A DNA stretch of 64,000 bases from Nitrospirota bacterium (GTDB taxonomy: Bacteria > Nitrospirota > Nitrospiria > JACQCE01), in NCBI GenBank assembly GCA_016201765.1, contig JACQCE010000012.1:8136-72135 (forward strand), read 5' to 3'. Position 1 is the stretch's first letter; each line of letters begins with the position of its first letter. The translations under genes were made by a program, and so were the position numbers. Below are positions 1 to 64,000 of this stretch, one piece after another. The notes below the pieces were generated by a model that worked only from the letters and a program-made list of their open reading frames with translations, ran no database searches and was not told the origin of the DNA.

Positions 1-2
1 GC

Positions 3-1370
3 GATTCGGCCAATAACGGATATCGAATGGTGGGCATTCCGGACGGCCTGGGAGCGTTCAAGACAGGTCAAACCTTCGACCTGCTCATGAATCATGAGCT
101 GTCGGCCGGTGCGGGCATTGCTCGTGATCACGGCTCCACCGGGGCATTTGTCTCGCGATGGAGCATCAACCGCAACACACTCGAGGTCTTGCAGGGACGG
201 GATCACACGCCCTCGCCAACTGATGTCTATCTGTGGAATCCAGTCTCCCAGCAATACACCCAGGGAACCACGGCATGGGACCGGCTCTGCTCGGCGGACC
301 TGCCGCCACAGAGCGCCTTCTACCACGCTGGCGTCGGGACGCCTGATTTGATTTTTCTTGATGGCGAGGAAGTCGACAACGGCCGCGCTTGGGCCCGGGT
401 CGCATCGGGACCACACGCGGGTGAGGCCTGGCAGTTGCCGCGTCTGGGGCGTCTCGCGTATGAAAATGTGGTCGCGAGCCCGCATGGTCAGTCGAAAACC
501 GTGGTCATGCTGATGGACGATGGCAATCTGAATACCGCCCCAATTGCCGCAAACTTCCCAAGCGAGCTCTATGTCTATGTGGGGGACAAGCAAAAGAACG
601 GCCATCCCGTGGAGCAGGCGGGGCTTACGAACGGGCAGTTGTACGGCGTGAAGGTCTACCTGAATGATGGAACCCTCGTGACGGAAGAGAGCAATGACTT
701 CGGTTTCGGGGACGCCGGCGCTGGTTACGTTGGTTCAGGCCGCTTCACCCTCGTTGAAATAGGCGATCACGGGAACGTGTCTAATCTTTCCGCCCTCCAG
801 TTTGAAGAAGCGACGATCGCGGCGGAGGCGTTTCGCATGCGCCGGATCGAAGACGGCGCCTGGGACCCCAGGCCCCGCCATAAAAACGACTTTTACTTCG
901 TGACCACCGGCAGCTTCACCACCAACAGCCGTCTCTGGCGGTTGCGCTATGATGACATCCAGCATCCCGAGCAGGGCGGAAGCATCGAGATTCTATTGCG
1001 AGGGAACGAAGGCCAGAAAATGTTCGACAACATGGCCATCGACCTCTGCGGCCGCGTCCTCTTGCAGGAGGATCCGGGCAATCAAGCGCACATCGCCAAG
1101 GTCTGGCTCTATGCCACCGGCAGCGGCAATTTCATCCAGATCGCCCACCATAACCCCGCCTTCTTCGACCCCGCCCTGGCCTCTCCCAGCTTCCTCACGC
1201 GGGACGAGGAGTCCTCGGGGATCATCGACGCCCAGCCGATCCTGGGTCAGGGCTGGTTTCTGCTCGATGTCCAGGCGCATGTCGCCAACGCCGATCCTGA
1301 ACTCGTTCAGGGCGGACAATTGCTTTCCCTGCGCCTGCCTCCCAGCATCGAGTGCGCACAGGATGACTAA
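3..1370 (+). CDS. PhoX-like (DUF839-type) secreted phosphatase-like protein, 5' end cut by window edge
   Basis: Frame is open back to nt 3 (no upstream stop), so the gene starts outside the window. The listed 447-aa ORF begins MVGIPDGLGAF. It heads a block of Pho-regulon genes. Family assignment is from recollection of sequence style only. Confidence 0.4.
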   Translation, partial: DSANNGYRMVGIPDGLGAFKTGQTFDLLMNHELSAGAGIARDHGSTGAFVSRWSINRNTLEVLQGRDHTPSPTDVYLWNPVSQQYTQGTTAWDRLCSADLPPQSAFYHAGVGTPDLIFLDGEEVDNGRAWARVASGPHAGEAWQLPRLGRLAYENVVASPHGQSKTVVMLMDDGNLNTAPIAANFPSELYVYVGDKQKNGHPVEQAGLTNGQLYGVKVYLNDGTLVTEESNDFGFGDAGAGYVGSGRFTLVEIGDHGNVSNLSALQFEEATIAAEAFRMRRIEDGAWDPRPRHKNDFYFVTTGSFTTNSRLWRLRYDDIQHPEQGGSIEILLRGNEGQKMFDNMAIDLCGRVLLQEDPGNQAHIAKVWLYATGSGNFIQIAHHNPAFFDPALASPSFLTRDEESSGIIDAQPILGQGWFLLDVQAHVANADPELVQGGQLLSLRLPPSIECAQDD

Positions 1371-1391
1371 CGAATAGCTGCGCATGGTCGC

Positions 1392-1426
1392 TCAGGGGCC
1401 TCCAACCAGAGGCCCCTGATTTTTTG
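1392..1426 (+). terminator. Rho-independent terminator after the PhoX-like gene
   Basis: TCAGGGGCCTC / GAGGCCCCTGA 11-bp stem with loop CAACCA, followed by a T6 run. It lies 22 nt after the stop. Confidence 0.75.
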
Positions 1427-1555
1427 GGGGCCATTTCATCCTGTTACGAAGAATTAACCCTGAGCAGAGTGTTCCGGTAACATCGCTTTGGTAGGGTGTC
1501 CGCCATGAGGTCGACGACCGCCACGGCGAACTATTCGCTCGGCCCGGAGCGCCGG

Positions 1556-2266
1556 ATGACGGGTGAGGAGATTCTCATTATCGAGGATGATCCGGACGTC
1601 GCCGGGTTGTTGAAGGCGGAGCTGGTGAAGCACCACTACCGCGCGCGGGTGGCCTCCGACGGCCTGACCGGCATGGCTGAAGCTCAGCGGCAGCCGCCGG
1701 CGTTGATCGTTCTGGACTTGATGCTGCCGGTGCTGAACGGCTGGGAAGTCTGCCGGTCGCTCAAACGCCATCCCAAAACCCGATCGGTGCCGTTGTTGAT
1801 CCTCACCGCCTTGACGACCGAAGAGGAACGGGTGAAGGGGCTGGAATTGGGGGCGGATGATTATCTCACCAAGCCATTCAGTCTGAAAGAGTTGATGGCC
1901 CGGATGCGGGCCTTGCTGCGACGCGACCGCCTGGTGGATCAAGAGAAGGGGTCGCTTACCGTTGCGGGACCGCTGATCATCGACAGCGACCGGCATGAGG
2001 CCAAAATGGCCGGCCGATTGTTGAAGCTGACCCCCATCGAATTTGCCCTGCTCACATGTCTGGCCACACAGCCGGGCAAGGTTTTTACCCGCGATCAGTT
2101 GATCTCGCTGCTCTGGGGGGAAGACCGGTTCGTGGAGGAGCATAACCTTGATGTGCACATTCATGCCGTCCGGCAGCAATTGGAGCCGGATGCCGTGCGC
2201 CCCAGCGTGTTGCTGACCGTCCGCGGCGTGGGCTACAAGCTTCAACCCCAAGGCAAACCACGGTAA
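1556..2266 (+). CDS. OmpR/PhoB-family response regulator (receiver + winged-helix)
   Basis: EILIIEDDPDVAGLL...LIVLDLMLP...ADDYLTKPF receiver motifs and a C-terminal VRGVGYKL winged helix. ATG at 1556 chosen; the 1496 start adds an implausible extension. Pho-regulon context; no kinase gene adjacent. Confidence 0.85.
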   Translation: MTGEEILIIEDDPDVAGLLKAELVKHHYRARVASDGLTGMAEAQRQPPALIVLDLMLPVLNGWEVCRSLKRHPKTRSVPLLILTALTTEEERVKGLELGADDYLTKPFSLKELMARMRALLRRDRLVDQEKGSLTVAGPLIIDSDRHEAKMAGRLLKLTPIEFALLTCLATQPGKVFTRDQLISLLWGEDRFVEEHNLDVHIHAVRQQLEPDAVRPSVLLTVRGVGYKLQPQGKPR

Positions 2267-2317
2267 TTCCTCTCGTCGTATGGCCACGGTTTGGCTGTTT
2301 GTCCGAGTTGACAGAGA

Positions 2318-2347
2318 TGTAACACGCGATTCATGACCGTGTAACAC
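2318..2347 (+). promoter_or_regulatory. Pho-box-like direct repeats (TGTAACAC x2, 22 bp apart)
   Basis: TGTAACAC at 2318-2325 and 2340-2347, two helical turns apart. They lie upstream of the small ORF and porin and share the GTAACA core with the pstS boxes. Confidence 0.45.
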
Positions 2348-2392
2348 CGGTGCGGTACTGTACGCGCATATGGATGCAGAGGAGCAAAGTCG

Positions 2393-2500
2393 ATGGGCCA
2401 TAAGATGGCAAAGCTGAAAGAACTCAAGGAAGACGACAAGAAGATCAAGCCGAGTTTGCTCAAGGCGATTCGTCGGGAAGTCGCCCGGGCGATTGGTTGA
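2393..2500 (+). CDS. Candidate 35-aa lysine-rich small protein (MGHKMAKLKELKEDDKKIKPSLLKAIRREVARAIG)
   Basis: ATG preceded by GAGGAG with 7-nt spacing. It sits between the Pho-box-like repeats and the porin gene. Not in the ORF track (too short). No homology claim. Confidence 0.3.
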   Translation: MGHKMAKLKELKEDDKKIKPSLLKAIRREVARAIG

Positions 2501-2590
2501 CACGGCGTATCCGTCCGGGGAGGGGCGGGGAGACGCCGAAGAGCCGGGCAACCGGAACAACACTCCCATCATAAGAGGAGAGGAGCGAGG

Positions 2591-3826
2591 GTGATGAAGC
2601 AGGTGATCGGACTGGTAGGTGTGTTGGGGATGTTGGCAGGGTTGTCCACACCGGTTGTGGCGGCTGACAAGGTTCCGTTGAAAGAACTGCTGGTTCAGAA
2701 GGGCACCATTACCATGGAGGAGGCGGCCACCGTTCAGGACTCGGTCTGGGCCAAGTGGGTCGATCGGGTGACGTTCTCCGGCGATCTGCGGATCCGGGAT
2801 GAGCAGTTCTGGTACTCGGCCGTGCCCGGCACCAATGACGATCGCAACAATCGGAATCGCGTTCGGTTTCGGTTGCGCTTCGGTTCCCAGATCAAGATCA
2901 AGGATCTTTTGGTGGTGGTCCGTTTAGCCAGCGGCACGGGGGAAGCGGTGTCGACCAACCAAACATTCGACAATCTTTTCACCCAAAAATCGATCTGGAT
3001 CGATCAGGCGTATCTGAGCTGGAATCCGGCGATGGCCCGCTGGGCGACGATTTCAGCCGGGCGGATGCAGAACCCCTTTGTGCGGTTCTACTCCTCCGAT
3101 ATCGTCTGGGATGACGACGTCAATCCGGAGGGTATTGCCGAGCAATTGCAGTTCAAGTCAGGCGGGACGGTGCTCTTTGTCAACCTGGCGCAACTGGTGC
3201 TGGACGAGGACGGTCCGGCCGCCGCTCCATCCACCGACGGCCACGAACAGTGGATGATCGCGCAACAGGTGGGAGTAACGGTGGAACCCAGCAGCACGCT
3301 CAAGGCCACGCTGGCAGGCGCCTTTTATGAAGTGCTCAATGGCACGAAGGGCACCTTCAGTCAGAATCCGGTGCAGGACGGCAATACGAGAGCTGCGGGC
3401 ATCCTGGTGAATCGCTACCACATCCTGGACCTGACGGCGGCGCTGAATGTCAACGCGGGACCGCTGCCGCTGGCCATCATGGCCGACTACGTGAGAAATT
3501 TGGCCGATACGGTGAATGCGGCGGGAACGGCTCCGACCGGCAATGTCGGCTACCAAGTTGGCGCCATCCTGGGCAAGGCCAGCGATCCGAACACGTTCGA
3601 GCTGGCCTACTTCTACAAGGTCGCGGAAACCGACGCCACGCTGGCCGATCTGGCCGACTCCGACTTCGGCGACGGCGGAATCAACCGTCGGGGCCACATC
3701 GTCTGGGTTGCCTACAATCCAGCGAAGTATTTCCAGGCGAAGGCCAAGATGTTTGTCACGACGTCGGACGGCCCGCTCAAGGATGATATCACCCGGTTGC
3801 AAGTCGACTTCTCCACAAAGTTTTAA
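2591..3826 (+). CDS. Outer-membrane beta-barrel porin, probably the phosphate-starvation porin
   Basis: Signal peptide MMKQVIGLVGVLGMLAGLSTPVVAADK and a C-terminal ...VDFSTKF with terminal Phe. Located between the regulator and pstS. Confidence 0.65.
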   Translation: MMKQVIGLVGVLGMLAGLSTPVVAADKVPLKELLVQKGTITMEEAATVQDSVWAKWVDRVTFSGDLRIRDEQFWYSAVPGTNDDRNNRNRVRFRLRFGSQIKIKDLLVVVRLASGTGEAVSTNQTFDNLFTQKSIWIDQAYLSWNPAMARWATISAGRMQNPFVRFYSSDIVWDDDVNPEGIAEQLQFKSGGTVLFVNLAQLVLDEDGPAAAPSTDGHEQWMIAQQVGVTVEPSSTLKATLAGAFYEVLNGTKGTFSQNPVQDGNTRAAGILVNRYHILDLTAALNVNAGPLPLAIMADYVRNLADTVNAAGTAPTGNVGYQVGAILGKASDPNTFELAYFYKVAETDATLADLADSDFGDGGINRRGHIVWVAYNPAKYFQAKAKMFVTTSDGPLKDDITRLQVDFSTKF

Positions 3827-3832
3827 GGTGAC

Positions 3833-3871
3833 GTAACACGAATGTAACATGGCTGTAACATGCACGTAACG
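3833..3871 (+). promoter_or_regulatory. Four 11-bp-phased GTAACA boxes (Pho-box-like) upstream of pstS
   Basis: GTAACA at 3833, 3844 and 3855, and GTAACG at 3866, with exact 11-bp spacing. This mirrors the direct-repeat, one-helical-turn architecture of PhoB boxes. Confidence 0.55.
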
Positions 3872-3901
3872 ATGACATGGCACCGTAGAGGAGGTTTCAA
3901 G

Positions 3902-4945
3902 ATGTGGCGGGAGCGACAACAAATCGTGAATGGACAGATGACGTTCGTGAAGCTCGGCCTGGTCCTGTTCGGACTGGTGGCGTTGGTCGCAGTGATCGGC
4001 GTGAAGGCGTGGGCGGCAACCTTGATCAAGGTGGATGGCTCCAGCACCGTCTATCCGATCACGGAGGCGGTGGCCGAGGAGTTTCAAAAGAAAAACCCGG
4101 GCGTGAGGGTGACGGTGGGCATTTCCGGAACCGGCGGCGGTTTCAAGAAGTTCTGCGCCGGCGAGACGCAGATTTCCGACGCGTCACGGCCGATCAAGCT
4201 CTCCGAGGTTCAGAGCTGCGTGGACAACGAGATCAGCTACATCGAACTGCCCGTGGCGTTTGACGGCATGGCCGTGATGGTCAATCCCAAAAATGATTGG
4301 GCCAAGAGCATGACCGTGGCGGAGTTGAAAAAACTCTGGGAGCCGGCGGCGCAGGGCAAAATCAAACGCTGGAGTCAGATCCGGGCCGGCTGGCCGGACA
4401 AGGAGATTCATCTCTTCGGTCCCGGCGTGGATTCGGGCACGTTCGACTATTTCACCGAGGCGATCGTCGGCAAGGCCCAGTCGAGCCGGGGCGATTACAC
4501 GGCCAGCGAAGACGACAACGTCCTGGTACAGGGGGTCGCGAGCGATGAGTATGCCCTGGGTTACTTTGGGCTCGCGTATTATGAAGAGAATCAGGGGAAG
4601 CTGAAGCTCGTCGCCATTGATGACGAAAACCCCAAAAATGGCGACGGCCCCGTGCTGCCCAGCCTGGAGACGGTGATCGACGGCACCTATCAGCCGCTGG
4701 CCCGGCCGCTTTTCATCTATGTGGCCAAGAAGGCTTCGGATCGGCCGGAGATCCAGACTTTCGTCCGTTCCTACCTGACGGAAGCGAAGGGATTGGTCAA
4801 GGAAGTCGGCTACATTCCGCTGCAGGATAAAGTCTATGAGCTGGGACTGAAGCGGTTTGACAAACGGGTGGCCGGCTCGCTCTTCAGCACCAAACCGGCA
4901 GTTGGCGTGACGCTGGAGAGCCTGCTCGCCTCCGAGTCCAAATAA
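3902..4945 (+). CDS. pstS: Phosphate ABC transporter substrate-binding protein
   Basis: GGAGG lies 8 nt before ATG 3902. Signal peptide present, with DGSSTVYPI and [11 protein letters not shown] motifs, followed by pstCAB. The listed start at 3860 lies inside the Pho boxes. Confidence 0.9.
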
Positions 4946-4952
4946 GGGGGGC

Positions 4953-5849
4953 ATGCAACCGATTCAGCAGAGGAGGAGGATCGGGGAAGGCGCCCTTCAC
5001 CTGATCCTCTTCCTCTGTGGCAGCGTGTCGATCCTGACCACGCTGGGGATCGTGGCGGTTCTCATCTTTGAGACGATCGAATTTTTCAGGGAAGTTCCGC
5101 TCGTCTCGTTTCTGTTCGACACACAGTGGACGCCGCTCTTTGCCGACAAGCATTTCGGCATCTGGCCGCTGATTGCCGGCACCGCATTGACGTCCATGAT
5201 TGCCATTGGGGTGGCCGTGCCCATCGGCCTGCTCAGCGCGATTTACCTGAGTGAATACGCGTCGTCCGGCGTGCGGCGGAGCATCAAGCCGACCCTGGAG
5301 GTCCTGGCCGGCGTGCCCACGGTTGTCTACGGCTATTTTGCCCTCCTGTTTGTCACACCGCTGTTGCAGCGGTTCATCCCCGGCATGTCCGGGTTCAACG
5401 CGCTCAGCGCCGGCATCGTGATGGGGATCATGATCATTCCGATGATTTCATCGCTCAGCGAAGACGCGATGTACGCGGTGCCCAACAGCCTGCGGGAGGC
5501 GGCCTACGCGCTGGGGGCGTCCAAACTGCAAGTATCGTTGCGGGTGGTGGTGCCGGCCGCGTTTTCCGGCATCGCCGCCTCGTTTCTGCTGGGGGTCTCC
5601 CGCGCGGTGGGTGAAACGATGATCGTGGCCATTGCCGCCGGGCAGCTGCCCCAACTGACGGCCAACCCGCTGGTGCCGGTCGAAACGATGACGGCCTACA
5701 TCGTGCAGGTGAGTCTCGGCGATACGCCGACGGGCACACTCGAGTACCGGACGATCTTCGCCGTGGGCATGATGCTCTTTTTGAGCACGCTGGGGTTGAA
5801 TCTCTTCAGTCAATGGCTGCGCGAGCGGTACCGGGAGCAATACCAGTGA
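4953..5849 (+). CDS. pstC: Phosphate ABC transporter permease
   Basis: Multi-TM protein with the [10 protein letters not shown] permease signature; gene order pstS-C-A-B. Confidence 0.9.
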
Positions 5850-6727
5850 GTCTCCAGACCGCTGCGTTGGAACGTGTGATTGTCCGCCGGCGCTACGCCG
5901 ACCGGTTGTTCCGGATCTGTGCCGTGCTGATGCTGCTGATCGCCATTGGCACGCTGGCGACGCTGCTGGTCGATGTGTTCATGGCCGGCGCCGGGCGGCT
6001 GAGCTGGCAATTCGTCAGCAGCTTTCCCTCCCGCAAACCTGAACAGGCGGGCGCCCTGTCGGCCATCGTCGGCACGCTCTACATGATGACGCTGACGGCG
6101 CTCTTCGCGTTTCCCATCGGCGTCGCCTCGGCCATCTATCTGGAGGAATATGCGCGGCGGACCTGGTATGCGCGGGTGATCGAGGTCAACATCGCCAACC
6201 TGGCCGGCGTGCCCTCCATCATTTATGGGTTGTTGGGGTTGGAGCTGTTCGTCCGGGCGATGCGATTCGACCGCAGCCTGCTCTCCGGATCGCTGACCAT
6301 GGCGCTGCTGGTGCTGCCGATCATCATTATTTCATCGAGGGAGGCGCTCCGGTCGGTGCCCGGCTCCCTTCGCGAAGGCTCGTATGCCCTCGGCGCCAGC
6401 CGGTGGCAGACGATCTGGCACCAGGTATTGCCGCTGGCCTTCCCGGGCATTCTGACCGGCTCGATTCTGGCCTTCTCCCGTGCGATCGGGGAAGCCTCCC
6501 CGTTGATCACGATCGGCGCGCTGACCTATATCGCGTTTCTTCCGGACAGCCTGCTGTCGCCCTTCACCGCGCTGCCCATTCAGATTTTCAACTGGGTCTC
6601 CCGGCCGCAGGCGGGGTTTCATGTCAACGCCGCGGCCGCCATTCTGGTCCTGCTGGTCATCCTCTTGCTGATGAATGCGGCCGCGGTCTACCTGCGGCAG
6701 CGGTATCAGAAACGGCTCAGTTTTTAA
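5813..6727 (+). CDS. pstA: Phosphate ABC transporter permease
   Basis: Multi-TM protein with the [13 protein letters not shown] signature. Start is ambiguous (ATG 5813, or GTG 5846 overlapping the pstC stop). Confidence 0.88.
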
Positions 6728-6735
6728 TCGCGGGG

Positions 6736-7509
6736 ATGATGATGCCCACGGCAGGTGAAACGGCCTTTGACATTCAGAACCTGAACTGCTGGTACGGCGA
6801 CCGGCAGGCGCTCTTTAACATCTCGCTGTCGATTCCCGATCGCCGCATTACGGCGCTCATCGGGCCATCCGGCTGCGGCAAGAGCACCTTCATCCGCTGT
6901 CTGAACCGGATCAACGACCTGATTGCGGGATGCCGCGTCGAAGGGCAGGTGCTCTACAAAAAGGAGAATCTCTATGCGCCGGGCATTGAAGCGATCTCGA
7001 TCCGGTACCGGATCGGCATGGTGTTTCAAAAACCCAATCCCTTTCCGAAATCGATTTATGACAATATCGCCTACGGGCCGCTCATCTGGGGTGTGAAGCG
7101 GGGGCCGCAACTGGACGCCATCGTCGAGGAAAGCCTGAAAAAGGCCGCCATCTGGGATGAGGTGAAGGACAAGCTCCAACAAAATGCCCAGGCGCTCTCC
7201 GGCGGCCAGCAGCAACGGCTCTGCATTGCCAGGGCGCTGGCGGTCGAGCCCGAGGCGCTCCTGCTCGACGAGCCCTGCTCGGCGCTCGACCCGATTGCCA
7301 CGGCGAAAATTGAGGAATTGCTGTTGGCCCTGAAAAAAACTTATACTATCGTGATCGTCACGCACAACATGCAACAGGCGGCGCGGGTGTCCGACGTGAC
7401 CGGATTTTTTCTGCTGGGCGAGCTGGTGGAATTCGGAGAAACCGGCCAGATCTTCACCAATCCGAAGGACCGCCGGACTGAAGACTACATCACGGGCCGG
7501 TTCGGATAA
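6736..7509 (+). CDS. pstB: Phosphate import ATP-binding protein
   Basis: Walker [19 protein letters not shown] and LLLDEP motifs. ATG 6736 lies just after the pstA stop; the listed 6403 start overlaps pstA and is rejected. Confidence 0.92.
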
Positions 7510-7610
7510 GCTGGGGGCACCTGCCCCTGCCCGTCCGGCAGGCGGGGGCAGGCAGGGGGAGGGACCTTTCATGATGTCCATCCGCACGGGCCCCCGGACA
7601 CAATGGAGGC

Positions 7611-8270
7611 ATGATGGAACGGCATTTTGACGAGGAGCTGAAGGCGCTCAAGGAACAGATCCTCCAGATGGGCGCCCTGGTGGAGGCTCAGATCGCGAAC
7701 GCCATCAAGTCGCTGGTGGAGCGGGATTCGGATCTGGCCCGCCTGACCATCCAGAATGATCACAAGGTGAACGCGATGGATGTCGAGATTGATGACGCCT
7801 CCGTCCGGCTCATCGCGCGGCATCAGCCCATGGCGAAGGATCTGCGCTTTATCACCACCGCGATGAAGATCTCGAGCGAGCTGGAGCGGATGAGCGACCT
7901 GGCCGAGAATATCGCCGAACGGGCGCTGGAGCTGAATGAAGAGCCCCAGCTCAAGCCCTACATCGACATTCCCCGGATGGCGGAGCACGCCCAGCGGATG
8001 GTCAAGGAGGCGCTGGACGCCTTCGTCAACCGCAACGTCGAGCTGGCCTGGAAGGTGATCCACGACGACGACTTCATCGATGGTCTGACCCACCAGATCT
8101 TCCGCGAACTGGTCTCCTTCATGCTGGAGGACCAGCACACCATCACCCGGGCGATCCGGATCACCTTCATCTCCAAATATCTGGAGCGAATCGCCGATCA
8201 CGCCACCAACATTGCCGAACTGGTCGTCTATCTGGTCGAAGGCAAGATCATCCGCCATACCGATACCTGA
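7611..8270 (+). CDS. phoU: Phosphate signalling complex protein PhoU
   Basis: 219 aa with a duplicated PhoU helical repeat (E..ERI.D motifs: SELERMSDLAENI and YLERIADHATNI). Follows pstB. Confidence 0.9.
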   Translation: MMERHFDEELKALKEQILQMGALVEAQIANAIKSLVERDSDLARLTIQNDHKVNAMDVEIDDASVRLIARHQPMAKDLRFITTAMKISSELERMSDLAENIAERALELNEEPQLKPYIDIPRMAEHAQRMVKEALDAFVNRNVELAWKVIHDDDFIDGLTHQIFRELVSFMLEDQHTITRAIRITFISKYLERIADHATNIAELVVYLVEGKIIRHTDT

Positions 8271-8311
8271 CCTCACCCCCCTTACCAAGGGGTACATTTT
8301 TCACAAAACAA

Positions 8312-8341
8312 TTGACAATGTCCCCCCGTTCCGCTTATTCT
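8312..8341 (+). promoter_or_regulatory. Sigma-70-like promoter (TTGACA-17/18-TATTCT)
   Basis: TTGACA at 8312-8317 and TATTCT at 8336-8341. Confidence 0.35.
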
Positions 8342-8375
8342 AGGGGGCATTGTGAGGCCGCAATTTCATTAAGAA

Positions 8376-8409
8376 AGCCGGTACGCCCCCAACGGGTATC
8401 GGCTTTTTG
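8376..8409 (+). terminator. Hairpin plus T5, either the phoU terminator or the 3' end of a short RNA/leader
   Basis: AGCCGGTAC / GTATCGGCT stem (one G-U pair) followed by TTTTT. It lies about 30 nt downstream of the putative promoter and 77 nt upstream of the PilZ start. Confidence 0.45.
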
Positions 8410-8485
8410 TGCGCAAGATCAGCCATTTAGGGGGCAGGGGGGCCGCCGGAGGGCACGGCGGATGGCGGGGAGCGGAGGGAGCGCA

Positions 8486-8890
8486 ATGGCGGACGAGTGG
8501 CGGACCAAGAAACGCTATCCGTTGACGGCCTGGGTGGATCTGGTCGTCCGGGAGACGGGCGCGGCGCGGCGCGGCTACGTCACCAACATCAGCCGCGAAG
8601 GGCTCGGTCTCTACTACCTGGGCACGGTCGGTGTGGGCCAAGAGGTGACGCTCACGATCCATATGCTGGGCCCCAGCGGTTCGGAAATCGTCGAAACCGC
8701 CAAGGGGTATGTCGTGTGGGAGGATCAATGGGGCGGCATCACCATCATGGGCGTCAAATTTGAGCGGCCGCTCGGTAAAAACGCCCCGACCATTCTGGAC
8801 CGGATGACCCGGGCCGACGACCAGGGCCCGCCGTTGCGGTCCTCGCCGTCGTTGGGAACGCCGCCGGCGCCGCACTTCCCCACGGCATAA
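8486..8890 (+). CDS. PilZ-domain protein (c-di-GMP receptor type)
   Basis: RKRYPL...GYVTNISREGLGL matches the RxxxR...D/NxSxxG PilZ pattern. ATG 8486 preferred over 8312. Confidence 0.65.
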   Translation: MADEWRTKKRYPLTAWVDLVVRETGAARRGYVTNISREGLGLYYLGTVGVGQEVTLTIHMLGPSGSEIVETAKGYVVWEDQWGGITIMGVKFERPLGKNAPTILDRMTRADDQGPPLRSSPSLGTPPAPHFPTA

Positions 8891-8973
8891 CCCGAAGCGA
8901 TTCAAGGGGCCCGCGTCGGGCGGTGTTTTTTCCTCTTGCAAACTCCGATGATCGTCGTCCATACTTCCGTCAG

Positions 8974-9279
8974 ATGGCGATGAACAGCAGCGGCGTGCTG
9001 GTCGCGATGGTGGCCATTCTCGGGATCGGTCTGGGCCACGTCTGGGTCAGGACGCTGGAATACCACGCCGGCAAGGGGATCTGGCCGGTCTCATTGGTGA
9101 TCGGTCTGGCGCTCATCGGCGCGTCGTTGACCGTCTCGTCGGATTTTCTCTCGGCGCTGCTGGCGATACCCGGCGCCATCTTCATTTATGCCGTGAAGGA
9201 GTTTTTCGAGCAGGAACGGCGGGTGCTGAAGGGCCATGCGCCGAGAAATCCCAAGCGGCGGTATCCGAAAGCGGATTAG
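8974..9279 (+). CDS. Small membrane protein, unknown function
   Basis: Three hydrophobic segments. The listed GTG 8923 lies in the T-run after the PilZ gene, so ATG 8974 is used. The last codons (AAA GCG GAT TAG) are the first GCGGATTA repeat unit. Confidence 0.45.
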   Translation: MAMNSSGVLVAMVAILGIGLGHVWVRTLEYHAGKGIWPVSLVIGLALIGASLTVSSDFLSALLAIPGAIFIYAVKEFFEQERRVLKGHAPRNPKRRYPKAD

Positions 9280-9429
9280 AGAGGCAAACGCGGATTAATG
9301 GAGAAAAGGCGGATTAGTAAAGAAACTGCGGATTAGGGGGTAGTGAAGAAAGAGCGGATGGAATGCTCTTAACCCTTACCCCCCTTTTTCTTTACTAATC
9401 CTTAATCCGGTTTTGTTCCACTAATCCGC
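9271..9429. repeat. GCGGATTA array: 19-bp phased units followed by an inverted set (TAATCCGS)
   Basis: GCGGATTA at 9271, 9290, 9309 and 9328, plus a degenerate unit at 9354. TAATCC(GS) follows at 9396, 9403 and 9422. The array lies between two convergent genes. Confidence 0.9.
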
Positions 9430-9747
9430 TTTTTCTTTATTCAGCCGGTGCAACCGGGCCTTCATTTTTTCAGTCGGGATATGGTCGCCGGTTTTCGTCC
9501 CGACGGCGATGCCCTTCTCAAGCGCCGTGCGCAGTTCATCGGTTCGACCGAGCGCGCGCAATGCCTCGGTCAAACCGTGATGGGCGGCCGTGTAGTCGGG
9601 TTTGAGCTCAATCGCTTTCCGGTAGGCCGCAACCGCCTGCTCCCACTGTTGGGCCTCGCCGTATGCGCCGCCGAGTCCGAAATGGGTCATCGGATCGTTC
9701 GGATCGAGCGCGAGGATCTTCTCGAGTTGTTCGATGCGGGTGGACAT
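9421..9747 (-). CDS. Small TPR-repeat protein
   Basis: 108 aa with TPR-type helices (AYRKAIELKPDYTAAHHGL). The C-terminal KAD-stop is encoded by a repeat unit. Confidence 0.7.
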   Translation of the reverse strand: MSTRIEQLEKILALDPNDPMTHFGLGGAYGEAQQWEQAVAAYRKAIELKPDYTAAHHGLTEALRALGRTDELRTALEKGIAVGTKTGDHIPTEKMKARLHRLNKEKAD

Positions 9748-9793
9748 GTCAAGACGCTTTTTACTGAGGGCCCCTGCCCCGCTGTTGCTTCAA

Positions 9794-9853
9794 TAATCCT
9801 TAATCCGCTTTTTCCCTTTTACCCCTTAATCCGCCCTTGCCTCTCTAATCCGC
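9794..9853 (-). repeat. GCGGATTA array, locus 2 (minus-sense)
   Basis: TAATCC at 9794 and TAATCCGC at 9801, 9827 and 9846 (spacings 26 and 19). Starts 3 nt after the stop of the 9856 ORF. Confidence 0.85.
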
Positions 9854-9855
9854 CT

Positions 9856-10104
9856 TCACCCACCAAGCTTGGCCAGTCCGGCCCGCACCGTGGCTTCCAC
9901 TTCGCGCCGAACCGTCGGTTCCTGGTCGACATCGAGCAGATCATCCTCAGAGATGGAAATGAATTCCCGGGCCTTGCCTTTGGTGAGGGAGATCAGGTAG
10001 CGGTCGTTGGTGGCCCGGACGGGAATGACGACCTGGACGCCGGCATCCAGCTGACCGATCAATGCCAGCAGCGCCGTCTTGCCGGCCTCGATCTCATCCG
10101 CCAC
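9856..10104 (-). CDS. Hypothetical 82-aa protein
   Basis: GTG at 10104 lies 2 nt after the helicase stop; the longer listed ORF overlaps the helicase. No recognisable motif. Confidence 0.35.
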   Translation of the reverse strand: MADEIEAGKTALLALIGQLDAGVQVVIPVRATNDRYLISLTKGKAREFISISEDDLLDVDQEPTVRREVEATVRAGLAKLGG

Positions 10105-10106
10105 GA

Positions 10107-11435
10107 CTAGCGTCCTCGGGAATGGCGCCCCCCCGGGCGCCCCCCCGGCGGCCGTCTGCCGGCCTGATGTGGCCGGCCTCCCTGGTGGGACGGGGGCCGG
10201 CGCTTGGGGTGCCACGGAAGCGGCGTGAGAAAAAGGGCGTCATCGGCCCAGATCACCGGAATTTTATGGCCGATCAACTGTTCGACTTCCTCCAGCGAAA
10301 AGGCGTAGTGCTCGCAGACCAGGCTGATCGCCATGCCGGTGGCGCCGGCCCGGGCGGTGCGGCCGATCCGGTGGACATAGTCGGTCGGATCCTGCGGCAG
10401 GTCGTAGTTGATGACGTGGCTGACCGCCTCGATGTGCAGGCCGCGCGAGGCGACGTCGGTGGCGACGAGGATCGGCAGGGTCTTGGCCCGGAACTGTTCG
10501 ATCACCTTCAACCGTTGTTTCTGCGGCAGATCGCCGGTGATGGCCCGGGCATGGTACTCATGCTGGGTCAGCCGCTCCGCGAGCTCCTCCCCCTCGCGCT
10601 TGGTGTTGACGAAAATCAGAATCCGTTCCCACGGCAGGGTCTTGAGCAGGCCGAGGAGCAGCGAGAATTTCTGGCTTTTCCCGACGTGGTAGAGCGATTC
10701 CTCCACGGCGGCCGCCGTGACTTGTTTGGGTGAGACTTCAACTTTGACCGGATTGTTCATGTGCTCATAGGCCAGCTCCATGACGCGCATCGACAGCGTG
10801 GCCGAAAAGAGCATCGACTGGCGGGCCTGGTAGGGGGGCATCCGCCGGAGCATGAAGCGCAGGTCCTGGATGAAGCCCATGTCGAACATCCGGTCGGCTT
10901 CATCGATGACGAGGATCTGAAGGCCTTTGAAGTCGTAGACCTTTTGTTTGAGATAGTCGATCAACCGGCCGGGCGTGCCGACCAGAATGTCCGGTCCGGC
11001 GGCCAGTTCGTCCCGTTGTTTTTCGTAGTCAATTCCGCCGTAGACGGCCAGCATTTTGAATGGAAGGCCTGACCCGAGTTGCTGGGCGTCCTTGAGGATC
11101 TGCACGACCAGTTCGCGCGTTGGGGCGATGATCACCGCCCGGGGCGAGGGCGGATGGCCCTTGCGCGGTTCACCCCGAGGGTTCACCCCGAGGGGCGGGG
11201 GCAGCGTGAGTAAACGGGAAAAAATGGCGATCAGGAAGGCCGCGGTCTTGCCGGTGCCGGTCTGCGCCTGGCCTGCCACATCCTGGCCGGCCAGTGAGAT
11301 GGGCAGCGTCAGCTCCTGAATCTCTGTGCACTGGGTGAACCCGGCGCGACGGACGCCCTCCAGCACCGCGGGCGGGATGGGAAAGGCGTCAAACGTGCGT
11401 CTGGCCTGGGGAATGGTGTTGGTGTTGACGGTCAT
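10107..11435 (-). CDS. DEAD-box ATP-dependent RNA helicase (RhlE-like) with basic RG-rich tail
   Basis: Q-motif, AQTGTGKT, VIDEADRM, SAT and HRIGRTARAG motifs. ATG 11435 chosen. Confidence 0.92.
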   Translation of the reverse strand: MTVNTNTIPQARRTFDAFPIPPAVLEGVRRAGFTQCTEIQELTLPISLAGQDVAGQAQTGTGKTAAFLIAIFSRLLTLPPPLGVNPRGEPRKGHPPSPRAVIIAPTRELVVQILKDAQQLGSGLPFKMLAVYGGIDYEKQRDELAAGPDILVGTPGRLIDYLKQKVYDFKGLQILVIDEADRMFDMGFIQDLRFMLRRMPPYQARQSMLFSATLSMRVMELAYEHMNNPVKVEVSPKQVTAAAVEESLYHVGKSQKFSLLLGLLKTLPWERILIFVNTKREGEELAERLTQHEYHARAITGDLPQKQRLKVIEQFRAKTLPILVATDVASRGLHIEAVSHVINYDLPQDPTDYVHRIGRTARAGATGMAISLVCEHYAFSLEEVEQLIGHKIPVIWADDALFLTPLPWHPKRRPPSHQGGRPHQAGRRPPGGRPGGRHSRGR

Positions 11436-11483
11436 TGCTACGACCCCCATCTTAACGGGTCGGGGACGGGAATGCAAACGGCG

Positions 11484-12281
11484 TCATGACGCGGCCGTCC
11501 AGGCCCAGGCGAGCACCAGCAGGCCGACGATGATCCGGTAATAGGCGAAGGGGGCGAAGGTATGGCGCTTCACGTAGCCGAGCAGACCGTGGATGGTGAG
11601 CAGGGCGACGAAGAACGAGACCGTGAATCCGACAGCCAGCAGCGCCAGATCGTGCCGGGTGAAGAGTGAAACGTTCTTCACCAGATCGTAGAGCGTGGCG
11701 GCGCTCATGGTCGGAATCGCCAGGAAAAAGGAATATTCCGTCGCGGCGGTCCGGTCCATGCCGGCCAGCAGCCCGCCCATGATCGTCGCGCCGGAACGGG
11801 AGACCCCGGGAAAGAGCGCCGCGCATTGGGCGACCCCAACGCCCAGCGCCTGCCGCCAGGTGGTGGCATCCAGCGCGCGTGTGCGCGGCGGCGGATGAAA
11901 TCGTTCGATCAGGAGAATCAGGACGCCGCCGGCAATCAGCGCGCCGGCCACGGTGGTGGTGTTAAATAGATAGGTTTTGATCCAGCGGTGCGTCAGCAGC
12001 CCCAGTCCGGCTGCCGGCAGAAACGCCAGCCCCAGGCCGAGCAGCAGCCGCCGGGCGTCGGCATCGGCCGCGCTGTGCGTCACGAGCGTGGTGATCTTCC
12101 GCCGGTAGTAGAAGATGACGGAGAGAATGGCGCCCAACTGAATGGCGATTTCAAACGTATTGGCGACTTCGCCCGTATAGCCGAGCAGATGGCCGGCGAC
12201 GATCAGGTGGCCGGTGGAGGAGATGGGGAGGAACTCGGTCAGTCCTTCAACCACTCCCAGAATGACGGCGGTCCACCACAT
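11484..12281 (-). CDS. uppP: Undecaprenyl-diphosphate phosphatase
   Basis: VEGLTEFLPISSTGH and PGVSRSG motifs; about 8 TM segments. Confidence 0.9.
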   Translation of the reverse strand: MWWTAVILGVVEGLTEFLPISSTGHLIVAGHLLGYTGEVANTFEIAIQLGAILSVIFYYRRKITTLVTHSAADADARRLLLGLGLAFLPAAGLGLLTHRWIKTYLFNTTTVAGALIAGGVLILLIERFHPPPRTRALDATTWRQALGVGVAQCAALFPGVSRSGATIMGGLLAGMDRTAATEYSFFLAIPTMSAATLYDLVKNVSLFTRHDLALLAVGFTVSFFVALLTIHGLLGYVKRHTFAPFAYYRIIVGLLVLAWAWTAAS

Positions 12282-12297
12282 TGCCGGCCATTATACA

Positions 12298-12383
12298 GGG
12301 TCAAGGGTCAAGGGGCCAGGGTCAAGGAACAGGTTAAGGTGATTGTTGTTCTCCCTTGACCCTTGACCCCTGACCCTTCACCC
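12298..12383. repeat. Inverted pair of GGGTSAAGG G-tract arrays (quadruplex-type motif on each strand)
   Basis: Plus-strand G-tracts at 12298, 12305, 12312 and 12319. C-tracts at 12353, 12360, 12367, 12374 and 12381. The second half encodes the VOC C-terminus VKGQGSRVKGE. Confidence 0.8.
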
Positions 12384-12807
12384 ATTGTTGCTCACTGAGC
12401 GTCGGCTCATACAGAAACTGGATCACGTTGCCATCGGGGTCGGCGATGTAACAGGAGACGCTGCTATCGCGGTGACGCGTGGGCGGTTTGATAATCGGCA
12501 CGCCGGCCGCACGCAGGGCGTCGTGCCATTGATCGACCTCGAGCGGCGACGCCACAATAAAGCCGAAGTGATCCAAAAACTGCCGTTGCTGCCGGTAGTC
12601 GGCCGCCTCGCCGGCCGGAATCTGGTGCAAGGCGAGATTGTCGGCGCCCGCGCTCAGATAGACATTGTCCGGGTCGGGTTCCCAGATGACCTTCATGCCC
12701 AGCAATCCTTCGTAGAACGCGCGCGATCCGGCCATGTTGGTCACCCGCAGCGCCAGGTGGCGCAGGCTTTTGAACGGCAGCGGAGCAGGCGGCGGGGCGG
12801 GCGCCAT
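12334..12807 (-). CDS. VOC (glyoxalase/bleomycin-resistance/dioxygenase) family protein
   Basis: LRHLALRVTNMAGSRAFYEGLLGM is a typical VOC N-terminal beta-alpha-beta module; HFGF and DPDGN motifs present. Confidence 0.75.
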   Translation of the reverse strand: MAPAPPPAPLPFKSLRHLALRVTNMAGSRAFYEGLLGMKVIWEPDPDNVYLSAGADNLALHQIPAGEAADYRQQRQFLDHFGFIVASPLEVDQWHDALRAAGVPIIKPPTRHRDSSVSCYIADPDGNVIQFLYEPTLSEQQWVKGQGSRVKGEQQSP

Positions 12808-13634
12808 CAGACGGGATCGGGCGGCAGAAAATAAAAATGGTGAGTCGGCCCATGGCCGTGACCGATGGCCAGCCCATGACGGATTGCCTCGGTGACATAG
12901 CGTTTTGCCACTCTGACCGCCTCCAGCAATGGTTTGCCTTTAGCCAGTTGTGCCGTGATCGCGGCCGAATAGGTGCAGCCGGTGCCGTGTGTGTGGGGTG
13001 TGTCGATCCACTCGCCGGATAGTTCGGTGAACCGCCGGCCGTCGTAGACCAGATCGGTTGCCGGAGCCGCGGCCAGGTGGCCGCCCTTGATCAGGACCGC
13101 CCGGCAGCCGAAGCGATGAATCCGGCGTGCCGCTTCCTTCGCCTCGTTGAGCGAGCCGATGGACATATCGGCCAGCTGCTGAGCTTCATGAATATTGGGA
13201 GTGACGATCATCGCCAGCGGGAAGAGCTCCCGCGTCATCCGGGCCACCGCGTCCGGTTTGAGCAGCAGGTGGCCGCTCTTGGAGATCATCACCGGATCGA
13301 CGACCAGGTTGGACGCCCGGCGCGCCCGCAGCGCCCCGGCGACGACGGCGACGATCTCGGCCGAGAAGAGCATGCCGGTCTTGACCGCGCCGATCGTGAA
13401 ATCATCGAAGACGGCGTTGAGCTGCGCTTCGATCACCTCGCGCGGGAGCGCGTGGATCAGCGTGACGGTTTTCGTGTTCTGGGCGGTGACGGCCACCAGG
13501 GCCGAGAGCGCAAAGACGCCGTTGGCCTGGATCGCCTTGATGTCGGCCTGCACCCCGGCGCCGCCGCCCGAATCGGACGTGGCGATCGTCAGGGCCTGTG
13601 GAACGGGCTGGCGCGCGCCTTGTCGTCGAGTCAC
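12807..13634 (-). CDS. thiD: Hydroxymethylpyrimidine/phosphomethylpyrimidine kinase
   Basis: ALTIATSDSGGGAGVQADIKA and HGTGCTYSAAI motifs. Confidence 0.9.
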   Translation of the reverse strand: MTRRQGARQPVPQALTIATSDSGGGAGVQADIKAIQANGVFALSALVAVTAQNTKTVTLIHALPREVIEAQLNAVFDDFTIGAVKTGMLFSAEIVAVVAGALRARRASNLVVDPVMISKSGHLLLKPDAVARMTRELFPLAMIVTPNIHEAQQLADMSIGSLNEAKEAARRIHRFGCRAVLIKGGHLAAAPATDLVYDGRRFTELSGEWIDTPHTHGTGCTYSAAITAQLAKGKPLLEAVRVAKRYVTEAIRHGLAIGHGHGPTHHFYFLPPDPV

Positions 13635-13932
13635 GCGCCTATTCTACGGCCCGTCTGCCCTGATTGCAATCTATCCGCTCGTGCCTGACAAGCTGGCACT
13701 CACTCAAGTCAAGGGAAGATGCGCTTCGACTTGGCCATGGCCTTGGGCCATGTTGCCAACTCAGATTTCGCCTTCGCGGGCAGAGCCCGCGAAGCTTCAT
13801 TCATCTCCCATTGGTTTATTTATCTCTGGGGGCCCGTGCGGAGATTCATCCTCCGACTTGCCTGCCGAAAGGCAGGTGCCCCCACGTCCCCGGCCCCATC
13901 GCCGTACGCATTGATGTTTTCTTTTTACCCCA

Positions 13933-13982
13933 TAATCCTTAATCCGGTTTTTCTTTACTAATCCGCTGTTATCCCATTCCGC
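13933..13982 (-). repeat. GCGGATTA array, locus 3 (minus-sense)
   Basis: TAATCC at 13933, TAATCCGG at 13940, TAATCCGC at 13959 and a degenerate CATTCCGC at 13975. Ends 4 nt from the CBS gene stop. Confidence 0.8.
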
Positions 13983-13985
13983 CTT

Positions 13986-14414
13986 CTACCCGATTAGCGT
14001 TACCTTGCTGTCATGGTCGATCCACACGGCGCCGAGCCAGGCGCGAAGGAGGTCGTGACGCGTGACGCTGCCGGCAAATCGCCCGCGGTTCATGACCGGC
14101 AGCCGGAGCAGATGATGGGCGAGCATGATCTCCACCGCGCGTTCCAGCGGGGTGCTCATGTCGACCACCGGCGGCGCCGGCGCCATGATTTCCTTCACGA
14201 ACGTCCGCTTCAAATCCCTGCCCTTCATCAGGGCGTTGAGCAGTTCCATCTCGGTCACTTTGCCGACGACCGAGCCGGACTGGTCCAACACCGGCAGGCC
14301 TTGAAAGCCGGCGGTGAGCAGGTTCATGGCGACCTCATCGGTCAGCGTTTCCTCGGTGGTTGAGAGCGTGTTGGAGATTTTGATTTCACCGATCGTGCGA
14401 AAATGGGGCTGCAT
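13986..14414 (-). CDS. CBS-domain pair protein
   Basis: Two CBS-like modules (GLPVLDQSGSVVGKVTEMELL and RLPVMNRGRFAGSVTRHDLL). AAGGAG lies 6 nt before ATG 14414. Confidence 0.75.
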   Translation of the reverse strand: MQPHFRTIGEIKISNTLSTTEETLTDEVAMNLLTAGFQGLPVLDQSGSVVGKVTEMELLNALMKGRDLKRTFVKEIMAPAPPVVDMSTPLERAVEIMLAHHLLRLPVMNRGRFAGSVTRHDLLRAWLGAVWIDHDSKVTLIG

Positions 14415-14577
14415 CGTGTTCTCCTTGTGATGGTGGTGTGACCTCATGCTACCCCCTCGTTGTTACGTGCGACTCAGCACAGGCTCAAGAAATAGCAACA
14501 TCCGTGCCAGGCGTGCCGCACTCCAGGGAGCCCGCGCCGCCGCCTTCTCCGTCATTTTTGTCGGAACCCCGACAGAA

Positions 14578-14716
14578 GGTAGTGGGTCAGTTTCACCGCA
14601 ACCGGCTCAAAAATAGGGACACGTCCCAATTTCCTCGTGCGACGCTCGGCACGCAACGAAATTGGGACGTGTCCCCATTTTTGCCACGGTGGAATCCATC
14701 AAACTGACCCACTACC
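14578..14716 (-). mobile_element. MITE-like element, copy 1 (139 bp)
   Basis: TIR GGTAGTGGGTCAGTTT / AAACTGACCCACTACC and an inner 24-bp inverted repeat (IR) AAAAATAGGGACACGTCCCAATTT. Arms are reversed relative to copies 5, 6 and 7. Flanks CGACAGAA / GGATGTGG show no TSD. Confidence 0.85.
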
Positions 14717-14866
14717 GGATGTGGCGGGCACGACACCGACGTCTTCTCCGCCGGATATTTCATGGCGGGGGAAGGCGTTTTTTGTTGTGTGGCGATGACG
14801 ACGGCGTCTCCTTCGAATGTTGGGGGGGCGCCTTTGTGTTTTGCGGGGAACCAACGAGGTCGTGAG

Positions 14867-16402
14867 ATGAGCCCGACGCTTCGCACGGATGAGCGCCATG
14901 CCGAAGAGCTGGCGATCCTCTATGAGATCAGCAAGACGCTGGCGACCGGCCGGGAGATGGCGTCGATGATCACCCACGTGCTCGCCGTGCTGCACGCGCG
15001 GCTGCATCTGGATCACGGGACGCTGGTGCTGCTTGATCCACAGACGAACGAGCTGGCGATCGAAGTGGCGCACGGGTTGACCGAGGAGGAACGGACGCGC
15101 GGGCGGTTTCGGATCGGCGAAGGCGTGACCGGCGCCGTGTTTAAAGAGGGCAAGCCGCTGTTGATCCCCGATCTGTCCCGGGAGCCCCGCTTCCTCCATC
15201 GCTCGATCCGCCGCAATCTTTCCGGACGCACCGTGGCGCTCCTGGCTGTGCCGGTCCGGCTGCATGAGGAAACCGTCGGAGTCCTGAGCGTCGACCGTGA
15301 GGGCGGCGTGGCACAGGGCGAACTGGAGCGGGATTTGCAGTTTCTGTCCGTGGTGGCCACATTGATCGCCCAGGTCGTGAGGGTGAGGAAAGTGCTGACG
15401 CCGGCGCTCCCTGCGGCGCCGAACCCGCAGGATGCCTTGAGCGGCGTCATCGGCGAGAGCCTGGTCATGGAGCAACTGTTCGACGTGATCCGTCGGGTCA
15501 GTTCCAGCCGGACGATTCTCCTGCTGCGGGGTGAAAGCGGCACGGGCAAGGAGCTGCTCGCGCGGACCATTCATGCGTTGAGCCCGCGCCGGGACCGCGC
15601 CTTTGTCGCCGTCCATTGCGCCGCGCTGCCCGAGACGCTGCTGGAAAGCGAATTGTTCGGCCATGAGCGGGGCGCGTTTACGGGCGCCGTGGCCCGCCGG
15701 CCCGGCCGGTTTGAGCTGGCCGAGGGCGGGACGCTCTTTCTCGACGAAGTGGGCGACATTCCGCTCTCGATCCAGGCCAAACTGCTCCGCGCCGTGCAGG
15801 GGCTGGGGTTTGAACGATTGGGCGGGCAACGGACGCTCAAGACCGATGTCCGGCTGCTGGCCGCGACCCACCGGCCGCTGGAGGAGATGGTGCGCCGGGG
15901 GGCCTTCCGGGAGGATCTCTACTATCGATTGAACGTGGTGCCCGTCATGATTCCACCGCTCCGTGAACGGACGGAGGACATCCCGCTCCTCGTCGACTAT
16001 TTTCTGGCCACGTTCAACCGTGAGCACGGCAAGGCGGTGACGATCTCGCCCTCGGCGTTAACATTGTTGACCGACTATCACTGGCCGGGCAACGTCCGCG
16101 AGCTGGAGCATTGTCTCGAACGGCTGGTACTGTTGACGACGCAACCGGTGATCACGCCCGAGGAGATCGATGCCCTGGCCCATCTGCTTGATCTGCCCAA
16201 GGAACCGGCCAAACGGGCGGCCGCCCCGCCGCCGTCGCTCCCCCGGAGCGTCCAGGAGCTGGAGCGGGCCGAAGTGGTCGCCGCGCTCGAACGGACGGGC
16301 TGGGTCAAGGCTCGGGCGGCGAAGCGGCTCGGTTTGACGCCCCGCCAACTCGGCTACCGCGTCAAAAAGTATGGGCTGCGTCCGCCCGAAGAGGGGGAAT
16401 GA
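14867..16402 (+). CDS. Sigma-54-dependent transcriptional activator, GAF + AAA+ + Fis-type HTH (NifA-like architecture)
   Basis: N-terminal GAF region, GESGTGKE Walker A, GAFTGA, DEVG, and a C-terminal AAKRLGLTPRQLGYRVKKYGL. ATG 14867 chosen. Confidence 0.9.
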   Translation: MSPTLRTDERHAEELAILYEISKTLATGREMASMITHVLAVLHARLHLDHGTLVLLDPQTNELAIEVAHGLTEEERTRGRFRIGEGVTGAVFKEGKPLLIPDLSREPRFLHRSIRRNLSGRTVALLAVPVRLHEETVGVLSVDREGGVAQGELERDLQFLSVVATLIAQVVRVRKVLTPALPAAPNPQDALSGVIGESLVMEQLFDVIRRVSSSRTILLLRGESGTGKELLARTIHALSPRRDRAFVAVHCAALPETLLESELFGHERGAFTGAVARRPGRFELAEGGTLFLDEVGDIPLSIQAKLLRAVQGLGFERLGGQRTLKTDVRLLAATHRPLEEMVRRGAFREDLYYRLNVVPVMIPPLRERTEDIPLLVDYFLATFNREHGKAVTISPSALTLLTDYHWPGNVRELEHCLERLVLLTTQPVITPEEIDALAHLLDLPKEPAKRAAAPPPSLPRSVQELERAEVVAALERTGWVKARAAKRLGLTPRQLGYRVKKYGLRPPEEGE

Positions 16403-16435
16403 CACCTGACGCAAAGGGATGATTGCAGACAAAAG

Positions 16436-16451
16436 TGTTTGAGTTCAGACA
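16436..16451 (+). promoter_or_regulatory. TGT-N10-ACA upstream-activator-type site
   Basis: TGTttgagttcagACA lies about 110 bp upstream of the -24/-12 promoter and is flanked by a CAGACAAA direct repeat. The motif is short and could occur by chance. Confidence 0.35.
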
Positions 16452-16547
16452 AAGATGGGCTGCTCGGCCTGCTTGATTGCCGGAAGTTGTTTCAAAAAAC
16501 GCTGTCAAAACAAAGAGGTTGATATTTGTGCTGGAGAGGAGTGCAAT

Positions 16548-16564
16548 CGGCACGTTGATTGCTT
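16548..16564 (+). promoter_or_regulatory. Sigma-54 (-24/-12) promoter
   Basis: cGGCACGttgaTTGCTt has GG and GC exactly 10 nt apart. It matches TGGCACG-N4-TTGCW at all but the first position. Confidence 0.7.
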
Positions 16565-16630
16565 GAAGTAACAACTCAAGGTATTGTACGCGTCACACAA
16601 GGGTGTGTGAGGCGATAGGGTGGCGATGGC

Positions 16631-16664
16631 GCCGATCCCGATTGATGGGATCGGCATTTTTTTT
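16631..16664 (+). terminator. Leader intrinsic terminator/attenuator upstream of the Mo-domain gene
   Basis: GCCGATCCC-gattgat-GGGATCGGC followed by A and T8. It ends 24 nt before ATG 16688, downstream of the sigma-54 promoter. Confidence 0.6.
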
Positions 16665-16687
16665 GTTCGTGATGGAGAAGGGACGGC

Positions 16688-17344
16688 ATGAAACGGGACG
16701 GCGTCAAATATCCCAAATTTGCCAACAAGTTTTCCCGGATCGATTTTGAGGCGGAACCCTTGCCGGTGCTCTGTCTCTATCCGATTCCGGCGCCGGTTGC
16801 GCTGAACGCACTCAAGCTCTCCGTCTGCGGGCTGGATGGAAAACGCCGTTCTGTGGCCTGGACCGATCTGGCCGGCGTGCCGAGAATCACGCTGCGCCAG
16901 CCGCTGATCTGCCAGATCTTCAACTGGTCGGAAACGGTGGAATGGGAGGGCGTTCGCCTGGTGGATGTTCTCGACCATGTCGGGCTGAAGAGCCCCGCCG
17001 CGGGCTATTTCGCGTTCTACTCACGGGACGGCCACTTTTTTGAGACGCTCTCGAGCGATGAGGCGCGGGATCCACGGGTGCTGCTGGCCTACGGGTTGAA
17101 TGGTCAGCCGCTTCCCCTGCAGCATGGGGCGCCGCTCCGTCTGGTTGTCCCGTTTCTGCAGGGCTACAAAAGTGTCAAGTGGGTCAAAAAGATTCGCGCC
17201 TTTCGAGCCGATCCCATGGGCATCAAACGACTGTGCGGTCAGAGCAGCGACGCCCGACTGAGCGAGGCATGGCGGAGGAAATACGGCATCGAACCGCCGG
17301 TGGAGACAGTGGGCAACGCGGGGGGTCGGGGGGCGAAGCGATGA
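16688..17344 (+). CDS. Stand-alone molybdopterin-binding oxidoreductase domain protein (sulfite-oxidase/SUOX fold), cytoplasmic
   Basis: LICQIFNWSETVEWEGV contains a candidate Mo-ligand Cys; GAPLRLVVPFLQGYKSVKWVKKIRAF also present. No signal peptide. The stop overlaps the next gene's start (ATGA). Confidence 0.75.
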   Translation: MKRDGVKYPKFANKFSRIDFEAEPLPVLCLYPIPAPVALNALKLSVCGLDGKRRSVAWTDLAGVPRITLRQPLICQIFNWSETVEWEGVRLVDVLDHVGLKSPAAGYFAFYSRDGHFFETLSSDEARDPRVLLAYGLNGQPLPLQHGAPLRLVVPFLQGYKSVKWVKKIRAFRADPMGIKRLCGQSSDARLSEAWRRKYGIEPPVETVGNAGGRGAKR

Positions 17345-20300
17345 CCGCATCCTTGCATCTGATCGTCATTGGCAATGGGATGGCGGCCGGGGCCGTGCTT
17401 GAAGAGCTCGTCAAGCAGCCCGAGCGCCCCGCGATCACGGTCTTCGGCGCCGAGTCCCACGGCAACTACAACCGGATCCTGCTGTCGGACGTGCTCGCCT
17501 GCGCCAAAACGTTCGACGAAACCATGCTGAACCGGCGCGAGTGGTATGCGGAGCACGGGGTCGCGCTTCAGGCCGGCGTGGCCATCCGCGCCATCGATCC
17601 GGCTCAACGGGAGGTGGTGACACAGGCCGGCGACCGCCATCACTATGACCGGCTGCTTCTGGCCACGGGCAGCACGCCGTTTCTGCCGCCCATAGAGGGA
17701 CTGGGCAGGGAGGGCATCTTCTGTTTTCGCAACATTGACGACACGGAGCGGATGATCGCATGGGCGGCCCGGCACGACCAGGCGGTGGTGGTCGGGGGAG
17801 GGTTGTTGGGGCTGGAGGCGGCCCGGGGGCTGACCAACAGAGGGATGGTGGTCACAGTCGTTCATCTCATGAGCCATTTGATGGAGCAGCAGCTCGATGC
17901 GATGGCCGGGGCCATTCTCAAAGAGGAGATCGAAAAACAGGGCATCACGGCGCGACTGAACTGCACGGTGCAGGAAGTGCTCGGCGACGGGCGCGTGGAG
18001 GCGGTGCGATTGTCCGACGGGACCGTGCTTCCCGCCGACATGGTGGTGATCACGGCGGGCATCCGGCCGAACGTGCAACTGGCCAGGGAAGCGGGCCTTG
18101 CGGTGCAGCGGGGGATTCTGGTGGACGACCGGCTGCACACCAGTCAGCCGGATGTCTATGCGGTGGGCGAATGCATCGAGCACCGGGGAAAGACCTACGG
18201 CCTGGTGGCGCCGATCCTGGAACAGGCCAAGGTCGTGGCCGACGCCATTATCGGGGGGACGACGCGGAGCTATGCGGGGTCCATCACAGCCACGACATTG
18301 AAGGTGGCCGGCATTCATCTGACGTCGATGGGTGATTGTTTGGGGAAGGAGGCGGGCGCGGAAGAGCTGGTCCATCTGGATACGGGTCGGGGCATCTACA
18401 AGAAGCTCGTCATCCGGGCTGATCGGATTGTCGGGGCGATTTTTCTTGGCGATGGCGAAGGGAGCCGCGAGGCCCAGGAGTTGATGGCCAGCCGTCGGGA
18501 TATTTCAGCCGTCCGCCACAGCCTGTTGATGGGTGATGGGAATTCCGAACAGCAGCGGTCGCCCGTTGCGCTGCCGGACACCAGCCTCATTTGCAATTGC
18601 CATGCGGTGACCAAGGGGGAGATCGTCGGCGCCATCCGGGACAAACGGTGCGCGACGCGGGAACAGGTGGCCGAGTGCACACGGGCGACCACCGGCTGCG
18701 GTTCCTGTGTGCCGCTGGTGGAGCAGCTCCTGATGGCGGTGTTGGAGGGTTCCACCCCGGCGGGCCTGGCCGCATCGGCGCCGATCGCGGCCGCTCCGCC
18801 CAACAAGATCGAAATCTGGAAGAAGGAAAAAGACGGCCTGGATATGATGGAGGAGATCGACCGGTACGCCAGGGAGGGTTGGGAGGCGATCAGCGAAGCC
18901 GATGTGCAACGGCTCAAGTGGTACGGCCTCTTTTTGCGGACCCCCACGCCGGGCCGCTTCATGATCCGCGTCCGCATTCCCAACGGTATCGCGACGGCGG
19001 CGCAGTTCCGGCTCTTTGCCGACATCTCGGAGCGGTTCGGCAAGGGGTTTGCCGATCTGACCACCCGGCAACAGATTCAACTCCGGAACATGCGGATCGA
19101 GCACGTCCCGGAAATCTTCACGTTGCTGCGGTCGGTGGGGCTGACCAGTCTCCAGACCGGCATGGACAACATCCGCAATGTGATGGGCTGTCCCGTCACC
19201 GGCCTGAGTCCGACGGAGCTGATCGATACCGCGCCCATCGTCAGGCAATTGACCGATCTGTTCGTCGGCAACCGCGACTATTCCAACCTGCCCAGGAAGT
19301 TCAATGCGGCGATCACGGGCTGCCGTGAAAACTGCCTGCACGCCGAAAGTCAGGATCTTGCGCTGATTCCGGCCACGCGGGAGATCGACGGCCAGCCCGT
19401 GGCCGGTTTCAACCTCCTGGCCGGCGGCAAGATGGGCTCCGGCGGGTTTCGGGCCGCCCGTCCGCTGGATCTGTTTGTCGGCCCTGACGATGCGGCGGCG
19501 GTCTGCGCGGCGATCATTGTGATCTATCGGGATCACGGGCCGCGCGCCAGCCGGACCAAGTCGCGCCTCTCATTTTTGATCGAGGAATGGGGTGTGGCCC
19601 GCTTCCGCGCGGCTGTCGAGGAACGCGTGGGCCGGCCGCTGGCGCGGGCGGGCAATGATGCGCGGGATCCAAGGAAAAAAACCGACCATGTCGGCGCCTT
19701 TCGGCAGAAGCAACCGGGACTCAACTATGTGGGACTGCAGGTGCCGGTGGGTCGGATCACCGCCGCACAAATGGTGGAGGTGGCTCGGCTGGCCGAACAG
19801 TACGGGAGCGGCGAGATCCGGTTGACACCCGGCCAGAGTCTCATCGTTCCGAATGTGCCGGATCAGCGCCTGGGGGCGCTGGTTTCGGAACCATTGCCGT
19901 CGCGAGAACTGACGTACAACCCTTCCGAGGTGATGCGCGGGCTGGTGAGCTGCACCGGGATCGAATACTGCGGTCTGGCCGTCATCGAAACGAAACAGCG
20001 GGCGCTTCGGATCGCCCGGAAGCTGGAGCAGACGGTCGGCAAGACCAAGCCGGTGGAGATTCATTGGTCGGGCTGTCCGGCCGGCTGCGGCAATCACCTC
20101 CTCTCGGATATCGGTTTGCTGGGCAAACGGGCCAAGGCGGTGAAGCCGGACGGCTCGCAGGAGGTGGTGGATGCCGTCGATATCTTTGTCGGCGGGCGCA
20201 GCGGGCCCAACGCCAGGCCGGGTGTGAAACTCTTTGAGGATGTGCCCTGCGACCGGCTCCACGAGGTGATGGAGGGGCTGGTGCGGTACGTGGCCCGCGA

Positions 20301-20433
20301 TAAAAGCGTTGATGTCTTGAAGGGGGAGCTGATCTCGCTGCCCATGGCGGCCGGGCTGACGCCCGCTTCGCCCGAGGCGGAGCTGGGAGAGTCTCCTGCA
20401 ACTCATCAGACTATGGGGGAAGACAATGGGTAG
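17341..20433 (+). CDS. Nitrite (or sulfite) reductase fusion: NirB-type FAD/NAD(P)H reductase + BFD-like [2Fe-2S] + full NirA-type sirohaem/[4Fe-4S] module
   Basis: N-terminus LIVIGNGMAAG plus a second dinucleotide fold VVVGGGLLGLE. CNCHAVTKGE...TGCGSC BFD-like motif. NKIEIWKKEKDGL NirA-like start. SCTGIEYCGLA and WSGCPAGCGNH cluster/sirohaem cysteines. 1030 aa from ATG 17341. Confidence 0.85.
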   Translation: MTASLHLIVIGNGMAAGAVLEELVKQPERPAITVFGAESHGNYNRILLSDVLACAKTFDETMLNRREWYAEHGVALQAGVAIRAIDPAQREVVTQAGDRHHYDRLLLATGSTPFLPPIEGLGREGIFCFRNIDDTERMIAWAARHDQAVVVGGGLLGLEAARGLTNRGMVVTVVHLMSHLMEQQLDAMAGAILKEEIEKQGITARLNCTVQEVLGDGRVEAVRLSDGTVLPADMVVITAGIRPNVQLAREAGLAVQRGILVDDRLHTSQPDVYAVGECIEHRGKTYGLVAPILEQAKVVADAIIGGTTRSYAGSITATTLKVAGIHLTSMGDCLGKEAGAEELVHLDTGRGIYKKLVIRADRIVGAIFLGDGEGSREAQELMASRRDISAVRHSLLMGDGNSEQQRSPVALPDTSLICNCHAVTKGEIVGAIRDKRCATREQVAECTRATTGCGSCVPLVEQLLMAVLEGSTPAGLAASAPIAAAPPNKIEIWKKEKDGLDMMEEIDRYAREGWEAISEADVQRLKWYGLFLRTPTPGRFMIRVRIPNGIATAAQFRLFADISERFGKGFADLTTRQQIQLRNMRIEHVPEIFTLLRSVGLTSLQTGMDNIRNVMGCPVTGLSPTELIDTAPIVRQLTDLFVGNRDYSNLPRKFNAAITGCRENCLHAESQDLALIPATREIDGQPVAGFNLLAGGKMGSGGFRAARPLDLFVGPDDAAAVCAAIIVIYRDHGPRASRTKSRLSFLIEEWGVARFRAAVEERVGRPLARAGNDARDPRKKTDHVGAFRQKQPGLNYVGLQVPVGRITAAQMVEVARLAEQYGSGEIRLTPGQSLIVPNVPDQRLGALVSEPLPSRELTYNPSEVMRGLVSCTGIEYCGLAVIETKQRALRIARKLEQTVGKTKPVEIHWSGCPAGCGNHLLSDIGLLGKRAKAVKPDGSQEVVDAVDIFVGGRSGPNARPGVKLFEDVPCDRLHEVMEGLVRYVARDKSVDVLKGELISLPMAAGLTPASPEAELGESPATHQTMGEDNG

Positions 20434-21826
20434 AGGGGGGCGAGGGAGTGGAGGGTCGAGGCGGTGGGCGTGGGGGGCGCGTCTGTTCGTGATCGCGCTG
20501 TGGAGTGTGGCGGTCGTGGGGGGCATGACCGGGCGGGCCGCCGCGGGGCTGGATGTCGATCGTGTGACGATCGGCGGCGAAATCCGTGAACGGTATGAGT
20601 TCCGGAATAACGCCGATTTTAATCGGACGGTTCGGGACACGCTGAGCTTTGTGGGTTCGCGGATCCGGCTTCATCTCGGCTATGCGGTGACGTCCGACAT
20701 CGCCTTTTTCATCCAGATGGAGGATTCCCGTCTCTTCGGCTCCGAAACCTCCACGGTCTCCAACGAGAAGAACCTCGACATCCACCAGGGGTATGTGACG
20801 GTCAAAAACGTGCTCGGTCCGGTCAATCTCACGCTGGGCCGGCAGGAGCTGTTCTTCGGCGATCATCGTCTGGTCGGCAATCTCGGCTGGAGCAACATCG
20901 GACGGAGCTTTGACGGCCTGCGAATGACCTATGTGTATGTCCCCGTGCGCGTCGATCTGTGGGCCGCGGTCCCCAAACAATTCGGCACGAATGTCGGCGC
21001 CGACCCGACCTTCTCGACGTCCAACCGGGAGAGCCAGCAGTTCTACGGCCTCTACGGCGCCGTCACCGTCGATTCGCTGGTGGTCGAGCCCTACGTCCTC
21101 TATCTGCGCGATACCGGCAACGCGACGGAGGTGAACGGCGGCGGCGCGCTCGTCTCGCCGATCACGGCGCCGGCCGCCCGGGGGCAGGGTCGCGCGACCA
21201 TGGGACTGCGGTTCAACGGCAGGGCGGCCGACGAATCGATCGACTATACCGCCGAGGGCGCCTACCAGACGGGCAATATGGACGGCCGCGGTACCACGCC
21301 CAAGAGCGCCATCTCGGCCTATGCCGTGGCCCTCAAGGCGGGCTACACCGCCCCGGTTGCCGTGAAGCCGCGCCTCGGCGTCGAGTACGACCTGGCGTCG
21401 GGGGATGACAATCCGGCCGACGACCGGTTCACGACCTTTGAAAATCTGTTTCCCACCAACCACATGCACTACGGCTACATGGATTACGTGGGCTGGCGGA
21501 ATATGCAGGCGCTGCGCTTCTCGATGGGATTGAAGCCGACGGCCGCCACCGGCGTCAGTCTCGATTATCACCTCTTCTGGCTGGCCAAGGCGGGGGACAA
21601 CTGGTACGCCGCGTCGGGCCAGATCTTCAGAACCACGCCGGCGGGCAACACGCAGAAGGAACTGGGAGAGGAATTGGATCTGGTGGCCTATGTGATGGTG
21701 CTGGACAAGCTCCGGCTGGAAGCCGGCTACGGCCATTTCTTTCCCGGCCGATATGTGAAGGCGAACTTTCCGGCTGCAACGGACGCGTCCGATTTCATCT
21801 ATGTGCAGGCCGGCGTGGGATTTTAG
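20426..21826 (+). CDS. Outer-membrane beta-barrel, alginate-export (AlgE)-like porin family
   Basis: Signal peptide, GGEIRERYEF near the N-terminus, and C-terminal YVQAGVGF with terminal Phe. Overlaps the nirBA stop by 8 nt. Confidence 0.6.
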   Translation: MGRGGRGSGGSRRWAWGARLFVIALWSVAVVGGMTGRAAAGLDVDRVTIGGEIRERYEFRNNADFNRTVRDTLSFVGSRIRLHLGYAVTSDIAFFIQMEDSRLFGSETSTVSNEKNLDIHQGYVTVKNVLGPVNLTLGRQELFFGDHRLVGNLGWSNIGRSFDGLRMTYVYVPVRVDLWAAVPKQFGTNVGADPTFSTSNRESQQFYGLYGAVTVDSLVVEPYVLYLRDTGNATEVNGGGALVSPITAPAARGQGRATMGLRFNGRAADESIDYTAEGAYQTGNMDGRGTTPKSAISAYAVALKAGYTAPVAVKPRLGVEYDLASGDDNPADDRFTTFENLFPTNHMHYGYMDYVGWRNMQALRFSMGLKPTAATGVSLDYHLFWLAKAGDNWYAASGQIFRTTPAGNTQKELGEELDLVAYVMVLDKLRLEAGYGHFFPGRYVKANFPAATDASDFIYVQAGVGF

Positions 21827-21832
21827 GGGATC

Positions 21833-23125
21833 ATGATGAAGGGGGAGGAGATGCCGAAGAAGATATTGTCGAAGCCGTACACCCGCCGCGACGTGTTGAA
21901 AACCGCCGGCGCCGGCGCGTTGGGCCTGCTGTTGTCCGGACTGCCGTCGATCCGGGGCGGGCTCTTTGCCGGGACGGGCGATGCGCCGGAGGTGACGGCG
22001 CTCAAGGCGGGGTTCATTCCGCTGACCGACTGCGCGTCGGTGGTGATGGCCTCTGAGCTGGGGTTGTACAAAAAATACGGCCTGGACGTGACGGTTTCCA
22101 AGGAGGCCTCCTGGGCCTCGGTGCGGGACAAGCTGACCATCGGCGACATTCACGCCGCGCACATTCTCTACGGCATGCCCTATGCCTCCACGCTGGGGAT
22201 CACCGGCGCGGAGGGACAGAAAAAGCCGATGGTCATCCCCATGGCTCTCAACCAAAACGGCCAGGCCATCACCCTGAGCAATGAGCTGAAGGCGCGGGGG
22301 GTGAAGTCGGCCGGCGATCTGAAAAAGGTGATCGAAGGGGAACGGGGGCAGAAGAGCTACACCTTCGCCATGACCTTTCCGCCGGGCACCCATGCCATGT
22401 GGCTGCGCTACTGGCTGGCCTCGGGCGGGATCAATCCCGACACCGACATCAAGCTGATCACCATTCCTCCGCCGCAGATGGTGGCCAACATGAGGATCGG
22501 CAACATGGACGGGTTCTGCGTGGGAGAGCCGTGGAACGCGCGGGCGATCTTCGACAAGATCGGGTTCACCGCCATCACCAGCCAGCAGATCTGGAAGAAT
22601 CATCCTGAAAAGGTGCTCGGGATGACGCAGGAGTTCGCCGAGCGGCACCCCAACACCGTCAAGGCGCTGCTCATGGCGCTGCTCGAAGCCTCCCAATACA
22701 TCGACAAGATCGAGAACCGCCCCCAGGTGGCCGAGGTCATCGCCCGCAAGGAGTATGTGAACGCGCCGGTGGAGGTGGTCCTGGGGCGGCTGCAGGGCGC
22801 CTATGACTACGGCGACGGCCGCACGGCGCAGGAGCCGGACTATATGAGGTTTTATCGGGACGGCGAGGCGACCTTTCCCCGGAAATCCCACGGCCTGTGG
22901 TTTCTCACGCAGCACCGGCGCTGGGGGTTTATCAAGGAGCCGATCGATTACAAGAAGGTGGTTGATGGCGTGAACCGCACGGATCTCTACCGGGAAGCGG
23001 CGACGGCGTTGGGCGTTCCGGTGCCCAAGGACGACTACCGGAAAGAGACGTTGTTTGACGGGATCGAATTCGACCCGGCCGATCCGGAGGGGTATGTGAA
23101 AAAATTCAAGATCAGGAGGGTGTGA
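21833..23125 (+). CDS. nrtA: Nitrate/nitrite (NrtA/CmpA-type) ABC transporter substrate-binding protein with Tat signal
   Basis: RRDVLKTAGAGALGLL twin-arginine signal, about 430 aa, AGFIPLTDCA motif typical of NrtA/CmpA. Confidence 0.8.
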   Translation: MMKGEEMPKKILSKPYTRRDVLKTAGAGALGLLLSGLPSIRGGLFAGTGDAPEVTALKAGFIPLTDCASVVMASELGLYKKYGLDVTVSKEASWASVRDKLTIGDIHAAHILYGMPYASTLGITGAEGQKKPMVIPMALNQNGQAITLSNELKARGVKSAGDLKKVIEGERGQKSYTFAMTFPPGTHAMWLRYWLASGGINPDTDIKLITIPPPQMVANMRIGNMDGFCVGEPWNARAIFDKIGFTAITSQQIWKNHPEKVLGMTQEFAERHPNTVKALLMALLEASQYIDKIENRPQVAEVIARKEYVNAPVEVVLGRLQGAYDYGDGRTAQEPDYMRFYRDGEATFPRKSHGLWFLTQHRRWGFIKEPIDYKKVVDGVNRTDLYREAATALGVPVPKDDYRKETLFDGIEFDPADPEGYVKKFKIRRV

Positions 23126-24009
23126 TGGAGCGCGTGCGCGCGGAACTCCTGCTTCCGCTGAAGGAAGAGGGGCGGACGAACGCGGAAAGGCCGAAGGGGC
23201 CGCCGCTCGAGCGGATCGGGCCGCATCCGTGGGTGCAGACGCTGGATGCGCTCATCATGCCGTTGACGGGGTTCCTCGCGCTCGTCGGGCTGTGGGCGTT
23301 GCTGAGCGCCACCGTGGCGCCCTCTCTTCCCAGTCCTGCGCAGACTCTGGCCAAGAACTGGGAGCTCATCCGCCAGCCCTTTTACGATCGAGGCCCCAAC
23401 AACAAAGGCATCGGCTGGCAGTTGCTCTACAGCCTGGGGCGCGTGGGGCTGGGGTTTGCGCTGGCGGCGCTGGTCGGGATTCCGGCCGGTCTGTTGCTGG
23501 GGTTGTCATCGGGGCTCAGGAAAATGTGGGATCCGGTGGTGCAGCTGCTCCGGCCGGTTTCTCCGCTGGCCTGGCTGCCCCTGGGGCTGGCCACGTTTCA
23601 GGCGGCCAATCCCGCCGCCATTTTCACCATCTTCATCACGGCGCTCTGGCCGATTCTGCTCAATACCTCCGCGGGCGTGCAGCAGGTGCCGAAGGAATAC
23701 CTCCACGTCGGCCGCATTTTGAAACTGTCCCGGCGCAAGATGATGATCAAGATCCTCCTGCCGGCCGCCCTGCCGCATATTTTGTCGGGGCTGCGCGTCG
23801 GGTTGGGGGTGGCCTGGCTGGTCATCGTCGCCTCCGAGATGTTGACGGGAGGGGTGGGCATCGGCTTCTTCGTCTGGGACGAATGGAACAACCTCTCACT
23901 GGAGCACATCATCCTGGCGATCGTCGTGATCGGGTTGATCGGTCTGGCCCTGGATCGTCTCATGCTCTGGGCGGCCAGAACACTGAGTTATCAGCCCACG
24001 AGGGACTAA
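23122..24009 (+). CDS. nrtB: Nitrate ABC transporter permease
   Basis: Multi-TM BPD-type permease that overlaps nrtA (ATGA). Confidence 0.8.
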   Translation: MMERVRAELLLPLKEEGRTNAERPKGPPLERIGPHPWVQTLDALIMPLTGFLALVGLWALLSATVAPSLPSPAQTLAKNWELIRQPFYDRGPNNKGIGWQLLYSLGRVGLGFALAALVGIPAGLLLGLSSGLRKMWDPVVQLLRPVSPLAWLPLGLATFQAANPAAIFTIFITALWPILLNTSAGVQQVPKEYLHVGRILKLSRRKMMIKILLPAALPHILSGLRVGLGVAWLVIVASEMLTGGVGIGFFVWDEWNNLSLEHIILAIVVIGLIGLALDRLMLWAARTLSYQPTRD

Positions 24010-24012
24010 CGC

Positions 24013-24807
24013 ATGGCGGGATATCTGGACATCAGCTACATTGGCAAAACCTTCGACACGCCCCGCGGCTCTTACGCCGCGCTGCAGGAATGCACGTTGG
24101 AAATCGAGCGGGGGGAGTTCGTGTCGCTCATCGGCCATTCCGGCTGCGGCAAGAGCACGTTGCTGTCGATCGTGGCCGGCCTGACGTTGCCGACGATCGG
24201 CGGCGTCATCCTGGACGGCAAGGAGGTGGCCGAGCCCGGTCCTGACCGGGGGGTGGTCTTTCAGCAGCATGCGCTGCTGCCCTGGCTGTCGGCCTTCGAT
24301 AACGTGTTGCTGGCGGTGGCGGAGGTCTTCCCCGCGCTGGGCCGGCAGGAGCAACGGGACCGGACGATGCATTTTCTGGAGATCGTGGGACTCAAACAGG
24401 CCGCCGGAAAATATCCCGCCGAACTCTCAGGCGGGATGTGCCAGCGGGTCGGCATCGCCCGGGCGCTGGCGATGCGGCCAAAAGTCTTGCTGTTGGATGA
24501 GCCGTTCGGCGCGTTAGACGCGCTGACCCGCGGCCATTTGCAGGAAGAGGTGGTTCGCATCTGGCAGAAGTTCGGCCAGACGGTGCTGATGGTCACTCAT
24601 GACGTGGATGAAGCGATCTTCATGTCGGATCGAATTGCGCTGATGACGAACGGGCCGGGAGCGACGATCGGCGAGGTGATGCGGGTGGAGCTGCCCCGCC
24701 CGAGGAATCGGCGCGCGCTGGCCGCCCTGCCCGGATATGGCGTACTCAAGACGCGCATTCTGGAATACCTGTACGAGCGGCACGCCGTCGCCGCCTCATT
24801 ACCATGA
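24013..24807 (+). CDS. nrtD: Nitrate ABC transporter ATP-binding protein (short, NrtD-like)
   Basis: GHSGCGKST, LSGGMCQRVGIARAL and LLLDEPFGALD motifs. Confidence 0.8.
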   Translation: MAGYLDISYIGKTFDTPRGSYAALQECTLEIERGEFVSLIGHSGCGKSTLLSIVAGLTLPTIGGVILDGKEVAEPGPDRGVVFQQHALLPWLSAFDNVLLAVAEVFPALGRQEQRDRTMHFLEIVGLKQAAGKYPAELSGGMCQRVGIARALAMRPKVLLLDEPFGALDALTRGHLQEEVVRIWQKFGQTVLMVTHDVDEAIFMSDRIALMTNGPGATIGEVMRVELPRPRNRRALAALPGYGVLKTRILEYLYERHAVAASLP

Positions 24808-24846
24808 GGTGCCATGTTACGGAGCTGCACATGGGTCCATTTTCTC

Positions 24847-25479
24847 ATGGATTCCGATGAGCGCACAGTGAGTCGGTATCTCACACGCGGCACGGATCAC
24901 CCGAACCGGTATCGAATTCTCGACGTGGTGCCGGTTGTCGGCGCGCCCCCGGTTGCGCCGAGCGGAGGGATGTGCGGTCTTCGGTATGAAACGACCGTGC
25001 CGTCGTCCTCTCTCGCCCCGGGCGGCCCTGATCACCCGCTTCCAATCATGCACTTCTGGGGTGTTGCGCAGCATCTTCATTACACGGACCGGCACGCGCG
25101 CGTTGATCTGGAAACGCGGTCACGCCATGAACTGCCGCCATCGGAGCGGACCGTCGCCGTCCTGATCCCCATCCGCAAATCGGCTGCGTGGTGGGGCTTG
25201 AGCCAGGACAAGCGCCAGGAATTTTTCCTGAACAAGGCGAGACGGGAGGGCCACATTGCCATCGGATCTCGATACGTGGAGGGTATTTCCAGGCGCCTCT
25301 ATCATTGCCGCTATCTTGATCCGGCGTCGCCGTATGATTTTCTCACCTATTTTGAGTTTGACCGACTCGATGAGCCGCGATTCCGCATGCTGCTGTCGGA
25401 ATTGCGGGATGTTCGAAACAATCCCGAGTGGGTGTACGTCGAGCATGAATATGAGATTTGGATGACCAAGGTGGGCTGA
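24847..25479 (+). CDS. Chlorite-dismutase-family protein, short (clade-II, Nitrobacter NwCld-like) type
   Basis: AVLIPIRKSAAWWGLSQDKR and RRLYHCRYL...YDFLTYFEF closely resemble the recalled short-Cld signature blocks. No signal peptide. Start ambiguous (24814 or 24847). Confidence 0.65.
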   Translation: MDSDERTVSRYLTRGTDHPNRYRILDVVPVVGAPPVAPSGGMCGLRYETTVPSSSLAPGGPDHPLPIMHFWGVAQHLHYTDRHARVDLETRSRHELPPSERTVAVLIPIRKSAAWWGLSQDKRQEFFLNKARREGHIAIGSRYVEGISRRLYHCRYLDPASPYDFLTYFEFDRLDEPRFRMLLSELRDVRNNPEWVYVEHEYEIWMTKVG

Positions 25480-26756
25480 TGATACCGGCATCAGACAATT
25501 GCGCATGCCATCGGCCGTCGCCGACGGGAGACGCGCAGACCCTCCCGCCGCCCGGACGGGAACCGGTCGCATTTCAGGATGCGCTCGCGCTCGTGCTTGA
25601 GGCGGCCGGTGCGTCGCCCGACATCATTGAGCGGCCTCTGTTTGAGTCATTGGGCGGCGTGCTGGCCGAAGACATTATTGCGCAGGAACCGCTGCCGTCC
25701 TTCGATCAATCGGCGATGGACGGTTATGCGGTGCGGGCGGGGGAGACCGTGGGCGCCTCGGCCAAGCGTCCCGTGCGTTTTTCGGTGATCGGAGAGGTGG
25801 CCGCCGGCGCGGCGCCGGCATGCGGCCTCATTCCGGGAACGGCCATGCGGATCATGACCGGCGCACGGCTCCCGATCGGCGCCGATGCCGTGGTGCCGGT
25901 GGAGCAGGTGGTTGAATGGGGCGAGCCGGCGCTGGGGATCGACGTGCCGGCTCCGGTGCGATCGGAAGCCCATCTCCGCCGACGAGGAGAAGATGTACGG
26001 CCCGGGACGCCGTTGTTGCCGTCAGGGACACGGCTGACGGCCGTTCATATCGGTTTGCTGGCGTCACAGAGCCTGGCCGCGGTGCGGCTCTTCCGCACAC
26101 CGACCGTCGCGCTGCTGTCGACCGGGAATGAACTGATGGGGGGCGTTCGAAATGTGAATGGCCCCATGCTCACCGCGCTGCTGAGCGGACTGGGCTGTTC
26201 AGTGATCAATCTGGGGATCGCCGGCGATGACACGGAGGCGATAGTCGACAAACTCGCCGCCGGAGCCGGCGCGGATGTGGTGGTGACATCCGGCGGCGTC
26301 TCCGTCGGCCGGCATGATCACGTGGCGGAGGCGATGGAACGGTTCGGTGTTGAATGGCTCTTCCGCAAGGTAAGGATCAAGCCTGGCATGCCGATGGTCG
26401 CGGGGCGTCGTGGTCGACAGTTATGCTTCGGATTGCCGGGCAATCCGGTCTCGGCCCTGGTGACCTGTGTCCAGTTTGTCAAACCGGCTCTGCTGAAGAT
26501 GATGGGCGTTCGCAACGCGCTGGATCGGGTCATGATCAGGGCCGTGCTGGAGCATGCGATTGCCAAGGAGGATCGGAAACGCCATTTTCATCGGATGGTT
26601 GTGGAATTGCGGGGCGGGGGCTATTGCGCGCGTTCCAGCGGCGGGCAGGGTTCGCACATGGTGGCCTCGCTGGCCAGGGCAAACGGCCTTCTGGTGATCC
26701 CGGAGGAGAGTCGAGGGTTTGACGCCGGTCAACTGGTCGATGTGGAGTTGCTGTGA
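25479..26756 (+). CDS. moeA: Molybdopterin molybdenumtransferase
   Basis: SFDQSAMDGYAV, STGNEL and TSGGVSVG motifs. The ATG overlaps the preceding stop (TGATG). Confidence 0.88.
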   Translation: MIPASDNCACHRPSPTGDAQTLPPPGREPVAFQDALALVLEAAGASPDIIERPLFESLGGVLAEDIIAQEPLPSFDQSAMDGYAVRAGETVGASAKRPVRFSVIGEVAAGAAPACGLIPGTAMRIMTGARLPIGADAVVPVEQVVEWGEPALGIDVPAPVRSEAHLRRRGEDVRPGTPLLPSGTRLTAVHIGLLASQSLAAVRLFRTPTVALLSTGNELMGGVRNVNGPMLTALLSGLGCSVINLGIAGDDTEAIVDKLAAGAGADVVVTSGGVSVGRHDHVAEAMERFGVEWLFRKVRIKPGMPMVAGRRGRQLCFGLPGNPVSALVTCVQFVKPALLKMMGVRNALDRVMIRAVLEHAIAKEDRKRHFHRMVVELRGGGYCARSSGGQGSHMVASLARANGLLVIPEESRGFDAGQLVDVELL

Positions 26757-27316
26757 TGGCTGGACCGGCACTCACCGTGGCCGTGGTGACCGTCAGTGAC
26801 CGGGCCGCTCGCGGCGAACGGATCGATCAGAGCGGTCCCGCGCTGGTCGAGTGGGTTGAGCGGCGCCTGGGCCGGGTGATTCAAACGGCCGTCGTGCCGG
26901 ATGAGCAGCCGGTGATTCGGGCTGAACTGGAACGGTTGATGGATCAGAGCAGCATCGATTTGGTGCTGACCACGGGAGGCACGGGGGTGTCTCCCCGTGA
27001 CGTCACGCCGGAGGCGACGTGGGGCGTGATCGAGCGCGAGGTGCCCGGTGTTGCCGAGCTGATGCGGCTGGAGGGGCTGCGCCACACGCCGCTGGCCATG
27101 CTTTCCCGGGGTGTGTGCGGCATCAGGGGGCGGAGCGTGGTGCTGAACCTGCCCGGCAGTCCGACGGGCGCCGTGGAGAGTCTGGAGGCGGTCCTGCCGT
27201 TGCTGCGGCATCTGATCGACAAGGCGCAAGGCGACCCGGCCGACTGCGGAAAAATAGGGACGCGTCCCATTTTCACAGCCACGAGTGATTCTTTGTTAAA
27301 CTTTGAGAATGAATGA
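26753..27316 (+). CDS. moaB: MoaB/Mog-type molybdenum cofactor biosynthesis protein; 3' end runs into a repeat core
   Basis: VVTVSDR...[16 protein letters not shown] motif. The last roughly 22 codons and the stop lie inside the 27250-27339 hairpin element. Confidence 0.8.
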
Positions 27317-27339
27317 AAATGGGACGTGTCCCTATTTTT
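27250..27339. repeat. Core-only copy of the MITE inner hairpin (no outer TIRs)
   Basis: AAAAATAGGGACGCGTCCCATTTT ... AAAATGGGACGTGTCCCTATTTTT with a 42-nt unrelated centre. It fills the moaB-moaC junction. Confidence 0.8.
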
Positions 27340-27342
27340 GGC

Positions 27343-27819
27343 ATGATCGACGTCGGCGACAAGCCGCCGACCGCCCGGACGGCCACGGCCGTGGGCCGGA
27401 TCGCCATGCGGCCGGTGACACTCGAGAGGATCCAACGGGGCATGATGAAAAAGGGCGACGTGCTCGCGGCCGCCCGTCTGGCGGCGGTGATGGGGGCGAA
27501 GCGAACCGCGGAGTTTATTCCCCTCTGTCATCCGCTGCCGCTGGATGGGGTTGATGTGCGGATCACGGAGGAGCGCCGTCCCCAGACCACCAGCGCCCTC
27601 CTGTGCGTGACCGTTACGGTGAAGACGACGGCAAAGACCGGCGTGGAGATGGAGGCGCTCACCGCGGTCTGCGCCGCGCTGCTGACGATCTACGACATGA
27701 GCAAGGCGATTGATCGCACGATGGCGATCGGCGGCATCGGCCTGACGCGAAAACGGGGCGGCCGGTCGGGCGACGTGCGGCGCTCCCCCAAACGCATTCT
27801 GAAGGCGATCGCATGGTAA
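27343..27819 (+). CDS. moaC: Cyclic pyranopterin monophosphate synthase accessory protein
   Basis: [14 protein letters not shown] start and [29 protein letters not shown] motif. The listed 27313 start is repeat-derived. Confidence 0.88.
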
Positions 27820-28523
27820 GAATGTTGCTCTTCGGCGTCCTGCGCGAGCGGATGGGGTGTCATGAAGCGATGATTCCCGTTGAGAGGGGCGCATCGGTGG
27901 ATGCTTTCCTTGACGCGGCTGAACAACGCGTGCCGGGGCTTCGGCGGGCCATGGCTGATTGCCAGGCCGCCCTCGCCGTCAATGCCGACCTGGTTGCCGA
28001 TCCGGGGCGTGACACGGTCATGGTCGCCGATGGCGATGAAGTCGCGCTGTTGCCGCCATTTTCGGGTGGATCAGCCGGATCGCCGACTGATGTGTTCCGC
28101 CATCCGGGCGTGCGGATTCAATCGGACGAATTTTCGCTGGAGGCCGAAGTCAGTCGGATCAAAGCGCGATCGAGTCGGATCGGCGCGGTTGTGGCTTTTA
28201 CCGGCACCGTCCGCGATTGTTCTCACGAACGGGAAGTGCTGGGCATTGAGGTCGAGGTGTATCCGGTCATGGTGATGAAACGCCTTGAAGCGCTCCGCGC
28301 TGAAGCGGTCCGGACCCATGCGCTGCTGGCAGCCACGATCGTTGTTCGGCAGGGCCGGCTGGATATTGGCGACGATCTGATCCTTATTCTTGCGGCGGCG
28401 GAGCATCGGCATGGGGCGTTTCTGGCCGCCCGCTGGTGTATTGATGAAATCAAGCGATCGGTCCCGATCTGGAAGCGGGAATTGACGACGGACGGCTGGC
28501 GGTGGGTGGATCATGGGTGCTGA
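27813..28523 (+). CDS. MoaD-MoaE fusion (molybdopterin synthase small + large subunit)
   Basis: N-terminal roughly 86 aa end in ...LLPPFSGG (MoaD C-terminal GG). The C-terminal part has [11 protein letters not shown] and VPIWKRE MoaE motifs. Confidence 0.8.
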
Positions 28524-29523
28524 ATTGCGGGTGTTTGAATCACGCGATCCCTCTGGTCGGACGATCAACTATCTGCGCCTGTCGGTGACCGACCGGTGCA
28601 ATCTCCGCTGCGGCTACTGTGTGCCGCCCGGCGGGGTGGAATGGGCGGCGCGTCATCATCATCTGACGGATGACGAAATCCTCCGCGTGGTCGGGGTGGC
28701 CGCGCGGCGGGGGCTCTCAAAAATCCGGGTGACCGGCGGCGAGCCGTTGGTCCGGCCGGGGATTGTGGAGCTTGTGGCCCGGTTGGCGCGTGTGCCCGGC
28801 GTGACCGATCTGGCGATGACGACCAACGGCCTGCTGCTGGCCCGTCACGCGGAGGCGCTCAGACGGGCCGGGTTGCACCGGGTCAACGTCAGTCTGGACA
28901 CGATGGATCGGGACAGGTTTCTCCGCATCACCGGACGCGATGCGCTGCGAGACGTGCTGGCGGGAATTGAGGCCGCCGAGCGGGCCGGGCTCGCGCCCGT
29001 CAAGCTGAACATGGTCGTTCAGCGAGGGGTCAACGATGATGAATGTGTCGCGATGGCCCGGCTGACGCTGGATCGGCCGTTTCACGTCCGGTTCATCGAA
29101 TATATGCCGGTCGCCGATTTTGAAAGCTGGCGGGCCCGGCACATGTCGAATAGCGAGGTGCAAGCCCTGATCGACCGCGAACTGGGGCCGTTGCGGCCGG
29201 TTGCACGGGGCGGGCATGACGGTCCCGCCGTGGTCTATCGGGTTGACGGCGCGGCCGGCCGGTTGGGCTTCATCTCGGCGATCAGCGATGAGCAGTTCTG
29301 CGGCCGCTGCAACCGCGTTCGTCTGACGGCCGACGGCCAGTTGCGCTCCTGTCTCTTTTCATCCGGCGAACTCGATCTGCGTGGCGCACTACGATCCGGT
29401 TGCGGCGACGATGCGCTGCACGAGTTGTTTGAGCGTGCGCTGGCCGCCAAACCGTTTGCGCATGATCTCGCCGAGGCGCCGCAGGCGCAGATGCTGGTCA
29501 CCATGATCGGGATTGGCGGATAG
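28513..29523 (+). CDS. moaA: GTP 3',8-cyclase (radical SAM)
   Basis: LRLSVTDRCNLRCGYC radical-SAM motif and a C-terminal CGRCNRVRLTADG cluster motif. Confidence 0.92.
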   Translation: MGAELRVFESRDPSGRTINYLRLSVTDRCNLRCGYCVPPGGVEWAARHHHLTDDEILRVVGVAARRGLSKIRVTGGEPLVRPGIVELVARLARVPGVTDLAMTTNGLLLARHAEALRRAGLHRVNVSLDTMDRDRFLRITGRDALRDVLAGIEAAERAGLAPVKLNMVVQRGVNDDECVAMARLTLDRPFHVRFIEYMPVADFESWRARHMSNSEVQALIDRELGPLRPVARGGHDGPAVVYRVDGAAGRLGFISAISDEQFCGRCNRVRLTADGQLRSCLFSSGELDLRGALRSGCGDDALHELFERALAAKPFAHDLAEAPQAQMLVTMIGIGG

Positions 29524-29534
29524 CCTGGATTGTC

Positions 29535-29683
29535 GGTCGTGGGCCAGTTTTATACTGCCCGCTTGTTTGACGTCAAAAATAGGGACACGTCCCAATTTGG
29601 GTGAGTTCCTGCTGCCTGTTTGTGACTGTCTCTGGGAAAATTGGGACGTGTCCCTATTTTTCTGGTGAAACTGGCCCACTACC
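29535..29683 (+). mobile_element. MITE-like element, copy 3 (149 bp, divergent centre)
   Basis: GGTCGTGGGCCAGTTT / AAACTGGCCCACTACC TIRs and the inner 24-bp IR. Flanks GGATTGTC / GGACCGTC match 6 of 8. Starts 12 nt after the moaA stop. Confidence 0.8.
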
Positions 29684-29751
29684 GGACCGTCATCGTCCTT
29701 GACCTCCTCCGCCGCCCTGTTTTAGGATGGCGCGCACTGGAGGGGGGATTT

Positions 29752-30432
29752 ATGCCGGGCGCCATGGTGTCATTTCCATCGAACGGCGGCACGACGCACG
29801 GCTATCTGGCGACGCCGAAGGGCGCCGGGCCCGGGGTCATCGTCATTCAAGAATGGTGGGGGCTGGTGCCTCATATCAAGTCGGTGTGTGACCGGTTGGC
29901 CGCGGAAGGTTTCACGGCGCTTGCGCCCGATTTCTATCACGGCAAGACGACTACGTCGCCCGATGAGGCGGGCAGGCTCATGATGGCGCTCAACATCGCC
30001 CAGGCGGCGAACGATCTCAAAGGGGCGGCGACGTTTCTGCTGGGCCACAAGGCGACAGCGGGTACGCGCACGGTCGGTGTGGTCGGTTTCTGTCTGGGTG
30101 GCCAGCTCGCGCTCTACGCCGCCTGCGAAAATCCGACGATCGGCGCCTGCGTTGATTTTTACGGCATTCATCCGAATGTGAAACCACGTTTGGCCGGATT
30201 GCAGTCGCCGGTTTTGGGCATCTTCGGGGAAGAGGACGACTCCGTCACGCCGGCGGTGGTCCGCAAGCTGGAAGCCGATTTGAAAAAAGCCGGAAAGACA
30301 ACCGACTTTACGATCTTCCCGAACGTCGGCCATGCCTTCTTTAACGATTCCCGGCCCGACGTGTATCACAAAGAATCAGCCAGGAAAGCGTGGCAGAAGA
30401 CGTGCGCCTTCCTCCGGCAGCATTTGTCGTGA
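29752..30432 (+). CDS. Dienelactone hydrolase family protein
   Basis: Alpha/beta hydrolase with GVVGFCLGG nucleophile elbow and a C-terminal GHAF. GGAGGGGGG precedes ATG 29752; the listed start lies in the MITE. Confidence 0.8.
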   Translation: MPGAMVSFPSNGGTTHGYLATPKGAGPGVIVIQEWWGLVPHIKSVCDRLAAEGFTALAPDFYHGKTTTSPDEAGRLMMALNIAQAANDLKGAATFLLGHKATAGTRTVGVVGFCLGGQLALYAACENPTIGACVDFYGIHPNVKPRLAGLQSPVLGIFGEEDDSVTPAVVRKLEADLKKAGKTTDFTIFPNVGHAFFNDSRPDVYHKESARKAWQKTCAFLRQHLS

Positions 30433-30436
30433 TCCC

Positions 30437-31066
30437 ATGCCGGCCGCACTCCTCGGCAAGCTGAAGGCCCTCTATCCGAATGCCCGTTACTACCTGAATT
30501 TTTCCACGCCGCTTGAGTTGCTGGTGGCCGCGATCCTCTCGGCCCAGGTGCGGGACACCGTCGTCAACGCCACCACGCCGGCCCTGTTCAAAAAATACAG
30601 GAGCGCGGACGAGTATGCCCGGGCCGATCTGGAGACGCTGACCCGGGAGATCAAGGCGATCACCTTTTCAGCCAATAAAGCCAAGCACATTAAACAGGCC
30701 TGCGCGATTTTAGACGAAAAATATCACGGGCGGGTGCCCGAGACCCTGGAACAGCTGGTTGAGCTGCCCGGGATCGGCCGGAAGACGGCCCATGCGATTC
30801 TGATCAACGCCTTTGGAAAAGTCGAAGGCGTGGTGGTGGACACGCATGTGATCCGGGTGGCCTTCCGGTTGGGCTGGACGAAGAACACCAAGCCCGACAA
30901 GATCGAGCAGGATTTGATGACGCTCATCCCCAAGGCGGACTGGGCGAAGGCGACCTGGCTGCTCAAGGATCACGGCCGGGCCGTCTGCTCGGCGCCCGTG
31001 CCGGCCTGCAGTCGCTGCGCGTTGGAACCTGATTGCCCCAAAGCGGGTGTGACGAAACGGACCTGA
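30437..31066 (+). CDS. nth: Endonuclease III
   Basis: HhH-GPD (LVELPGIGRKTA) and a C-terminal C-x6-C-x2-C-x5-C cluster. Confidence 0.9.
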   Translation: MPAALLGKLKALYPNARYYLNFSTPLELLVAAILSAQVRDTVVNATTPALFKKYRSADEYARADLETLTREIKAITFSANKAKHIKQACAILDEKYHGRVPETLEQLVELPGIGRKTAHAILINAFGKVEGVVVDTHVIRVAFRLGWTKNTKPDKIEQDLMTLIPKADWAKATWLLKDHGRAVCSAPVPACSRCALEPDCPKAGVTKRT

Positions 31067-31069
31067 ACG

Positions 31070-32122
31070 TCACGCCATCGAACGCAGGATGTTAATTCTC
31101 GCCTCGGTCGGCGGGTGGGTGGACATCAGATTGCTGGCGTTCATCCCGAAGACTTTCACCGGATTGACGATATACAGATGCTGGGTCGCCCGGTTGGCCG
31201 CCTCGAGCGGCTCCGGGTCGCCGGCGATTTTGGCCAGTGCGTTCGCCAGGCCGAGCGGATTGCGGGTCAGTTGCACGCTGCTGGCATCGGCCAGGAACTC
31301 CCGGCGTCTGGAGATCGCCATCTGCAGCAGCATGGCGAAGAGCGGCGCGACGATGGACAGGAGTACGGCGAGCAGGAGGAAGGGGAGCGCCCCCCTTCGG
31401 TCACGACCCATCCGTCCGAAGCGGAACGAACGGAGGACGAGGTCGCAGAAGAGGACGATCGACCCGACCAGAATCGCCACCATCATCGAAAAACGGATGT
31501 CCAGATTGCGGATGTGGCTCATCTCATGGCCGATCACACCCTGGAGTTCCTCCCGATTGAGTTTGTCCAGCAGGCCGCGCGTCACCGTGATGGCGGCATG
31601 CCGGGGATCGCGCCCCGTGGCGAAGGCGTTCGGCGCGCTGTCCTCGATCAGATAGACCGCCGGCACCGGGAGTCCGGCGGCGATCGCCATCTCTTCAACG
31701 ATATTGTGCAGCTGCGGTTCCGCATCCCGTGAGACCGGTTTGGCGCCGCTGGCCGCCAGGACAATCGCGCTCCCCTGAAAGTAGGAGAGGAGGCCGATGA
31801 TCACGGCCGCAACCCCGGCGAATGCGAGCCCGATCGGCCAGCCGTTCGGCGTCACCGCTTCGCCGGTCACTGCGCCGAGCACAACCAGCAAGCCGGCGAC
31901 CGTGCCCAATAGCAGCACGGACCGCCGCTTGTTAGCCGCCATTTCGACAAAGAAGTCGCGTCGGGGTTGGAGTCCGATGGTTGGAGCCGGGGTTGATGGA
32001 GGAGATGCGCTTTGCGCCGGCGCGCCGGCGCGGGCCAAAACAGCGCCGCAGAGGTTGCAGGTCAATGCACCCGGACGATTCTCGTACCCGCAGTGCGGGC
32101 AGGGTGGACCGGCGGGTGACAT
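31070..32122 (-). CDS. M48-family zinc metalloprotease (HtpX-like) with N-terminal zinc-ribbon
   Basis: CPHCG...CNLCG ribbon, TM segments and the HEMSHIRN (HExxH) motif. Confidence 0.8.
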   Translation of the reverse strand: MSPAGPPCPHCGYENRPGALTCNLCGAVLARAGAPAQSASPPSTPAPTIGLQPRRDFFVEMAANKRRSVLLLGTVAGLLVVLGAVTGEAVTPNGWPIGLAFAGVAAVIIGLLSYFQGSAIVLAASGAKPVSRDAEPQLHNIVEEMAIAAGLPVPAVYLIEDSAPNAFATGRDPRHAAITVTRGLLDKLNREELQGVIGHEMSHIRNLDIRFSMMVAILVGSIVLFCDLVLRSFRFGRMGRDRRGALPFLLLAVLLSIVAPLFAMLLQMAISRRREFLADASSVQLTRNPLGLANALAKIAGDPEPLEAANRATQHLYIVNPVKVFGMNASNLMSTHPPTEARINILRSMA

Positions 32123-32131
32123 GGCGCCCCG

Positions 32132-32683
32132 TTATCGAAGACTGACCTTGACCGGAGCCTTCTCGGCTTCGGGCACCTGAAAAAACTCCGCGACGGTGAA
32201 CTGGAACGACCCGGCGATCAGATTGGAGGGGAACATTTGGATGGTGTTGTTGTAGCTCATCACGCTGTCGTTGTAGAACTGCCGGGCAAACGCGATCTTG
32301 TTTTCCGTGGAGGTCAATTCCTCCTGCAGCCGGGAGGCGTTCTGGTTGGCTTTCAGATCCGGGTAGCTTTCCACCAGGGCGAAGAGCGATTTGAGCGCGC
32401 CGGTCAGCATGCCCTCCGCCTCGGCCTGGGCGCGGGGCCCCTGCGCCTGCATCGCCATGTTGCGCGCCTGGATGACTTTCTGCAGCGTCTCCTGTTCGAA
32501 GGACATGTAGCCCTTGACCACTTCGACCAGATTGGGGATCAGGTCATACCGCCGCTTCAGCTGGACGTCGATCTGATGCCAGGCGTTCTTGACCTGATTG
32601 CGCAGGCCGACGAGCGAGTTGTAGGAGACAATCGCCCACAGAACCACCGCGACCACGATGCCAAGAACAATCCATCCGGCCAT
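32132..32683 (-). CDS. lemA: LemA family protein
   Basis: N-terminal TM, SYNSLVGLRNQV...AWHQIDVQLKRRYDLIPNLV signature. Confidence 0.85.
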   Translation of the reverse strand: MAGWIVLGIVVAVVLWAIVSYNSLVGLRNQVKNAWHQIDVQLKRRYDLIPNLVEVVKGYMSFEQETLQKVIQARNMAMQAQGPRAQAEAEGMLTGALKSLFALVESYPDLKANQNASRLQEELTSTENKIAFARQFYNDSVMSYNNTIQMFPSNLIAGSFQFTVAEFFQVPEAEKAPVKVSLR

Positions 32684-32827
32684 GCATGCCTCCTTTATGG
32701 CGGTGCGCGTCCGCGTCCAGTCCCATCAGACCGGTGCGCCACCGGCCGCCACGCGCAGACGAGGCTGAGCGTAGCATGCCTCGTGGCACCGGTCAAGAAA
32801 CGGCCGAAACCATGCTATACTGCTCCC

Positions 32828-33307
32828 GTGAAACGGTCAGCCCTGTTCCAGACTGCAGCCGCCGGCATCATGGCCGTCTTTGTGCTGATGGCCGCCGCGC
32901 CGCCTCCCACACCGTCGTTGCGGGAGCGAAACATCCACCTTCCCCGCGTGCCGGCCGACCAGCTGGAGGCCGTCAAAAAGATGGAAAACCCGGTGCCGGC
33001 CAATGACGAGACACTGGAGAAGGGCAAAGCCCTGTTTGCCACCGCCTGCGTGGCCTGTCACGGTTCGGAGGGACGGGGCGATGGACCGCTCACGAAACGG
33101 GCCAAAATCGATCCGGCGCCTCGAAACTTCACCAACCAGGATTTCCAGCGCCTCCGGACCGATGGCGAGCTGTTTTGGGTCTTAAAACACGGCTCACACG
33201 GGACGGAAATGATGCGGATGGATTTTTTCTTCACGGATGACGAGCTCTGGACGCTGATTCGCTACATCCGCAAGCTTGGCCAGCCCCCCGCGGCGCCCCC
33301 CAAGTAG
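32828..33307 (+). CDS. Monohaem c-type cytochrome, secreted
   Basis: CVACH haem motif and signal-like VKRSALFQTAAAGIMAVFVLMAAA from GTG 32828. The upstream two-thirds of the listed 356-aa ORF is antisense to lemA. Confidence 0.6.
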   Translation: MKRSALFQTAAAGIMAVFVLMAAAPPPTPSLRERNIHLPRVPADQLEAVKKMENPVPANDETLEKGKALFATACVACHGSEGRGDGPLTKRAKIDPAPRNFTNQDFQRLRTDGELFWVLKHGSHGTEMMRMDFFFTDDELWTLIRYIRKLGQPPAAPPK

Positions 33308-33329
33308 GAGGCCGTTGGACCGGCCGCCG

Positions 33330-33469
33330 GGCAGTGGGTCAGTTTCACCGTGACCTGTCTCAAAAATAGGGACACGTCCCCATTTCCTCATGCGGCGCGC
33401 GGCGCTCACCGAAATTGGGACGTGTCCCCATTTTTGCCACGGGTGAATCCATTCAACTGACCCGCTACC
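33330..33469 (-). mobile_element. MITE-like element, copy 4 (140 bp) with perfect 8-bp TSD
   Basis: GGCAGTGGGTCAGTTT / (T)CAACTGACCCGCTACC TIRs. Identical flanks GGCCGCCG at 33322-33329 and 33470-33477. Confidence 0.9.
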
Positions 33470-33484
33470 GGCCGCCGGGTCGCC

Positions 33485-33513
33485 TTGACGGATTGACCGA
33501 CCACCGGTATCCT
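33485..33513 (+). promoter_or_regulatory. Sigma-70-like promoter TTGACG-17-TATCCT abutting the GAF gene start
   Basis: The -10 box ends 8 nt before ATG 33522 and there is no SD sequence, suggesting a leaderless transcript. Confidence 0.3.
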
Positions 33514-33521
33514 TTGTTTTA

Positions 33522-34421
33522 ATGGATATCATTCAGGTTGAAAAACGCCGGTCCGAACTGCTCCAGTTGGTCGTCTTCATGATCATGCTCTTTCTGGGGC
33601 TGGTGACCTACCAGTCCGTCCAAAATGACGAGGGATATCTGACCCCTGCGCTGGGTCTGCTCTCTCTTCTGGCCTGCCTGTACGTCATCGGGCAGGAGCG
33701 CACGCTCAAACATCTGCAACAGCAACTGGTCGAGGAATTGGTGATGAAGGACCGGCAGGTGGTCCAACTGGGCCGGGAGTATAGCGACGCCCGTCACAAA
33801 CTCAAGGACGAAGAATCCCAAAAAATCCAGGTCGAAGGACGATTGCACGAGGTCAGCATGCTCTACAAGGCGATCAGCGTCGTCAATGCGGTGCAGGATC
33901 CCCAGCGCACGTCCGAGAGCGTGCTCCGTTCGGCCCTTGATCTGGTCGAGGGCGATTGCGGATCGGTCATGCTGCTGGAAGGCGACGGCGCCACACTGGT
34001 GATTGTCGCGGCGCAGGGGTTGAGCGAGACCGTCAAATTGAAGACCCGCCAACCGATCAGCGACGGCATCGCCGGCTGGGTCGTGCGCCACAAAGAGCCG
34101 CTCCTGGTGACCGAGGAGCTGAAGGACGACCCGGAGTTGAGGCCGTTGATGCAACACAGCCGGAATGATCAGGCGGCCATGTCCGTGCCGTTGCAGGTGC
34201 GGGGTCAGGTGATCGGCGTGATCAATGTCAGCGTGTCGGAGCAGGCGGCCAAACGCCGGTTTGACGACCGCGATCTTCGGCTGGTGGCCCTCTTCGCCCA
34301 GCATGCCTCCGTCGCCATCGACAACGGTCGTCTCCTGGCTTCGTTGCGGCAGACGCGCGCCGCCGTCCAGTCCGCCGCCGGCGGAAACGGCGGCCCCCGG
34401 ACGGACCTGCAGGTCAACTGA
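33522..34421 (+). CDS. Membrane-anchored GAF-domain protein
   Basis: N-terminal TM pair, a coiled-coil stretch and a C-terminal GAF-like region (GSVMLLEG...IAGWVVRHKEPLLV...SVPLQVRGQVIGVINV). Confidence 0.65.
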   Translation: MDIIQVEKRRSELLQLVVFMIMLFLGLVTYQSVQNDEGYLTPALGLLSLLACLYVIGQERTLKHLQQQLVEELVMKDRQVVQLGREYSDARHKLKDEESQKIQVEGRLHEVSMLYKAISVVNAVQDPQRTSESVLRSALDLVEGDCGSVMLLEGDGATLVIVAAQGLSETVKLKTRQPISDGIAGWVVRHKEPLLVTEELKDDPELRPLMQHSRNDQAAMSVPLQVRGQVIGVINVSVSEQAAKRRFDDRDLRLVALFAQHASVAIDNGRLLASLRQTRAAVQSAAGGNGGPRTDLQVN

Positions 34422-34518
34422 TTTACCGATCCTCCCCGCCGCTTCACCGCAGCACACACGTGCCATCCGATCAACCAGGCGCCATGTAGAGGGGCCGTGG
34501 GCCGTCTCAATCCCTGCC

Positions 34519-35139
34519 ATGCCTGTTGAACTGTTGCTGTTTGACCTCGGCAATGTGATCGTGCGCGTGTCGCACGCGGCCATGGCCGGAGCGCTGGCGG
34601 CCCATGCCCGCGATCCCCGTTTTCAGGATGCCCGTCGGGTGCTGACCCTCGCGTTTGATGATCGTGAGGGGCTGACGGTCGGTTTTGACGAAGGGCGGTT
34701 GAGCGCCGAGGCGTTCCACCGCGCGGTCGCCGACCGGCTCGGACTGTCCATCCCGTTCGAGGAATTTGCCCGGTGCTGGAACGAGGGCTTTGAAGAAAAC
34801 CGGGAGGTGACGGCGCTGGTCCGCCGGCTGCACGGCCGCTACCGGCTCATGCTGCTCTCCAACACCAACGAGTTGCATTACCGTCATCTGGCATCCCGCC
34901 TGCCCGTGCTGTCACTGATGGAGCGGACGTTTCTGTCCTTCGAGCTGGGCCTGCGGAAGCCCGACCGGGCGATCTATGAGCGGGTGCTGGCGGAGAGCGG
35001 GGTCAAGCCGGAACGCATCATCTACGTCGATGACATTCCGGCCTATACACGGGCGGCGGCCGATCTGAAGATCCAGGCTGTGACCTTCGAATCGGCCGCC
35101 CAGCTTGAGCGGGCGCTCCGGGAACGGGGCGTGATCTAA
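34519..35139 (+). CDS. HAD-superfamily hydrolase
   Basis: LLLFDLGNV (DxG variant of motif I), LLSNTN and YVDD motifs. ATG 34519 chosen. Confidence 0.7.
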   Translation: MPVELLLFDLGNVIVRVSHAAMAGALAAHARDPRFQDARRVLTLAFDDREGLTVGFDEGRLSAEAFHRAVADRLGLSIPFEEFARCWNEGFEENREVTALVRRLHGRYRLMLLSNTNELHYRHLASRLPVLSLMERTFLSFELGLRKPDRAIYERVLAESGVKPERIIYVDDIPAYTRAAADLKIQAVTFESAAQLERALRERGVI

Positions 35140-35210
35140 AAAGGGGACAGGCTACTTTTTCCACATTACCCGATACGGCAATGGATGAAAAAGTAGCCTG
35201 TCCCCTTTTT
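35138..35210. terminator. Family-2 long hairpin acting as a bidirectional terminator between convergent genes
   Basis: AAAAAGGGGACAGGCTACTTTTTC ... GAAAAAGTAGCCTGTCCCCTTTTT. It spans exactly from the HAD stop to the peroxiredoxin stop. Confidence 0.75.
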
Positions 35211-35757
35211 ATGATGTCTGCAGTGATTTGAGCGTCTGGTGGATCTGCAGTGCGTGATCGGTCGGCTGGACGTCGGGGAACAGCTTGCGGATGACGCCCC
35301 GGGGATCGATCAACACGGTGCTGCGGGAGGCGACCGTCACCCCCATGTAGCTGGTCAGTGTGCCGTAGAGCCGGCAGACCTCGTGTCTGTTGTCGGCCAG
35401 AATGGGAAACGTCAGTTTGAACTTGTCGGCGAAGGCCTTGTGGGACTCGACCGAATCGACACTCACCCCCAGCACCGCGGCGCGCAGTTGCTGCAGCGCG
35501 ACGAGATTGTCGCGGAACGAGCAGGCCTCCTTGGTGCAGCCCGGCGTGTCGTCCTTGGGATAAAAGTACAACACCACCCATTGTCCGCGTAACGACGACA
35601 GCGTCACCGCCTTCCCGGTCTGATCCTGCAAGGTGAAATCGGGCGCGGGTTCCCCCTCCTTGACGGTAAATTGCGCCGGGCCGGCAAAGGCGCGATAAGC
35701 GCCGATGGCCAGGACGATCACAACCAGCAATCCGAGCAACAAGGCGGCGGTTTTCAT
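35209..35757 (-). CDS. Secreted peroxiredoxin (Bcp/AhpC-TSA family)
   Basis: Signal peptide and YFYPKDDTPGCTKEAC active site. Confidence 0.85.
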   Translation of the reverse strand: MKTAALLLGLLVVIVLAIGAYRAFAGPAQFTVKEGEPAPDFTLQDQTGKAVTLSSLRGQWVVLYFYPKDDTPGCTKEACSFRDNLVALQQLRAAVLGVSVDSVESHKAFADKFKLTFPILADNRHEVCRLYGTLTSYMGVTVASRSTVLIDPRGVIRKLFPDVQPTDHALQIHQTLKSLQTS

Positions 35758-35773
35758 GAGGATCTCCTCGCGT

Positions 35774-36253
35774 TTACATCCTGGCCAGAATGACGGCGAT
35801 GAAGACGATCGTCAGTGCCAGCGCCAGAATGCCGGCGCCCAGCCAGCGTTTGTTGTCTTCAGCCCCGGTTCCACGGTCAATGGGTTTGGCCGATCCCCGG
35901 CCCGGTATTCCCCCTGGCGTTGCAAGAATAAAATCATGAATCCCGGTCAGGGCGATCAACACCAGCACGAGGAACAATTTTAACATCAGGACCCCGCCGT
36001 AGGTCGACGCGATCCGGGCCGAACCGCCCTCGTAGAGCAGGTTGAAAAACCCCGTCAGCAGCAGCGCCACGATGCTCAGCCACCGGACGGTCCGGAAACG
36101 CTGCTCGATTTTTGTCGTGAACGCCGCCTGATCCGGGCGCGGGGGCAACAGCGCCGCCGCCGGCCGGTAGACGGCAAAGTAGAACATCGTGCCGCCGATA
36201 AATGCGATCGCCCCCACGAGGTGAATGGTCATCACGAAGTCGGAGTAGGTCAT
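35774..36253 (-). CDS. Integral membrane protein, unknown function (CopD-like topology)
   Basis: Four predicted TM helices; no diagnostic motif. Confidence 0.5.
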   Translation of the reverse strand: MTYSDFVMTIHLVGAIAFIGGTMFYFAVYRPAAALLPPRPDQAAFTTKIEQRFRTVRWLSIVALLLTGFFNLLYEGGSARIASTYGGVLMLKLFLVLVLIALTGIHDFILATPGGIPGRGSAKPIDRGTGAEDNKRWLGAGILALALTIVFIAVILARM

Positions 36254-36403
36254 ATTAAGGTCGATCGACTGTGTTTTGACAGAAGCGCGCTTGTTTTGTC
36301 AATGGGAAGCGGGGAATCCGGTTCACACACCGGCCTGCCCGTCTGCTTGTGCGCGCCGGCGCGCGTTCCGTACAATAGCGCAGAGGAGCGGCGGCACCGT
36401 CTT

Positions 36404-36976
36404 ATGACCCAGCATCTGACCGAGTGGGTGGCCCGTTACGGCCTGGCGGCGGTGTTTGTCGGGACGTTTTTCGAGGGGGAAAGCATCCTGGTGGCCGCAG
36501 GAGTCCTCGCGGGCGAAGGGGCGCTCCATCCTCTCAGCATCTGGGCGACGGCCGCCTCAGGCGCATGGCTCGGCCATCTTGCGTGGTTTTTGGCAGGCCG
36601 GTGGCTGGGGCGGGAGCGGTTGCAGTCCCGATGGCCCTGGCTTGGCGAGCGGTTGGCTGAAGCTGATCGGATCATACAACGCCACCCCGGCCGGGCGATC
36701 TTCATCTTGCAATATCTCTATGGGGTTCGTATGATCGGCGCCACGGCGTTCGGCCTGACGCGGTTGTCTCTCGGTCGATTTTTGAGCTATCAGGCGCCCA
36801 ACTGCCTGGTCTGGGCCGCCCTGGTCGGCTCAATCGGCTACTTCCTGGGCGAGGCCGGCGCCCGGTTTTTTCACGGCTGGGGCGCATGGCTGTGGCTGGT
36901 TGCGAGCGTCGCGCTGGTCGTCTGGCTGGTCCGGCGCCTGAAACCGGAGCACCGAACGACGCGGATGATCGCGTAG
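36404..36976 (+). CDS. DedA family membrane protein
   Basis: YGLAAVFVGTFFEGESILVAAG is a typical DedA N-terminus. ATG 36404 chosen. Confidence 0.8.
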   Translation: MTQHLTEWVARYGLAAVFVGTFFEGESILVAAGVLAGEGALHPLSIWATAASGAWLGHLAWFLAGRWLGRERLQSRWPWLGERLAEADRIIQRHPGRAIFILQYLYGVRMIGATAFGLTRLSLGRFLSYQAPNCLVWAALVGSIGYFLGEAGARFFHGWGAWLWLVASVALVVWLVRRLKPEHRTTRMIA

Positions 36977-37010
36977 GGGACATTATTCACGACACGATGG
37001 AGAGGCTGTC

Positions 37011-37385
37011 ATGGAACTGCAACAAGAGTTGCCCGATCCGGCCGCCGCGCTGGCCTATTTTCAACAAAAGCTCGCCTTTACGATGGGGCCGGTGGAATTG
37101 CGCCGCCGGATTACGGACGGCGTCGACCTGCATGTGATCGACGTGCGCGAGCGGGAGGATTATGACCGCGGCCACATCCCCGGCGCCGTGAATCTTCCCA
37201 GGGATCGTTGGACAACCAATTCCGGCCTGGCCAAGGGCAAGGTCAATGTCTTTTATGGTTACTCCGCCACCTGCCCGCTGGCGGCCGAAGCGGCGGCCTA
37301 TTTCGCCAAGCGGAAATTTCCGGTGATGGAACTGCTGGGCGGGTTTGAGGAATGGGCCGGCCGCAAGTTTGAAATAGAGCAATAG
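37011..37385 (+). CDS. Rhodanese-domain protein
   Basis: VIDVREREDYDRGHIPGAVNLP. The active-site loop reads YGYSATCPLAAEA. Confidence 0.75.
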   Translation: MELQQELPDPAAALAYFQQKLAFTMGPVELRRRITDGVDLHVIDVREREDYDRGHIPGAVNLPRDRWTTNSGLAKGKVNVFYGYSATCPLAAEAAAYFAKRKFPVMELLGGFEEWAGRKFEIEQ

Positions 37386-37489
37386 CCGCGCGCTGAGCCG
37401 ATGCCATGGGTCGTGAACCCGGACAGCGAGCACAGTCCCCGCTTTCACAGACGGCGGACTGTGAAGGCGGGGTTGGCGGGCGAATAAGA

Positions 37490-38086
37490 ATGAAACTCAT
37501 CCCCTCGGGAGGATCGAGCCTGCCTGCCGGCCGGCAGGGAACCCCCGCCTCCGCTTCAGGCGGAAAAGGCGGGGTTCTTCAACATCCGCTGCAGTGGGTG
37601 GTGGAACCCCTCATGGAGCAGCCGTCCTATCTGCAGCGCGCCATGTTCGGGTGTCTGGGTGTCTATCTGCACGGCCGGCTGATGCTGGTGCTCGCGGCGA
37701 GCCGGGAGCCGTGGCAGGGTGTGCTCGTCCCGACCGCCCGCGAACATCATCCCGCCCTGCTGCGGGAAGAGGCCGAACTTGTCCCCCATCCCGTACTGGC
37801 CAAATGGCTCTATCTGCCGGACTCCTCCGAGGTGTTTGACGAGACGGCGCAGCGGCTCGTGGAGCGGGTCCTGGCCGATGATTCGCGGATCGGTGTGGAG
37901 CCGGGACAGCGGACGCGATCCCCGGTTGCTAAGCGGAAGTTACGCGAGCGAGGGGGCAAGACTCAGGGGAGTGGGGGCATCGCCACCCCAAAGCTTGCTT
38001 TGGGGAGAACACATGATCGACGCGGTATCGATTCCGCACGGGCCCCGACATCGAATAGTCGACGCAAACCCAAGCGGCCCAAATGA
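37490..38086 (+). CDS. Hypothetical protein with TfoX-N-like core and basic tail
   Basis: RAMFGCLGVYLHGRLM resembles the TfoX_N MFGG.G.Y motif. Start uncertain (37490 or 37613). Confidence 0.35.
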   Translation: MKLIPSGGSSLPAGRQGTPASASGGKGGVLQHPLQWVVEPLMEQPSYLQRAMFGCLGVYLHGRLMLVLAASREPWQGVLVPTAREHHPALLREEAELVPHPVLAKWLYLPDSSEVFDETAQRLVERVLADDSRIGVEPGQRTRSPVAKRKLRERGGKTQGSGGIATPKLALGRTHDRRGIDSARAPTSNSRRKPKRPK

Positions 38087-38901
38087 AGCCCGGTCGGTTG
38101 CCGGGCGCCGGCGCGCTGGCACTGGGCCTCCTGTTGACGGCCTGTGACATGAACGAGATGATCTTTTTCCCCGAACCGCTCATCAGCGCCACGCCGCAAT
38201 CGGCCGGCCTGGCGTTTGAAGACGTCTATCTCACAACATCCGACAATGTCCGGATCAACGGCTGGTATGTGCCGGCTCCGCCGCAGGCGGACGGCTCGCC
38301 CATCACGCTGCTCTGGTTTCACGGCAACGCGGGCAATCTCAGCGATCGCGTGCGCCAGCTCCGGGCATTGCACGATCACCTCGCCGTGAATATCTTCATG
38401 CTCGATTACCGTCAATACGGCCGGAGTGAGGGAGAGGTGTCGGAAACGGGCACGTATCTCGATGCGGAGGCGGCGCTGGCCTATCTGCGCGACCGCGGTG
38501 ATCAGGGGCGGGTCGTCTACTACGGCCAGTCGCTCGGCTCGGCCGTGGCGGTGGAACTGGCCCGTCGGGCGAGGCCCGATGGGCTGATTCTCGAGGCGCC
38601 CTTTCTGTCCGTTCGGGAGATGGCCAAGGTCGTCGTGCCCTTTTTGCCCGTCGGGGGGCTGATTTCGACACAGTACGATTCGCTTTCAAAGATTGGCGCC
38701 ATCGATGCCCCGCTGCTGATCCTGCACGGCGACCGCGATGAGGTCGTGCCCTATGCCCACGGCAAGCGCCTCTTCGCCGCCGCCAATGAGCCGAAGCGCT
38801 TCTACACGATTTCAGGCGCGCATCACAACGACACCTACATCGCCGGCGGCGCAGGCTATGTGACGGCCTTTCGGGATTTTCTCGCCTCGTTGCCTTCCTG
38901 A
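38083..38901 (+). CDS. Alpha/beta hydrolase lipoprotein
   Basis: LLLTAC lipobox, GQSLGS nucleophile elbow, and a late D/H pair (HGDRDEVV, GAHHND). Confidence 0.8.
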   Translation: MKPGRLPGAGALALGLLLTACDMNEMIFFPEPLISATPQSAGLAFEDVYLTTSDNVRINGWYVPAPPQADGSPITLLWFHGNAGNLSDRVRQLRALHDHLAVNIFMLDYRQYGRSEGEVSETGTYLDAEAALAYLRDRGDQGRVVYYGQSLGSAVAVELARRARPDGLILEAPFLSVREMAKVVVPFLPVGGLISTQYDSLSKIGAIDAPLLILHGDRDEVVPYAHGKRLFAAANEPKRFYTISGAHHNDTYIAGGAGYVTAFRDFLASLPS

Positions 38902-38972
38902 CGGGTTTGGGATAAGCTCTAGCGGGTCCGGCTCAGTCACGGCCACGCGTGGGATGACACAGGGAGGACGCG

Positions 38973-39359
38973 GTGACCACAGTCAAAGAGAGTTTCGGCC
39001 GTGTCTACGGCCCCCGATTGCCGGAACGTTTTTACGAGATTCTTCTGCACGCCGATCCGAGAATCGCCGCGCTCTTCAAGCACACCGACTTCGCCAGACA
39101 GAAGGAGCTCTTTCTCCACGGCCTGGTGTCCTTGATGGATTACGCCGAGGGGAAAGCGTCGGGCAAAATGGCCATCAAGCGGCTCGGTGAACTGCACAGC
39201 CGGAAGCGGATGAACATTGCGCCGGACATGTTCATCGTCTGGGGCGATTCCCTGATCAAAACCCTGGCGGAGCTTGACCCGCAGTTTTCTCCGCAATTGG
39301 AAGCCGAGTGGCGGCGCACCCTGAGTCCGGGCATCGACGTCATCAAGCAGATGTACTGA
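38973..39359 (+). CDS. Single-domain globin-like protein
   Basis: 128 aa, all-helical, with FYEILLHADPRIAALF...ELHSRK... in the style of bacterial globins. AGGGAGGA RBS before GTG 38973. Confidence 0.5.
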   Translation: MTTVKESFGRVYGPRLPERFYEILLHADPRIAALFKHTDFARQKELFLHGLVSLMDYAEGKASGKMAIKRLGELHSRKRMNIAPDMFIVWGDSLIKTLAELDPQFSPQLEAEWRRTLSPGIDVIKQMY

Positions 39360-39483
39360 AGTCCCTGCCGTTCCGATCCGGTTCCACACTCAACCAGATG
39401 ACATCGGCGGGCCGTTTGCGTACAATGCGTAAGCGGCCGTGTGGGTTGACTGCATGGTTCGGTACGGTCTGAGGAGTGGTCAG

Positions 39484-40848
39484 ATGGCAGATGCCTTGTC
39501 CCCCAACGATCCCGCCACCATCCAACGGCTGCACGTCCGCCCGAAGAAATATCTCGAGGAGTGGCTCGATTTCCCGGCCCATGTCCATCACGTGGCCTAC
39601 CGGATGGCGGATCCGCCGAGGGATCGTCCCCAAAGCCGTCACGAATTTTTGCGGGTTTTGAGCCGGCTGGCGATTCCGGAGGCGAACTGCGCGGTGGCCG
39701 AAAAATTCGGTTACGGCGCGCGGGTCGAGGAGAACGGCGACCGCCTGATCATCGCCTGGGAGGCGCACACCGAATATTACAGTTATCAGGTCTGGCACAT
39801 TCCCGATGACAAAGCGCTGCCCCTCGAATTCGGGCCGGTCAAACTCCCGGGCTTTGCCTTCCCGCTCACCCCCTCCGGCACGCCGATCAGCGCGCTGGAT
39901 CTGATCTTCTCGCAGGAACGCGCCGTCGCCCCGGAGCTGATCCGGGCCTTGCTGCCCGGCCGCAGCGTCTACGGCAGCCGGCTCTTCGGCGGCGAGATCA
40001 CCGTGGTCACGAGCTTCACGCCCGATGACCAGGCGCGTGAGCGCTACCTCATCTTTGCGTCGGACCCGAAGGCGCTGCTGGCCCACCTGGGCCAGGTGAC
40101 CGATGCCGTGGTGACGATCGAAAATTATTATCACCTCCTGCTGCTGCCGTTCGCCGAATTTTCGAGGGCACTCGACCGGATCCACGAGCTGGAACAGCAT
40201 CATCTCCGCCAGCGGGAAACGATCACCGCGCAGTTGAGCTCGGCGGACGCCGGCCTGCTCCGGGGATGGGTCAGCCGGATGACGCAGGACTTTCTGGAGG
40301 TGAGCCGATTCGCCGAGGCGATGCGCGTCCGCCTGTCGGCCTCGGCGCCCTATAACGCCATCGTCCATGCCACCGTCCGCTCGTTGCAGGAAAAGCCCGC
40401 CGCCCCCTTCCTGCCGTTGTCGGACTACGTCCTGGGAGGCATCTCCGGCGTGGCGGACGGGTACCAGCAGCTCATCAAACGGATCGAAGCCGCTGAGGCC
40501 GATTTTCAAAGCCTGATCTCGGTGATCCGGACACAGGTCAACCTGATGCAGCAGGAGCAAAACATTCAATTGCTCTCGAGTGTCGATAAGACGACCAAGA
40601 GCCAGGCGATTCTGCAGAGAACGGTCGAAGGTCTTTCGGTCATTGTGATCGCCTATTATCTGACCGGTCTGGCCGGCTATCTTTTCAAGGCCGCGGAAGA
40701 GCTGGGCTGGTTTTCACATGCGGCCGTCGCGACCGGCCTCTTTGTGCCGGTCTCGGTGGGGTTATCGTTTCTCTTGATCTACTTCGGCCGAAAAGCGTTG
40801 TACAAACTCATGGCGGCTGATCACGACCATGGACCTGGCGGCGGGTGA
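39484..40848 (+). CDS. Conserved hypothetical protein with C-terminal TM pair (possibly DUF3422-like)
   Basis: GAGGAG RBS before ATG 39484; two C-terminal TM helices. The family name is a recollection, not a search result. Confidence 0.4.
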   Translation: MADALSPNDPATIQRLHVRPKKYLEEWLDFPAHVHHVAYRMADPPRDRPQSRHEFLRVLSRLAIPEANCAVAEKFGYGARVEENGDRLIIAWEAHTEYYSYQVWHIPDDKALPLEFGPVKLPGFAFPLTPSGTPISALDLIFSQERAVAPELIRALLPGRSVYGSRLFGGEITVVTSFTPDDQARERYLIFASDPKALLAHLGQVTDAVVTIENYYHLLLLPFAEFSRALDRIHELEQHHLRQRETITAQLSSADAGLLRGWVSRMTQDFLEVSRFAEAMRVRLSASAPYNAIVHATVRSLQEKPAAPFLPLSDYVLGGISGVADGYQQLIKRIEAAEADFQSLISVIRTQVNLMQQEQNIQLLSSVDKTTKSQAILQRTVEGLSVIVIAYYLTGLAGYLFKAAEELGWFSHAAVATGLFVPVSVGLSFLLIYFGRKALYKLMAADHDHGPGGG

Positions 40849-40867
40849 CGCCGGGGAGGAGGATGTG

Positions 40868-41383
40868 ATGCGCCGGATGCCTCTTGCTGTGGGTGTGCTT
40901 GCGGCGGCGATCATCGTGCGGGCCGCTTCGGCGGCGGAGGAGCTGCCGAAGGAACCGGTGCTGCCGGCGACCGTGGCGGCCAAGGCGGCGGCCGGCGCCT
41001 TTGACAAGTGCAAGGAGGACGGCTACCGGGTGAGTGTGGCGGTGGTGGATCGCAGCGGTGTGCTCCTGGCCTTCATGCGGGCGAGCGGCGCGGGGCCGCA
41101 TACCGTTTCCAGCAGCACAAAAAAAGCCTATACCGCCGCCAGCCTGCGGCGGCCGACCGGCGAGCTGGCGGAGATGATCGCCAAGCAGCCGGCGGCGCAG
41201 GGGTTGCGGGATATGGATCCCAACATTCTCATGCTGGGGGGCGGGCTGCCGATCGAAACCGGCGGGGACGTCATCGGCGGCATCGGCGTCGGCGGCGCGC
41301 CGGGCGCCCAATTTGATGAAGCCTGCGCCCGGGCGGGCCTGGAAAGCATCGCCGCCAATCTGAAGACGCCATCAGGAAAATAG
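40868..41383 (+). CDS. GlcG/HbpS-like (DUF336) haem-binding-family protein, secreted
   Basis: Signal peptide, GGGLPIETGGDVIGGIGVGGAPG motif, GGAGGAGGA RBS. Confidence 0.75.
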   Translation: MRRMPLAVGVLAAAIIVRAASAAEELPKEPVLPATVAAKAAAGAFDKCKEDGYRVSVAVVDRSGVLLAFMRASGAGPHTVSSSTKKAYTAASLRRPTGELAEMIAKQPAAQGLRDMDPNILMLGGGLPIETGGDVIGGIGVGGAPGAQFDEACARAGLESIAANLKTPSGK

Positions 41384-41472
41384 CCTCGACAGGACGTCTG
41401 TCACCGTCATCATGGTGGCGCGGTGATGTCGGTTGACTCCCCGCAGGCGGGGTGCTACGATCCCGGCTCGTC

Positions 41473-42162
41473 ATGAGCCGTCGACCCTCCTCCGCGCGCG
41501 CCGGTCGTTCCTCCTCCGCAACATCCGCGCGTGAACTGCTCTGCGAGTTGTTGCGGTTGTTCTATACCAAGAACTGGGTCTCCGGCACCGGCGGCGGCAT
41601 TTGCGGCATGGGCGAGCCGGGGAAGGTGCTGGTCGCGCCGACCGGCGTTCATAAGGAACGGGTTCTGCCGGCCGATTTGTTCGTGGTCGATGCCAAATCA
41701 GGCGAGATCGTCAGCCGGCCGCGCAATCCCGCCCTGCGCCTCTCCGAATGCAGCCCGATTTTTTGTGAGATTATCCGCAGCAAGGGTGCCGGCTCGGTGA
41801 TGCACAGCCATGCGTTGTCGGCCGTCCTGGCCGGCGATCTGGCGGAGGGGGGCGACCGGGTGGTCTTTCAGCAGCTCGAAATGCTCAAGGGCATCAAGGG
41901 GGCGACCAATCAGGACAAGCATACGGTCGCGATCATCGACAACACCGGCTACGAGCCGGATCTCCTGCATCAAATGCGCAAGGTCCTGGCCGATTCCGTC
42001 TTTGCCAAATCGTACTGCATCCTTGTGCGCGACCACGGCGCCTATATTTGGGGCGCCGATGTCTGGGAAACCAAGCGCCATGCCGAAATTTATCACTTCC
42101 TCTGTGAAGGCGCCGTGGCCAGGGCCGGGGGACCATCAGCCCGCCATCGCCATTCCACTTGA
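41473..42162 (+). CDS. Class II aldolase/adducin family protein (MtnB-like methylthioribulose-1-P dehydratase)
   Basis: NWVSGTGGGI and HSHALSAV motifs. Confidence 0.7.
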   Translation: MSRRPSSARAGRSSSATSARELLCELLRLFYTKNWVSGTGGGICGMGEPGKVLVAPTGVHKERVLPADLFVVDAKSGEIVSRPRNPALRLSECSPIFCEIIRSKGAGSVMHSHALSAVLAGDLAEGGDRVVFQQLEMLKGIKGATNQDKHTVAIIDNTGYEPDLLHQMRKVLADSVFAKSYCILVRDHGAYIWGADVWETKRHAEIYHFLCEGAVARAGGPSARHRHST

Positions 42163-42193
42163 TCTGCGGGGGTGGGGGAGGGCGGCTTGAGTG

Positions 42194-42706
42194 TTACAAG
42201 CCGGAGCGCCAGAGGACCCGGCGCGCGCCCATGTAGCGGGCCTTCCAATAATCGGTGGCCAGGCTCTGGATATTCACCTGCCCGTCGGAGCTGGGGGCGT
42301 GGATGAACTGGCCGTCACCCAGATAGATGCCGGCGTGCAGCGAGAGCGACCGGTCAATCTTGAAATACACGATATCGGCCGGCTTCAGGTCGGAGACATC
42401 GATCGGACGGCCGATCTGGCTCAATCCCTGGGTTTCCCGGGGCAGCACCACGCCGGCAGCCGTCTGGTAGACATAAAAGATAAAGCCGCTGCAATCAAAG
42501 CCCTTGGGGGTGGCGCCCCCGTATTGATAGGGCGAGCCCAGCAGCGATTGGGCGACCGTGACGACCTGCGCCTGGGCGGGAGTGGCGGCAAGCTGGGTGT
42601 GGGTGACGGGAACGACGACAACAGGTTTCGGCGGAGGCGCGCCGGCACATCCGGTCAACGCGACCACAAGCAACACCCCCACGCCCTTTTTGAGCCCCGG
42701 AATCAT
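42194..42706 (-). CDS. NlpC/P60 cell-wall peptidase lipoprotein
   Basis: Lipobox LTGC, catalytic FDCSGFIFYVY, later H in GDGQFIHAPS. Confidence 0.88.
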   Translation of the reverse strand: MIPGLKKGVGVLLVVALTGCAGAPPPKPVVVVPVTHTQLAATPAQAQVVTVAQSLLGSPYQYGGATPKGFDCSGFIFYVYQTAAGVVLPRETQGLSQIGRPIDVSDLKPADIVYFKIDRSLSLHAGIYLGDGQFIHAPSSDGQVNIQSLATDYWKARYMGARRVLWRSGL

Positions 42707-43069
42707 TAGGGTAGAAGGTACCTGATGGCTGAAATATGTCAACCCAAATGGGGGGGTATATTTTCAGGCCTTGTGATATCAAGCGGTTAGGCGGGTGAAA
42801 ATAACGGGGGAGCCGCCATCGTCCAAATCGGCGAGCGCCGGTTCCCCGTGTGAAACACCGGATGCTCCCTCGTGCGGCGGCGTGAAGCGCCGGGAATGTC
42901 AGTTCGACGACCCACATGCCCATCAGGGCAGGCTGGGGGGCATCTCCATGCTGATTTCGAGACGATTTGGAGTGCGCCAAATCCTGTTTGTGGCGCAGGG
43001 CGGTCGACTTGATCCTCGTGCCACTTGTTCTTACAATGGAGCCCATGAATGGTTGGTTATCGCCCTTCC

Positions 43070-43208
43070 GGTAGTGGGTCAGTTTGATGGATTCCACCGT
43101 GGCAAAAATGGGGACACGTCCCAATTTCGTTGCGTGCCGTGTGTCGCACGAGGAAATTGGGACGTGTCCCCATTTTTGAGCCGGTTGCGGTGAAACTGAC
43201 CCACTACC
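43070..43208 (+). mobile_element. MITE-like element, copy 5 (139 bp) with perfect TIRs and perfect 8-bp TSD
   Basis: GGTAGTGGGTCAGTTT at 43070 and its exact reverse complement ending at 43208. Flanks GCCCTTCC at 43062-43069 and 43209-43216. Confidence 0.92.
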
Positions 43209-43227
43209 GCCCTTCCACGGAGCGTGA

Positions 43228-43989
43228 ATGTTTCGTGATAAAAAAGTCATTGTGGTGATGCCGGCCTACAATGCCGAATTGACGCTGCGCAAGACGCATG
43301 AGGAGGTTCTCGGACAAGACCTGGTCGATCTGATCATTCTCGTTGATGATGGCAGCCGGGATCAGACTGCCGAGCTTGCACGGAGCCTTCCCCGCACCAA
43401 GGTGTGCGTTCATGATCGTAATCGAGGTTACGGGGCCAATCAGAAAACCTGCTATCGAATAGCTTTGGAGGAAGGCGGGGAGATCATCATCATGGTCCAC
43501 CCGGATTATCAATATACGCCGAAGCTGATCCCGGTCATGGCCGCGATAATCGGGAATGAGCTATATCCCTGCGTGCTGGGATCGAGAATTCTCGGTGGGT
43601 ATGCCCTGAAGGGAGGAATGCCTCTATGGAAATATGTCGCCAATCGCGCGTTGACCTTCGTGGAGAACATTCTGCTCGGAGCCAAACTGTCGGAATACCA
43701 TACGGGCTATCGGGCGTTTTCCCGCCAGTTGCTGGAACAACTGCCGTTTCACTCCAATTCCGACGATTTTTTGTTTGATAACCAGCTGCTGGCCCAAATC
43801 CTGTGGCGGGGTTGCACGATTGGAGAAGTCAGTTGCCCGACCCGTTATTTTCCCGAAGCGTCTTCGATCAATTTCAGGCGAAGTGTGGTCTACGGTGCGG
43901 GGTGTCTCATGACGGCGATCATATTTCGTGCGGCAAAGATGGGGCTGATGACCTCATCGATCTTCCCTGCCGACCGCCAGGAGCCTTAG
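43228..43989 (+). CDS. GT2 glycosyltransferase (polyprenol-phosphate sugar synthase-like)
   Basis: VVMPAYNAE, VDDGSRD and HPDYQY (DxD-type region) motifs. Confidence 0.85.
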   Translation: MFRDKKVIVVMPAYNAELTLRKTHEEVLGQDLVDLIILVDDGSRDQTAELARSLPRTKVCVHDRNRGYGANQKTCYRIALEEGGEIIIMVHPDYQYTPKLIPVMAAIIGNELYPCVLGSRILGGYALKGGMPLWKYVANRALTFVENILLGAKLSEYHTGYRAFSRQLLEQLPFHSNSDDFLFDNQLLAQILWRGCTIGEVSCPTRYFPEASSINFRRSVVYGAGCLMTAIIFRAAKMGLMTSSIFPADRQEP

Positions 43990-44200
43990 CGAGTTGTGGT
44001 GAGTCAGGACGATGCCAATCGGCTTGAGAAGCTGTTCCATGATTTAAGATCCCGCGTCCTGAAAACTTTTCCGTCACCATCGTCGTCTTTATGCTTGATG
44101 GCGGAACTGGACACGATGCGTACGCCTCATGTTCTTGCCCTGAGATTGCTTGTTAAGGTGGAAAAGAATGATGAAACTTTCGTAACAACACGCTAAATTC

Positions 44201-46027
44201 ATGGAAGAATTTTCCCGTTTCAATCGGCGATCACGCTCCCTTTTTATCAGCTTGCTGCTGATGGTGATCACCATCACGGTGTTTTGGCCGGTGGGAGAGC
44301 ACGGTTTTATCGCTTATGACGACGATCAGTACGTCACCGAGAACCGTCAGGTCCAGCAGGGCGTAACTCTCCAGGGAGTCCAATGGGCTTTTACAACCGT
44401 CCGCGCCGGCAACTGGCATCCGCTGACCTGGCTGTCCCATATGCTCGATGTGGATCTCTATGGGATGTCTCCCGCCGGGCATCATCTGACCAACCTGTTG
44501 CTCCATGTGGGCAACGTATTGCTGTTGTTGGGAGTGTTAAGGCGGTTGACCGGAGCGTTGTGGCCCAGCGCCTTCGTCGCGGCCCTTTTTGCGGTGCACC
44601 CCCTGCATGTCGAGTCCGTGGCCTGGATCGCCGAGCGCAAGGATGTCTTGAGCGCGCTGTTCTGGCTGCTGACGCTGTGGGCCTATCTTTGTTATACCGA
44701 ACAGCCGGGTGTGCGGAGATATCTGCTGGTGGTGCTGACGTTTGCAGCGGGGCTGCTGGCCAAGCCGATGCTGGTGACCCTGCCGTTTGTGCTGCTGTTG
44801 CTGGATTACTGGCCGCTGGGGCGTTTCCCGTCTGGGCAATGGAGCGCACCGGCGAAGCGTTGGCAGATATGGAGGCTGATGCGTGAGAAGGCGCCGCTGG
44901 CGGTCCTGTCCTTCGCTTCCTGTATGGTGACATATGCTGCTCAGCAAGCAGGGGGGGCGATTAAGACATTTGGTGTAATTTCTTTGTCGGCACGTATTGA
45001 AAACGCCCTTGTCGCCTATGTCAGCTATATTGGGTTGCTTCTCTGGCCTCACAACCTGGCGGTCTTCTATCCACACCCCGGCCCGACGTTGCCGCTCTGG
45101 CAGGTGGCGGGGGCGGTCGTGGCGTTGGGCGGCGTGACGCTCCTCGTGCTGCTTGCGGGGAAGCGATTGCCCTATCTGGCCGTGGGTTGGTTCTGGTATC
45201 TGGGGACTCTTGTCCCCGTGATCGGACTCGTTCAGGTCGGGGGCCAAGCGATGGCGGATCGGTATACCTATCTGCCGTTTACCGGCCTGTTCATCATCAT
45301 CGCCTGGGGCGTCTCCGACCTGACGGCCGGATGGCGCCATCAAAAACGCGTGCTGGCGTTGGTGGCCGTCGGGGTGTTGACCGTGTTGGTCGCGGCAGCG
45401 TGGGTGCAGATAGGGTATTGGCGCACCAGCGTCACGCTCTTTGAACATGCTCTTGAAGTGACGGGCGGCAACTACGTGGCGCATAACGGTCTGGCGAATG
45501 AACTTGCCAGACAGGGCAGGCTCAAAGAGGCTGAAGATCAGTATCTGCAAGCGTTACAAATTAAGCCGGATTTTGCGGAAGCGCACAATAATTTTGGATT
45601 GCTGCTGGCCCAGCAGGGGAAGCTCGAAATCGCCGTTGCACACTACTCCAAGGCCCTGTGGCTGGAGCCCAATCTTGCAAGAGCCCACTACAACTTGGGT
45701 ATCGTCCTGGCCCAGCAGGATAAATTTTACGAGGCCGGCGCCCATTACACACAGGCCATTCTGTCGATGCCGGATTTTGCCGATGCGTACAACAATCTGG
45801 GCATTGTGCTGGCCCGGCAGGGAAAGCTTGATGAGGCAATGAGCCATTTTAGGGAAGCGCTCCGTCTACGCCCAGATCTGATACCGGCGCATAACAATCT
45901 CGGGCAGGTTTTGGCCAAGCAGGGCAAGTACGATGAGGCCAACCACCATTTACTCGAAGCCTTGCGCCTCGGCGCCCAAGCACGAGAGCGTGCACGGTCA
46001 CTCGGTGCTGGTCCTGATCCGCGGTAA
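44201..46027 (+). CDS. GT-C-type polytopic membrane protein with C-terminal TPR array (PMT/TMTC-like), paralog 1
   Basis: First-loop acidic motif FIAYDDDQYV, about 10 TM segments, conserved GQAMADRYTYLP, and at least 6 TPR units. Confidence 0.75.
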   Translation: MEEFSRFNRRSRSLFISLLLMVITITVFWPVGEHGFIAYDDDQYVTENRQVQQGVTLQGVQWAFTTVRAGNWHPLTWLSHMLDVDLYGMSPAGHHLTNLLLHVGNVLLLLGVLRRLTGALWPSAFVAALFAVHPLHVESVAWIAERKDVLSALFWLLTLWAYLCYTEQPGVRRYLLVVLTFAAGLLAKPMLVTLPFVLLLLDYWPLGRFPSGQWSAPAKRWQIWRLMREKAPLAVLSFASCMVTYAAQQAGGAIKTFGVISLSARIENALVAYVSYIGLLLWPHNLAVFYPHPGPTLPLWQVAGAVVALGGVTLLVLLAGKRLPYLAVGWFWYLGTLVPVIGLVQVGGQAMADRYTYLPFTGLFIIIAWGVSDLTAGWRHQKRVLALVAVGVLTVLVAAAWVQIGYWRTSVTLFEHALEVTGGNYVAHNGLANELARQGRLKEAEDQYLQALQIKPDFAEAHNNFGLLLAQQGKLEIAVAHYSKALWLEPNLARAHYNLGIVLAQQDKFYEAGAHYTQAILSMPDFADAYNNLGIVLARQGKLDEAMSHFREALRLRPDLIPAHNNLGQVLAKQGKYDEANHHLLEALRLGAQARERARSLGAGPDPR

Positions 46028-46137
46028 GATCGCAGGGGCGCTCAATCATACTTCCCGGAGGCTGCTGCTTCTGCGCACGGATGTCCCGGCGGCCCGGCGT
46101 GTGAAATTTAAACGGTTCATATAAACTCGTGCTTAAG

Positions 46138-48120
46138 ATGACTGCACATCCACCGGTCAAGACAGCCTTTGCCGTTCTGCGTCGTCGCCCTGTGGCGGTC
46201 CTGAGCCTGTTGTTGATGGTGGGCACCCTGATCGTCTTCTGGCCGGTGCGTCATAATGAATTCATCGATTATGACGATCATCTCTATGTCTCGGAGAATC
46301 CCCATCTCCGTGACGGCCTGACCTGGGCAGGCGTCCGGTGGGCGTCCACGGCCGATTTGACGGCCGATTCGCCGAATGCGGACTACTGGATTCCGGCGAC
46401 GTTTCTCTCTCATCTGATCGTGATTCAACTGTTCGGGATGGACCCGGCCGCCCACCATCTGGCGAACGTCCTCCTGCACGCCCTGAATGCCATGCTGCTG
46501 TTTGTGCTCCTGCAGAGGATGACCGGGTCGACGTGGCCCAGCGCCTTCGTCGCCGCCCTCTTCGCGGTTCATCCGCTCCACGTGGAGTCCGTGGCGTGGG
46601 TCAGTGAGCGCAAGGATGTGCTGAGCGGACTGTTTTTCATGCTGACGCTCTGGGCCTACGTGCGGTACGTGGAGCGCCCCGCGCTCCATCGGTATCTCGC
46701 GGTGGTCCTGGTCTTTGCGTTGGGGTTGATGGCCAAGCCCATGCTGGTCACCGTTCCGTGTCTGTTGCTGCTGCTTGATTACTGGCCGCTCCACCGTATT
46801 CCCGCAACTGCGGTGCAGGGCCGGGGGCGGGTGTGGTGGCGCCTGGCACGGGAGAAAGTGCCCCTGTTCGCGCTGGCCGCGGCCTCCGCCGTGATCACGC
46901 TTTTGGCCGCACAGCGGGAGGGCGTGGTGCATTCGTTTGGGGAGACACCGGCATCGGTGCGCCTCGGGAACGTGCTGGTCTCCTATGTGAGCTACATCGG
47001 CAGGATGATCTGGCCGCATGATCTGGCGGTGCTCTATCCCTATCCGCGCGGAGGTGTTCCCGCATGGCAGGCGGCGGGAGCGGGTGTGCTGCTCGTGTGC
47101 ATCTCCCTTGTTGCCATAAGAGAACGGCGGCGTCGGCCGTATCTGATCGCGGGGTGGCTGTGGTATCTTGTCGCGCTTGTGCCGGTAATCGGTTTGGTGC
47201 AGGCGGGTGTGCAGGCCATGGCGGATCGGTATACCTACCTTCCGCTGATCGGGCTGTTCATCCTGGCGGCCTGGGGCCTGTCCGGCCTGCTGGCGTCCTT
47301 GCGGTATCGTCAGGTTCTCCTGTCCGGTGCGGCGATCGGCACACTGGCCTTCTGTATCGTGATGGTGCAGGGGGATCTTCGCTACTGGCGCAATGACGCC
47401 ACGCTGTTCGAGCAGGCCCTCCGCGTGACGGAGGGCAATTACATCGCATACAACAACGTCGGCATTGATTTGGTCAATGCCGGCAGGCTTGATGACGCGC
47501 GCAATCATTTTCAGCGGGCGATTGAGATTAATCCCGATTTCGCCCTGGCCCATAACAATCTGGGAACCGTGTTGGCGGCTCAGGGCCGGCATGATGAGGC
47601 CATTCGCCACTTTGCCGAAGCCCTCCGGCTCGCCCCCGGCCTCGTCGAGGCGAAGCGGAACCTGGGAAACGAGCTGGCTCAACGGGGTGACACCGATGCG
47701 GCGATCGACCTGCTGACGGACGCGATTCGCCTCGACCCGGATTTCGCCCAAACGCACAGCGATCTGGGCTCGGTGTTGTTGAAGCTTGGCCGGCGTGATG
47801 ACGCCATCGCGCAGTTGGCCGAAGCCATGCGATTGAACCCCAATCTGGCGCTCGCGCACAACACACTCGGAATGGCGCTCGGCAACCGGGGACGATTTGA
47901 AGAGGCGATCGCACAATTTACTGAAGCGGTGCGTCTTGATCCGGGGCTGGCGCCGGCGCACAATAATCTGGGGATCGCCTATGACAAACTGGGACGGTCC
48001 GGCGAGGCCGTGCAGGAATTTGAGATCGCGCTCAGGCTCGACCCGTCGTTTTCCGAGGCGCGGATGAATCTCAATAGAGTTTTTCAAACACAACACAAGG
48101 CGGGGAAGGCGGCTCCTTGA
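46138..48120 (+). CDS. GT-C-type membrane protein with TPR array, paralog 2
   Basis: FIDYDDHLYV, VQAMADRYTYLP and at least 7 TPR units. Collinear with paralogs 1 and 3. Confidence 0.75.
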   Translation: MTAHPPVKTAFAVLRRRPVAVLSLLLMVGTLIVFWPVRHNEFIDYDDHLYVSENPHLRDGLTWAGVRWASTADLTADSPNADYWIPATFLSHLIVIQLFGMDPAAHHLANVLLHALNAMLLFVLLQRMTGSTWPSAFVAALFAVHPLHVESVAWVSERKDVLSGLFFMLTLWAYVRYVERPALHRYLAVVLVFALGLMAKPMLVTVPCLLLLLDYWPLHRIPATAVQGRGRVWWRLAREKVPLFALAAASAVITLLAAQREGVVHSFGETPASVRLGNVLVSYVSYIGRMIWPHDLAVLYPYPRGGVPAWQAAGAGVLLVCISLVAIRERRRRPYLIAGWLWYLVALVPVIGLVQAGVQAMADRYTYLPLIGLFILAAWGLSGLLASLRYRQVLLSGAAIGTLAFCIVMVQGDLRYWRNDATLFEQALRVTEGNYIAYNNVGIDLVNAGRLDDARNHFQRAIEINPDFALAHNNLGTVLAAQGRHDEAIRHFAEALRLAPGLVEAKRNLGNELAQRGDTDAAIDLLTDAIRLDPDFAQTHSDLGSVLLKLGRRDDAIAQLAEAMRLNPNLALAHNTLGMALGNRGRFEEAIAQFTEAVRLDPGLAPAHNNLGIAYDKLGRSGEAVQEFEIALRLDPSFSEARMNLNRVFQTQHKAGKAAP

Positions 48121-48123
48121 TCG

Positions 48124-48261
48124 GGTAGTGGGTCAGTTTGATGGATTCCACCGTGGCAAAAATAGGGACACGTCCCAATTTCCTCGTGCGACGCACGGCA
48201 CGCAACGAAATTGGGACGTGTCCCTATTTTTAGCCGGTCGCGGTGAAACTGACCCACTACC
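48124..48261 (+). mobile_element. MITE-like element, copy 6 (138 bp); centre inverted relative to the other copies
   Basis: Same arm orientation as copy 5, but the 26-nt centre is its reverse complement (25 of 26). Flanks CTTGATCG / CCTGATCG match 7 of 8. Confidence 0.9.
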
Positions 48262-48355
48262 CCTGATCGTCCATCGTTGACGTGGCGCTTTATCTTCGGG
48301 CGGTTGTCATGATGCCAGCCGGTTTGCTGCTGAGGACGTGGCGCGGGTCCCTTCT

Positions 48356-48409
48356 GTAAAAACAGCCGCTCCCCGCGGGCTTCCGTTCAAAGCGAACCCG
48401 CGGGGAGCG
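48356..48409 (-). terminator. Rho-independent terminator of the DEAD-box helicase 2 gene
   Basis: 13-bp stem CGCTCCCCGCGGG / CCCGCGGGGAGCG, followed on the minus strand by GGCTGTTTTT. Confidence 0.7.
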
Positions 48410-48430
48410 ACTGATGCTGTTACTCGGTGA

Positions 48431-49846
48431 TCAGTTTGACGACCAGCGGCGCCAGGAGCCGCCTGCCACAGGCTGCCGATCGGCAGGTTTGTGACCGTGC
48501 CCCTCTTGCCCGTTTCGCGCCGGACCTGGCCCCTGGTGCGGGGCCGAATCCGCCCGGGGAGACCGGAGCGATCGCTCATTGCCCTGGGCGAACCGTGGGG
48601 CGCCCCGTTCGGAGAACCTGCGTGATGGTCCTTGACGGTGGGCGGCCCCGGAGTTTCTCCCTGCATGGCGCCCTTCGCGCCGGGGTTGAAACGAGCGTTT
48701 CGGCGCGTCCGTCCCGGTGTCGGGACGGTGCTCAAACCCTTCAACCGTGGATTGAGGGATTTTCTCGCCGATCAGCCGTTCGATCTCGCGCAGCTGCTCC
48801 CGTTCGTGCGGGGCAACCAGGGAAATGGCATCCCCGGCCGCTTCGGCCCGGGCCGTCCGGCCGATCCGGTGGACATAATCCTCCGGCACCTCCGGCAGCT
48901 CATAATTCACCACGTGAGAGATGCCTTTCACGTCCAAGCCGCGCGCGGCCAGATTGGTGGCCACAAGCACCTGGATGGAACCGCGCCGGAAGGCCTCCAG
49001 CGCCTTGGTGCGGGCCGCCTGGCTTTTATTGCCGTGGATGGCCGCGACCCGCTTGCCCGTCCGCTCCAGCTGGCCGGCCAGATGGTCGGCCCGGTGTTTG
49101 GTCCGGGTAAAGACCAGCACCTGCCCCATCTGCTCCTTGTCGATCAGATGAACCAGCAGATCGCGCTTCCGGGCGGTGTCGATGGAATAAACCACCTGTC
49201 GCACGTTCTTGGCCGTTGTGCCCTGCCGGGCGATCTCGATCACGGTCGGCTGTTTGAGGATTTCATTGGCCAGCCGCTGGACTTCCGGCGGCATCGTCGC
49301 CGAAAAGAAGAGCGTCTGGCGCTGCGTCGGCAGCGTTTTCAGGATCGTCCTGACGTCGGGCAGAAAGCCCATGTCGAGCATCCGGTCCGCCTCGTCAATC
49401 ACCAGCACCTCGAGCGCGTTGTAGCGCACGAGCCCCTGGCGCATGTGATCCAATAATCGCCCGGGTGTGGCGACCAGAATATCGACGCCGTTGCGCAGCG
49501 CCTGGATCTGCGGCGCGTAGCCGACGCCGCCATAGACGACCGCCGTGCGCAGCCGCAGGAACCGGCCGTAGGTTTTGATGCTGTCGGAGACCTGTGCGGC
49601 CAGCTCGCGCGTGGGCACGAGCACCAGCACGCGGAGCGACGGCGATTTGCCCGCCATCAGCCGGTGGAGGATCGGCAGGGTGAAGCCGGCGGTCTTGCCG
49701 GTGCCGGTCTGCGCGCAGCCGATCAGATCCTTGCCGTCCAGAATGGCGGGAATCGCCTTGGCCTGGATCGGGGTCGGGGTTTCGTAGTTTTTCGCCTTGA
49801 CGGCGCGGATAATTTCCGGGGCAAGCCCCAGTGTGTCAAATGACAT
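48431..49846 (-). CDS. DEAD-box ATP-dependent RNA helicase, second copy
   Basis: AQTGTGKT, VIDEADRM, SAT and HRIGRTARAE motifs with a basic C-tail. ATG 49846 chosen. Confidence 0.92.
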   Translation of the reverse strand: MSFDTLGLAPEIIRAVKAKNYETPTPIQAKAIPAILDGKDLIGCAQTGTGKTAGFTLPILHRLMAGKSPSLRVLVLVPTRELAAQVSDSIKTYGRFLRLRTAVVYGGVGYAPQIQALRNGVDILVATPGRLLDHMRQGLVRYNALEVLVIDEADRMLDMGFLPDVRTILKTLPTQRQTLFFSATMPPEVQRLANEILKQPTVIEIARQGTTAKNVRQVVYSIDTARKRDLLVHLIDKEQMGQVLVFTRTKHRADHLAGQLERTGKRVAAIHGNKSQAARTKALEAFRRGSIQVLVATNLAARGLDVKGISHVVNYELPEVPEDYVHRIGRTARAEAAGDAISLVAPHEREQLREIERLIGEKIPQSTVEGFEHRPDTGTDAPKRSFQPRREGRHAGRNSGAAHRQGPSRRFSERGAPRFAQGNERSLRSPRADSAPHQGPGPARNGQEGHGHKPADRQPVAGGSWRRWSSN

Positions 49847-50090
49847 ACGTGTACTGACTCCTTGTTGTGTGCGGGACCGCAGTCCCGTCATGTGTGCACA
49901 AGGACAGAGAGAGGCGAGTGGGCGCCGTCACGATGACAGAACCCAGCCTTCAGGCCTTGTGCCTGGATTGAGGAACCGTTAAGAAGTGTGGTGGTCGATC
50001 GGTGAAATCTGAAGGACCGGACTTCTGAGGAGGGATCGTGCGTACTGCCGTGGAGCGGATACCGCCTCGGGGTTCGTCAAAACTAGTGTA

Positions 50091-50120
50091 ACTATAGCAT
50101 GCCAGCGGGCAGTTCCGCAA
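50091..50120 (-). promoter_or_regulatory. Sigma-70-like promoter TTGCGG-18-TATAGT for helicase 2
   Basis: Read on the minus strand. It implies a 5' UTR of roughly 235 nt. Confidence 0.3.
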
Positions 50121-50221
50121 CTTCTTTATGGGTGCTTCGTTCTCCCGCCGATGGAATGGCCTGATTTCTCTTTAAAATTGACAGAGGGGGTTTTCCTGCT
50201 ACCCTTACGGAGAAGGCTGCC

Positions 50222-51679
50222 ATGGAAGATCAAACACTGAGTATCAACCGCCGCTCACTGCTCATTCTGCTGCTGGGGTTCTTCTGGCTGCTTGTCTGGC
50301 ACCATTTTTCTCAATTGGACGGCCGATTTTTTCAGCCGTCTCTCAATGGCATCAAGGGATTAGTCTGGTATGAAATCGGCGATTATACGAGGGCAGCCGA
50401 TGCCTATCGCGCTCATCTGCGGGCAGCCTCATTGAATCTCCTGGAAATGGGTGATGTCACGGCAGCCAGGCAACAGGCTGAGCGGGCGCTGACTGGCAAT
50501 CCCCGTGATGTCGATGCCTTGCTCGATTTGGCGGAATTGTCCATTGAGGGTGGTCAACTGGAGCAGGCGCAGGGCTATTTGGCTCGAGTTCTCGACGTCA
50601 GGGTTGATCATTATGACGCGTTGTTGTTGTCCGCCGTGGCCCATGCCAGGGCCAAGCGGTACGGAGAAGCGGTGAATGCCCTCAATCGCGCATTGCGTCA
50701 CGGCCTGATCGAGAATCGGCCCACTTCATTTCTCTGGATGTTGCGGGTGACTGGTGAGTTGACGGATCTCCCAAAGCAGGAACGTCCGGCCTGCATGCTG
50801 GCATATGCTCACCGCTATCTGAGAATTTTTGACGAGTCGCACGCCCGTGTAGCGAAATCTTGGGCTGCCCAGGCGATTCGCGCCGGAGACCACGCCGACG
50901 ATGCCTACGTGACGCTGGGTGTGATCGATGACAAAGAAGGCGATCAGGAGAAAGCTCTGGACGAGTTTCAAAAAGCCCTTGAGGTGAACCCCGGCAATAT
51001 TTATGCGCGCACAACGGCGGCTCGACTCTACTCGGAGCGCGGGGATCTGACCAGCGAATATCAAATGCTCAAGGGGGCCTATGAGCATGCCCCAACGGAC
51101 GGCTACGTGGTGTCGGCGTACAGCCACCTGCTGTCCGAGAAGCTGGCCGATTACAGGCAGGCGCTCACCGTTGCCCAGGCAGCGGTGGACCGTGATCCGG
51201 ACAATCCTGAGCTGCTCAGTGCGGCGGCGTATCTGTATAAATTCATGGGCGATCATGCGCGCGCGCTTGAGTACTACAAACAAACGGTCGCACAGGATCC
51301 AACCAACGCCGAAGCCCATGAGATGATCGCCCATATTCTGGGATTTGCTTTGGGAAAGCAAGATGAAGCGATTGAGGTCTATCACACCGCGTTGGCATTG
51401 GATCCTTCCCGCTCGGGCATCTATACAGGACTCGGCAGTCTCTATTCCTACAAAGGCGACGTACGGCAGGCGATCACCTTCTATGAACTGGCGTTTCAAC
51501 ATGGGGCTCAAACGACGGGAGACATGCTGAGCCTGTGCAGCATCTATTTTAAGGCCGGAGAGTTTCAAAAGACGGCGGACTGCACCAATCGTGTGCTGGC
51601 GCTGAATCCAAACGACCTGGGAGCCGCCAAGATTCGATCGTTTGCGGTTCAAAACCTTCCCGCTGCGAAGGCGTCATGA
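50222..51679 (+). CDS. Membrane-anchored TPR-repeat protein
   Basis: N-terminal TM (LLILLLGFFWLLVW) followed by many TPR-like helix pairs. Confidence 0.7.
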   Translation: MEDQTLSINRRSLLILLLGFFWLLVWHHFSQLDGRFFQPSLNGIKGLVWYEIGDYTRAADAYRAHLRAASLNLLEMGDVTAARQQAERALTGNPRDVDALLDLAELSIEGGQLEQAQGYLARVLDVRVDHYDALLLSAVAHARAKRYGEAVNALNRALRHGLIENRPTSFLWMLRVTGELTDLPKQERPACMLAYAHRYLRIFDESHARVAKSWAAQAIRAGDHADDAYVTLGVIDDKEGDQEKALDEFQKALEVNPGNIYARTTAARLYSERGDLTSEYQMLKGAYEHAPTDGYVVSAYSHLLSEKLADYRQALTVAQAAVDRDPDNPELLSAAAYLYKFMGDHARALEYYKQTVAQDPTNAEAHEMIAHILGFALGKQDEAIEVYHTALALDPSRSGIYTGLGSLYSYKGDVRQAITFYELAFQHGAQTTGDMLSLCSIYFKAGEFQKTADCTNRVLALNPNDLGAAKIRSFAVQNLPAAKAS

Positions 51680-51710
51680 TGCGATTGCCGCACGTTGGAG
51701 CCGGCAGGTG

Positions 51711-52799
51711 ATGATGCGTCCCTGGATGCTCAAAGCCAAATATGCGCTCTTCGTTGGTTTATGCCTCTGGGCGATGGCATTGCAACTGCGCTACCGGATT
51801 GTCGGGGACGCGGTCGTGCCGTTTCTGCCGTGGATCGGAATCGGGTTGAGTATTGTCGGCTCGATGTTGTTTCTCAATTATTTCCTGCTGCAGATTCCTC
51901 CCGACCATCCGATTCGTACGGTTGCGCGGTGGATCGATCGGGGCGCGACGACGGTCATGGTGCTGTACGTGGGCTACAGCCTGTTTCTCTCCGCCAACGC
52001 GGTGGCGAGCCAGTCAACGGTTGTTGTGCATCGGTCGGAAATTGTCTCGATCTCCGGTGCGGACATCGATCTGGGAGCGGTCATCCCCTATAGTTGGGCC
52101 ACAGTGCGGTCATTGGAGGGATTGGGGGAGGGGTTGGGGAGTGGGACGGGGACAACAAGGAATGTGTTGTTGACGGTTCGCGAGCGACGGCGGCTGTGGG
52201 GTGGGGAAGCGGTGTTGGTGTATCTGCGCGAGGGGGCCTTCGGCACACCATGGGTCGTCCGAATCGAGCGGGACGAAGACCATTATGCGCGCGAGGTACT
52301 GAAGGCGGCCCCGACGGCCGCGAGCGCCTGGCGCAATCTGATCAAGGGGTTTATTGCCCGGCAACAATGGGGTGAAGCCGTGGCCAGTGCCCGAAAATAC
52401 CTGGAGATCTATCCCGCCGATTACTCGTTTGCCCATGACATGGGCACCTGGTTGGTCAGCGCCCGCCATGCCAACGATCGAGTGTTTTTCCTCGAACAGA
52501 TCAGTCGTCATCAGCCCGATTATGAGAATGACCAACTGCTGGGATTTGCCTACCTCCAGGCTGGACAGACGCAGAAGGCGGTGGAAACCTTCCAGGCTTC
52601 AATTCCACTCAAGCCCAAAGATTGGGAGGCGTATTACCACTTGGGTCTGATCGATCTCCAGCAATTGGGCAAGTATCAAGAGGCGGTCGATCTTTTTAAT
52701 CAAGTCCTGCAGTTTATCCCGCATTTTCCAATGATTGAACGGTATCGCGACGAAGCCCAGCAAAAACTTTCCGCGCAGATGCAACAGCGGATGCATTAA
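51711..52799 (+). CDS. Membrane protein with C-terminal TPR repeats
   Basis: Three N-terminal TM segments and TPR units at the C-terminus. ATG 51711 chosen. Confidence 0.6.
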   Translation: MMRPWMLKAKYALFVGLCLWAMALQLRYRIVGDAVVPFLPWIGIGLSIVGSMLFLNYFLLQIPPDHPIRTVARWIDRGATTVMVLYVGYSLFLSANAVASQSTVVVHRSEIVSISGADIDLGAVIPYSWATVRSLEGLGEGLGSGTGTTRNVLLTVRERRRLWGGEAVLVYLREGAFGTPWVVRIERDEDHYAREVLKAAPTAASAWRNLIKGFIARQQWGEAVASARKYLEIYPADYSFAHDMGTWLVSARHANDRVFFLEQISRHQPDYENDQLLGFAYLQAGQTQKAVETFQASIPLKPKDWEAYYHLGLIDLQQLGKYQEAVDLFNQVLQFIPHFPMIERYRDEAQQKLSAQMQQRMH

Positions 52800-53273
52800 A
52801 GGTTCCGCGGCCACGGCCGGCTCAAACAGGTCACGCGCTCCACATTTCCACCAACATCAACGTGCTGTCCCATTGGGTGTGTCGTTATTTGCGTGTCGCA
52901 TCCGACTGGGCGGGGTGTACAGCGTCGCGTTGAACGGGTCAGACGATCCAGCTCTTCGAGGCTCTTTCAAAAACCGCCCCGCCGCCCGCCGTGAACCGGC
53001 GAGGTTTGGCCGATATCCACGGCACTTTCGATCAGCCAAGTCAGACATGTTCCCTTTGTGGCGATTGCGCACAACTGATCAGTCTCTGATGTCAAACGCC
53101 ACTTGCAATTGACTGCCCAATAGCGTTAACTCGTACGCAATTCAGGGTCTCGATTCGACGATGATGAGCCGGATGATGATGACGTCCTGTCAGGGGCGAC
53201 ACAAGCGGAAGGCAGCCGCTGCGGGCGCTGACGGGGTTCGTCCACTCTCGGAAGCACAGGGGGGCCTGCCGGC

Positions 53274-54059
53274 ATGACCGATGAGGTGAGCGCTCAAGGC
53301 GGGCGGCGGCCCATGCAGCGGCAAACGGTTCATGTGGTCCTGCCGGCCTACAATGAGGAATCCAGGATCGGGGCGCTGCTGGACCGCATTGATATGGCCA
53401 TGTGGGAGGAAGGGTTCTCCTACCGGGTCATCGTCATCGATGACGGCAGTCGCGACGCGACGGCGGCCATCGTTCGCGATCACGGCTCTCATATGCCGAT
53501 CCTGCTGAAGCGGCATGAGACGAATCAAGGGCTGGGAGCTGCCCTCCGGGACGGACTGATCATCGCGATGGAGTCGGCGGCGGAGCGGGACATCATCGTC
53601 ACCATGGATGCGGACGACACCCATACGCCGGGGCTGATCGTGCACATGGTCCGGATGATTCGCGAGGGGTGCGACGTGGTCATCGCGTCCCGGTATCAGC
53701 CGCAATCGCAAACTTATGGCGTGCCGGTGACGCGGCGGTTCTTCAGTTATGCCGGATCCCTTCTGTGTCGATGGGTGCTGCCCATCCAGGGGGTGCGTGA
53801 TTTTACAAGCGGCTTTCGAGCCTACAGGGCGGATGTCCTCAGCCGGGCCGTTCAGCAATATGGCGGCGATTTTCTGGATCAGGACGGTTTTCAGTGCATG
53901 GTGGATATTCTCTTCAAGCTGAGACGGTTGCGGTTGATCTTCGGCGAAGTGCCGATGATCCTCCGCTATGATCTCAAGCAGGGCGCCAGCAAAATGAACA
54001 TCATGAAGACGGCTCGTGAGACGTTGATGTTGCTGTTCAAACGACGGTTTGGGACATGA
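53274..54059 (+). CDS. GT2 glycosyltransferase (Dpm1/polyprenol-phosphate sugar synthase-like), second copy
   Basis: VVLPAYNEE, VIDDGSRD and TMDADDTH motifs. Confidence 0.85.
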   Translation: MTDEVSAQGGRRPMQRQTVHVVLPAYNEESRIGALLDRIDMAMWEEGFSYRVIVIDDGSRDATAAIVRDHGSHMPILLKRHETNQGLGAALRDGLIIAMESAAERDIIVTMDADDTHTPGLIVHMVRMIREGCDVVIASRYQPQSQTYGVPVTRRFFSYAGSLLCRWVLPIQGVRDFTSGFRAYRADVLSRAVQQYGGDFLDQDGFQCMVDILFKLRRLRLIFGEVPMILRYDLKQGASKMNIMKTARETLMLLFKRRFGT

Positions 54060-54133
54060 CCGGCCGTGTCAGGACCGCGGTCGTTTGAAAAGAGTTGGAT
54101 TGAACCGGCCTGTCGCCCCCGGGCGGGTTCATC

Positions 54134-56086
54134 ATGTTGAATCACGTGCTCAGGATGCATGATCGACACCCGGAACGGCTCATCATCCTGTTGCTGATTG
54201 TCCTCACCCTCGCCGCCTACCGGCCGGCACTCCACTACGAGTTCATCAATTACGATGATTACACCTATGTCTCGAAGAATCCCCATCTGAAGGACGGTCT
54301 CACATGGAACGCCGTGCAATGGGCGGTTTCCACCGGTCTGGTGACCAATTATCATGAGGAATTGTGGATCCCGGTCACCTACCTCTCCCATCTGGCGACG
54401 ATCGAGCTGTTTGGCTTCGACCCTGCCTGGCATCACGGGGTCAACGTCGGTCTGCATGTCGTCAACACCGTCCTGCTGTTTCTGCTGCTCCGGAGGATGA
54501 CGGGAGCCCTGTGGCCCGGTGCGTGCGTGGCCGCGCTGTTTGCGGTGCACCCGCTGCATGTGGAGTCGGTCGCCTGGGTCGTTGAGCGCAAGGATGTGCT
54601 GAGCGCGTTGTTTTTGATCCTGACACTGCTGGCGTATGTCCGGTACGCCGAGCAACCGACGCGGCCCCGGTATCTCGCGGTGGCGGCGGCGCTGGCGCTG
54701 GGCCTGATGTCGAAGCCCATGCTGGTGACCGCGCCGTTCATCCTCCTGCTCCTGGACTACTGGCCGCTGGACCGCTTCGGGTCGGGCGGGTCAAACCGGC
54801 ACGACGGCATCATGACGGCGTGGAAACTGGTGTGGGAAAAACTGCCGTTGTTCGGCCTCGTGGCGGTGTTCAGCGCGCTGACGTACTTTTTGAAAGGCGG
54901 GGGGATGGCCACGCGTTCGATGGAATGGTTCCCGCTGTGGGTTCGCGCCGGGAATGCCCTTGTGTCCTACGTTGGTTACATCGAAAAGATGCTCTGGCCT
55001 CTCGGATTGGCGGTGTTTTACCCCCACCCGGGCCAGACCCTCCCTCCATGGCGGGTGGTCGGCGCCGTGGTGGTGCTGTCGCTGGTGTCGATCGTGGTCG
55101 TCCGGATGCGCCGCCGGCGGCCCTATCTTGTGACGGGATGGTTGTGGTACCTCGTGACGCTTCTGCCGGTGATCGGTTTCATCCAGATCGGCGGTCAGGC
55201 GATGGCCGATCGTTTTACCTATGTGCCGCTGATCGGTCTGTTCATCATGATGAGCTGGGGCATTGACGACCTGACGGCCGCATGGCCGGCGCGGAGAGTC
55301 GTGCTGGCGGCGTCGGCCGGCGCGCTGCTGCTGATCCTGCTGATCCTGACGCGCGCGCAGCTGACCCATTGGCGGAACAGTCTGACGCTGTTCGAGCATG
55401 CGCTCGGCGTGACAGCCAACAACTACGTGGCGCACAACAATCTCGGCATGGCGTTGTACGATCAGGGCAGGGTCGAGGAGTCGATCGCCCATTATGCCGA
55501 GGCGTTGCGCATTCAGCCGAATTTTTCGCCGGCGCACTGCAACCGTGCGGACGCCCTGGCAAAACTGGGACGGTTCGATGAGGCGAAGGACGAATACGCC
55601 CGAACACTCGCGATCAATCCCGCCGATGTGCGCGCGCACGTCAACCTGGGCGTCGTCTTTGCCGGGCAGGGGAGATACGGGGAGGCCGTCCCGCATTACC
55701 GCCGGGCGCTGGCGCTCGAACCCGACAATCCGGACGCCCATAACAACCTGGGCGTGGCGCTGGTGGAATTGGGGAGCTACCAGGAGGCCGTCATGCATTA
55801 CAGGGAGGCGCTGGATGCCGGCGCAGCCGGCGGGCGGGTTCACAGCAATCTGGGCGTTGCACTGGCCAGGCAGGGGCGGTTTGACGAGGCGATGGAGCAG
55901 TTTCAACAAGCCCTGGCGGTCGAGCCCGATTCAGAACAGGCGCATAACAATCTGGGCTATGCCCTTCTTCAGCGGGGCCGCATTGATGACGCGATCGGGC
56001 AGTTCACCCGGACGCTGCAGATCAACCCCGCCAACGCAGCGGCACGACGGAATCTGAATGACGCCCTCGCGCGGCGCAATCGGTGA
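54134..56086 (+). CDS. GT-C-type membrane protein with TPR array, paralog 3
   Basis: FINYDDYTYV, GQAMADRFTYVP and at least 7 TPR units. Confidence 0.75.
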   Translation: MLNHVLRMHDRHPERLIILLLIVLTLAAYRPALHYEFINYDDYTYVSKNPHLKDGLTWNAVQWAVSTGLVTNYHEELWIPVTYLSHLATIELFGFDPAWHHGVNVGLHVVNTVLLFLLLRRMTGALWPGACVAALFAVHPLHVESVAWVVERKDVLSALFLILTLLAYVRYAEQPTRPRYLAVAAALALGLMSKPMLVTAPFILLLLDYWPLDRFGSGGSNRHDGIMTAWKLVWEKLPLFGLVAVFSALTYFLKGGGMATRSMEWFPLWVRAGNALVSYVGYIEKMLWPLGLAVFYPHPGQTLPPWRVVGAVVVLSLVSIVVVRMRRRRPYLVTGWLWYLVTLLPVIGFIQIGGQAMADRFTYVPLIGLFIMMSWGIDDLTAAWPARRVVLAASAGALLLILLILTRAQLTHWRNSLTLFEHALGVTANNYVAHNNLGMALYDQGRVEESIAHYAEALRIQPNFSPAHCNRADALAKLGRFDEAKDEYARTLAINPADVRAHVNLGVVFAGQGRYGEAVPHYRRALALEPDNPDAHNNLGVALVELGSYQEAVMHYREALDAGAAGGRVHSNLGVALARQGRFDEAMEQFQQALAVEPDSEQAHNNLGYALLQRGRIDDAIGQFTRTLQINPANAAARRNLNDALARRNR

Positions 56087-56093
56087 GCGCGGG

Positions 56094-57596
56094 TCACTTG
56101 CGCAGGTCCGCCCATTTGCCGGCCAGCTGCAGCGCCTGTTGCCAGCGGGTCTCGCCGGCTTCGGTCCCGCGGCTGGAACGTTGGGGTTGGAAACGGCCGG
56201 CGGGGCGGCTCACACGATCGAGCTCGTCAGGATTCTTCCAAAAGCCGCATTGCAGCCCCGCCAGATAGGCCGCGCCGCGCGAGGTGGTTTCATAGGTGCT
56301 CGAGAGACCGATCTCTTGCCGGAGCAGATCAGCCTGATGTTGCAACAACCAGCGGCTCTGCGCCGCCCCTCCGCCCGCCGTGATCCGGCGCGGCCGGCCG
56401 TGACGCTCCCGGCACATCCGGCCATAATTGTCATGCATCAGATGGGCGATGCCGGCCATCACGCTTCGGACGAGATCGGCCCGCGTGGTGTTTCTGTTCA
56501 ATCCGAAGAACGCCGTCTCCACCGGCGCGTAGTAAGGCGACCCGAGGCCGGCGAGCGACGGGATGCAGACCGGCTCTTCCCGCGAGGCCCGGCAGAGCGG
56601 GTCGATCTCATCCGGCTCATCGATCAGCCCGAGCCGGTCTTTGAGCCAGAGAATCAGTGAGCCGGCGGCATTGACCGTCCCTTCCAGCGCGTAGTCGATC
56701 CGGCCGGCCGTCGACCAGGCCGGCGTGCTCAGGAGTGTGGTTCGTCGTTGGGGGCGTGGGCCGATATTCCAGAGGAGGAACCCGCCGGTGCCGTAGGTGA
56801 GCGCGAGATGGCCGGGCCGGTAGCCGCCCTGGCCGATCAGCGAGGCCTGCTGGTCGCCGATGCTTGCGAGAATCGGAATCGCCCGGCCGTTGACGAAGGC
56901 CTCGCCGTACAACGCGGCGGTTGGCAGCAGTCGCGGCAGGATCGCCGGAGGAATTTCGAACAGATCAAGCAGCCTCTTGTCCCATCCGGCCGTGGCCAAC
57001 TCCATCATGAGCGTGCGGGAGCCGTTGGTGTGATCGGTGGCGTGAACGGCGCGTTGTCCGGATCGGGGGGATCGGGTCAGGTGCCAGATCAGGAAACTGT
57101 TCACCGTGCCGAAACAGAGATCGCCCGCCCGGGCGCGTCTTCTCAGGTCGGGTGAACGACGCAGGAGCCATCGAAGCTTGCCGATGGTCGAATGGGGCGT
57201 GAGCCGCAGGCCGGTCGTGCGCCGGATCAGCGGCTGATGGCGGGCCATGTCGGCGCAGGCTTCCGCGCCGCGTCGATCCTGCCAGCTGACGGCGCGGCCC
57301 AGGGGCCGGCCGGTGGCGCGATCCCAGAGCACAAACGTCGACCGTTGGTTGGTGATCCCGATGGCGGCGATGTTCCGCGCGCCCTCCTTGCCCAGCCAGG
57401 TCAGCGTCTTCCGCAGCGCGGCCATCTGGCCGCCGAGCAGATCGGCGGGCGCATGCTCGACCCGATCGGGGCCTGGAGTGATCGAGGCGAGCGGCACACG
57501 GGCAAGATAGGCGAGGCGTCCGGCGCGGGTGTAGAGGACGGCGCGGGAGCTGGTGCTGCCCTGATCGAGTACTAAGAGATATGAAGACGCGGCCAT
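56094..57596 (-). CDS. glpK: Glycerol kinase (FGGY family)
   Basis: LVLDQGSTSSRAVLY N-terminus and GAAYLAGLQCGFW near the C-terminus. ATG 57596 (the listed start is a TTG one codon earlier). Confidence 0.8.
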   Translation of the reverse strand: MAASSYLLVLDQGSTSSRAVLYTRAGRLAYLARVPLASITPGPDRVEHAPADLLGGQMAALRKTLTWLGKEGARNIAAIGITNQRSTFVLWDRATGRPLGRAVSWQDRRGAEACADMARHQPLIRRTTGLRLTPHSTIGKLRWLLRRSPDLRRRARAGDLCFGTVNSFLIWHLTRSPRSGQRAVHATDHTNGSRTLMMELATAGWDKRLLDLFEIPPAILPRLLPTAALYGEAFVNGRAIPILASIGDQQASLIGQGGYRPGHLALTYGTGGFLLWNIGPRPQRRTTLLSTPAWSTAGRIDYALEGTVNAAGSLILWLKDRLGLIDEPDEIDPLCRASREEPVCIPSLAGLGSPYYAPVETAFFGLNRNTTRADLVRSVMAGIAHLMHDNYGRMCRERHGRPRRITAGGGAAQSRWLLQHQADLLRQEIGLSSTYETTSRGAAYLAGLQCGFWKNPDELDRVSRPAGRFQPQRSSRGTEAGETRWQQALQLAGKWADLRK

Positions 57597-57597
57597 C

Positions 57598-57667
57598 AAA
57601 AAGGGGACAGGCTACTTTTTCTGATTATCGAGCATGGATGCCGTTGAAAAAGTAGCCTGTCCCCTTT
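57598..57667 (-). repeat. Family-2 long hairpin, copy 2, filling the whole macro-glpK spacer
   Basis: Same 22-bp stem as 35138-35210 with a different loop. It abuts the macro-domain stop (57669) and the glpK start (57596). Confidence 0.8.
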
Positions 57668-57668
57668 G

Positions 57669-58208
57669 CTATTCGCCGACGGAGAGTTCTTCGAGCGTGC
57701 GCTGATAGATCTTATAGGTCTTGTCGTCAAACAGGACGAACCGGACCAGTTCGATCTCCGGATGCTGAACCAGGTAGCCGCCGACGGTCGAGAGTGCGAT
57801 CCGGGCGGCCTCCTCGACCGGATAACGGTAGGCGCCGGTGCTGATTGAGGGGAAGGCGAGCGAGCGGATCCGGTGTTTGGAGGCCAGTTCCAGACTGCTC
57901 CGGTAACTTTTCTCCAGTAATCTGGGCTCGTTGTGCCGGCCGTCTTTGTAGACCGGGCCGACGGTGTGAATCACATGCTTGGCTTTGAGCTGTCCGCCCC
58001 CGGTCAGCCGCGCTTCGCCGGCCGGGCAGGGGGCGAGCGGTTTGCACTCCTCCATGATCGAAGGGCCGCCGGCTTTGTGAATCGCGCCGTCGACGCCGCC
58101 GCCCCCGCTCAGCGTGGTGTTGGCGGCGTTCACGATCGCGTCGGTCTCCTGGGCGGTGATGTCGCCCTTGATCAACTCGACGGCGGACCCTTTGATGGCA
58201 ATTCGCAC
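57669..58208 (-). CDS. Macro-domain protein (O-acetyl-ADP-ribose deacetylase/YmdB-like)
   Basis: DAIVNAANTTLSGGGGVDGAIHKAGG and SISTGAYRYP motifs. Confidence 0.88.
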   Translation of the reverse strand: MRIAIKGSAVELIKGDITAQETDAIVNAANTTLSGGGGVDGAIHKAGGPSIMEECKPLAPCPAGEARLTGGGQLKAKHVIHTVGPVYKDGRHNEPRLLEKSYRSSLELASKHRIRSLAFPSISTGAYRYPVEEAARIALSTVGGYLVQHPEIELVRFVLFDDKTYKIYQRTLEELSVGE

Positions 58209-58477
58209 AGCTCCTCCATTGAAGTCAGGGGGAGCTGTTCATCTCCCCCTGGGTCATTATATGTGGGGGCCGTGTGGTGCTGTAGCATCATCCCGAGATG
58301 AATTCCCCAAAAGCTTTGCTTTTGGGTCGGCGATGCCCCCACACCCCGGCCCCACCGCCCATACGCCGCATACACCCAATGGAGGTTGTCACATCGAGTG
58401 CGTGACGGGCGGGCGCCGGGCAGCGCGCAGCCTGTTTTATCACAAATCGATGGGGGAGTAAATCGACGCGGAAACCG

Positions 58478-58602
58478 GGTAGTGGGCCAGTTTGGCAAAA
58501 ATGGGGACACGTCCCAATTTCGTTGGTTGCCGCGCGCAGCATGAGGAAATTGGGACGTGTCCCTATTTTTGAAACATGTCACGGTGAACCTGGCCCACTA
58601 CC
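58478..58602 (+). mobile_element. MITE-like element, copy 7 (125 bp, left arm internally deleted)
   Basis: GGTAGTGGGCCAGTTT / (A)CCTGGCCCACTACC TIRs. Flanks GGAAACCG / GGAGGCCG match 6 of 8. It lies 17 nt downstream of the purC stop. Confidence 0.85.
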
Positions 58603-58619
58603 GGAGGCCGGACGGGCGC

Positions 58620-59534
58620 CTAGCCCTGATCTGTGAGCCGGCGGAGCGCTTCGGCATATTTGTCCGCCGTCTGGGCGATGACGTCCGGCGGCAGATGGGG
58701 CGCCGGCGGCTGGTGGTTCCAGCCCATCGCATCCAGCGCGTCCCGGACGAATTGCTTGTCGAAGCTCGGCTGGGACCGGCCGGGCCGGTAGCCGTCCTTC
58801 GGCCAGAAACGGGAGGAATCGGGGGTGAGCACTTCGTCGATCAGGACGAGCTGCTGCGTATCGGGTGCCACGCCGAACTCAAATTTGGTGTCGGCGATCA
58901 GAATGCCGCGCTGTTCCGCATAGGCGGCGGCCCGGGTGTAGATTTTGAGGCTCACCTCCCGGACCTCCTTGGCCAGCGCCTCGCCGATCCGCCCGGTCAT
59001 CTCCGCAAACGGGATGTTGACGTCGTGGCCGGTGGTCGCCTTGGTCGAGGGGGTGAAGACCGGTTCCGGCAGCCGGTCCGATTCGGTCAGTCCCTTCGGC
59101 AGCGGCACGCCGCAGACGGCGCCGCCGCTCTTGTATTCCTTCCAGCCGGAACCGGCCAGGTACCCGCGGACGATGCATTCGACCGGCAGGGGGGCGACTT
59201 TCTGCACCAGCATGCTCCGGCCGGCCAGTTGATCCCGGTAGGGACGGCAGGCCTCGGGGAACTCGTCGACATCCGCGGTGATCAGGTGATGGGGCACGAT
59301 ATCCTCCATCGCCCAGAGCCAGTTGAACCAGAAGGTCGACATCCGGGTGAGCAGGATGCCCTTGCCGGGAATCGGATCGGGCAGGATGACGTCGAAGGCG
59401 GAGATCCGGTCGGTGGCGATCAGGAGCAGTGCGTCACCCAGGTCGTAAATGTCCCGGACCTTGCCCTGCCGCCTGGGGCCGAGCCCCTTGAAATCGGTCT
59501 GGACCACCGTGGGCCCCTGCCGGCGTTGGTTCAT
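58620..59534 (-). CDS. purC: Phosphoribosylaminoimidazole-succinocarboxamide (SAICAR) synthase
   Basis: GKVRDIYD...LLLIATDRISAFD and ADTKFEFG motifs. ATG 59534 chosen. Confidence 0.9.
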   Translation of the reverse strand: MNQRRQGPTVVQTDFKGLGPRRQGKVRDIYDLGDALLLIATDRISAFDVILPDPIPGKGILLTRMSTFWFNWLWAMEDIVPHHLITADVDEFPEACRPYRDQLAGRSMLVQKVAPLPVECIVRGYLAGSGWKEYKSGGAVCGVPLPKGLTESDRLPEPVFTPSTKATTGHDVNIPFAEMTGRIGEALAKEVREVSLKIYTRAAAYAEQRGILIADTKFEFGVAPDTQQLVLIDEVLTPDSSRFWPKDGYRPGRSQPSFDKQFVRDALDAMGWNHQPPAPHLPPDVIAQTADKYAEALRRLTDQG

Positions 59535-59584
59535 GACGCGCCTCCTCCGTGTGAATCGTGCGGGCATCGTATAACAAGCGGGTT

Positions 59585-59619
59585 GGGAAAAGAAAGGGTG
59601 AGGGGTGAAGGGTAATGGG
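59585..59619 (+). repeat. GGGTGAAGG-type G-tract array (quadruplex-type motif)
   Basis: G-tracts at 59585, 59596, 59602, 59610 and 59617. It ends ...GGGTGAAGGAACA, like the 12298 array (...GGGTCAAGGAACA). Confidence 0.7.
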
Positions 59620-59695
59620 TGAAGGAACAAGCCAAGCGGAAGAAGCCGGAATTGACATTAATCAAAGACGGGCCATAAAGTAGAGCCAGGGCGTC

Positions 59696-60709
59696 ATGAA
59701 CACGAAACGTCTTCGTCTTATTCTGGTTGCGCTTGTCGTCATTATCGCGGCGACGGCCGGTTGGTGGTTTTCCACCGCCAACGGCCGGAGCGGCGGCGTG
59801 ATTCGATTGTCGGGCAATATCGAGGCGACCGAGACCGATGTCAGTTTCAAAGTGAGGGGGACGATTATCGAGCTGCCGGTCATCGAAGGCAGTTCGGTCG
59901 AGCGGGGGGCGGTGATCGCCAGGCTGGAAGATCATGACCTGCGGCAGCAGGCCGTTCTGGCGGAATCGATGTTGAATGTGGCCCAGGCGAAACTGAACGA
60001 ACTGCTGGCCGGTTCCCGGCCGCAGGAGATCAAGGCGGTGCTGGAACAGCTCAACCAAGCCGAGTCGGATCTGGATCGCGCGCGCAAGGATTTCGAGCGG
60101 GTGAAGACCCTGTATGAGCAGCAATTGGCCCCGGCCTCGTCCATGGACAACGCCGAGGCCACCTATCACATCGCCGACGCTGCGGCGACCCGCGCGCGGC
60201 AGCTCTACGAACTGGTCAAGGAGGGGCCTCGGCAGGAGGAGATTGCCAGCGCCCGGGCCTCGGTCGATCAGGCGCGGCAAAATCTGGAGCTGGCCAGGGT
60301 CCAGATAAGCTATGCAACGTTGGCGGCGCCGATCTCCGGCGTGGTCCTGGTCAAATCCGCCGAGGTGGGGGAGGTCGTCTCGCCCGGCACGCCGGTGGTG
60401 ACGCTGGGTGATATCGACCATGTCTGGCTGCGCGCCTATGTGAACGAATCCGATCTGGGACGCGTCACCTGGGGGCAATCGGTTGACGTGACCACCGACA
60501 CCTTTCCGGGCAAGCGCTATCACGGCACGATCGGCTACATCGCCTCCGAGGCGGAATTCACCCCCAAGAGCGTGCAAACGCAGAAGGAACGGGTCACACT
60601 CGTCTACCGGATCAAGGTCAATCTTGATAACCCGGACCGGGAACTGAAACCGGGGATGCCGGCGGACGGTGTCATCCACCTGTCCCCGGCCGCCGCCGGC
60701 GGTCACTGA
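59696..60709 (+). CDS. HlyD-family periplasmic adaptor (YbhG-like)
   Basis: N-terminal TM, long coiled-coil, and barrel-sandwich motifs (ISGVVLVKSAEVGEVV). Confidence 0.85.
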   Translation: MNTKRLRLILVALVVIIAATAGWWFSTANGRSGGVIRLSGNIEATETDVSFKVRGTIIELPVIEGSSVERGAVIARLEDHDLRQQAVLAESMLNVAQAKLNELLAGSRPQEIKAVLEQLNQAESDLDRARKDFERVKTLYEQQLAPASSMDNAEATYHIADAAATRARQLYELVKEGPRQEEIASARASVDQARQNLELARVQISYATLAAPISGVVLVKSAEVGEVVSPGTPVVTLGDIDHVWLRAYVNESDLGRVTWGQSVDVTTDTFPGKRYHGTIGYIASEAEFTPKSVQTQKERVTLVYRIKVNLDNPDRELKPGMPADGVIHLSPAAAGGH

Positions 60710-60777
60710 CCCCAACGGCGGCCGGCCCCCGCCCATCTATTGGCAGCGTCGACAACGAGATCCAGTGTGATGCCGAC

Positions 60778-61740
60778 ATGATGATCGACTGCCAGGGGCT
60801 GACCAAGCGGTTCGGAACGCAGACCGCGGTGGATCATCTCAGTTTGCAGGTCAATCAGGGCGAGATCTTCGGCCTCGTCGGGCCGGACGGCGCGGGCAAG
60901 ACCACCACGATCCGGATGCTCTGCGGCGTCATGACGCCGGACGACGGCGAGGCGCGCGTGGCCGGCATCGATGTGCGGCGGGAGCCGGACGCGCTCAAGC
61001 ACCGGATCAGCTACATGTCCCAGCGGTTCGGGCTTTACGGCGACCTGACCGTGGACGAAAATCTCCGCTTCTATGCCGATCTCTATGAAGTCCCCCGGCG
61101 AGAGCGGGAAGCGCGCATCCCCCGGTTGCTGTCCTTCTCCAATCTTGAGCCCTTCCGGCGCCGGCTGGCCGATCAGCTCTCCGGCGGAATGAAGCAAAAG
61201 CTGGGACTCGCCTGCGCGTTGATCCACACGCCGACGGTCCTCTTTCTGGACGAGCCGACGAACGGCGTCGATCCCATCTCACGCCGGGATTTCTGGCAAC
61301 TGCTGTACACCTTCCTTCAGGAAGGCGTCACGATTTTTATTTCCACCGCCTATCTCGACGAGGCGGAACGATGCAACCGGGTTGCGCTGCTCCATGAGGG
61401 CGGGCTGCTGGCCTACGACACGCCGGCCCGGATGAAGGGATTGCTCCGGGACACCGTGCTTGAGCTGCGATGCGATCAGAGCCGGACGGCCCGGGAGCTC
61501 CTCAAGCCGGTGCCGATCTTTAATGATGTTGTCATCGCAGGCGACCGGCTCCATCTGGTCGTGTCGGCCGCCGCCGGCGTGGAACGGGGCCGGACGGCGG
61601 TGCGCGAACGGCTGGAACAGGCCGGCATCACGATCCACCGGCTGGAGGCCGTGACACCTTCGCTGGAGGATCTGTTCATTGAGATCGTCCGGCGAAATCG
61701 TTCCAGCTCGACGGCCGTCGGACGAAGCGGGTCGGAGTGA
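60778..61740 (+). CDS. ABC transporter ATP-binding protein (ABC-2 type), first of two
   Basis: GPDGAGKTT, LSGGMKQKL and LFLDEPT motifs. Confidence 0.9.
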   Translation: MMIDCQGLTKRFGTQTAVDHLSLQVNQGEIFGLVGPDGAGKTTTIRMLCGVMTPDDGEARVAGIDVRREPDALKHRISYMSQRFGLYGDLTVDENLRFYADLYEVPRREREARIPRLLSFSNLEPFRRRLADQLSGGMKQKLGLACALIHTPTVLFLDEPTNGVDPISRRDFWQLLYTFLQEGVTIFISTAYLDEAERCNRVALLHEGGLLAYDTPARMKGLLRDTVLELRCDQSRTARELLKPVPIFNDVVIAGDRLHLVVSAAAGVERGRTAVRERLEQAGITIHRLEAVTPSLEDLFIEIVRRNRSSSTAVGRSGSE

Positions 61741-62741
61741 TGGCGCCGGGCTTGGACAACGGGCCGAGGGAGGCCGTGGCGGTCGAGGGGCTGGTCAAGC
61801 GTTTTGGCGCGTTTACGGCTGTTGACCATGTCAGTTTCAGCGTGACGCGCGGGGAGGTGTTTGGCTTTTTGGGGCCCAACGGTGCGGGCAAATCGACGAC
61901 AATCCGGATGCTCTGCGGCCTGCTTCTGCCGACTGAAGGGCGCGGCACGGTCTATGGACTTGATCTCTACACCGAATCGGAGCGGATCAAGCAGCATCTG
62001 GGCTACATGTCCCAGCGCTTCTCACTCTATGAGGAGCTGACCGTCAGGGAAAATCTGAGTTTCTACGGCGGCCTCTATGGACTGGATGAACGCGTGAAAC
62101 GGGAGCGCAGCCGCTGGGCGATGGAGATGGCCGATTTGTCGGAACGGGCCGACGAGACGGTCCGGTCGCTCTCGGGCGGCTGGAAACAACGACTGGCGCT
62201 GGGCTGCGCGCTCCTGCACGAGCCGCCGCTGCTCTTTCTGGACGAGCCGACCGCCGGCGTCGATCCGATCTCGCGGCGGCGCTTCTGGGACCTCATCTAT
62301 GATCTGGCCGGCCGGGGCGTGACCGTCTTTGTCACCACGCACTATATGGACGAGGCGGAATATTGCGACCGGCTGGCGCTGATCGACCGCGGCCGGATCA
62401 TCGCGCTGGGGACGCCGACCGAACTGAAGACGCGCCACATGACCCGGCGGGTGCTGGAGGTGGAATGTGAACCGCTGATTCCGGCGATGGAGCGGCTGGC
62501 GGGCTCGACGGTCGTGGAAGAGGCGGCGATCTTCGGCAACACGCTTCACGTCGTTGTGCGGGACGCCGACGAGGCGGCGGCCCGCCTCCGTCCTCTTCTT
62601 GAACGGCATGGGGTGACAGTGCGGCGCCTGGAGCCGATCACGCCGTCGCTGGAGGATGTCTTCGTCTCGTTGATTCAAGCCCAGGGAGTCCGGCAAACCG
62701 GCGCGGCCGGGGGAACGGGAGCGGGTCGTGGCGGGTCGTAA
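61737..62741 (+). CDS. ABC transporter ATP-binding protein (ABC-2 type), second
   Basis: GPNGAGKST, LSGGWKQRL and LFLDEPT motifs. Start overlaps the previous stop. Confidence 0.9.
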   Translation: MMAPGLDNGPREAVAVEGLVKRFGAFTAVDHVSFSVTRGEVFGFLGPNGAGKSTTIRMLCGLLLPTEGRGTVYGLDLYTESERIKQHLGYMSQRFSLYEELTVRENLSFYGGLYGLDERVKRERSRWAMEMADLSERADETVRSLSGGWKQRLALGCALLHEPPLLFLDEPTAGVDPISRRRFWDLIYDLAGRGVTVFVTTHYMDEAEYCDRLALIDRGRIIALGTPTELKTRHMTRRVLEVECEPLIPAMERLAGSTVVEEAAIFGNTLHVVVRDADEAAARLRPLLERHGVTVRRLEPITPSLEDVFVSLIQAQGVRQTGAAGGTGAGRGGS

Positions 62742-63885
62742 CGGATCGGTCGTGAGCGCGACCCGTCTGCTGGCGATCGCCCGGAAGGAATTCATCCAGC
62801 TCTACCGGGACCCGCGCAGTCTGGCCATCATCTTCGCGATGCCGCTGCTCCTGCTGCTGTTGTTCGGCTATGCGGTCACGCTGGACATCAAGCAGGTGCT
62901 CGTCGCCGTCTACGATCAGGAACAGTCGGAAAAGAGCCGGGATTTCATCCACCGGTTTGCCCAATCGCGCTATTTCCTCGTGGCGGCGAATGTCCGGGGG
63001 TACGGCGCCCTCACCCGGCTGATCGACCTGAGGGAGGCGCAGGTCGGGCTCGTGATCCCGAACGATTTTTCCCGTTCGCTGGACAGCGGCCGCCCGACGG
63101 CGGTCCAGGTGCTGCTGGACGGCAGCGACGCCAACACCGCGAACATCATCCTCGGCTACACGCGGGCGGTGGTCCAGGGCTATTCGCAGGAGGTGCTGCT
63201 CGATTATCTGGCCCGGCAGGGGGTCACCGACCGGCGGATCCCGGTGGAACTGCGGCCGCGCGTCTGGTTCAACGAAGAGCTGGAGAGCAAAAACTACATC
63301 GTCCCGGGGCTGATCGCCTTGATCATGGCCGTCATCGGCGCGCTGCTCACTTCGCTGACGATCGCCCGGGAGTGGGAACGGGGGACGATGGAACAACTGG
63401 TCGCCACGCCCGTGCACAAGCTCGAGCTCATGATCGGCAAACTGGCGCCCTATTACCTGGTGGCCATTATCGACGTGGCCATCGCCATGGCGGTGGGGGT
63501 GTGGTTGTTTGAAGTGCCCTTTCGCGGCAGCCTGCCGGTCTTTTTCTTTCTGTCATCGATGTTCCTGTTTGTGGTGCTCGGCCAGGGGTTTCTCATTTCG
63601 GTGGTGGCCAAAAGTCAGCTGGTCGCCAACCAGATCGCGTTGATTTCCACCTTTCTGCCGGCCTTTCTGCTCTCCGGCTTCATGTTCAGCATCGCGAACA
63701 TGCCCCTCGCGCTGCGGGCGGTCACCACCGCGGTGCCGGCCCGCTATTTCGTCACGATTCTGCAGGGATTGTTTTTGAAGGGGGTCGGTCTCCGGGTGCT
63801 CTGGCCCGAACTGCTGGCCCTGGTGCTCTTCATCGCCGTGGTGGGCGGCCTGGCCCACCGGCGTTTCTCGAAAACCATCACGTGA
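62728..63885 (+). CDS. ABC-2 family permease (YbhS/R-like)
   Basis: KEFIQLYRDPRSL N-terminus, a large first loop and 5 C-terminal TM segments. Confidence 0.85.
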   Translation: MAGRNGSVVSATRLLAIARKEFIQLYRDPRSLAIIFAMPLLLLLLFGYAVTLDIKQVLVAVYDQEQSEKSRDFIHRFAQSRYFLVAANVRGYGALTRLIDLREAQVGLVIPNDFSRSLDSGRPTAVQVLLDGSDANTANIILGYTRAVVQGYSQEVLLDYLARQGVTDRRIPVELRPRVWFNEELESKNYIVPGLIALIMAVIGALLTSLTIAREWERGTMEQLVATPVHKLELMIGKLAPYYLVAIIDVAIAMAVGVWLFEVPFRGSLPVFFFLSSMFLFVVLGQGFLISVVAKSQLVANQIALISTFLPAFLLSGFMFSIANMPLALRAVTTAVPARYFVTILQGLFLKGVGLRVLWPELLALVLFIAVVGGLAHRRFSKTIT

Positions 63886-63893
63886 GCGGCACC

Positions 63894-64000
63894 ATGTGGC
63901 GGCGGGTCCGTGAAATTCTCCGGAAGGAATTCATCCAGATGCTGCGCGACAAACGGATGCGTTTCGTCCTGGTCGGGCCGCCGCTGATTCAATTGATCGT
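63894..64000 (+). CDS. Second ABC-2 family permease, 3' end outside the window
   Basis: ATG 63894, MWRRVREILRKEFIQMLRDKRMRF is paralogous to the start of the previous gene. Runs off the window. Confidence 0.7.
   Translation, partial: MWRRVREILRKEFIQMLRDKRMRFVLVGPPLIQLI

Follow-up and report, generated by a model that had tools for sequence, protein, structure and literature searches.

The window analysed here is a stretch of 64,000 nucleotides from a Nitrospirota MAG, with a G+C content of 62%. Gene context was taken from GC3-based gene calls and NCBIfam matches. Between two divergent genes, ahead of a glycosyltransferase (GT2) whose start codon is at 43228, lies a short element with terminal inverted repeats (TIRs), and five more full copies of it are found in the window; copies are named here by their first position. 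All six are intergenic and they occur in both orientations, as the preliminary description had it, in divergent, convergent and tandem gene settings. Copy 14578 separates the divergent genes for a CBS-domain protein (minus strand) and a NifA-like protein (plus strand). Four of the six copies lie 3–22 bp behind stop codons. Copy 33330 begins 22 bp past the stop of a cytochrome c gene, copy 29535 begins 11 bp past that of moaA, and copy 58478 is 17 bp downstream of the purC stop. Copy 48124 lies between convergent genes, where the left target-site duplication (TSD) includes the TGA stop of a PMT_2/TPR gene (46129–48120) and the RhlE gene on the other side ends at 48431. A promoter-like site at 43009–43037, a consensus match only, is conserved in the relative L131, and copy 43070 lies between this site and the GT2 start; the copy is therefore placed in the 5′ UTR of the glycosyltransferase gene.

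The copies have no coding capacity, being too short for a transposase. A tblastn search of the window with the partner transposases from other genomes described below returned no homologue (best E = 0.08), which agrees with the earlier remark that no transposase is in sight.

The copies were delimited by searches of the 64-kb window with the terminal and the inner repeat, and all six were recovered where they had been placed before. The 16-bp TIR GGTAGTGGGTCAGTTT, with up to three mismatches, gave 12 matches that form six plus/minus pairs, against 0.16 in shuffled sequence. The inner 24-mer gave 14 matches against none expected, 12 of them within the six copies and two at 27250–27339. The TIR of the six copies is GGTAGTGGGYCAGTTT, and individual TIRs carry 0–2 mismatches; in copy 43070 the termini are GGTAGTGGGTCAGTTT and AAACTGACCCACTACC. 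With all copies aligned in one orientation, the order of parts is TIR (16 bp), linker, inner arm (24 bp), 26-bp centre, arm, linker and TIR. The two linkers are asymmetric, which gives each copy an orientation, and copies 14578 and 33330 are reversed with respect to the other four. The inner arm, AAAAATRGGGACACGTCCCAATTT, forms a short palindrome of its own (GGGAC-NN-GTCCC); it starts with AAAAAT, ends with ATTT and has no terminal GTAG or CGTC tag. This inner inverted repeat had been called perfect; its presence in every copy is clear, but with 0–1 mismatch to the consensus it is near-perfect and not always perfect. The arms are nevertheless more conserved than the linkers and the centre. The predicted fold of copy 43070 is a single long hairpin (RNA, −92.9 kcal/mol, z −13.7; DNA, −58 kcal/mol, z −14.2), in which the inner stem is bounded by A5 and T5. 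The copies, at 125–149 bp with 16-bp TIRs, fall within the size (70–300 bp) and TIR length (15–30 bp) used to define bacterial MITEs (PMC3733652).

Table 1. Coordinates of the putative MITE copies, their parts and flanking duplications, and the stand-alone doublet in the window.
Feature	Position	Strand	Remarks
Left TSD of copy 43070, GCCCTTCC	43062–43069	.	8/8; once only, without element, in relative L131
MITE copy 43070, 139 bp, subfamily A	43070–43208	+	TIR and arm searches, alignment, folding
Left TIR of copy 43070	43070–43085
Linker A of copy 43070	43086–43103
Inner arm of copy 43070	43104–43127
Centre of copy 43070	43128–43153
Inner arm of copy 43070	43154–43177
Linker B of copy 43070	43178–43192
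Right TIR of copy 43070	43193–43208
Right TSD of copy 43070, GCCCTTCC	43209–43216	.	8/8; sequence read
MITE copy 14578, 139 bp, subfamily A, opposite orientation	14578–14716	-	Flanks unrelated, CGACAGAA and GGATGTGG, 2/8
MITE copy 48124, 138 bp, subfamily A	48124–48261	+	Central 26 bp inverted relative to linkers
TSD of copy 48124, CTTGATCG and CCTGATCG	48116–48123 and 48262–48269		7/8
MITE copy 33330, 140 bp, subfamily B	33330–33469	-	TIR and arm searches, alignment
TSD of copy 33330, GGCCGCCG and GGCCGCCG	33322–33329 and 33470–33477		8/8
MITE copy 58478, 125 bp, subfamily B-like	58478–58602	+	GGGCCAG TIR at both ends; 15-bp left-linker deletion
TSD of copy 58478, GGAAACCG and GGAGGCCG			6/8
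MITE copy 29535, 149 bp, subfamily C	29535–29683	+	GGGCCAG TIRs, family inner arms
TSD of copy 29535, GGATTGTC and GGACCGTC			6/8
Stand-alone inner hairpin doublet, no IS1-type TIRs	27250–27339	.	Arms AAAAATAGGGACGCGTCCCATTTT and AAAATGGGACGTGTCCCTATTTTT, 42-bp AT-rich centre

By identity among the window and metagenome copies, at least three subfamilies (A, B and C) can be told apart. In subfamily A, copies 43070 and 14578 and the metagenome copies L123 and L124 share 98–99% mutual identity (14578 is 98% identical to 43070 and 99% identical to the two metagenome copies), and copy 48124 stands at 88–90%. Subfamily B holds copy 33330 and, more loosely, copy 58478; copy 33330 is 96.7% identical over 121 aligned bases to the metagenome copy L121, which is at a different site. 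Subfamily C, copy 29535, is only 65–69% identical to the rest and has just the TIRs and inner arms in common with them, its linkers and 39-bp centre being unrelated. This copy fits a MITE of single origin poorly. A paired TIR variant, GGGCCAG...CTGGCCC, is present at both ends of copies 58478 and 29535. It is also found in a foreign element (L117), and therefore marks a lineage of ends and not RNA covariation.

The 8-mers directly flanking each copy were compared. Match scores were as given in the preliminary description, with 8-bp duplications that are perfect at copies 43070 and 33330 and one or two positions short of it at three others. Random 8-mer pairs 139 bp apart in the window reach at least 6/8 with P = 0.011, and flanks at this level in five of the six copies thus have a probability of about 1e-9. 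The same description had read the scores as a decay series by age. This is right in part, and fails at copy 14578, which has unrelated flanks and is 98–99% identical to copy 43070 with its perfect TSD and to the metagenome copies. Copy 14578 is therefore not old but, by sequence, one of the youngest, and age decay is ruled out as the cause of its missing duplication. Recombination, or a mis-assembly of the MAG across the repeat, appears the more likely cause. The left flank of metagenome contig L123 (…GAGAAATC) and the right flank of L124 (GAGAAATC…), from different samples, are the two halves of one duplication, each joined through the repeat to an unrelated flank on the other side. Either the copies recombine or assemblers cross the repeat wrongly, and this pattern probably shows what happened at 14578 as well. 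Since the window comes from a MAG, a mis-join at 14578–14716 is a real possibility, and the repeat itself may have caused a mis-join or rearrangement there.

Related genomes were compared at the insertion points, and empty sites, proposed earlier as a check on mobility, were found at three of the six. In L131, a relative of about 86% nucleotide identity, the sequence on either side of copy 43070 can be aligned, but the element itself and one of its two TSD copies are missing. Two relatives (L127 and L129) have no element between Macro and purC, the site of copy 58478, and two others (L132 and L133) have none after moaA, the site of copy 29535. In two short-read assemblies made independently from the same strain, the sequence breaks off within copies, which is what a dispersed genomic repeat would be expected to cause. 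A metagenome scan with the inner arm gave four more copies, at other flanks. With six copies in 64 kb, these further copies and the empty sites, the idea of a multicopy mobile family holds. The 98–99% identical copies and the empty sites point to recent activity of the family in this Nitrospirae lineage. No IS1 transposase is present on the metagenome contigs that carry MITE copies, where other types of IS adjoin the copies. An IS3-like element truncates contig L125, and an integrase-like ORF is present in L123.

The core of the element, a hairpin doublet of roughly 74 bp in which the two 24-bp arms enclose a variable centre, also occurs without the TIRs. A seventh locus of the window, 27250–27339, has the arm pair only, around a different centre, at the moaB/moaC junction. 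The relative L132 (82% amino-acid identity) has the doublet at the same site, with about six differences by eye over the 90 bp. In another relative, L133, the doublet is absent from this junction and 60 bp of other sequence is found instead. Deletion of the 90 bp would restore a moaB-TGA/ATG-moaC overlap, and a clean insertion was considered; in view of the 60 bp of different sequence in L133 this was rejected, and the doublet may thus be a replacement and not a simple insertion. Another TIR-less arm pair, with yet another centre, is present on the metagenome contig L122. A second family of TIR-less doublets occurs at 35138 and 57598; a relative is without the copy at 57598, and no TSD is visible.

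The conservation of the doublet at one site between lineages about 20% apart agrees with the possibility that all these copies are paralogous structured RNAs or regulatory hairpins (terminators, sRNAs or paired operators bound by a dimeric regulator) kept by selection. The hairpin is very stable, the A5 and T5 that flank its inner stem resemble a bidirectional intrinsic terminator, the inner arms are better conserved than the linkers and the centre, and the location close behind stop codons of four of the six would suit such a role. However, the TSDs and empty sites show insertion, the copies lie in both orientations and in all three kinds of gene setting, and the apparent covariation is what any DNA palindrome gives. 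At the gathering score, the window has no Rfam match, so that no curated family answers to the functional RNA that had been named as a possible refutation. In a permissive scan of the element, the sub-threshold Rfam matches were to eukaryotic miRNA hairpin models only, and were set aside as generic hairpin matches. Selection on RNA or regulatory hairpins is thus a highly unlikely origin of the copies; a secondary, exapted function is possible. As judged from its layout, the A5-stem-T5 hairpin could serve as a bidirectional terminator or mRNA-end structure, and such a predicted role could explain the copies behind stop codons. The long hairpin was not picked up by a simple terminator scan, whose loop and stem limits exclude hairpins of this kind.

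A full-length IS with the same TIRs had been suggested as the autonomous partner, and a TIR scan was carried out on 185,579 species-representative genomes. At least 119 loci were obtained, where about 500 matches to a 16-mer would be expected by chance in this number of genomes. Among the matches listed, the sequence beyond the TIR pattern is far from random: of 132 ends, 111 have G at position 17 and 81 have A at position 18. Most of the listed matches are therefore genuine element ends. Paired ends, with few mismatches allowed, bound elements of 65 bp to 4.1 kb among these matches, which fall into mini-elements of 65–650 bp and elements of 2.6–4.1 kb and come from many phyla. The flanks of these foreign candidate pairs match at 8/8 in at least 24 cases and at 7/8 in at least 12, again among the matches listed.

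In five cases (loci L026, L042, L068 and L082, and plasmid CP050295.1) the exact 16-mer bounds transposase-carrying elements of 3.0–4.1 kb with perfect 8-bp TSDs. Full-length elements with these TIRs are thus found in other genomes. The identical TIR is shared by the Mesorhizobium loti element and, among the matches listed, by about a dozen full-length MAG elements, and the transposase is encoded at about 15 of the 119 loci listed. Each of the 3–4 kb elements has one ORF of about 290 aa together with passenger genes, e.g. for an HTH protein or a ClpP-like protease. The best NCBIfam match of the approximately 290-aa transposase is NF033558, ‘IS1 family transposase’, at 52–55 bits, which is below the cutoff of 100. 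Against Pfam DDE_Tnp_IS1 (cutoff 24.1) the protein of L026 scores 35.5 bits and that of L068 23.4 bits, just under the cutoff. Thousands of homologues are labelled IS1 family transposase by JGI/NCBI. The same annotation is given to the transposases of the 3370-bp element with the exact TIR on Mesorhizobium loti 582 plasmid CP050295.1 (TSD CGCTGGTG) and of the 2634-bp element on Acidiphilium multivorum JZ-6 plasmid NZ_CP041717.1 (TSD AAGCCGAG). With scores below the NCBIfam cutoff, the partner transposases would belong to a remote branch of the IS1 family.

The termini point the same way. In ISfinder, IS1-family ends have the form GGnnnTG and direct repeats are 8–9 bp long. The ends of the window element, GGTAGTG, fit this pattern, and the TSD is 8 bp. 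For the IS1-family ISAba3, the TIR is GGTGGTGTTTCAAAAAGTATGCTG (start GGTGGTGTTTCA...) and TSDs are of 8 bp (PMC6382973). Whereas the element could not at first be matched to a named family, its ends and TSD length are those of IS1, and as other genomes tie the TIR to a transposase best assigned to the IS1 family, the window element is best named an IS1-family MITE. Another DDE family that duplicates 8 bp (IS256, ISL3, IS66 or IS5 subgroups) was weighed as the source. An 8-bp TSD alone is not diagnostic, and the transposases also match the IS6/IS240, IS481 and rve_3 models weakly; yet both the best Pfam and the best NCBIfam matches are to IS1, the public annotation says IS1 family, and the GGTAGTG ends, besides fitting the GGnnnTG pattern of IS1-family ends, resemble the ISAba3 TIR GGTGGTGTTTCA. 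A source outside IS1 is accordingly very improbable.

Several searches bear on how close the partner is. In the 64 kb available for this organism, no autonomous partner turned up. Among the 119 loci listed, there was no Nitrospirota genome, and the inner motif was absent from all of them; the core is thus lineage-specific. It is not a remnant of a transposase gene, and, inside their ends, the window element and the long elements are unrelated. Extended subterminal similarity between the MITE and any full-length element was not found, so that no specific parent IS emerges. The inner arm had 0 matches in viral contigs, 72,556 plasmids had no blastn match to the element, and a search of the literature with the TIR and arm sequences gave only an unrelated string match.

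The hairpin doublet also calls to mind REPINs, doublets of REP sequences mobilised by RAYTs (definitions in PMC3733652 and PMC3116915; mobilisation in PMC3116915 and PMC3337134). The whole element could be such a unit, moved by a RAYT (an IS200/IS605-type tyrosine transposase), with the GTAG in G-GTAG-TGGG as its REP tag. It is a hairpin doublet with GTAG within the termini, TIR-less pairs of the inner arm are seen at 27250 and in L122, and the second TIR-less doublet family is polymorphic for insertion and has no visible TSD. But Y1 transposition leaves no target duplication, whereas 8-bp TSDs flank the element here and at least 24 foreign elements, and elements coding for an IS1-family DDE transposase have exactly these termini. 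For the whole element, movement by a RAYT has therefore hardly any likelihood; for the inner doublet alone it could still hold.

Taken together, these results make it very probable that an IS1-family DDE transposase is both the source of this non-autonomous MITE and the enzyme that mobilises it in trans. The TSDs, the empty sites and the TIR shared with IS1-family elements elsewhere bear out the original reading of a MITE served by a DDE transposase. In the proposed mechanism, the transposase would bind the 16–18 bp ends (GGTAGTGGGYCAGTTT, often followed by GA) and join the element to target DNA cut 8 bp apart on the two strands; once repaired, this stagger would give the 8-bp duplication. An IS1-family transposase is presumably present in this genome, or was so formerly, and the doublet would have entered the MITE before amplification. 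The unrelated linkers and centre of subfamily C suggest that doublets may have entered MITEs more than once.

How the hairpin core came to lie between IS1-type ends can be approached from the sizes of the parts. Without the doublet, the MITE copies amount to 62–65 bp, and foreign mini-elements with the TIR, of 65–71 bp, exist among the matches listed. In view of this agreement and of the TIR-less doublets, the 139-bp element is best read as an IS1-type mini-element of roughly 65 bp with a nested or captured hairpin module. Among the matches listed, most foreign MITE-sized elements with the TIR have strongly palindromic interiors (z down to −17), and several, in Terriglobia, Planctomycetaceae and Opitutaceae MAGs, hold GTAG-tagged REP-like doublets. 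In the Terriglobia MAG the doublet is GCTGTAGCGGCGGTCTCTGACCGCCG…CGGCGGTCAGAGACCGCCGCTACAGC, and in one copy it is still perfect, although the TIRs around it have decayed. A joint reading, tentative and on balance doubtful, is that doublets are undescribed, lineage-specific small elements without TSDs, repeatedly picked up by IS1-type mini-elements; as part of it, the two families, with their A5...T5 arms, occupy very small gaps between genes and resemble mobile bidirectional terminators. If so, the window element would be a chimera of two layers, each with a route of spread of its own. Another possibility is that, through IS1-type ends, REPIN-like hairpins gain a DDE-based means of moving between loci and hosts.

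The assignment as an IS1-family MITE provides a name and clear boundaries for a repeat that fragments assemblies of an uncultured Nitrospirae lineage. A hairpin of about −93 kcal/mol, as modelled, might also alter the expression of neighbouring genes, with one copy in a 5′ UTR and four behind stops. Three points add modestly to the interest: the core can be separated, the window has a second family of TIR-less doublets, and the IS1-type family with this TIR end is broad. From the TIR matches, this family appears to be very widespread, with an almost invariant end of 16–18 bp in Acidobacteriota, Planctomycetota, Actinomycetota, Alphaproteobacteria, NC10 and others, and seems to take the form of passenger-carrying elements and dozens of host-specific MITEs. 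Through the separable hairpin cores, a connection of DDE-type MITEs with REPIN-like repeats becomes open to test.

In comparison with known systems, the element has the ends, GGT(A/G)GTG..TCA, and the 8-bp target duplication of IS1-family IS such as ISAba3 and the elements of M. loti and A. multivorum. It differs from them in being 125–149 bp long and non-coding, with an interior unrelated to the long elements. In the IS1-type partner clade elsewhere, the transposase is one ORF of about 290 aa that stands far from the NCBIfam IS1 model, and the long elements carry passenger genes. Classical MITEs, which are mobilised in trans, are likewise intergenic and multicopy, with no ORF and a strong hairpin. 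Among them, Correia elements make a TA duplication and MITEAba12 makes one of 9 bp. The window element is set apart from the classical types (Correia/NEMIS of Neisseria, ERIC, RUP, Nezha and MITEAba12; PMC3733652, PMC6382973) by its parent family, with IS1-type ends and an 8-bp TSD, and by a core that is a separable doublet, found also without TIRs.

With REPINs the element shares an inner module of two short inverted arms around a short spacer that forms a hairpin, and the TIR-less doublets, as in REPINs, sit in tiny intergenic spacers without a visible TSD. In contrast to REPINs, the arms of the first doublet family have no terminal GTAG or CGTC tag, the doublet centres in the window are far more variable than usual REPIN spacers, and the full element has DDE-type TIRs and TSDs. 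The individual element is of an ordinary kind, apart from a hairpin core that also occurs alone.

The family-1 doublet, the inner pair of 24-bp inverted arms of the MITE, also stands alone at the moaB/moaC junction. There it lengthens the moaB reading frame by ~20 codons, and the ATG chosen for moaC by gene callers (MKMGRVPIF...) sits inside it. The doublet is kept in one relative that is ~20% different (L132), and in another (L133) 60 bp of different sequence is found in its place.

A second family of hairpin doublets, also devoid of TIRs, has the arms AAAAAGGGGACAGGCTACTTTTT / AAAAAGTAGCCTGTCCCCTTTTT, with 100% complementarity over 22–25 nt; the centres (24–25 bp) are diverged between the 35138 and 57598 copies. 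The 35138 doublet takes up the entire spacer between two convergent genes, and its arms supply the TAA stops of both. The spacer that separates the FGGY-kinase start from the Macro stop consists of the 57598 doublet. As the relatives L127/L128 carry only GGCGCCGG at this site, the 57598 doublet is an insertion or replacement, with no visible TSD.

Other repeats were observed in the window. Arrays of the short motif TAATCC(G)/GGATTA, set within T-rich repeats, occur at 9268-9447, 9771-9838 and 13936-13977, and long imperfect inverted repeats formed from them surround a small gene (9421-9747). These arrays look like clustered binding sites or a further repeat family. An inverted repeat made of tandem GGGTCAAGG units (12298-12383; arms GGGTCAAGGGTCAAGGGGCCAGGGTCAAGG / CCTTGACCCTTGACCCCTGACCC, 26 nt apart) is placed between two minus-strand genes. 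The three PMT_2/TPR paralogues share 60–79% DNA identity across long stretches; relatives have one or two such genes at the corresponding place, with the neighbours rearranged.

Copies of the MITE also lie on metagenome contigs. On L123 and L124 the flanks of the copy do not match each other, but GAGAAATC is found both to the left of the L123 copy and to the right of the L124 copy, and these two flanks are therefore the halves of a single TSD. This pattern indicates either assembly chimeras or recombination across the MITE repeat, and affects the trust that can be placed in contigs spanning these elements. In L125 the MITE copy is cut short at its right TIR by another insertion, which encodes an IS3-like (rve-type) transposase on its minus strand; the arrangement is a nested insertion into the MITE.

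Coordinates of the repeat elements and paralogous genes
Feature	Locus	Position	Remarks
Family-1 doublet, stand-alone, moaB/moaC	window	27250-27339
Same	L132	8653-8742
moaB/moaC site, doublet replaced	L133	8440-8560
Second-family doublet, TIR-less	window	35138-35211
Same	window	57598-57670
Three paralogous PMT_2/TPR glycosyltransferase-like genes	window	44201-48120; 54134-56086	repeat families D1, D3, D9, D10; Pfam
MITE copy, flanks unmatched	L123	1520-1658	JGI Ga0075353
Same	L124	446-584	JGI Ga0075354
MITE copy, right TIR truncated	L125	491-627
MITE, same IS1-type TIR, REP-like doublet inside	L002	3078-3170
Same	L021	422-531; 6287-6400
Same	L117	3547-3666; 5058-5147
Same	L059	2151-2251
Same	L033	2485-2609
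Full-length IS1-family element with the MITE's TIR	L026	584-3791
Same	L068	1490-4550
Same	L134	1796-5165	CP050295.1
Same	L135	2267-4900

MITEs with the same IS1-type TIR enclose GTAG-tagged REP-like (REPIN-like) doublets in MAGs of Terriglobia, Planctomycetaceae and Opitutaceae. In the L002 copy the TIRs are decayed, yet the enclosed doublet is perfect. Full-length IS1-family elements sharing this TIR are 2.6–4.1 kb in size and carry passenger genes, among them an HTH-domain protein of 367–383 aa and a ClpP/SDH-like protease; the cargo of the Mesorhizobium loti element includes a 'histone H1' ORF. Such cargo-bearing IS1-family elements appear to be common among soil bacteria.
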